Both the position numbers and the translations under genes were made by a program. Shown here piece by piece: positions 1 through 29,512 of a stretch of DNA of 29,512 nt. This DNA is from Octopus sinensis (lineage: Eukaryota). The stretch is from contig NW_021832909.1 in NCBI RefSeq assembly GCF_006345805.1, positions 1 to 29,512 on the forward strand, given 5' to 3'. The notes below the pieces were generated by a model that was not told where the DNA came from, made no database searches, and saw only the letters and a list, made by a program, of their open reading frames with translations. Each line of letters opens with the position of its first letter. Position 1 is the stretch's first letter.

Positions 1-113
1 ATATAGGATAAAAAATTTTCGGGGAAAAAATTTTATCAATGGCCAGCATATCAAAAAATGCCTTTAAAGGTAAAATGGGTATGAATAAATATTTTATTTA
101 TATCTTGCGTATG

Positions 114-172
114 TGCCGCTGAAGAGGGGAAAATTTCTTGTGAATTAACCCCGAAATTGGACCAATACGGTA
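114..172 (+). ncRNA. Type I hammerhead ribozyme motif, probably in a Penelope-like element pseudo-LTR relic
   Basis: CTGAAGA at 119-125; helix II GGGG(126-129)/CCCC(149-152); GAAA 153-156; helix III ATTG-gac-CAAT (156-166); A167 as the NUH residue; helix I TGCCG(114-118)/CGGTA(168-172). Confidence 0.7.
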
Positions 173-405
173 ATAACGAATTTTTTAGAGATTTCTATCG
201 GTTTGTTTCGAGACGCATAAATTTAATGGATATCGACAATTTTTTGTTTCGGCGTATCTGGCATTAGAATTTTTCTTCTGCCCTTATCTTGTATATATAT
301 ATGACTGATGATTGAGGGCTTCGAATGTCCCGTCCTGTGTTTCTTGTGTCGTCTTCTGGGTGTTTCGCGTTCTTGTCCCAGTTTGTATATATTTTTTTAC
401 TTTTA

Positions 406-467
406 CATATATATATATATATACATACATACATACATACATACATACATAATACATACATACATGC

Positions 468-500
<33 letters not shown>

Positions 501-540
501 TGTATGTATGTATGTATATGTGGTGTGTGTGTGTGTGGTG
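406..540. repeat. Compound microsatellite (AT)n-(ATAC)n-(GTAT)n-(GT)n
   Basis: Directly visible. The ATAC and GTAT blocks are mutually complementary. Source of the spurious YIHT/MYVC ORFs. Confidence 0.95.
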
Positions 541-541
541 T

Positions 542-849
542 GGAGGCACAATGGCCCAGTGGTTAGGGCAGCGGACTCGCGGTCGTAGGATCGCGGTTTC
601 GATTCCCAGACCGGGCGTTGTGAGTGTTTGTGGAGCGAAAACACCTAAAGCTCCACGAGGCTCCGGCAGTGGGTGGTGGTGATCCCTGCTGTAATCTTTC
701 GCCACAACTTTCTCTCACTCTTTCTTCTGTCGGCCTGCTCGCTTAGATAGCTGGGTGGCGTCATTTGAAGGCTAAAACAATGCGAAGCGCATTGTGACCA
801 GCGACGTGTGGCAACAACTGATAGCCTGGTCGATCACGGTGGTCACGGT
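542..849 (+). mobile_element. tRNA-derived SINE, family A (head ggaggcgcaatggcccagtggttagggc), tail type 1
   Basis: A-box-like TGGCCCAGTGGTT and B-box-like GTTTCGATTCCC. First ~185 nt match the copies at 18509 and 21401. Ends in gtcacggtggtcacggt followed by (AT)n. Confidence 0.85.
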
Positions 850-876
850 AATATATATATAATATATATTATATTA

Positions 877-917
877 TGGCAGCATCTGATAGCTGGTCAG
901 TCACGGTGGTCACGGTG

Positions 918-918
<1 letters not shown>
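877..918 (+). mobile_element. Short 3' fragment of SINE family A, tail type 1
   Basis: ggcagcatctgatagctggtcagtcacggtggtcacggtg repeats the end of 542-849. Confidence 0.75.
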
Positions 919-948
<30 letters not shown>

Positions 949-960
949 TACACATATATT

Positions 961-1105
961 CACCGTGACCACCGTGACTGACCAGGCTATCAGATGTTGC
1001 CACACATCGCTGATCACAATGCGCTTCGCATTGTTTTAGCCTTCAAATGACGCCACCCCGCTATCTAAGCGAGCAGGCCGACAGAAGAAAGAGTGAGAGA
1101 AAGTG
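961..1105 (-). mobile_element. 5'-truncated SINE family A, tail type 1, inverted
   Basis: Reverse complement of 708-849 with only a handful of substitutions. Confidence 0.85.
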
Positions 1106-1138
<33 letters not shown>

Positions 1139-1204
1139 TTATATATACAAACGTACACACATGCACACACACTTTAGACCACAAACCTCAACACATTTTT
1201 TCAT

Positions 1205-1340
1205 TCTCTCTCTATTTATTTCCTCGTTTTCCTTTCTGTCGAAGAGCGTAGGCCCGAAACGTAAAAGACTTTTCCTTTTTTCCCGAGCGTCAGACTAATA
1301 CACTTGCTTGTTGTTCTTACACCTGTCTTCGTCTTTGTTT
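1205..1340 (+). mobile_element. Short interspersed repeat with hammerhead-like core (Penelope pLTR-like)
   Basis: ctgtcgaagagcgtaggcccgaaacgtaaaagac...cccgagcgt...ctaatac...gtcttcgtctttg. Related copies at ~18005-18110 (+) and ~6706-6769 (-). Confidence 0.55.
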
Positions 1341-1369
1341 TTCTATGAATTTTAACTATATATACATAT

Positions 1370-1377
1370 ACGTGTGT

Positions 1378-1431
<54 letters not shown>

Positions 1432-1576
1432 TTGTATTGCTAGTTCATGGAGAGGCTGCGCTTATTGCCGTAGGAGTACATTTTCTCATCAATGCGCCTG
1501 GTGTTAAAACATTTGGAAGTCATAGACAAGCGAGGTATATAAATAACCTCACACATCTATTATATTTATATATATA

Positions 1577-1615
<39 letters not shown>

Positions 1616-1641
1616 TTTAGCATTTTCTACCTTGACGTTTT

Positions 1642-1705
<64 letters not shown>

Positions 1706-1956
1706 CAATAAGAAAATGGAGGAGAACAATAGGTGGTTCATTCAACTTTTAGACATTATATTATGCTAACTTATTTATTTTTTACTAAACTGATAATTAC
1801 AATAATATACATACATATAACATATTAGTCTTTACTTATAAGATACAAGATATAAGATATATAGTAATATATAAGGATACCAGTAATTATTATAAAATAA
1901 CAAACATGAATACAATTTGGGAAAATAAATTTACATATATATATATAAATATATAA

Positions 1957-2010
<54 letters not shown>

Positions 2011-2042
2011 GTGTGTGTGTATGTGTGTGTGTGTGTGTGTGT
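1370..2042. repeat. (GT)n and long (AT)n microsatellite cluster
   Basis: Tracts at ~1372-1428, 1560-1703 and 1935-2042. Confidence 0.9.
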
Positions 2043-2075
2043 GGAGAAAGAGAGAAAGAGAGATCAACAAATTTT

Positions 2076-2371
2076 AGGTTCATTAAAATGTGTGTGACGT
2101 ATTTCAGCTTCTGAAGGCAAATTCAATGCAGGTTACCATGGAGAAAAAAATTATCGCTTACGTTACAAAGGTGTAAAATCGGCATACCTGCTCAGTGTCT
2201 CTCAGACGCGTTTCTGGCTCTTTGGCTTTTCTCAGTTGGAGATACCTGAGAGAGATAACTCGAGCAGTTGTTTTTACACCTGTTACTATTAGCGACAATT
2301 TTTTCTCCATGGTTACTGGAGAAAATTTGCATTTAGAAGTTGAAATGTCTCAAACACATTTTAATGAACCT
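2076..2371. mobile_element. Fold-back / MITE-like palindromic element
   Basis: Arms 2076-2205 and 2246-2371 are imperfect reverse complements. Terminal aggttcattaaaatgtg/cacattttaatgaacct is a perfect match. Confidence 0.6.
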
Positions 2372-2629
2372 CAGGTTCGTTTATTCTTCATCAATGCTTA
2401 GCGCTGATACCGTTGCACTTGTTCTCACCAGGCGGCTTGCGAGCGCTATTCGGTCATTGATCTTCACTGTTTTCAGATAAAATTACCGATTTAGAAGCTG
2501 CTCTTTCCGGTATTATCTTTGAAGACTGTGTTCCAGTATGGCCACATTCCAAGGATTGCAACTAGTAAAAAAAAAATATGACAATAAAATAATAGAAATA
2601 GAAATATGTGTAGGTAGATGGACAAGAAG

Positions 2630-3172
<543 letters not shown>

Positions 3173-3404
3173 TTCCTAGATAGGTAGTTTGATAACTGGA
3201 AAACTGATGCGAAACATAATTTAGGCTTGTATAAATTATACAATCTTAGATCATTGCCAAGATTAGCAATTGTGTTGCTACAGACAATAGCTGTTTCTTC
3301 AAGATAAAAGTATTGATTAATATAACTATCTCGACATTTATAATTTGACAAATTTTAAATAAAAAAATTATATACTTATGATTCATTCTTTTGCACTTAC
3401 GCAA

Positions 3405-3440
3405 AGAATGTATGTATGTACATGTGTGTGTGTGTGTATG

Positions 3441-3483
<43 letters not shown>

Positions 3484-3549
3484 ACATATTCATATATTCA
3501 TACATACATATATATATACTCGTACATAAATACATATATATATATATCG

Positions 3550-3580
<31 letters not shown>

Positions 3581-3680
3581 GTGGTGGTGGTGTGGTGGTG
3601 GTGTGGTGGTGGTGTGGTGGTGGTGGTGATGGTGGTGCTGGTGCTGGTTGCTGGTGCTGGTGACGATGATAATGATGACA

Positions 3681-3720
<40 letters not shown>

Positions 3721-3757
3721 CGACGACGACGACGACGACGATGATGATGATGATGAT
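3405..3757. repeat. (GTAT)/(AT) and trinucleotide (GAT)n/(GGT)n/(GAC)n microsatellites
   Basis: Directly visible. Produce the poly-D, poly-S and poly-H ORFs. Confidence 0.95.
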
Positions 3758-3813
3758 AAAAAGTAACAACAAAAGAATGATATCTCGATATTAGATAAAT
3801 AGATGATTATGTG

Positions 3814-4149
3814 CAGCCTTGGCGAAAGGTATTCGGCCACCCCAATGTTTTGGGGTTCTGCTATTTCAATGTTAATGAAACTCGTGCACATGGTAGAGTA
3901 AGGTATATTTCACAATGTACAATAGTTATAATATCGCTCAGAAACAGGAGAAAACCATCGTTAGAGTTCTGTGAGGACTTCAACGAGGCGAGTACTTCAC
4001 AAATATCAACCATAACTGTTAGAAGAAGACTTGCAGAGTATGGTCTGAAAGGCTGTAAAGCGAGGAAGAAGCCATGAGTTTCTAAAGCAACTACTCAAAT
4101 TGGACAAGTGAGAAAGTCATTTGGTCTGATGAAAGCAACTATGAGGTAA
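3814..4149 (+). mobile_element. Tc1-like DNA transposon relic (left TIR-like end plus N-terminal transposase)
   Basis: Translation GRVR...SLRNRRK...ISTITVRRRLAEYGLKGCKARKKP* then KVIWSDESNYE (first catalytic Asp motif). cagccttggcgaaaggtattcggccacccc resembles Tc1 TIR starts. Confidence 0.75.
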
Positions 4150-4189
4150 GATAGTACAGTTATGCCTGTGAGACAATTTCTATCACCAT

Positions 4190-4547
4190 ATCTCCCCTAA
4201 CATCAGGTCACCTAACTTTCCAGATTGCAACATCCTTGTTTATCATGTGTGATGCGCAGTTGAGCGAGAGACCAACAAAACTCCCTGTAACACTAAAAAT
4301 GAACTGAAGGCAAGGATTATGGCAGCATTCACCAATTTAAAGAAGGAGGCCGTCCAGAAGAGTTGCAGGAGATTTTGATGTCGTCTGGAGGCCGTGGTTG
4401 AAGCCAATGGCGATTTTATTGAACAAATTTATCTTTAATATTTCAAGATATGTTTATGTAATGCAGTAAATATATCTGTTAAAATGAGATGTCAGTGTTA
4501 TTTTGATTTTTGTGTAATTTAGACGACAGTTTATTCATCGCACCCTG
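4190..4547 (+). mobile_element. maT/mori (DD37D)-like Tc1/mariner relic: C-terminal transposase plus right TIR
   Basis: From 4211: PNFPDCNILVYHV*CAVERETNKTPCNTKNELKARIMAAF...CRRF*CRLEAVVEANGDFIE, matching the WPPNSPDLNP.DY.VW...LEAVIEANG pattern. Ends ...catcgcaccctg followed by TA. Confidence 0.7.
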
Positions 4548-4721
4548 TATATACCCAAACATATATGCTTTAAAATATTTGGTTCTCAATAAATAGTGTA
4601 TAAATAATATTTATTGCGCATGAAATATCCTTCATTACTGCATTACTTCTCCGAGTTTTACGTTACGGAACATCAGACAATTGGTTCCAATTATGGCACA
4701 TGATCAACAATTTTGAAAGGA

Positions 4722-4890
4722 GAGATAGCCTGTTATTTGGGTCCCAGAATATGTCTAGTACTTTATGTTATCGACCCCCGGATGAATTAAAGGCAAAATT
4801 GCCTTCGGCGGGATTTGAACTCAGAACGTAAAGAGCCGAAAGAAAACGCACAAAGTATTTCTTACGACGCTATAACGATTCTGCCAGTCC
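4722..4890 (-). mobile_element. Degenerate SINE family B copy
   Basis: atcgacccc...aaaggcaaa...gatttgaactcagaacgtaa...aacgattctgccag aligns with the 9573-9803 copy. Confidence 0.65.
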
Positions 4891-5029
4891 ACAGTTTAAT
4901 GTAATATATATGGGGAGAGAGAGAAAAATAAAATATCTGTTGATTTGTTAATTTGAAAACTAATTTAAAACCTTGCTGGTGTTTTAGTCTGGTTACCGAA
5001 GTCTTACGGTTTTTTTATAGTCTGTCTTG

Positions 5030-5268
5030 TCATGCATGTGTGTGTGCATGAGTGTGTATAAGTATATGTGTAAGTACGTATGTAAGAGTATATATATATA
5101 TATATATATAATATATATATATATAATATATATATATATATATGTATGTATGTATATGTATATGTATCTGTAGATAGATAGATATAAAACTATGTATGTG
5201 TTGTATGTGTGTGACTGAGTGTGTGTGTGTATAAATATATATGTAAGTACGTAAGTATGTGTGTCTGT

Positions 5269-5314
<46 letters not shown>

Positions 5315-5430
5315 AATATATATATGTGTATATATATATATATATACATACATATATATATATGTAGATATATATGTGTGTATGTAAGTGCTTGTATATA
5401 TGCATGTGTGTGTGTGTGTGTGTGAGCGTG
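5030..5430. repeat. (AT)/(GT)/(GTAT) microsatellite block
   Basis: Directly visible. Confidence 0.9.
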
Positions 5431-6081
5431 TGTATAAACGGCTGGAAAAATTAAAAGGAAAGAATGAGAAAGAAGACAACAACGAAAATATAAAGGGAAA
5501 AAACCAAAAGAAAAGAAATAAAAACGAAAATAAAAACAGACGATAGAACAGAAATTTTTTAAAAAACGATAAAAACCATGATTATACAGTTGTTGGGATT
5601 CATGAAAGGTTAATAATATATGAACAAAATTAATATTTAGAAAGACTTAAAATCTCGAATGACATAACCGAGAGATAAGTAAATTACGATATGAAAGAAA
5701 GAAACAAAGAAACAACCTGTTTAAGTTTATATTTATAATTTGGTCAGTTTTGTAGGATTTTATATTGTGTGAGGAAATATTTAAAATCCCAGTAAATTAT
5801 TCAAACATTAAATTTTCCGAAGTATTTTGTTTTATTTTTTTACGTCGCTTTCAGTTACTGATTATTCGTGTTTCTCCACCGAATATTAAAGATTTTAAAT
5901 ATACTTCACTTATCATATAATTTTCATGAATCTGAATTGTCAATTAATCATCTTTTTATGAATTGTTCACTCAAAATCCTATCTTGTTTTATATGTGTGT
6001 GTGTGTGATTATGTGTGTATGCATGCGTGCGTGTGTTCGGACTTGTGTGTATGTGTTTATTTATATATGTATGTATATATA

Positions 6082-6135
<54 letters not shown>

Positions 6136-6183
6136 GGTGAATTGAAGAAATGGAGCTGAACGCAGATTGAACAGAAATCGTTT

Positions 6184-6276
6184 TATTTCATTCTACACGT
6201 GTTTCGAAAGGCACAATTTACCAAAATCCGATTGAATAATGGGACCATATTGTGTCTTTCTCTCCAGGAAGAAATA
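6184..6276 (-). ncRNA. Mirror hammerhead copy with core substitution (CTGGAGA, A6G), probably impaired
   Basis: Reverse complement of 6373-6465; plus strand reads tctccag at 6261-6267 instead of tcttcag. Confidence 0.6.
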
Positions 6277-6372
6277 GGAAATCCGTTGGAAAAAACAAAA
6301 ACAGAACAGAGGCGGAGCAAAACAAATCGAACTAGGCTCCTAAGAGCCCATGGTTTTTTCCAACGGATTTCC

Positions 6373-6465
6373 TATTTCTTCCTGAAGAGAAAGACACAAT
6401 ATGGTCCCATTATTCAATCGGATTTTGGTAAATTGTGCCTTTCGAAACACGTGTAGAATGAAATA
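6373..6465 (+). ncRNA. Type I hammerhead ribozyme with palindromic helix III
   Basis: CTGAAGA 6382-6388; helix II GAAAGaCACAAT/ATTGTGcCTTTC; GAAA 6444-6447; palindrome ACACGTGT 6447-6454; GUA cleavage triplet (A6455); helix I tatttc-ttc/gaa(t)gaaata. Confidence 0.75.
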
Positions 6466-6663
6466 AAACGATTCTGTTCAATCTGCGTTCAGCTCCATTT
6501 CTTCAATTCACCAATAATATTTTAATTTCAATTATCCGCACCAACGCACGGTTGCAACACCATATGGTTGTACCTCCAACCGTGCTGTTTACTTGCTGTG
6601 ATTTTTGCTACCAAGGTATCGGTTAAACTTTTGATTAATCTACTACAAGATTATTCATCTTTC

Positions 6664-6711
<48 letters not shown>

Positions 6712-6774
6712 GGAATTTACAAAAATACAAACCAAAGACGAAGACAGATGTATTAGTTTAACGCTCGGGTTTTA

Positions 6775-6978
6775 CGAAGGCTGCCTGCAGGACTCGAACT
6801 CACATTTCCTGCAAACATAACAGGCGTTTTGCCATTGCACCAGAGTAATCCTTCGAGTTTCTCTATCCACAAAGTTTCTAAAATGGATAGAGAGATTCGA
6901 GGGATTGCTTTAGTCCCATGGTAGAACATTTGTTATGTTTGAATGAGATGTGAGTTCGAGTCACACAAGCATTCTTCG
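6775..6978. other. Gap-free imperfect hairpin (95-bp arms, 14-nt loop) built from a tRNA/SINE-head-like sequence
   Basis: Position i pairs with 13753-i across 6775-6869/6884-6978. The right arm contains TGGTAGAAC and GTTCGAGTC (A-box- and B-box-like). Confidence 0.75.
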
Positions 6979-8042
6979 ACTTTTTTTATCCAAAGGATTC
7001 CACGACCCAATATTTATATTCTTCTTTATAGCTGTATCTAACGAGCTTCGAGAACAACTATTCCAAAAACGACATGTATATAGCTTCCTTTTCCGTTCTA
7101 TATTATTTTATTGTTTCTCTCTCCTTCTCTTTATTTTTCTTCGTTTCTGTTTTACGTGTATCTTCCACCCGTTATGTAAACATTTGTTAGAACAATATAC
7201 CGTAGCATAACACTTAAATATTCAGTTATTAACAATTACGCAAGCTAGCCTTCATATTGGCTAAAGGAAAATCAGCGGACATTTTACATTTCATTCTAAC
7301 TATGTATATATTCATTAACAATTTTCGTTATCAGACGATCCGAAATGATAATATCAGTATAGTAACAACGAACTTACAGCTTTGAATAAATATTATACAT
7401 TTATATTTCTTATGGTTATTTTTGCTGCATGTATTAATACTTGTATTAGATCACTCCTGTATCAGTTGAATACTTCTGCGAGCTAAACAGCAGAAATGAA
7501 TAATGAATAAACATTCACAGTTTTGTTTTTGTTTGTTTGTTTTTGTTTTTTTAGTGGGGGGGGTTATGTGAAATCTCAGGCTCCCCACACAAATGCATAA
7601 CATGATATACCTACATTAACAGAACACAGCTTTTTTTCTTAAAATATGAGCTTTGGGACACGTATTTTTTTTATATATATATAGAGAGAGAGAGAGAATA
7701 AAACAATATTCCTACGGAATGCAAATATGGTTCCAAAATGGAGAAATGTCAAAACAATTTACTGGAGGTATTTGAAGCGAATGTTTTTTTAACGATATAT
7801 CAAAGTAAAATACTTGAGAAAGAATTCTCCCGATAATTTTCTTGAATATCTTAAGCAAATAATTGAAAACATCTCAATAATATCTTTCTACAGTCAGAAA
7901 AAGCAAGGAACGTAAAGGAAACAGACTATAGCATTCTTTTATCCAATCGCGTCGTAAATATTTAGAAAAAAAAATCTACTAGCATTATATCAACTAACAA
8001 CATTGTATTAAGCCATTTAAAGCTGTAAATAGCAGCGTATAA

Positions 8043-8352
8043 GTAAAAGACCCCCTTCAGTCATGTGTGACCATGGGTTTGCACCTAGAGAGTTACCCTC
8101 TGAGGCACAAGTCTGGGCAAGGTTGTTTTTATGGAAGACCAGCAGTCGCCCATGCATACCGGCCTCCCCTCTCCACGCCACCAGTGTTATCCAAGGGAAA
8201 GACAAAGGTCGATACAGCTTGGCACCTGTGACGTCGCAACTCATTTCTACAGCTGAGTGAACTGGAGCAACGTGAAATAAAGTGTCTTGCTCAAGAACAC
8301 AACACGCAGCCCGGTCCGGGATTCGAACTCACAACCTCACGATCATAAGCTC
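8043..8352 (-). mobile_element. tRNA-derived CORE-like SINE (family D), 5'-truncated
   Basis: Minus strand has B box GAGTTCGAATCCC, then gtgttcttgagcaagacacttta...ctcagctgtagaaatgagt resembling the CORE domain (ccttgggcaagtcactt...ctcatctgtaaaatggg), then an unrelated tail. Confidence 0.7.
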
Positions 8353-8655
8353 AAGTATTAGGTTAAAAACCATTGGATGGAAAATTTCGACTTTTCCATC
8401 CAAGGCGACTCTTAATCCAATATTTATATGCTGTTATTGATAGCTTAATCCGATTTTCCAGTATTTATTTGCTGCCGTTCAAAGTTACAAAATTCTTATT
8501 AAGTAAAAATTATATTTACGTAATTATATAAAGTAATCGTCACTAGTTTTTAGTATAGACGACAGAGCTGAAACGCCTGCGTTACATAGACCATATGTTA
8601 CTTTTAAAGATCATAGAGTTAATCTCTTCAACAAACCTTCACTCACTCTTACTAA

Positions 8656-9050
8656 GGAGTGGCTGTGTGGTAAGTAGCTTGCTTACGAACCACATGATTC
8701 TAGGTTCAGTCCCACTTCTACTATAGCTTCACGCCGACCAAAACCTTGTGAGTGGATTTGGTAGACGGAAACTGAAAGAAGCCTGTCATATATATGTATA
8801 TATATATATGCATATGTGTGTGTATATGTTTGTGTGACTGTGTTTGCCACCACCACCCAACATCGCTTGATAACCGATGCTGGTGTGTTTATGTCCTCGT
8901 AACTTAGCGCTTCGGCAAAAGAGACCGATGGAATAAGTACTAGGCTTACAAAGAATAAGTCCTGGGGTCGATTTGCTCGACTAAAAAAGCGGTGCTCCAG
9001 CATGGCCGCAGTCAAATGACTGAAACAAGTAAAAGAGTAAAGAGTAAGAG
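8656..9050 (+). mobile_element. SINE family C (head ggagtggctgtgtggtaagtagc; CORE-like), near full length, with internal microsatellite and CR1-type tail
   Basis: Matches the partial copies at 16705, 19113, 19372, 19905 and 20407. Ends gctccagcatggccgcagtcaaatgactgaaacaagtaaaagag. Has a small deletion in the CORE segment. Confidence 0.85.
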
Positions 9051-9239
9051 TTAGTCTCATCAACCTCATTAAATCTTCATTAAATATATGCAGCAAAAGA
9101 AAGGTTTCACAATCATTGATCCTCCAAAGTAAAGCCTGTAAGATTTTATCTTTGAGGAACTGTATTTATATGATACTTGCCATAGCAGCTACAACTAAAA
9201 CATTAGTAGACTTTCACGCAGTTTGACATCATTGATTAT

Positions 9240-9803
9240 TTTCTACTCGAAATTTGTGGGGGAGGGGCCAGTCGATTAGATCGACCCCAAGATGCGACTG
9301 GTACTTAATTTATTAACTCCGAAAAGATGAAAGATAAAGTCAACTCAGGCAGAATTTGGACTCAGAACGTAACGACTGACGAAATACCTATTTCTTTATT
9401 ACCCACAAGGGCTAAACACAGAGAAGACAAACAAGGACAGACAAACGGATTAAGTCGATTATATTGGCCCCAGTGCGTAACTGGTACTTAATTTAATCGA
9501 CCTCGAAAGGATGAAAGGCAAAGTCGACCTCTGCGGAATTTGAACTCAGAACGTAACGGCAGACGAAATACCTATTTTTCTATTACCCACAAGGGGCTAA
9601 ACATAGAGGGGACAAACAACGACAGACAAACGGATTAAGTCGATTACATCGACCCCAGTGCGTAACTGGTACTTAATCTATCGACCCCGAAAGGATGAAA
9701 GGCAAAGTCGACCTCGGCGGAATTTGAACTCACAACGTAACGGCAAACGAAATACCGCTAAGCATTTCACCCGGCATGCTAACGATTCTGCCAGCTCACC
9801 GCC
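9240..9803 (-). mobile_element. Nested trimer of SINE family B (head ggcggtgagctggcagaa; central ctttcatcctttcggggtcgataaa..gtaccag, Meta-domain-like)
   Basis: Head 9757-9803; tail-X units 9573-9756 and 9389-9572 (184 bp each); diverged tail-Y unit 9240-9388. All three break at gacgaaatacc. Confidence 0.9.
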
Positions 9804-10149
9804 TTAGTTCGACATCATTAATTACAACATTTCTTTCACAAAAGCTACTCTGTAATAAACATTAGAAAACCATCAAAATTATTATGCATTTAAGAAGATA
9901 AAGTTTGTCCTTTGACATTGAATCATGACCTTATGCTAAAGAAAAATGCTGCATTCTTAGATTTTGGTAAGGATCCAAGGGATTCGGCGGACGCTAGTGG
10001 TTTTATAAAGCTTTATATCTCAAATTCAAATTCAATTAGATTTCAATCTATACGTGGCACTATATAGTAATAATCGTCTGCAAAAATCTATGGAATTTAA
10101 GAGACCAATAGCTACAGAGATTCAAGCTAAATTTCAATGAATCATATTT

Positions 10150-10620
10150 GAAAATTATAGTTAACATAAAACTTAACATGGTTAATTTTCTTGACATAAC
10201 ATTCGATTTTGCGATTTTCAAACAACACCGTTATAGGAGACTCAACCAAGCATGATGATATATTAATATAAATTAAAACCACCCATCAACTATCTTAAAT
10301 AATTAATCAAAAATATTAGTCGTCGCCTTTCTATCATTTCACACGATAATGATGAGATTAACAACTTCGTAACTCAATACGAACGAGGCATTAAATCGTA
10401 GCGGTTTCAAAGATAAAAATATTTTCATAACAAATAGTTACGATAACGTACAGACTTGAAAACAGAAATTGTAAAAGTGTTATATAATTCTCCTCTTCGT
10501 ATTGACGTTTAGGCTAAAATTACCAAATAATTTTTTTAATTTTTAGATAAACATTTTGCAGAGTGATCATAAATATTAAAAAATTGTCTTTAACAAAAAT
10601 TTTAAGATTAACTATTTGGA
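10150..10620 (+). pseudogene. Decayed Penelope-like element reverse transcriptase (C-terminal palm/thumb region)
   Basis: Across stops and frameshifts from 10181: VNFLDITFDF...YIN.N.NHPSTIL / LIKNISRRLSIIS...YE / EALNRSGFK, later DKHF and FNKNFKINY. These match the PLE VNFLD..SNHP..RRLS..AL..SG..DKHF..FN.N..K.SY pattern. Confidence 0.65.
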
Positions 10621-10834
10621 ACAGAATATTTCATTGCATAATTATCTTGTAGCAATAATTAAAACAAAAAACATAATTTCCAGAACTATGAATCCTGTTC
10701 AGAACAACAAATCCAGCAATCGGAGTCGTCCTTAACACTTTACCTACCAAACACATTTTGCGCCATATTTGCTTCTGCACCAGCCGTCGAATTTTATTAT
10801 AAATTATACGTTTTTTTTTTAAATTTATCTAACC

Positions 10835-11110
10835 ATGTGTATGTGCGTCTGTGTCTGTGTGCGTGCATGTATGTGTATGTCTGTGTGTGTGTGCGCGTGT
10901 GCATGTGGGTGTGTGCATGTGTGTGCATGTGTGTGTGTATGTGTTGGATGTGCGTGTGTGTGTGCATGTGTGTGTCTACATGTGTGTGTATGTGTGTTGG
11001 ATGTGCATGTGTGTGTCTGCATATGTGTGTATGTGTGTTGGATGTGCGTGTGTGTGTGCATGTGTGTATGTAATGTGTGTACGAGCGTGTTTGTGTGTGT
11101 GTGTGTGTGC
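10835..11110. repeat. Cryptic (TG)-rich satellite with recurring gtatgtgtgttggatgtgc motif
   Basis: The motif recurs at ~10936, 10988 and 11029 within alternating purine-pyrimidine sequence. Confidence 0.85.
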
Positions 11111-11126
11111 TGTAACTCACTATATA

Positions 11127-11674
11127 TTGGGTTGTCCGGAAAGTTCGTGCCGATTTTTAAAGGAAAGAAAAAGGTTAATAAATACTTGCCATTGCATTTT
11201 TAATCAACCAAATATGAACCATTTTGTTGCACAATGCGCATCCGCCTTTCCTTTAACTTGAAAATACCCTCTTCCCAGAATTGAGGCGGTTTCATGGCAA
11301 AGAATTCATCAAGGTATCTTTTTACGTCATCTAAGGAATTGAAACTTTTACCATTAAGACTATTCTGCAGAGACCTGAATAAGTGGAAATCCGAAAGAGC
11401 AATATCTGGTGAATGTGGAGGGTAGAGTAACACATCCCAGCCGAGCTGCAGCACTTTTTGTCTGGTTCACAAAGCATCAAGTGCCGAAAATGAACTTTCT
11501 TATCTTCCATTTTAAAGGGTTACAGAATTAACACAGGTTAGAGGAACATAAACCTTCTTTCACGTGCCCTAAATGGAGGTGGGGTCAAATCCTATTTTAT
11601 GGACTCGACCATGTTCTAAAATAAGTCGAAAGGTAAGCTACTATAAATTGGCATGAACTTTCCGGACAACCCAA
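11127..11674 (-). mobile_element. Internally deleted mariner (DD34D-type) element, 548 bp, with both TIRs and TA target duplication
   Basis: 30-bp TIRs at 11127-11156 and 11645-11674 (28/30 identical); TA at 11125-11126 and 11675-11676. ATG 11510 gives MEDKKVHFRHLML, joined out of frame to LQLGWDVLLYPPHSPDIALSDFHLFRSLQN...NGSYLVD (11200-11454). Confidence 0.9.
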
Positions 11675-11879
11675 TACATTTCCAACGCCATATTAGGAAT
11701 ATAGCGTGAGGAATCACCAGTGATTCCTACTTTAGGCAAAGTGAAACAGAACAGGTTACACATATATATATTGTTTTCAGGTATCAACCACAAAGTATTC
11801 AATTAATAAGCAATATATTGATCTCGTAGAAAACCAATTTATATTTAGGTTCGACCAACCAGTTGCCTGCTGGTTATTG

Positions 11880-12891
11880 TTATCTTCGTATTATTGCATC
11901 ATACGGATTCCCAGTTCAGGCATTATTGTGACTCATACCCATATGTGTTCTGTTTGCAATCCATTTATGAGAAGATAGCAGAGCACTTCAAAATTTTCAG
12001 CATTGAACTGCGTTTTATCGCTTTCAGCCCATTTATACATTGCTTTCGGGGCTTTTTGTAGCTTTGCGTTCTCATCACTATCCTTGACATCCTGTGATAC
12101 TTTTTTTATTGTCAGTATAGCTGATGAGAATGGCTGACTGTATGACTAAGAGGGTGTTGAGTGAGCCAGCGACAGTACACTTTTCTTTTCTACTCTAGGC
12201 ACAAGGCCCAAAATTTTTGGGGGAGTGGGGGAACCAGTCGATTAGATCGACCCCAGTACGCAACTGGTTCTTAATTTATCGACCCCGAAAGGATGAAAGG
12301 CAAATCGACCTCGGCGAAATTTGAACTCGGAGCGTAAAGACAGACGAAATACCACGAAGTATTTCGCCCGGCGTGCTAATGCTTCATATTTCTTTATATT
12401 GCCCACCAGGGGCTAAACATGGAGGGGACAAACAAAGACAGACAAAGGGGTTACGTCGATTACATCGATCCAGTGCATAACTGGTACTTTATTTATCGAC
12501 CCCGAAAGGATAAAAGGGAAAGTCGACCTCGGCGGAATTTGAACTCACAACGCAACGACAGACGAAATACGGCTACGCATTTCACCCAGCGTGCTAACGC
12601 TTCTGCCAGCTCGGCGCCTTCAGTGACGGTGCCCTGCTTAAAACTGGTGTCTTCTCAGAGAGAGCACCGTTAGCTGTATTTGCTTAAGTCTTGCCTCTTA
12701 AAGTCATGAAACCACTTCTCTAGATTTCCTACCATGTCGAAGTTATGTGCTTCGTGACGAGTCATTCTGTGGCGAATTTTATCGAAGGCCTTTACAAAAT
12801 CGAGATATATCACATCCACGTGTGAATTGTCGAGCTGTTGTTTATAAGAACAGTCCAGCAGTGACCGATCAGAGAAGCAAATACAGAACAA
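11880..12891 (-). pseudogene. CR1/L2-clade LINE RT relic, interrupted by a SINE dimer
   Basis: DVIYLDFVKAFDKIRH (~12775-12830), QGTV (~12626-12637), then past the SINE: ISYTDNKK (YADD-like) and LQKAPKAMYKWAESDKTQFNAENFEVLCY. Confidence 0.75.
12181..12618 (-). mobile_element. Nested dimer of SINE family B: tail-X copy (12388-12618) joined into the head of a tail-Y copy (12181-12387)
   Basis: Both bodies match the 9573-9756 unit. Junction ggcgtgctaa-tgcttcat|atttcttta. Confidence 0.85.
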
Positions 12892-12934
12892 ATTTCATGC
12901 ATATTTAAATGTCGCTGAAATTAATTCACAGATA

Positions 12935-14273
12935 CAAATGAGCTGAACGTATACAAATGAGCTGAACCTCATTTAGCAATGGGCAAATGAAATTTAATGC
13001 ATTAAAATTTCCGGTTCTGCATTACGAAGGGAACACACATAAATCACATAATTAGACACCAGGTAACACAATGACTTAGAGCAATTATGACTTATTGGAC
13101 ATAGGAGTAATCATGTCAAATGATGCATCTTTCATTGGCCAGATCACCAAACTGACCTCTAAATACAGACATCATATAAGATAGATTCCATGAATCTTCG
13201 TGACAAGAGAACCGGTAATTATACTGGTTCTACGGAAAAGCTTAGTTCTGCTCACAATTTCGGTATCCAAATGCGTTCGGTCTTACAGAAGATATTGAAG
13301 GGTTACGAAGAACGTTTACCAGTAAAATAACTTTGGTTAAAAGCCTTAATTACAGGAAACGTCTGAAAACTATGCGTTTCTTCTCTTTTGAACGCCGAAG
13401 AGAGCAATATATCATTATATATGTGTTGTGTAGACGCCCCCAGATGATGAAGTAGGCTAGCCCAATACGTAGATATAGAGGGAGAAGTTTAGACGTCGGG
13501 AGTTGAGGAGAGGTCATCGGAACATGCGATATAACAGTGGCGACGATGATTTTGTTGCTCACATAGCCACTGTGTAGTATTGCGATATAACAATATGTAT
13601 AGACAATCTTGGAGGGAGTATGTTCCAAATTTCGGCATTAAAGAGAATTTTAATACACGAACTGGAAGATACATATTTATTTACTGCCCACAAGGGGCTA
13701 AACACAGAGAGGACAAAGAAGAACAGACAAACGGATTAAGTCGATTATATCGACCCCAGTGCGTAACTGGTACTTATTTATTCGACCCCGAAAGGATGAA
13801 TGGCAAAGTCGACCTCGGTGGAATTTGAACTCAGAACGTAACGGCAGACGAAATACTGCAAAGCATTTCACCCGGCGTGCTAATGTTTCTACCAGCTCAC
13901 CGCCTTATGTTCCTGCCAGCTCGCTTCTATATACACTACCTTCCATATACACCACCTTCGAAATCACGAGTAGAGCCACTCTATTGTTCTCAATATATAA
14001 CTGTCCTCAATTGCTCAAATGGCTACCTCAAGAAATCAGAAATGTAGAAAAGATCTCTACTAAAACATAAAAGGGAAGACATTGGATAAACTCTTAACGA
14101 TAATACCGGATCAGCCAACCATTCAAAGATACTCACAAAGAAGACCATCTGGTATGAATTCAATCATAGACCGACTTCCAGCCATGAGGCGACAGCAAAA
14201 CTCAAAGAAAGCAAATTAAGACGCTGCTCCAAAATGGCTGCGGTCTTACTACTGAAACCACTTAAAGAATAAA
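12935..14273 (+). pseudogene. CR1-clade LINE ORF2 C-terminal relic with 3' end; interrupted at 13425-13592 and 13674-13904
   Basis: Across stops and frameshifts: VYK*AE, FNALKFPVLHY, DIGVIMSNDASF, LNYRKRLKTMRFFSFERRREQYIIIY, ILEG/VPNFGI...NTRTGR, LLKWLPQEIRNV, LDKLLTIIPDQPT...NSIID. Ends ...actgaaaccacttaaagaataaaa. Confidence 0.75.
13674..13904 (-). mobile_element. SINE family B, tail X, full length
   Basis: Matches 9573-9803 end to end; inserted in the CR1 relic. Confidence 0.9.
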
Positions 14274-14329
14274 AAAATTCATAAAAGGATATTCATATAA
14301 ATATATATTTAATGTATTCATGCCAGTGT

Positions 14330-14463
14330 GTGTGTGTGCGCGTGCGAGTGTGTGCGTGCGTGCGTGTGTGGAGAAAGAGAGAGAGATGGAGGATAGGTAG
14401 AGATTTAAATATATTTGTAGATAGACAGACAAACAGACAGGAAGATAGATGAATGGATGGATG

Positions 14464-14549
<86 letters not shown>

Positions 14550-14555
14550 TAGATA
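14330..14555. repeat. (GT)/(GA)/(GATA)n/(GACA)n microsatellites
   Basis: Directly visible. Confidence 0.9.
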
Positions 14556-14939
14556 GAGATGGGTTATATATTGTATAGAAGGAACAAGGAATTTGAATAT
14601 GTGTGTGTATACGATGCACAAAATTATGAGCTGCCAATCAGAAAGATGAATGTTACCAATCAGAAAAAAAATATATATTTCTGTAGGAACTGAAATATTG
14701 TTTCCAACTAACTAAATAGATGCCAGGTTGCTAGGCAACTGTGATATAAACTTAAGTATTTGGTTGTGATACACGCACACACAACACGCACACACACGCA
14801 CACACATATTTTTGTTTTTACCTGGGGTTTTTTTTCTTTGTTATTTCATTTTCTTTCATCGGAATCAATATTTTACGTAAATTATAAGTTGTACTATATT
14901 TCTCCGATGTCACGATAACAGTTACTTAAAATGAAAACA

Positions 14940-15094
14940 TCACCATTATTATTATTATTATTATTGCTATTGTTGTTGTTGTTGTTGTTGCTGCTGCTGT
15001 TGTTGTTGTTGTTGTTATTGTTGTTGTTATCTATTTAATTTTATTATCACCATTATCATCTTCTTTATCATCACCATCATTGTTATTATTATTG

Positions 15095-15132
<38 letters not shown>

Positions 15133-15140
15133 GCTACTAC

Positions 15141-15176
<36 letters not shown>

Positions 15177-15182
15177 TACTAC

Positions 15183-15239
<57 letters not shown>

Positions 15240-15301
15240 TACTACTGTTATTATTATTATATTATTATTATTATTATTATTATTATTACTACTACTATAA
15301 C

Positions 15302-15334
<33 letters not shown>

Positions 15335-15500
15335 TACTGTTATTATTATTATTATTATTACTACTACTACCACTGTTATTATTATTATTATTATCATCAT
15401 TATTGTTGTTGTTGTTATCTATTTATTTTTATCATTATCACATTATCATCTTTATCATCAAAGATTATTATTATTGCCATTATTATTATTATTATCATCA

Positions 15501-15540
<40 letters not shown>

Positions 15541-15720
15541 TTTATTAATATCCATTATTATTATTATCATCATCATTATTATAATTATTATTATTATTAT
15601 CATTATTATTATTATCATCATATTATTATTATTATTATTTTATTATTATTCTCATTATTATCATTATTATTATTATCATTATCATTATTATTTTATTATT
15701 ATTATTATTATTATTATGCC

Positions 15721-15753
<33 letters not shown>

Positions 15754-15790
15754 TTATTATTATTATCATTATTATTATTAATACTATTGC
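14940..15790. repeat. ~850-bp degenerate (ATT)n/(GTT)n trinucleotide array with recurring tactactgt interruptions
   Basis: Directly visible. Source of the poly-L/Y/I ORFs 15080-15831. Confidence 0.95.
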
Positions 15791-15908
15791 TGGTGGTACT
15801 GTTCGTAATACCGCACCTTTTACACAACTAATTCCAACGTTAATTACTTATTCTCTTCGCTTCTTCCTTCCAGTTGCAGAGAGTTGTTAAGTGTTCCAAT
15901 GCCCCCAG

Positions 15909-15980
<72 letters not shown>

Positions 15981-16633
15981 GTATATATACACCGCATACA
16001 TTTATTCTTTTATAGCAGTTTTATGATCAACGTTATATCATCTCTCAGCTCGTAAAATTGAATTCATACTTTCTCACCTCTAACCGAACGAGTTTTCACC
16101 TTATGTAGATCATACAATCACAAAATGAAATACTAACACTTTATTTATTACAGAACATTATGGAAAGATATTTAAATTTTCTTTTCTATTTTTTTTTTTT
16201 TTTTTTATCAGATTCCAATATTACATTTTCAGTATAATCTTCGTGTTATTAGTTGAGGTTTTGATTGCCAGAAACGGTATGTTTGTGAGATTGCACTCAT
16301 ATTTTCCCATCTTAACATTACATTTAATTAAAATATAAATATTACTGTTATCGCTGGCGGTTATGTTAAGTAAGAATATGGATGCTTTTAATTCCAACAT
16401 TAATTACGACCCTAAGTACCAGTCTAGAGCAAAGAACGTCAGCCGAAATGCCTTCCGATGTCTATTCTAGTTCTGTACTTTCTGAGTTCAAATCCTGATT
16501 TCTCACAGAAAAGGGGTTACATTTCTTTTAAGAATTTTGACCGTTGGCCTGGGGCTAAAAATAACTACCAGCAAGTACTATATGACTTTTCTGTATTAGT
16601 CTGCTGAAAATACACCGCAAAAGCCCATTTCAG

Positions 16634-16704
<71 letters not shown>

Positions 16705-16940
16705 GAAGCCCGTTCTGTATATGTATATATCTGCATGTCTGTGTTTGTCCCCCAGCATCGCTTGACAACCGATGCTGGTGAGTTTACGTCCCCGTAACTT
16801 TGCGGTTCGGCAAAAGAGTCCGATAGAATAAGTACTGGGCTTACAAAGAATAAGTCCTGGGGTCGATTTCCTCGACTAAAGGTGGTGTTCCAGCATGGCC
16901 GCAGTCAAATGACTGAAACAAGTAAACGAGTAAAAGAGTA
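16705..16940 (+). mobile_element. SINE family C, 3' half
   Basis: Matches 8780-9050. Confidence 0.85.
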
Positions 16941-17244
16941 CCATTACTCTTCCGTGGTTTTCAACATCAGAGACGCCATTATCCAAAGTATCCTTCGATT
17001 AAGACGATCGGTCGTGATTTAAGAGAAATGTAACTGTTATTTTCAACAGATCAATCAATGGCGAAGATACTTCCTCACCGGATCACGTGGTTGCTTTTGT
17101 TCTTTAGCTCCGGACCGGCCCTAATCATCTTGTATTTTATTCTAATATAGTCTTGAATTACATATTTTTTAAAGATTCTAGGGCGTCATTTTCAAAAAGA
17201 ATTTTGTTGTTAGATCAAGTAAGGCGAATATCCACAAAAGTGGC

Positions 17245-17682
17245 ACTCTATCTCTCTCTCTCTCTACCTCTCTCTCTGCCTCTCTCTCTCTCTCTCTTTC
17301 TCTATCTATCTTTCTATCTATCTATCTATCTATCTTTATCTATCTATCTATCTTTAGCTCTATAGCACCAGTGGAGAGATACGAACTTGAGATTCTTTGA
17401 ATGATCAGTCGGTAGCCTATGAGCAAACTTTTCACCACTGAGCCATACTGCAGTCAGTTGCACACATACACTCACACACACACATACACGCGCGCGCGCG
17501 CTGGACGTATATATATATATATATATATCATTAATATTTCATTTTTAATCGATGAGGTTTACAAATTGACGTTTTGTGAATGGCATTGCCGACGATGATA
17601 ATTTTGGATCTTAAGTCACTTCGAAACTTCTGACCATCATAATAGATATAGATGTGTGTGTGTGTGTTTGTATGTATGTATG

Positions 17683-17713
<31 letters not shown>

Positions 17714-17828
17714 ATATGTATTTATATATATATGTGTGTATATATGTGTGTGTAGACAGACAGACAGATAGATATATAGATATATAGATAGATAGATAGA
17801 TAGACAGATAGATAGACAGACAGACAGG

Positions 17829-17868
<40 letters not shown>

Positions 17869-17889
17869 CAGATAAAATCATATATGTTC

Positions 17890-17950
<61 letters not shown>
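17245..17950. repeat. (CT)/(CTAT)/(CA)(CG)/(GTAT)/(GATA)/(GT) microsatellite cluster
   Basis: Directly visible. Confidence 0.85.
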
Positions 17951-17954
<4 letters not shown>

Positions 17955-18004
17955 TTCTTTTCTTTCCCTTTGTTTTTTTTTCGTTGTTTCTCCGTTTTTC
18001 CCCC

Positions 18005-18110
18005 TCAGTCTTTTCTGTCGAAGAGCATAGGCTCGAAACGTCAAAGACTTTTCCATTCTTCCCGAGCGTTGAATTAATATACCTGCTTGCTTTCTGTAAA
18101 TTTGAACTAA
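18005..18110 (+). mobile_element. Second copy of the hammerhead-like short repeat seen at 1205-1340
   Basis: agtcttttctgtcgaagagcataggctcgaaacgtcaaagact...cccgagcgtt...ctgcttgc. Confidence 0.55.
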
Positions 18111-18508
18111 TTTAGATAGCTAGCTAGAGAGATAGATATGTATGTTTCTCCTGCTTCTTCTAACAAAGCCATAAATACACACATACACACAGAAATAGAT
18201 ATACAGTTTCTGTCGACGAAACTCCAGTCAGTAGGTGACGAAATATCTATTTCCTTTTTCCTTTTTTTCTTGGTAGACATACATATTTCTTGCAAAATTA
18301 ACAAGCCTAAAGCTATCGTTCAATCTTGCTATTCCTCCAACTATGTCTTTTAATGATTTGCTTTAATGCTATTTCGTTTAATAATATTTGTTTTCCATCG
18401 AAAAATAACAAAACAGAAGACGAAAAGAAAGAGATAATATTTCGGACTCTCTTGCCAAGGAACAATGACATTTCTTCAGTTGATGCTGTTATTATTATTG
18501 TTCTGCGT

Positions 18509-18862
18509 GGAGGAGCATTGGCCCAGTGGTTAGGGCAGCAGATTTGCGGTCGTGATATCGCGGTTTCGATTCCCAGACCGGGCATTGTGAGTGTTTATTG
18601 AGCGAAAACACTTAAAGCTACACGATGCTCCACCCTGCTGTACTCTTTCACCACAGCTTTCTCTCACACATTCTTCCTGTTTCTGTTGTACCTGTATTTC
18701 GAAGGGCCAGCCACGCTGATTCCCTCCACCACCACCCGAGAACTACGTTATGGGTACACGTGTCTGTGGAGTGCTCAGCCACTTACACGTTAGTTTCACG
18801 AGCGAGCTGTTCCATTGATCAGATCAACTGGAACCCTTGTCGTCGTAACCGACGGAGAGCCA
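18509..18862 (+). mobile_element. SINE family A, tail type 2 (with internal deletions)
   Basis: Head as in 542-849. Tail matches 21590-21780 and ends cgtcgtaaccgacggag. Confidence 0.85.
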
Positions 18863-19112
18863 CGACGATTGTCTAACCCTCTCGTTCTAATGGAGTAGAA
18901 CTCTGATCAGAGACATTCTAATAATGACCCACCTGTTTTTTGTTCTTGCACTGTTATACCAGGTCCTTCATTTTCTTAATGCGGTATGGTAGATAAGATG
19001 TTATTTAGAGAAATTTGACAGCCATTTCATTCCTCGGGAGTCGATAAAATTATGGAGCTGTCAAGTACTGGCATTGATAGAATTGATTAATCATATATAC
19101 TTCAAAATTTCT

Positions 19113-19272
19113 GGCGCAAGCGTTGCTTTGTGGTAAGAAATTTGCTTCCCAAACACAAGATCCCGGGTTCTTTCCCACTGCGAGGCACCTTGGTCAAAGA
19201 CTTCTACTTATGTACCGAACCGATCAAAGCTTTGTGAGAGGATTTTCGTAGATGGAAATTGGAAGAAGCCTG
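19113..19272 (+). mobile_element. Diverged SINE family C, 5' half
   Basis: tgtggtaagaaatttgcttccc...gcaccttggtcaa...gatcaaagctttgtgag...gaagaagcc aligns with 19905-20066. Confidence 0.7.
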
Positions 19273-19371
19273 TGTATGTATATATATATATATATGTGGG
19301 GGGGGGTTCTAGATTCTAGAAATTTTCTAGATATTTGGGTTTTCTAGATTCTAATTGACTTTCTTCTCTCT

Positions 19372-19575
19372 TTCTCTTTTTATTCTTTTATTGTTTCAGT
19401 CATTTGGCTGTGGCCATGCTGGAGCACCACCTTTAGTCGACCAAATCGACCCCAGGACTTATAAGCCTCGTACTTTTTCTATCGGGTCTCTTTTGCCGAA
19501 CCGCTAAGTTACGGAGACATAAACACACCAGCTTAGGTTGTCAAGCGATGTTGGGGGGACAAACACAGACACACA
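19372..19575 (-). mobile_element. SINE family C, 3' half
   Basis: Reverse complement of 16740-16940. Confidence 0.85.
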
Positions 19576-19595
19576 AACATATACACACACACAGA

Positions 19596-19695
<100 letters not shown>

Positions 19696-19715
19696 ACGTA
19701 TGTATGTATATATAT

Positions 19716-20256
19716 ACCAAAAAATAAGCAACAAGAATGGATCGGTAGTTTAGTACAATTGTTTCATACTATAAATATTTTATTTAAAGCTGCAAATATT
19801 ACAGCAAGTATAATGTAAGTAATCTTCAGCTAATTTCATATAGGTTTTCCAAACATCTTAGAGAGTGTAAATATACTTAAAAAGTTATAGATGTGTTTTA
19901 TCGAAAGCGTAGGAGTGGCTGTGTGGTAAGTAGCTTGCTTACCAGCCACATGGTTCGGGGTTCAGTCCCACTGCGTGGCACCTTGGGCAAGTGTCTTCTA
20001 CTATAGCCTCGGGCCGAGCAAAGCCTTGTGAGTGGATTTGGTAGACGAAAACTGAAAGAAGCCCGACTGAAAGAGCTCACATCTATAACATTATAAGTAT
20101 ATTTACACTCCCTAAGATGTTTGGAAAACCTATATGAATTTAGCTGAAGATTACTTAACATTATATTTGCTGTAATATTTGCAGCTTTAATAAATTGTTA
20201 TAGTATGAAACAATTGTACTAAACTACCGATCCATTCTTGTTGCTTATTTTTTGGT
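19716..20256. mobile_element. Fold-back element with ~180-bp near-identical inverted arms; a family C SINE sits in its spacer
   Basis: Arms 19716-19895 (accaaaaaataagcaacaag...gttatagatgtg) and 20078-20256 are reverse complements with few differences. Confidence 0.8.
19905..20066 (+). mobile_element. SINE family C, 5' half (tRNA head plus CORE-like gcaccttgggcaagtgtctt)
   Basis: Near-identical in inverted orientation to 20407-20570. Confidence 0.9.
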
Positions 20257-20353
20257 TATAATCACCCCACATAATTTTATGGGTAATACCATAAAAAATT
20301 CTGGTGCATCTAAGTTAAGTACCATATTCATTTGGATCTAAATTGTTTTGCTG

Positions 20354-20394
<41 letters not shown>

Positions 20395-20406
20395 TCATGC
20401 ATATAT

Positions 20407-20570
20407 ACGACGGGCTTCTTTCAGTTACCGTCTACCAAATCCACTCAAAAGGCTTTGGTTGGCCCGAGGCTATTGTAGAAGACACTTGCCCAAGGTGCCA
20501 CGCAGTGGGACTGAACCCGGAACCATGTGGCTGGTAAGCAAGCTACTTACCACACAGCCACTCCTACGCC
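20407..20570 (-). mobile_element. SINE family C, 5' half
   Basis: Reverse complement of 19905-20066. Confidence 0.9.
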
Positions 20571-21153
20571 TTCGATAAAACAAAAAGAAGAAGAAAAAGA
20601 TTGTACTGTTATCTGCACGGTGACTTATAATACGAATCTTCAAAGATAAGAAATTTCATTATTATGTCATTAAACAATGTGATTTTTAATTTAATAATTT
20701 ATTAATGTCATGATAATAACGTTTCTTATCGTGGTATTATTAAAATATTAAATTAGAAATTATGTATTTAATTCGTGACTGAAAAGTTATTACAGTAGCA
20801 TTAAGAATTTTAAAATACTTTTTTAGAAATTCAAATCAAAATATTGAAATATCGCTGGTTTTAACATTGATATGAATATTGAACGCGATTTGTGGATGCT
20901 GGAGGGAGAAACTTATGTAGGTGAAATATTTAATTAATACTTTTTGGGGCTTTTTTTGTTTGTCTTTTTAATCAAACATATCATTGCGTTTGTACATTGA
21001 CTTCCATTGTAGCATTCATGGAAGTTTCTTGAATTCAATCAAACACATTGTTTTGATCTATTTCGTATGAATCGAACCGTCATTGATGCGAGAATACAAT
21101 ATGAATATATGAATTTAAGCGCCTGTATGTATGCATGTATGGTATGTGTGTAC

Positions 21154-21384
21154 GGTGGGGAGCTGGCAGAAACGTTAGCACGCCAGGCGAAATGCTTAGC
21201 AGTATTTCGTCTGCCGCTACGTTCTTAGTTCAAATTCCGCCGAGGTCGACTTTGCCTTTCATCTTTTCGGGGTCGATAAATTAAGGATCAGTTACGCACT
21301 GGGGTCGATGTAATCGACTTAATCCGTTTGTCTGTCCTTGTTTGTCCTCTCTGTGTTTAGCCTCTTGTGGGTAGTAAAGAAATA
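21154..21384 (+). mobile_element. SINE family B, tail X, with target-site duplication
   Basis: A-box-like agctggcagaaacgttagc and B-box-like gagttcaaattcc (here tagttcaaattcc). Flanks ggtatgtgtgtacggtgg (21141-21158) and ggtatgggtgtacggtgg (21385-21402). Confidence 0.9.
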
Positions 21385-21400
21385 GGTATGGGTGTACGGT

Positions 21401-21780
21401 GGATGCGCAGTGGCCCAGTGGTTAGGGCAGCGGACTCGCAGTCGTAGGATCGCGGTTTCGATTCCCAGACCGGGCGTTGTGAGTGTTTATTGAGCGAAAA
21501 CACCTAAAGCTCCACGATGCTCCGGCAGGGGATGGTGGCGAACCCTGTTGTACTTTTTCACCACAACTTTCTCCCACTCTTTCTTCCTGTTTCAGTTGTA
21601 CCTGCATTTCGAAGGGCCAGCCTTGTCACACTCTGTGTCAGGCTGAATCTCCCCTGAGAACTACGTTAAGGGTACACGTTTCTGTGGAGTGCTCAACCAC
21701 TTGCACGTTAATTTCACGAGCAGGCTGTTCCGCTGATCGGATCAACTGGAACTCTCGTCGTCGTAACCGACGGAGAACCA
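21401..21780 (+). mobile_element. SINE family A, tail type 2, full length
   Basis: Head and body match 542-727; tail matches 18680-18862. Confidence 0.9.
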
Positions 21781-22117
21781 CGAATGTGTGTACGCATGTA
21801 TATACGTCTGTGTGCGTGTGTATGTTTAGATTATATTTTCTAGACGATATTCTAAGCGAGAATTAAATCATAGCCATCGCCTTGATATGCTTTTGATACA
21901 AGTGTTATCTACTTGGTTGATGTGTGTTTGTGTGTTTTTTTGGTGGGGTATGTGCGAGAGTTTTCTGTATATTATTTATAATCGGTAAAAAATTGCAAAA
22001 TTACAAAAGTGGGTCAAAGAGCAAGACTTTCGTACAGAACTCTCAGCAAAGTGGTCCGCGCCGTACGCGAAACTCTTAGCTCTTGAGTCACTTTTGCGCC
22101 TTTCAACCGATTAAAAC

Positions 22118-22119
<2 letters not shown>

Positions 22120-22170
<51 letters not shown>

Positions 22171-22318
22171 TATATTTGTACATATATATACATATATATA
22201 AATTTTCTATGTGTATATGTATGCATATGTATATACGCATGTATGTTTGTATGTACGTATGCCGAGAACTATTCTGCTTGCCTTATCAAATATATATATA
22301 TATAACATATATATTACA

Positions 22319-22349
<31 letters not shown>

Positions 22350-22443
22350 AATATATATATATATACATACATATTATATAATAATAATATATATATATAT
22401 ACATACACATATATATATATATATAATATAGATATATATACAT

Positions 22444-22484
<41 letters not shown>

Positions 22485-22900
22485 CATACATATATAATAT
22501 ATATAATATATATACATATACCATACATATACTATATATATATATGTATATATATATGTTATCTATATGTATATATAATATATATATATATACATATATA
22601 TAATATATATATAATATATATATATATACATACATAATATATATATATATGATATACATATATATATGCACATATATATATATATATACATATACATATA
22701 ATATATATATATATATATATACATATATATATGCACATATATATATTATATATATATACATATACATATATATATAGTATAGATATATATATTGTGTATA
22801 TATATATATATATATATATACATATATATATACATATATATATACATATATATATACATATATATATTATATATATATATATAATATATATATATGTATA
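22120..22900. repeat. Long degenerate (CA)n/(AT)n array
   Basis: Directly visible. Source of the YIYI ORFs. Confidence 0.95.
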
Positions 22901-24059
22901 TAGTTCATACTCTTATCTCCAATTCAGTCTGCTGTTTCAGTCTTTCTCCATTTCTCTGCCTTCCTTTATTTCTTCTCCCTCTCCGCCTCTCTCTTTCTCT
23001 TTCTCTTTCTCTTTTTCTCTCCTTCTTTCTCACACCACCTTCTCTACCCCTCTCCCCTCTCTCTCTTTCTCTTGTATATATGTTCATTATTTATATATGG
23101 CCTCGCACAAATGTTATTGTAAGAAAGCATCAGATCGCTGCCAGCCCTGTATGATGAAGCATTTGTATTGAAGATGGAAACTTTGCAAGAAAGCTTTATA
23201 TTCCATCAACTGAAACGGAGCCTTTTGTTTCGTCGTGAAATAAAGATCATATACAGCCGACGGCTGTTCAAGTTTACTCACCTAACTCGTCATAACTGCT
23301 ACTCATGTCTCTATGACGTAACAATGGCATAGAAAATTGATAATCTTTTGCTTAGGCAAAAAGCAAACAAGACCACAATGAAATTGTGTTACTTTGTAAA
23401 TAATTCGAGCTTTGATTGCCCCCGAAAATTATTGATTTTGCGTTTTATTTTGCTGAGGTGAAAAAAAATAAACAAGCAGTAAATGTATATTGTTTTTGTT
23501 GCTATTTTTTTTTTAACATTTCCTCGTTTGTAAAGCAGTTAATTGGCAGAATCTTTCGTATTTTTGATAGAATCCCTCACATTATCTATTCCGATTCTCA
23601 GCACACTGAGTTCGAATCCCGGTGAAGTCAGCTCAGCTCTCGGCGTCGATATCTAAAGCACTACATCAGCGATTGACGATGGATTGGTAGAACTTTTAAA
23701 GGGTCTGGCAAGATGTTTTGTAATATCTCCTTCGGCTTTTTTTTGGCCTTCTTGGGGTAACGCATCGGAAGACACTGGAGTCAAGCAATATCTGGTGGTC
23801 TTTCCATCCATTGATTAATTTCACATTTCTAAACTAACTATATGAAATACATTTGGAATAAAAGATAATATGATGGATTTTACATATGAATATTATGGAC
23901 TAGTGTAGAAGAATAACCAAGGAAGTATATATGGATTTAAAGACTCTCATCAAAAGCAGTACATTTTAATTTTTAATTTATCTGTCAAACAAACACTATT
24001 CTTTACTTCAAATCTTAAAAAAACTATCATTCGATATATTATACAGAATTCAAATTTTA

Positions 24060-24152
24060 TATCCCTGAAGAGCAGAAGCGTTGTCTATAAATGCTTATCA
24101 ATATAGGATTTCATTATAGGGACAACTCTTCTGTGAAACGATCGTAAGACGC
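24060..24152 (+). ncRNA. Hammerhead ribozyme motif with long helix II and palindromic helix III; helix I decayed
   Basis: CTGAAGA 24065-24071; helix II GCAGAAG/CTTCTGT extended by gttgtc-tata/tata-g-gacaac; GAAA 24135-24138; ACGATCGT 24138-24145; GUA triplet (A24146). Confidence 0.65.
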
Positions 24153-24513
24153 TTAAAAAATTAATTCAAAACTTTTAAACTGTCATATACATTATATATC
24201 TATACTTATACATATTTACATATATTTTTATACATATTTATATTTATTTAGTTATATATTTTTAATACAACAATTATTTTTCACATGTGTATATCTATCT
24301 GAGGGTTTTAATATTGATTTCCTAATATTATTAATGATATATTAGTAAAAAAATATATATGTATATAATCGATCGTATTAAATATATAAATACTTTAATA
24401 CTTTGATACAATAGAGCACTCAATATCAATTCAGTATATAATATTCTCATTGAATATATTTAACTAAAGATTTATATGTATATATATATGAACTTTTATA
24501 TACACTCATACAG

Positions 24514-24555
<42 letters not shown>

Positions 24556-24624
24556 GCAATATGTATAAAGGTACGTACCTATGATTACATATATATGTAC
24601 GTATTTATGAATATGTACGTATGC

Positions 24625-24661
<37 letters not shown>

Positions 24662-25175
24662 ATGCATACGTACATATTCATAAATACGTACAGATATATG
24701 TAATCATAGATACGTACCTTTATACATATTGCTGTATTTCGAGATGGTCATTTTTAATTCTTGACCAAATAAACACACGCACCATATATTCGTTCTTCAC
24801 TCGTTTATTACTGTTCTTATTCTAACTAATGCCCATTGTCCGGAAATCTTTCGTCACACGTCTGTCACCTCCTCAACAACATTTTCCTTCTTCGTGTGTG
24901 TTGAGATGCTTATTCCATTCTGTTCTATGATGTGTATCCTTATATGCGTATGCGTCTGTTTGTGTGTATTTGTGTACGTATGTGTATGTGTGTGTATACA
25001 TGTGTGTGTATACATGTGTGTGTGTGTCATTGTTCTTAGTAGCACTATGCCCCTCCCCCAGCCCCGTCCCCTACCCCGTTGCCGCTGCTGCTGCCCTTGA
25101 ACCCGACTTTTTGTACTGTTCTTGTAACCCACTGTGTTTGTGTGTTCGTCCACGCTGCTACCATCGTGGAAGTTG

Positions 25176-25207
<32 letters not shown>

Positions 25208-26231
25208 GGTAGTAGTGGTGGCTATTTATCCTTCAGAGCTAACTGCTTCTACCAGAGATTGTATTGCAGACTTGAGAGAAAGGATCCTAAATATAAACCA
25301 TTCTTGACCTGCAATTTATTACACTAACAACAACCCAGAGTAGCTTTTATAGATTCCCGAACAAGTATTCTTATATTCAGCACCGGTTCTTAGTAAATAA
25401 AAATTGACATCTCAGAAACGTGTAATTGTAATTGATGTTAATGTAGTACAGTGCTATTTATAATGGTTTCTTTTAAAAGCTCGGCGAAGGAGAGAAATAC
25501 GCAAATTCGTCCCATGCAGCACTCTGTGAAGGATTGTCTGCACATATTTAGTTGAAATGTGAAAGGTTTTGCTAATGCAATTCTCTCACCGCTGCATAAA
25601 GTTACTGAAGAAAAGTAATAAGTTAAAAGCTATTTTGCAGACGTAATTTCATTTTTGCTTCAAAACACGATAGAAAGTCGTTCTAACATTGCCGGGCTTT
25701 AGTTTTAGTTTAACATAAAAATTGTCAAACATAATGTAATTGGATTTACGTTGCAAGAGAATAATAACAATCCATCGTTTGCGAATGTATTCGTTTTAGT
25801 AATGTTGAAATATATAAACAAAGCATATTTATAAGTAACATCCAGAATCAGAAGAAACCAATGAAAGTTAGACTCAGTAAATCCAAGAGGGAAATGTGAC
25901 ACTTAAAGCAGATTAAGTTGCTGTGTGGGAACGAAATGATTCGCCATTTTGGGCAGAGGTTTTTTATGTTACTTTTGTGAGTCGTAACGTAGAATCGTTA
26001 AAATTCCGCATTTTCAAGATTAGTAGTAAATGGTCAGAGAGGCGACGCTCTGCAGCAGACACAATTCACTTCAAATTCAATTGATTAGAACTACACGATA
26101 TGAAGTGCTTTGCTCAACGATGCCATGCACTGCTAGACTCTGAGATTTAATTCGAAACCTTACGATATTAAATAAAGTAGACTTACCAGTAGGCCACGTG
26201 ACCTTTATTCTGGTCACGCGCTCTTTATTCT

Positions 26232-26449
26232 TATTTCTTTACTACCCACAAGGGGCTACACACAGAGAGGACAAACAAGGACAGACAAACGGATCAAGTC
26301 GATTATAACGACCCCAGTGCGTAACTGGTACTTATTTAATCGACCCCGAAAGGATGAAAGGCAAAGTCGACCTCGGCGGAATTTGAACTCAGAACGTAGC
26401 GGCAGACGAAATACGGCTACGCATTTCGCCTGGCGTGCTAACGTTTCTG
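26232..26449 (-). mobile_element. SINE family B, tail X, interrupted in its A-box region by the ORF1-only element
   Basis: Matches 9573-9790 but stops at cgtgctaacgtttctg, lacking the terminal ccagctcaccgcc. Confidence 0.9.
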
Positions 26450-28112
26450 ATTTCTTTATTACCCACTAGGGGCTACATAGAGGGGACATTACAAACATTG
26501 GGGACATAGAACATCACAATTACATATATATGAGCAAAATGGAATATGAAAATGATATATGAGAGTGATACCGACGGCCCCATCCGCCAGCATCACTTAT
26601 CTGTCCTTCTTCACCCATTTCCAATTAGTATCCTTGTTTTCCTATCACAACATTCGTTTTTCTTTTAGCCATCTCTATCCATTCATCTTTTCATTTCCAC
26701 TGACCTCAAACACACACCCTCTTCCTCAAACCTTCTCGCCAATATACCCGTATCATCACTATCCACAGCCGTGTAGCTACAATCTTCGTGTTCGTACCAC
26801 TTGGTTAACACCTGTTTTTTAACGTTTTGTATGTCTTTCCCATGTATAACACATAAAAAATGGGTCTGGGACTTTCTTTGCTCTGTGTGTCTGTTTTTTT
26901 GATTTCTTGTAGGCGGGGAGTGGGTGGAATCACTGTTTGCAGGGGAAGGATGGGACTCCAAGGGTATGGGTGGTGTCGGGGTGGGTTGGGGTTCGCCACG
27001 TTTTTCTTTTCTTTCTTTTCTCTTTGTTCCCCCTTCTTTCCACTCTTGTTGCATCTCTTCTTCTGTCGTTTCTTCTCTGTTGTTTCTGTTTATTTTCTTC
27101 CTCTCCTGAGGCTTCCTCAACGCTTTCCTTTTCTTTTTCCTTTGGTGGGGAGGGCAGTAGGCTCTTATGTGACCCCTTTGGCCACACTTGTAGCACCTGG
27201 GCGCCCTACCCTCCACCCACACTCTCATAATAATATTTCCAGTTTTTATGCTGTCCGTAATCCTCTCATAACATCCGCCTCCGTTTGAATGTTCATAACT
27301 ACGTAGTGTGGCACCTCTCACGCCTTCATACTTCATAATGGCGTGGAGGATGTCCACTTTATCTTCATTTCCTTTTATAACCGCAGCCGTTATTAATTCG
27401 CCCTCTAGGTGTGGAGGTATTCCTTCCACCCTAATTCTGGTTGTCCGCCTATTCAGATACGAGGGTAACAAGTAAAACTTTTCTGTACTCACCACCTTGG
27501 CTGCTACATTCCTGGCTACTTTTTCACTTTTAAATTGCACCGTTATGGTTCCGTATTGTAATCCTTTTGTCAAGTACACAATTTCCTCTCCTGTCTGCTT
27601 GAGAGCCTCTTCAATTGCTTCCATGTTAATTACTTCCATCTTTCTACCTCCATTCATAAATACTTTATATTTAATGGTTCTACGATGGAACCAGTCTCCG
27701 CGCCCTACTGGAGGCAGCAGCTCGACCTCTCCGTTCTCGTCCTCCTTCACAAACTCCTGGAGGCCCGTCAACTTAGCCAGGGTCTATCTCTCTTTCCATT
27801 GACTTCTTCGTTACACCTGCGTAGGTGCCTTCCATCTTTTTCACCGCCAACTCCTCCTCAGATGTCATACTTCCGTCGAAATTTCAGAGAAATTTCTCCC
27901 TTCCATCTCCTCCGTTTGATGGAGGCGGCTCATAATCGCCTCAGACCGAAAAACGGCCTCCCGAACCGAAAAAAGTGCAACGCGCAGAACCAGTGAAACG
28001 CGAAAACCGCATCAACTACGCAAAATTCACAACAACAACCATTCACTTTTGTTCTTTTTTACCGAATTTTCAGGAGCCGAAAAAAACACAACCGACGTCA
28101 AACGAAGTGGTG
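26450..28112 (-). mobile_element. ORF1-only (half-LINE-like) non-autonomous retroelement, copy 1 (1663 bp)
   Basis: CpG-rich 5' leader, single Gag/ORF1-like ORF, ~170-nt 3' UTR ending AATAAAGAAAT, no endonuclease/RT ORF. The 9-mer acgtttctg lies at both ends (26441-26449, 28113-28121). Confidence 0.8.
26625..27868 (-). CDS. LINE ORF1/Gag-like nucleic-acid-binding protein (RRM-like region, CX2CX4HX4C knuckle, charged and Pro-rich tail); 362 codons open at 26683-27771, true ends inferred across 1-nt indels
   Basis: CYKCGQRGHIRAYC at 27154-27195. TTRIRVEGIPPHLEGELI resembles the Tx1/L1-type ORF1 RRM motif. Copy 2 supports extension upstream to MTSEEELAVKKMEGTYAGVTKK (ATG 27868) and downstream to EWIEMAKRKTNVVIG. 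Confidence 0.8.
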
Positions 28113-28121
28113 ACGTTTCTG

Positions 28122-29512
28122 ATTTCTTTATTACCCACTAGGGGGTACATAGAAGGGACATTACAAACATTGGGGACATAGAACATCACAATTACATATA
28201 TATGAGCAAAAGGGAATATGAAAATGATATATGAGAGTGATACCGACGGCCCCATCCGCCAGCATCACTATCTGTCCTTCTTCACCCATTTCCAATTAGC
28301 ATTCCTTTCTTTCCTATCACAACATTCGTTTTTCTTTTAGCCATCTCTATCCATTCATCTTTCATTTCCACTGACCTCCAACACACACCCTCTTCCTCAA
28401 ACCTTCTCGCCAATATACCCGTATCATCACTATCCACAGCCGTGTAGCTACAATCTTCGTGTTCGTACCACTTGGTTAACACTGTTTTTTAACGTTTTGT
28501 ATGTCTTTCCCATGTATAACACATAAAAAATGGGTCTTGGACTTTCTTTGCTCTGTGTGTCTGTTTTTTTTGATTTTCTTGTAGGCGGGGAGTGGGTGGA
28601 ATCACTGTTTGCAGGGGGAGGATGGGACTCCAAGGGTATGGGGTGGTGTCGGGGGTGGGTTGGGGCTTCGCACAGTTTTTCTTTTTCTTTCTTTTTCTCT
28701 TTGTTCCCCTTCTTTCCACTCTTGTTGCATCTCCTCTTCTTCTGTCGTTTCTTTCTCTGTTTGTTTCTGTTTATTTCTTCCTCTCCTGAGGCTTCCTCAA
28801 CGCTTTCCTTTTCTTTTCCTTTGGTGGGGGAGGGCAGTAGGCTCTTATGTGACCCCTTTGGCCACACTTGTAGCACCTGGGCGCCCCTACCCTCCACCCA
28901 CACTCTCATAATAATATTCCAGTTTTTATGCTGTCCGTAATCCTCTCTATAACATCCGCCTCCGTTTGAATGTTCATAACTAGTGTGGCACCTCTCACGC
29001 CTTCATACTTCATAATGGCGTGGAGGATGTCCACTTATCTTCATTTCCTTTTATAACCGCAGCCGTTTTAATTCGCCCTCTAGGTGTGGAGGTATTCCTT
29101 CACCCTAATTCTGGTTGTCCGCCTATTCAGATACGAGGGTAACAAGTAAAACTTTTCTGTACTCACCACCTGGGCTGCTACATCCTGGCTACTTTTTCAC
29201 TTTTAAATTGCACCGTTATAGTTCCGTATTGTAATCCTTTTGTCATGTACACAATTTCCTCTCCTGTCTGCTTGAGAGCCTCTTCAATTGCTTCCATGTT
29301 AATTACTTCCATCTTTCTACCTCCATTCATAAATACTTTATATTTAATGGTTCTACGATGGAACCAGTCTCCGCGCCCTACTGGAGGCAGCAGCTCGACC
29401 TCTCCGTTCTCGTCCTCCTTCACAAACTCCTGGAAGCCCGTCAACTTAGCCAGGTCTATCTCTCTTTCCATTGACTTCTTCGTTACACCTGCGTAGGTGC
29501 CTTCCATCTTTT
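28122..29512 (-). mobile_element. ORF1-only element, tandem copy 2 (5' end beyond the window)
   Basis: Colinear with 26450-27840; period 1672 bp. Confidence 0.85.
28282..29512 (-). pseudogene. Frameshifted ORF1/Gag-like copy 2
   Basis: Fragments 29178-29507, 28448-28909 and 28282-28482 translate to pieces of the copy 1 protein; knuckle-encoding DNA at ~28834-28875. Confidence 0.75.

What the first reader, a model, noticed from the sequence alone, without database searches (positions are those of the whole stretch)
26441..29512. ORF1-only half-LINE: a Gag-like RNA-binding protein on a 1.66-kb retroelement with no RT, in a tandem array
Seen: a 1663-bp unit (26450-28112, minus strand) made of a ~245-nt CpG-rich leader, one ORF (RRM-like region, CCHC knuckle, basic and Pro-rich tail) and only ~170 nt of 3' UTR ending AATAAAGAAAT. 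There is no room for an APE-RT ORF2. A second copy follows with period 1672. Established: L1/Tx1-type ORF1 proteins carry RRM and CCHC modules, and ORF1-only HAL1 elements exist in mammals. Inference: this is a cephalopod HAL1-like non-autonomous retroposon that keeps its own RNP protein but borrows an RT. I do not recognise a described family; novelty needs a database check.
Basis: partly seen in the sequence, partly recalled or inferred. Interest (0 to 1): 0.85.

Follow-up and report, generated by a model that had tools for sequence, protein, structure and literature searches.

The report
ORF1-only half-LINE in an octopus genome
This is a 1.67-kb octopus retrotransposon that keeps the RNA-binding ORF1 gene and the ends of an L1/Tx1-type LINE but has no reverse transcriptase, so it must borrow one; the kind is known from mammals and flies, but I found no description of it in cephalopods.

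Summary
The minus strand carries 1.84 head-to-tail copies, 96.6% identical. The repeat period is 1672 bp: a 1663-bp element plus a 9-nt spacer. Neither ORF is intact as assembled; copy 1 needs at least 6 frameshifts and copy 2 at least 13, mostly homopolymer indels.

The protein has two RRM-like domains (AlphaFold pLDDT 91.5; Foldseek hits tandem-RRM proteins), a CCHC knuckle, a basic/Pro-rich linker and a conserved C-terminal domain. Its homologues are ORF1 of about 5.3-kb octopus LINEs. Their ORF2 (APE+RT+zf-RVT) is closest to human L1 ORF2p (E=2e-71).

The element, those LINEs and a tRNA-derived SINE share a ~40-nt 3' tail (..TTGTGGGTAATAAAGAAAT).

Three further ORF1-only elements (1.6-1.74 kb) lie in O. 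sinensis and O. vulgaris. None has an ORF2, all have intact ORFs, and their target-site duplications are 19, 16 and 11 bp. Three of the four elements, the window's among them, cluster apart from the LINE ORF1s (pN about 0.3, pS about 0.7). This is therefore not a one-off deletion.

The 9-nt spacer is SINE nt 14-22, a target-site duplication. The full-length LINEs also form arrays in three Octopus species.

Verdict: the HAL1-like reading is supported. It is a new member of a known kind. Copy number in the source genome and Repbase/Dfam status could not be checked.

The parts
28122..29512 (-). Copy 2 of the ORF1-only element. Its 5' part is cut by the window end; it covers unit positions 273-1663.
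   Evidence: It is 96.6% identical to copy 1 over 1407 columns. It needs at least 13 frameshifts relative to the intact L007 ORF. Its homologous stop codon TGA is at 28284..28282 and its tail ends at 28122.
28113..28121 (-). 9-nt spacer 'cagaaacgt' between the two copies. It equals nt 14-22 of the tRNA-derived SINE and is read as one copy of a target-site duplication.
   Evidence: The same 9 nt follow copy 1 at 26449..26441, where they run on into the rest of the SINE. The related O. sinensis element L003 sits at the same SINE position with a 19-bp duplication.
26450..28112 (-). Copy 1 of the ORF1-only element (1663 bp): leader, ORF1, 3' UTR and tail, with no ORF2.
   Evidence: It is collinear over its whole length with the O. 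sinensis ORF1-only elements L007 2497-4184 (69-79% nt identity) and L003 (68-78%).
27869..28112 (-). CpG-rich 5' leader. It is homologous to the LINE 5' UTR and is probably 5'-truncated by about 15 nt.
   Evidence: CpG observed/expected is 1.68. By eye, 'caccacttcgtttgacg' aligns with the 5' UTR 'gacacttattcatttttgacgcg' of the LINE copy starting at L007 4185 = L006 185.
26611..27868 (-). Conceptual ORF1 of about 418 aa, broken as assembled. An upstream ATG at 27906..27904 is the positional equivalent of the L007 start codon.
   Evidence: Frameshifts are needed near 27781, 27306, 27257, 27150, 27073 and 26691. The phmmer search gave 224 homologues, the closest real matches (leaving aside CCHC-repeat proteins) being Octopus proteins. 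pN is 0.25-0.32 and pS 0.69-0.78 against L003 and L007.
27457..27678 (-). RRM-like domain 1 (beta-alpha-beta-beta-alpha-beta).
   Evidence: AlphaFold2 with a 63-sequence alignment gave pLDDT 91.5 and pTM 0.75. Foldseek against the PDB returned tandem-RRM proteins as top hits: IMP3 RRM12 at E=1.3e-5, NONO/SFPQ, and hnRNP A1 UP1.
27214..27444 (-). RRM-like domain 2. In copy 1 it contains a locally frameshifted stretch of about 16 aa.
   Evidence: The conserved family motif LLPxYxGRRxTxIxVxxIPP precedes and opens this domain.
27154..27195 (-). CCHC zinc knuckle (CYKCGQRGHIRAYC).
   Evidence: Pfam zf-CCHC scores 19.1 bits, just under the 20.8 cut-off. Homologues score above it (P0006 23.7, P0032 25.9). 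The three Cys columns are invariant and the His column is conserved in at least 90% of sequences. The family profile matches retroviral nucleocapsid knuckles at E about 6e-6.
26866..27153 (-). Basic, then Pro-rich, low-complexity linker.
   Evidence: Translations. The motif QPTPTPPxPLExHPxPAN is shared with P0002/L003 and L007.
26611..26865 (-).
   Evidence: It aligns with the C-terminus of the intact L007 ORF. It also aligns with the ..LKxxFPxDVG ends of P0006, P0009 and P0014.
26450..26610 (-). 3' UTR of 161 nt. Its last ~40 nt (26490..26450) are the tail shared with the autonomous LINEs and the SINE.
   Evidence: It is 79% identical to the 3' end of the L007 ORF1-only element (4022-4184). 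The tail alignment of 4 ORF1-only, 5 LINE and 8 SINE ends is. A small conserved GCCC..GGGT hairpin has only weak support.
26233..26449 (-). tRNA-derived SINE lacking its first 13 nt. This is the insertion target; its first 9 nt are the second copy of the duplication.
   Evidence: It is 97% identical to an O. sinensis SINE copy. Its own end carries the same tail type (..ttgtgggtagtaaagaaat).

Best explanation
The unit is a non-autonomous, ORF1-only derivative of an octopus L1/Tx1-group LINE, a 'half-LINE'.

What is shown:
- It keeps a LINE-type 5' leader, an ORF1 gene and the ~40-nt 3' tail that the autonomous ~5.3-kb LINEs and a tRNA-derived SINE also carry.
- ORF1 encodes two RRM-like domains, a CCHC knuckle, a basic/Pro linker and a C-terminal domain.
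- The APE-RT ORF2 is missing.
- Related ORF1-only elements sit at unrelated loci, each with its own target-site duplication.

What is inferred:
- A ~1.7-kb transcript is made from the CpG-rich leader.
- Its ORF1 protein coats the RNA in cis.
- The ORF2 protein of a partner LINE recognises the shared 3' tail.
- The partner then inserts the RNA by target-primed reverse transcription, giving 9-19-bp target-site duplications and variable 5' truncation.

How this copy arose:
- The copy in the window inserted into the head of a SINE between SINE nt 13 and 14.
- The second copy arose in one of two ways: a second insertion at the regenerated site (9-bp duplication), or unequal exchange between the two 9-nt repeats.
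- The ORFs as assembled are broken, so these two copies are either dead or mis-assembled at homopolymers.
For: ORF1 identity:
- phmmer against 1.8 billion representatives gave 224 hits. The closest real matches (leaving aside CCHC-repeat proteins) are uncharacterised Octopus proteins.
- Homologues lie directly 5' of APE/RT/zf-RVT ORFs in L002, L004, L005, L007 and L015.

Partner clade:
- The L005 ORF2 (1132 aa) matches human L1 ORF2p at E=2e-71, against 1e-24 for R2.
- Pfam finds Exo_endo_phos, RVT_1 and zf-RVT in it.

Protein fold:
- AlphaFold2 gave pLDDT 91.5 and Foldseek matched tandem-RRM proteins.

Shared ends:
- The tail is common to ORF1-only elements, LINEs and SINEs.
- The 3' UTR is 79% identical to that of the L007 ORF1-only element.

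Not a one-off deletion:
- L003 (9460-11055; ORF 384 aa; 19-bp duplication inside a SINE).
- L007 (2495-4184; ORF 463 aa; 16-bp duplication).
- L014 (6916-8651; ORF 379 aa; 11-bp duplication; a different ORF1 clade).
- All three lack an ORF2.

Lineage and selection:
- The window, L007 and L003 ORF1s cluster together, apart from the LINE ORF1s.
- pN is 0.25-0.32 against pS 0.69-0.78.

Arrays by retrotransposition:
- The L007 array holds LINE copies only 75-89% identical to each other, with different 5' ends.
Against: - Both window copies carry frameshifts, so nothing shows that this particular pair is functional.
- Only four ORF1-only loci were seen, found through annotated proteins. Copy number, the spread of 5' ends and the fraction of intact ORFs in the source genome are unknown.
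- No full-length LINE with a closely matching ORF1 was found. The partner LINE ORF1s are only 30-34% identical. The partner is therefore assigned by the shared tail alone.
- No transcript or protein evidence is available.
- dS is saturated, and some of the divergence may predate the loss of ORF2.
- The single visible tandem junction could be a DNA-level duplication or an assembly artefact.
Confidence: 0.8

Rival explanations
1. One-off event. A single full-length LINE lost its ORF2 by an internal DNA deletion, and the remnant was then duplicated locally at the DNA level. There is no propagating ORF1-only family.
For: Only 1.84 copies are visible. They are 96.6% identical and share flanking 9-nt repeats that could mediate unequal exchange. 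Both ORFs are broken.
Against: Three other ORF1-only elements have the same architecture: L003 and L007 on O. sinensis CM016880 and CM016867, and L014 on O. vulgaris OX597833. Each has a different target-site duplication, a different 5' truncation and an intact ORF. They are 68-79% identical to the window unit in nucleotides, or belong to another ORF1 clade.
Confidence: 0.07
2. Domesticated host gene. It would be a tandemly duplicated cellular RRM-CCHC gene derived from a LINE ORF1, comparable to L1TD1, rather than a mobile element.
For: The ORF1-only lineage shows purifying selection. Intact ORFs are annotated as proteins in three Octopus species. The leader is CpG-rich.
Against: The copies are flanked by target-site duplications and sit inside other repeats. 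They end in the LINE/SINE tail and lack introns. The loci are not syntenic copies of one gene. The window copies are frameshifted.
Confidence: 0.05
3. The tandem arrangement is an assembly artefact: a long-read mis-join or a duplicated contig end. Only one copy really exists at this site.
For: The indel-to-substitution ratio between the copies is very high and the indels are homopolymer-type. The second copy runs off the end of the window.
Against: About 15 substitutions and a 4-nt indel distinguish the copies. The junction has exactly the structure expected from biology: tail, 9-nt target duplication, then 5' UTR. Head-to-tail arrays of the partner LINEs occur in three independent Octopus assemblies.
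Confidence: 0.08

Closest known systems
HAL1 (half-L1) of mammals
   Same: It is a non-autonomous LINE derivative that encodes only ORF1p, keeps the LINE ends and must use a partner's ORF2p. HAL1s arose several times and persisted as lineages (PMC5753468, citing Smit 1999 and Bao & Jurka 2010). The octopus elements likewise form at least two ORF1 clades.
   Different: The host is a cephalopod. ORF1 has two RRM-like domains plus a CCHC knuckle; from my own knowledge, mammalian L1 ORF1p instead has a coiled coil, one RRM and a C-terminal domain. The 3' end is a specific ~40-nt tail without poly(A), shared with a tRNA SINE. There is no sequence relationship to HAL1 beyond LINE ancestry.
HeT-A and other ORF1-only telomeric retrotransposons of Drosophila (Jockey clade)
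   Same: These are ORF1-only elements that depend on ORF2 from related full-length elements and lie with them in head-to-tail arrays. ORF2 loss is recurrent, and ORF1-only lineages give rise to new ORF1-only lineages (bioRxiv 10.1101/2025.06.09.658640). In L007, an ORF1-only element heads an array of at least four full-length LINEs.
   Different: The clade is different (L1/Tx1-like ORF2). The octopus arrays seen here are chromosome-internal: 71 of 110 Mb, 32 of 40 Mb and 9.5 of 30 Mb. No telomere role is indicated.
Target-specific Tx1-clade LINEs (Keno and others)
   Same: They are APE-encoding L1-like LINEs with a precise 3' junction in a repeated target, variable 5' junctions and occasional tandem insertion (PMC4640811). 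Here, three tail-bearing elements are joined to SINE nt 14 at exactly the same position, with different 5' junctions.
   Different: Specificity is not strict. L007 and L014 are inserted elsewhere. Placement of the partner LINEs in the Tx1 clade rather than the L1 clade was not tested by phylogeny.
LINE/SINE pairs with a common 3' tail ('stringent' recognition, for example eel UnaL2/UnaSINE1; from my own knowledge; general review cited in PMC9115989 ref. 39)
   Same: A tRNA-derived SINE and a LINE share a 3' tail of about 40 nt, which the RT is thought to recognise. There is no poly(A) tail.
   Different: Here a third, protein-coding tier (the ORF1-only element) shares the same tail. RT recognition of the tail has not been tested.

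Membership tests
ORF1-only non-autonomous LINE derivative (HAL1-type, defined functionally) | Encodes a homologue of a LINE ORF1 protein. | tested here: met
   Homologues sit directly 5' of APE/RT ORF2s in L002, L004, L005, L007 and L015.
ORF1-only non-autonomous LINE derivative (HAL1-type, defined functionally) | Has no ORF2 or reverse transcriptase within the element. | tested here: met
   The 161-nt 3' UTR follows the ORF1 stop directly. No RT-like ORF occurs in the window. The same holds for L003, L007 and L014.
ORF1-only non-autonomous LINE derivative (HAL1-type, defined functionally) | Retains the terminal sequences of the autonomous LINE. | tested here: met
   The ~40-nt 3' tail is shared with the ~5.3-kb LINEs. 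The 5' leader resembles the LINE 5' UTR; that comparison was by eye and is weaker.
ORF1-only non-autonomous LINE derivative (HAL1-type, defined functionally) | Propagates as such: several dispersed copies with their own target-site duplications. | tested here: met
   L003 has a 19-bp, L007 a 16-bp and L014 an 11-bp duplication; the window has a 9-nt repeat. Copy number in the source genome could not be measured.
ORF1-only non-autonomous LINE derivative (HAL1-type, defined functionally) | Is mobilised in trans by a partner ORF2 protein. | not testable with these tools
   This is inferred from the missing RT and the shared tail.
HAL1 family proper (mammalian L1-derived) | Descends from mammalian L1 and carries L1-type ORF1p (coiled coil, one RRM, C-terminal domain) and a poly(A) end. 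| tested here: not met
   The homologues are from octopods. The fold is two RRMs plus a CCHC knuckle. The tail has no poly(A). It works like HAL1 but is not a HAL1 family member.
RRM + CCHC type of LINE ORF1 protein ('type I', from my own knowledge of Khazina & Weichenrieder 2009) | Has at least one RRM fold. | tested here: met
   The AlphaFold2 model has pLDDT 91.5. Foldseek matches tandem-RRM structures with probability 1.00 and E down to 1.3e-5.
RRM + CCHC type of LINE ORF1 protein ('type I', from my own knowledge of Khazina & Weichenrieder 2009) | Has a CCHC zinc knuckle. | tested here: met
   The three Cys columns are invariant and the His column is conserved in at least 90% of sequences. 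Pfam scores 19.1 bits in the window protein, below the 20.8 cut-off, but above it in homologues.
L1/Tx1-group LINE (assignment of the partner) | ORF2 has an APE endonuclease, RT and a C-terminal zinc-binding domain, and is closest to L1 ORF2p. | tested here: met
   L005 ORF2 has Exo_endo_phos, RVT_1 and zf-RVT. It matches human L1 ORF2p at E=2e-71. Whether it belongs to the L1 clade or the Tx1 clade was not resolved.
Sequence-specific (target-specific) LINE | The great majority of copies lie at one defined target position. | tested here: inconclusive
   Two of four ORF1-only elements and one SINE are joined to SINE nt 14. Three of 19 SINE heads in about 140 kb are interrupted there. L007 and L014 are inserted elsewhere. 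Two of the loci were chosen because they carry the element, so the sample is biased.
Telomeric ORF1-only retrotransposon (HeT-A type) | Lies in head-to-tail arrays with full-length partners at chromosome ends. | tested here: not met
   Mixed arrays do exist (L007). The loci sampled are chromosome-internal. The position of the window itself is unknown.

The most novel reading that the evidence does not exclude
Octopus genomes would hold a three-tier retroelement community: an autonomous L1/Tx1-like LINE, ORF1-only half-LINEs, and a tRNA-derived SINE, all using one ~40-nt 3' tail. These elements would insert preferentially into or next to one another. The observed sites are SINE nt 13|14, the 5' edge of a LINE, and directly after a tail. 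This self-targeting would build mixed head-to-tail arrays, a chromosome-internal analogue of the Drosophila HeT-A/TART/TAHRE system. The half-LINE's own ORF1 protein would be kept because it contributes RNP assembly or targeting.
Probability: 0.25. Interest if true: 0.7.

Novelty: new member of a known kind. Interest (0 to 1): 0.5.

Why it matters
ORF1-only LINE derivatives are well documented only in mammals (HAL1) and in Drosophila telomeres. A cephalopod lineage with intact, selected ORF1 genes would show that the strategy of keeping your own RNA-binding protein and borrowing the RT evolves repeatedly in distant LINE clades.

It also offers a system where LINE, half-LINE and SINE share a defined, non-poly(A) recognition tail. 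That makes cis-preference and tail recognition directly testable.

For octopus genomics there are three practical points:
- These ~1.7-kb units are currently annotated as 'uncharacterized' or 'CCHC-type' proteins.
- SINEs and LINEs make up about a quarter of the O. vulgaris genome (PMC13282606).
- LINE activity in the octopus brain is under active study (PMC9115989). Half-LINE transcripts and their ORF1 protein could confound, or contribute to, those signals.

Tried and rejected
Searches that gave nothing or little:
- The word-indexed homology search returned nothing for the stitched protein. With a family alignment it returned a single hit. Only the exhaustive phmmer search found the family.
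- The single-sequence AlphaFold model was useless, at pLDDT 38.
- Exact look-up of the 362-aa window ORF found no encoding contig.
- Rfam found nothing in the window.
- Six Logan contigs of about 1.7 kb carrying a distant ORF1 homologue (L008-L013) looked like possible transcripts. They show no tail and their species is unknown, so nothing was concluded.

Ideas tested and dropped:
- I suspected that the frame 'PIFYVLYMGKTYK' was the true C-terminal frame, or a GIY-YIG motif of a Penelope-like element. The intact L007 ORF shows that the original frame (..FLCVIHGKD..) is correct.
- I considered that the element's 5' end is a SINE head, making it a chimeric SINE-ORF1 element possibly driven by pol III. 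'caccacttcgtttgacg' aligns with the LINE 5' UTR, only 9 nt are SINE-derived, and a T7 run lies at the start.
- I considered that 'ggatgtgatataatga' is a shared native 5' terminus of the L007 half-LINE and the LINE after it. A 16-bp target-site duplication explains it better: the match is 16/16, while the adjoining UTRs have diverged.
- An LTR-element gag is ruled out: there are no LTRs, and the partner ORF2 is L1-like.
- Annealing of the RNA tail to the SINE target to explain the junction does not fit, because the observed junction keeps both AGAAA copies.


Full report
**1. What is in the window**

The window is AT-rich (65%), microsatellite-laden animal DNA.

On the minus strand, 28112..26450 is a 1663-bp unit. 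A second copy, 29512..28122, is 96.6% identical and is cut by the window end.

The repeat period is 1672 bp. A 9-nt 'cagaaacgt' separates the copies (28121..28113) and recurs right after copy 1 (26449..26441).

- The leader is CpG-rich (observed/expected 1.68, against 0.63 in the ORF).
- One long reading frame carries a CCHC knuckle (27195..27154) and a basic/Pro-rich stretch.
- The 3' UTR is about 160 nt and ends ..GGGTAATAAAGAAAT without an A-tail.
- There is no space for an ORF2, and no RT-like ORF anywhere in the window.

The main correction is that neither ORF is intact as assembled:
- The longest ORF is 362 codons from a TTG.
- A frameshift-aware alignment to an intact relative needs at least 6 frameshifts in copy 1 and at least 13 in copy 2.
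- The two copies differ by about 25 indel events, mostly homopolymer-length changes, against about 15 substitutions (my count).
- That ratio suggests unpolished long-read sequence rather than decay, but I cannot settle it.

**2. The protein**

Pfam sees only a sub-threshold zf-CCHC. A word-indexed search of 5.8 billion proteins found nothing.

An exhaustive phmmer search of 1.8 billion representatives found 224 homologues. Leaving aside CCHC-repeat proteins, the closest real matches are 'uncharacterized' or 'CCHC-type' proteins of Octopus sinensis, O. vulgaris and O. bimaculoides. One is from Argonauta hians.

With a 63-sequence alignment, AlphaFold2 gives a confident model (pLDDT 91.5, pTM 0.75). 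The model has two beta-alpha-beta-beta-alpha-beta domains. Foldseek matches them to tandem-RRM proteins: IMP3 RRM12 at E=1.3e-5, NONO/SFPQ and hnRNP A1 UP1.

The full architecture is: two RRM-like domains, a CCHC knuckle, a basic/Pro-rich linker, and a conserved C-terminal domain of about 85 aa.

**3. It is a LINE ORF1**

Genomic context of the homologues shows this directly.
- In a marine-metagenome contig (L002), the homologue is followed after 10 nt by an ORF with an APE endonuclease. It is preceded by the zf-RVT end of another ORF2.
- In O. sinensis L004, a 615-aa homologue is followed by APE and zf-RVT ORFs.
- In O. vulgaris L005, O. sinensis L006/L007 and O. bimaculoides L015, homologues recur every 5.3-5.8 kb, each followed by an ORF2.
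- The intact 1132-aa L005 ORF2 has Exo_endo_phos, RVT_1 and zf-RVT. It matches human L1 ORF2p at E=2e-71, against 1e-24 for R2.

The partners are therefore L1/Tx1-group LINEs. A recent annotation reports 13 recently active L1-Tx1 families in O. vulgaris (PMC13282606).

**4. Shared ends**

The last ~40 nt of the unit (..TGTCCCCTCTATGTAGCCCCTAGTGGGTAATAAAGAAAT) recur in two other kinds of element:
- at the 3' end of every full-length LINE copy in L005, L007 and, more diverged, L004;
- at the 3' end of an abundant tRNA-derived SINE, present in the window at about 9390-9800, 12388-12620, 13675.., 21383 and 26233-26449.

A 4-bp hairpin in the tail is conserved, but covariation support is weak.

This is the classical LINE/SINE common-tail relationship, here with a third, protein-coding partner.

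**5. Not a one-off deletion**

Three further ORF1-only elements were found.

| Locus | Species and record | Element | Length | ORF | Target-site duplication |
|---|---|---|---|---|---|
| L003 | O. sinensis CM016880 | 9460-11055 | ~1.6 kb | 384 aa, intact | 19 bp, cagaaaYgttagcacgccg |
| L007 | O. sinensis CM016867 | 2495-4184 | ~1.7 kb | 463 aa, intact | 16 bp, ggatgtgatataatga |
| L014 | O. vulgaris OX597833 | 6916-8651 | 1736 bp | 379 aa, intact | 11 bp, tgctgggttcg |

- L003 is 68-78% identical to the unit in nucleotides and is followed by no ORF2. Its duplication shows that it inserted into a SINE head.
- L007 is 69-79% identical in nucleotides and 59% in the protein core. It inserted at the very 5' edge of a full-length LINE.
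- L014 carries a variant of the same tail and has no ORF2 within 7 kb. Its ORF1 belongs to a different clade, only 29% identical.

In a neighbour-joining tree, the window, L007 and L003 proteins cluster together with two O. bimaculoides proteins, apart from the LINE ORF1s, which are 30-34% identical.

Between ORF1-only copies, pN is 0.25-0.32 and pS 0.69-0.78. ORF1 therefore evolved under constraint, although dS is saturated.

Distinct duplications and different 5' truncations are the hallmarks of target-primed reverse transcription of a ~1.7-kb ORF1-only RNA.

**6. The tandem arrangement**

The DNA 3' of copy 1 is the SINE, starting exactly at its nt 14 ('cagaaacgttagcacgcc..'). The 9-nt spacer between the copies is SINE nt 14-22. 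After the spacer, copy 1 begins with LINE-type 5' UTR sequence.

The structure is therefore: [copy 2] - 9 nt - [copy 1] - 9 nt - rest of SINE. Two routes give this result:
- a second insertion at the same nick site, with a 9-bp duplication;
- unequal exchange between the 9-nt repeats that flank a single insertion.

The window shows only one junction, so I cannot choose between them.

Re-insertion is plausible for three reasons:
- L003 is joined to the same SINE position with a different 5' junction.
- A SINE at 12388 is joined to another SINE at about the same position. Overall, 3 of 19 SINE heads in about 140 kb are interrupted there by a tail-bearing element.
- The L007 array holds LINE copies only 75-89% identical to each other, with different 5' starts. 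That array must have been built by separate insertions.

Precise 3' junctions with variable 5' junctions, and occasional tandem insertion, are typical of target-specific LINEs, including the Tx1 clade (PMC4640811). Specificity here is at most a preference, because L007 and L014 sit elsewhere.

**7. Mechanism**

Shown:
- the anatomy of the element;
- homology of its protein to LINE ORF1;
- the shared tail;
- retrotransposition hallmarks in relatives;
- absence of an RT.

Inferred:
- transcription from the CpG-rich leader;
- coating of the RNA by its own ORF1 protein;
- recognition of the tail by a partner ORF2 protein;
- insertion by target-primed reverse transcription.

The partner is assigned by tail similarity only. 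No full-length LINE with a closely matching ORF1 was seen.

**8. Comparison and novelty**

Functionally this is a HAL1-type element: a non-autonomous LINE derivative that encodes only ORF1p (PMC5753468). It is not a member of the mammalian HAL1 family. The host, the ORF1 type and the non-poly(A) tail all differ.

It also resembles the ORF1-only telomeric elements of Drosophila. Those lose ORF2 recurrently and lie in head-to-tail arrays with full-length partners (bioRxiv 10.1101/2025.06.09.658640). The octopus arrays sampled here are chromosome-internal.

I found no paper that describes ORF1-only LINE derivatives or LINE arrays in cephalopods. Repbase and Dfam could not be queried.

I rate it a new member of a known kind, of moderate interest. 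The possible self-targeting LINE / half-LINE / SINE community is the part that could raise its value.

**9. Limits**

- The source genome could not be searched. Copy number, intactness and insertion polymorphism of this exact family are therefore unknown.
- The four ORF1-only loci were reached through annotated proteins, which favours intact ORFs.
- No expression data were available.

Noticed in passing
L005 430-13026 (O. vulgaris OX597840.1); L007 4185-20850 (O. sinensis CM016867.1); L015 about 7100-14675 (O. bimaculoides CM046605.1); L001 and L002 (marine metagenome): Full-length L1/Tx1-like LINEs (5.3-5.8 kb) lie in direct head-to-tail arrays, each tail followed at once by the next 5' UTR. 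Copies are 99.6% identical in L005 but only 75-89% in L007. Two metagenome contigs from unknown eukaryotes show the same order: end of ORF2, then the next ORF1.
   Followed up: partly
window 9270-9800 (minus strand): Three copies of the tRNA-derived SINE lie head to tail with a period of 184 bp. The second and third are both truncated at the same internal site (..gaaatag|gtatttcg..). The third ends in a different tail.
   Followed up: partly
window 12180-12620 (minus strand); L003 11056-11260: The SINE comes with two different 3' tails. Type A is ..ttgtgggtaataaagaaat, shared with the LINE and the half-LINE. Type B is ..cccctcccc..aaatttcgg..tagagtagaaaag, which presumably serves another partner LINE. 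At 12388 a type-A SINE is joined to a type-B SINE at about nt 14 of its head.
   Followed up: partly
L014 6916-8651 (O. vulgaris OX597833.1): A second, independent clade of ORF1-only element is present: 1736 bp, an intact 379-aa ORF (P0012), an 11-bp target-site duplication and a variant tail ..ggccttgtgcctataataaagagaaa. This suggests that ORF2 loss happened more than once in octopus LINEs.
   Followed up: partly
L004 9700-15400 (O. sinensis CM016872.1): A degenerate full-length LINE of the same group is flanked on both sides by (ATT)n. It may have inserted into an ATT microsatellite. The window has a 700-bp (ATT)n run of its own at 15079-15788.
   Followed up: no
P0100 (1041 aa): This protein model has an ORF1-like N-terminal piece (residues 64-167) fused to WD40 beta-propellers. 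It is either an exon captured from a LINE or a gene-model artefact. Its source organism was not looked up.
   Followed up: no
L008-L013 (Logan contigs from SRR11869384-94): Six sequencing runs each assemble nearly the same contig with the same 294-aa ORF1 homologue (P0011) at the same position; four are about 1.7 kb and two are shorter (1.07-1.28 kb). This could be a transcript of yet another ORF1-bearing element. The species and library type are unknown.
   Followed up: partly
window 6134-6514 and 6903-6975: The same ~60-nt sequence (ttggtgaattgaagaaatggagctgaacgcag..) occurs on opposite strands at about 6134 and about 6514, forming an inverted repeat. ARAGORN calls a tRNA-His-like gene with an unusual ATG anticodon at 6903-6975.
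   Followed up: no
window 26233-26395 vs L003 6001-6164: The SINE copy next to the unit is 97% identical to an O. sinensis SINE copy. The window therefore comes from O. sinensis or a very close relative, and this SINE family is young.
   Followed up: no
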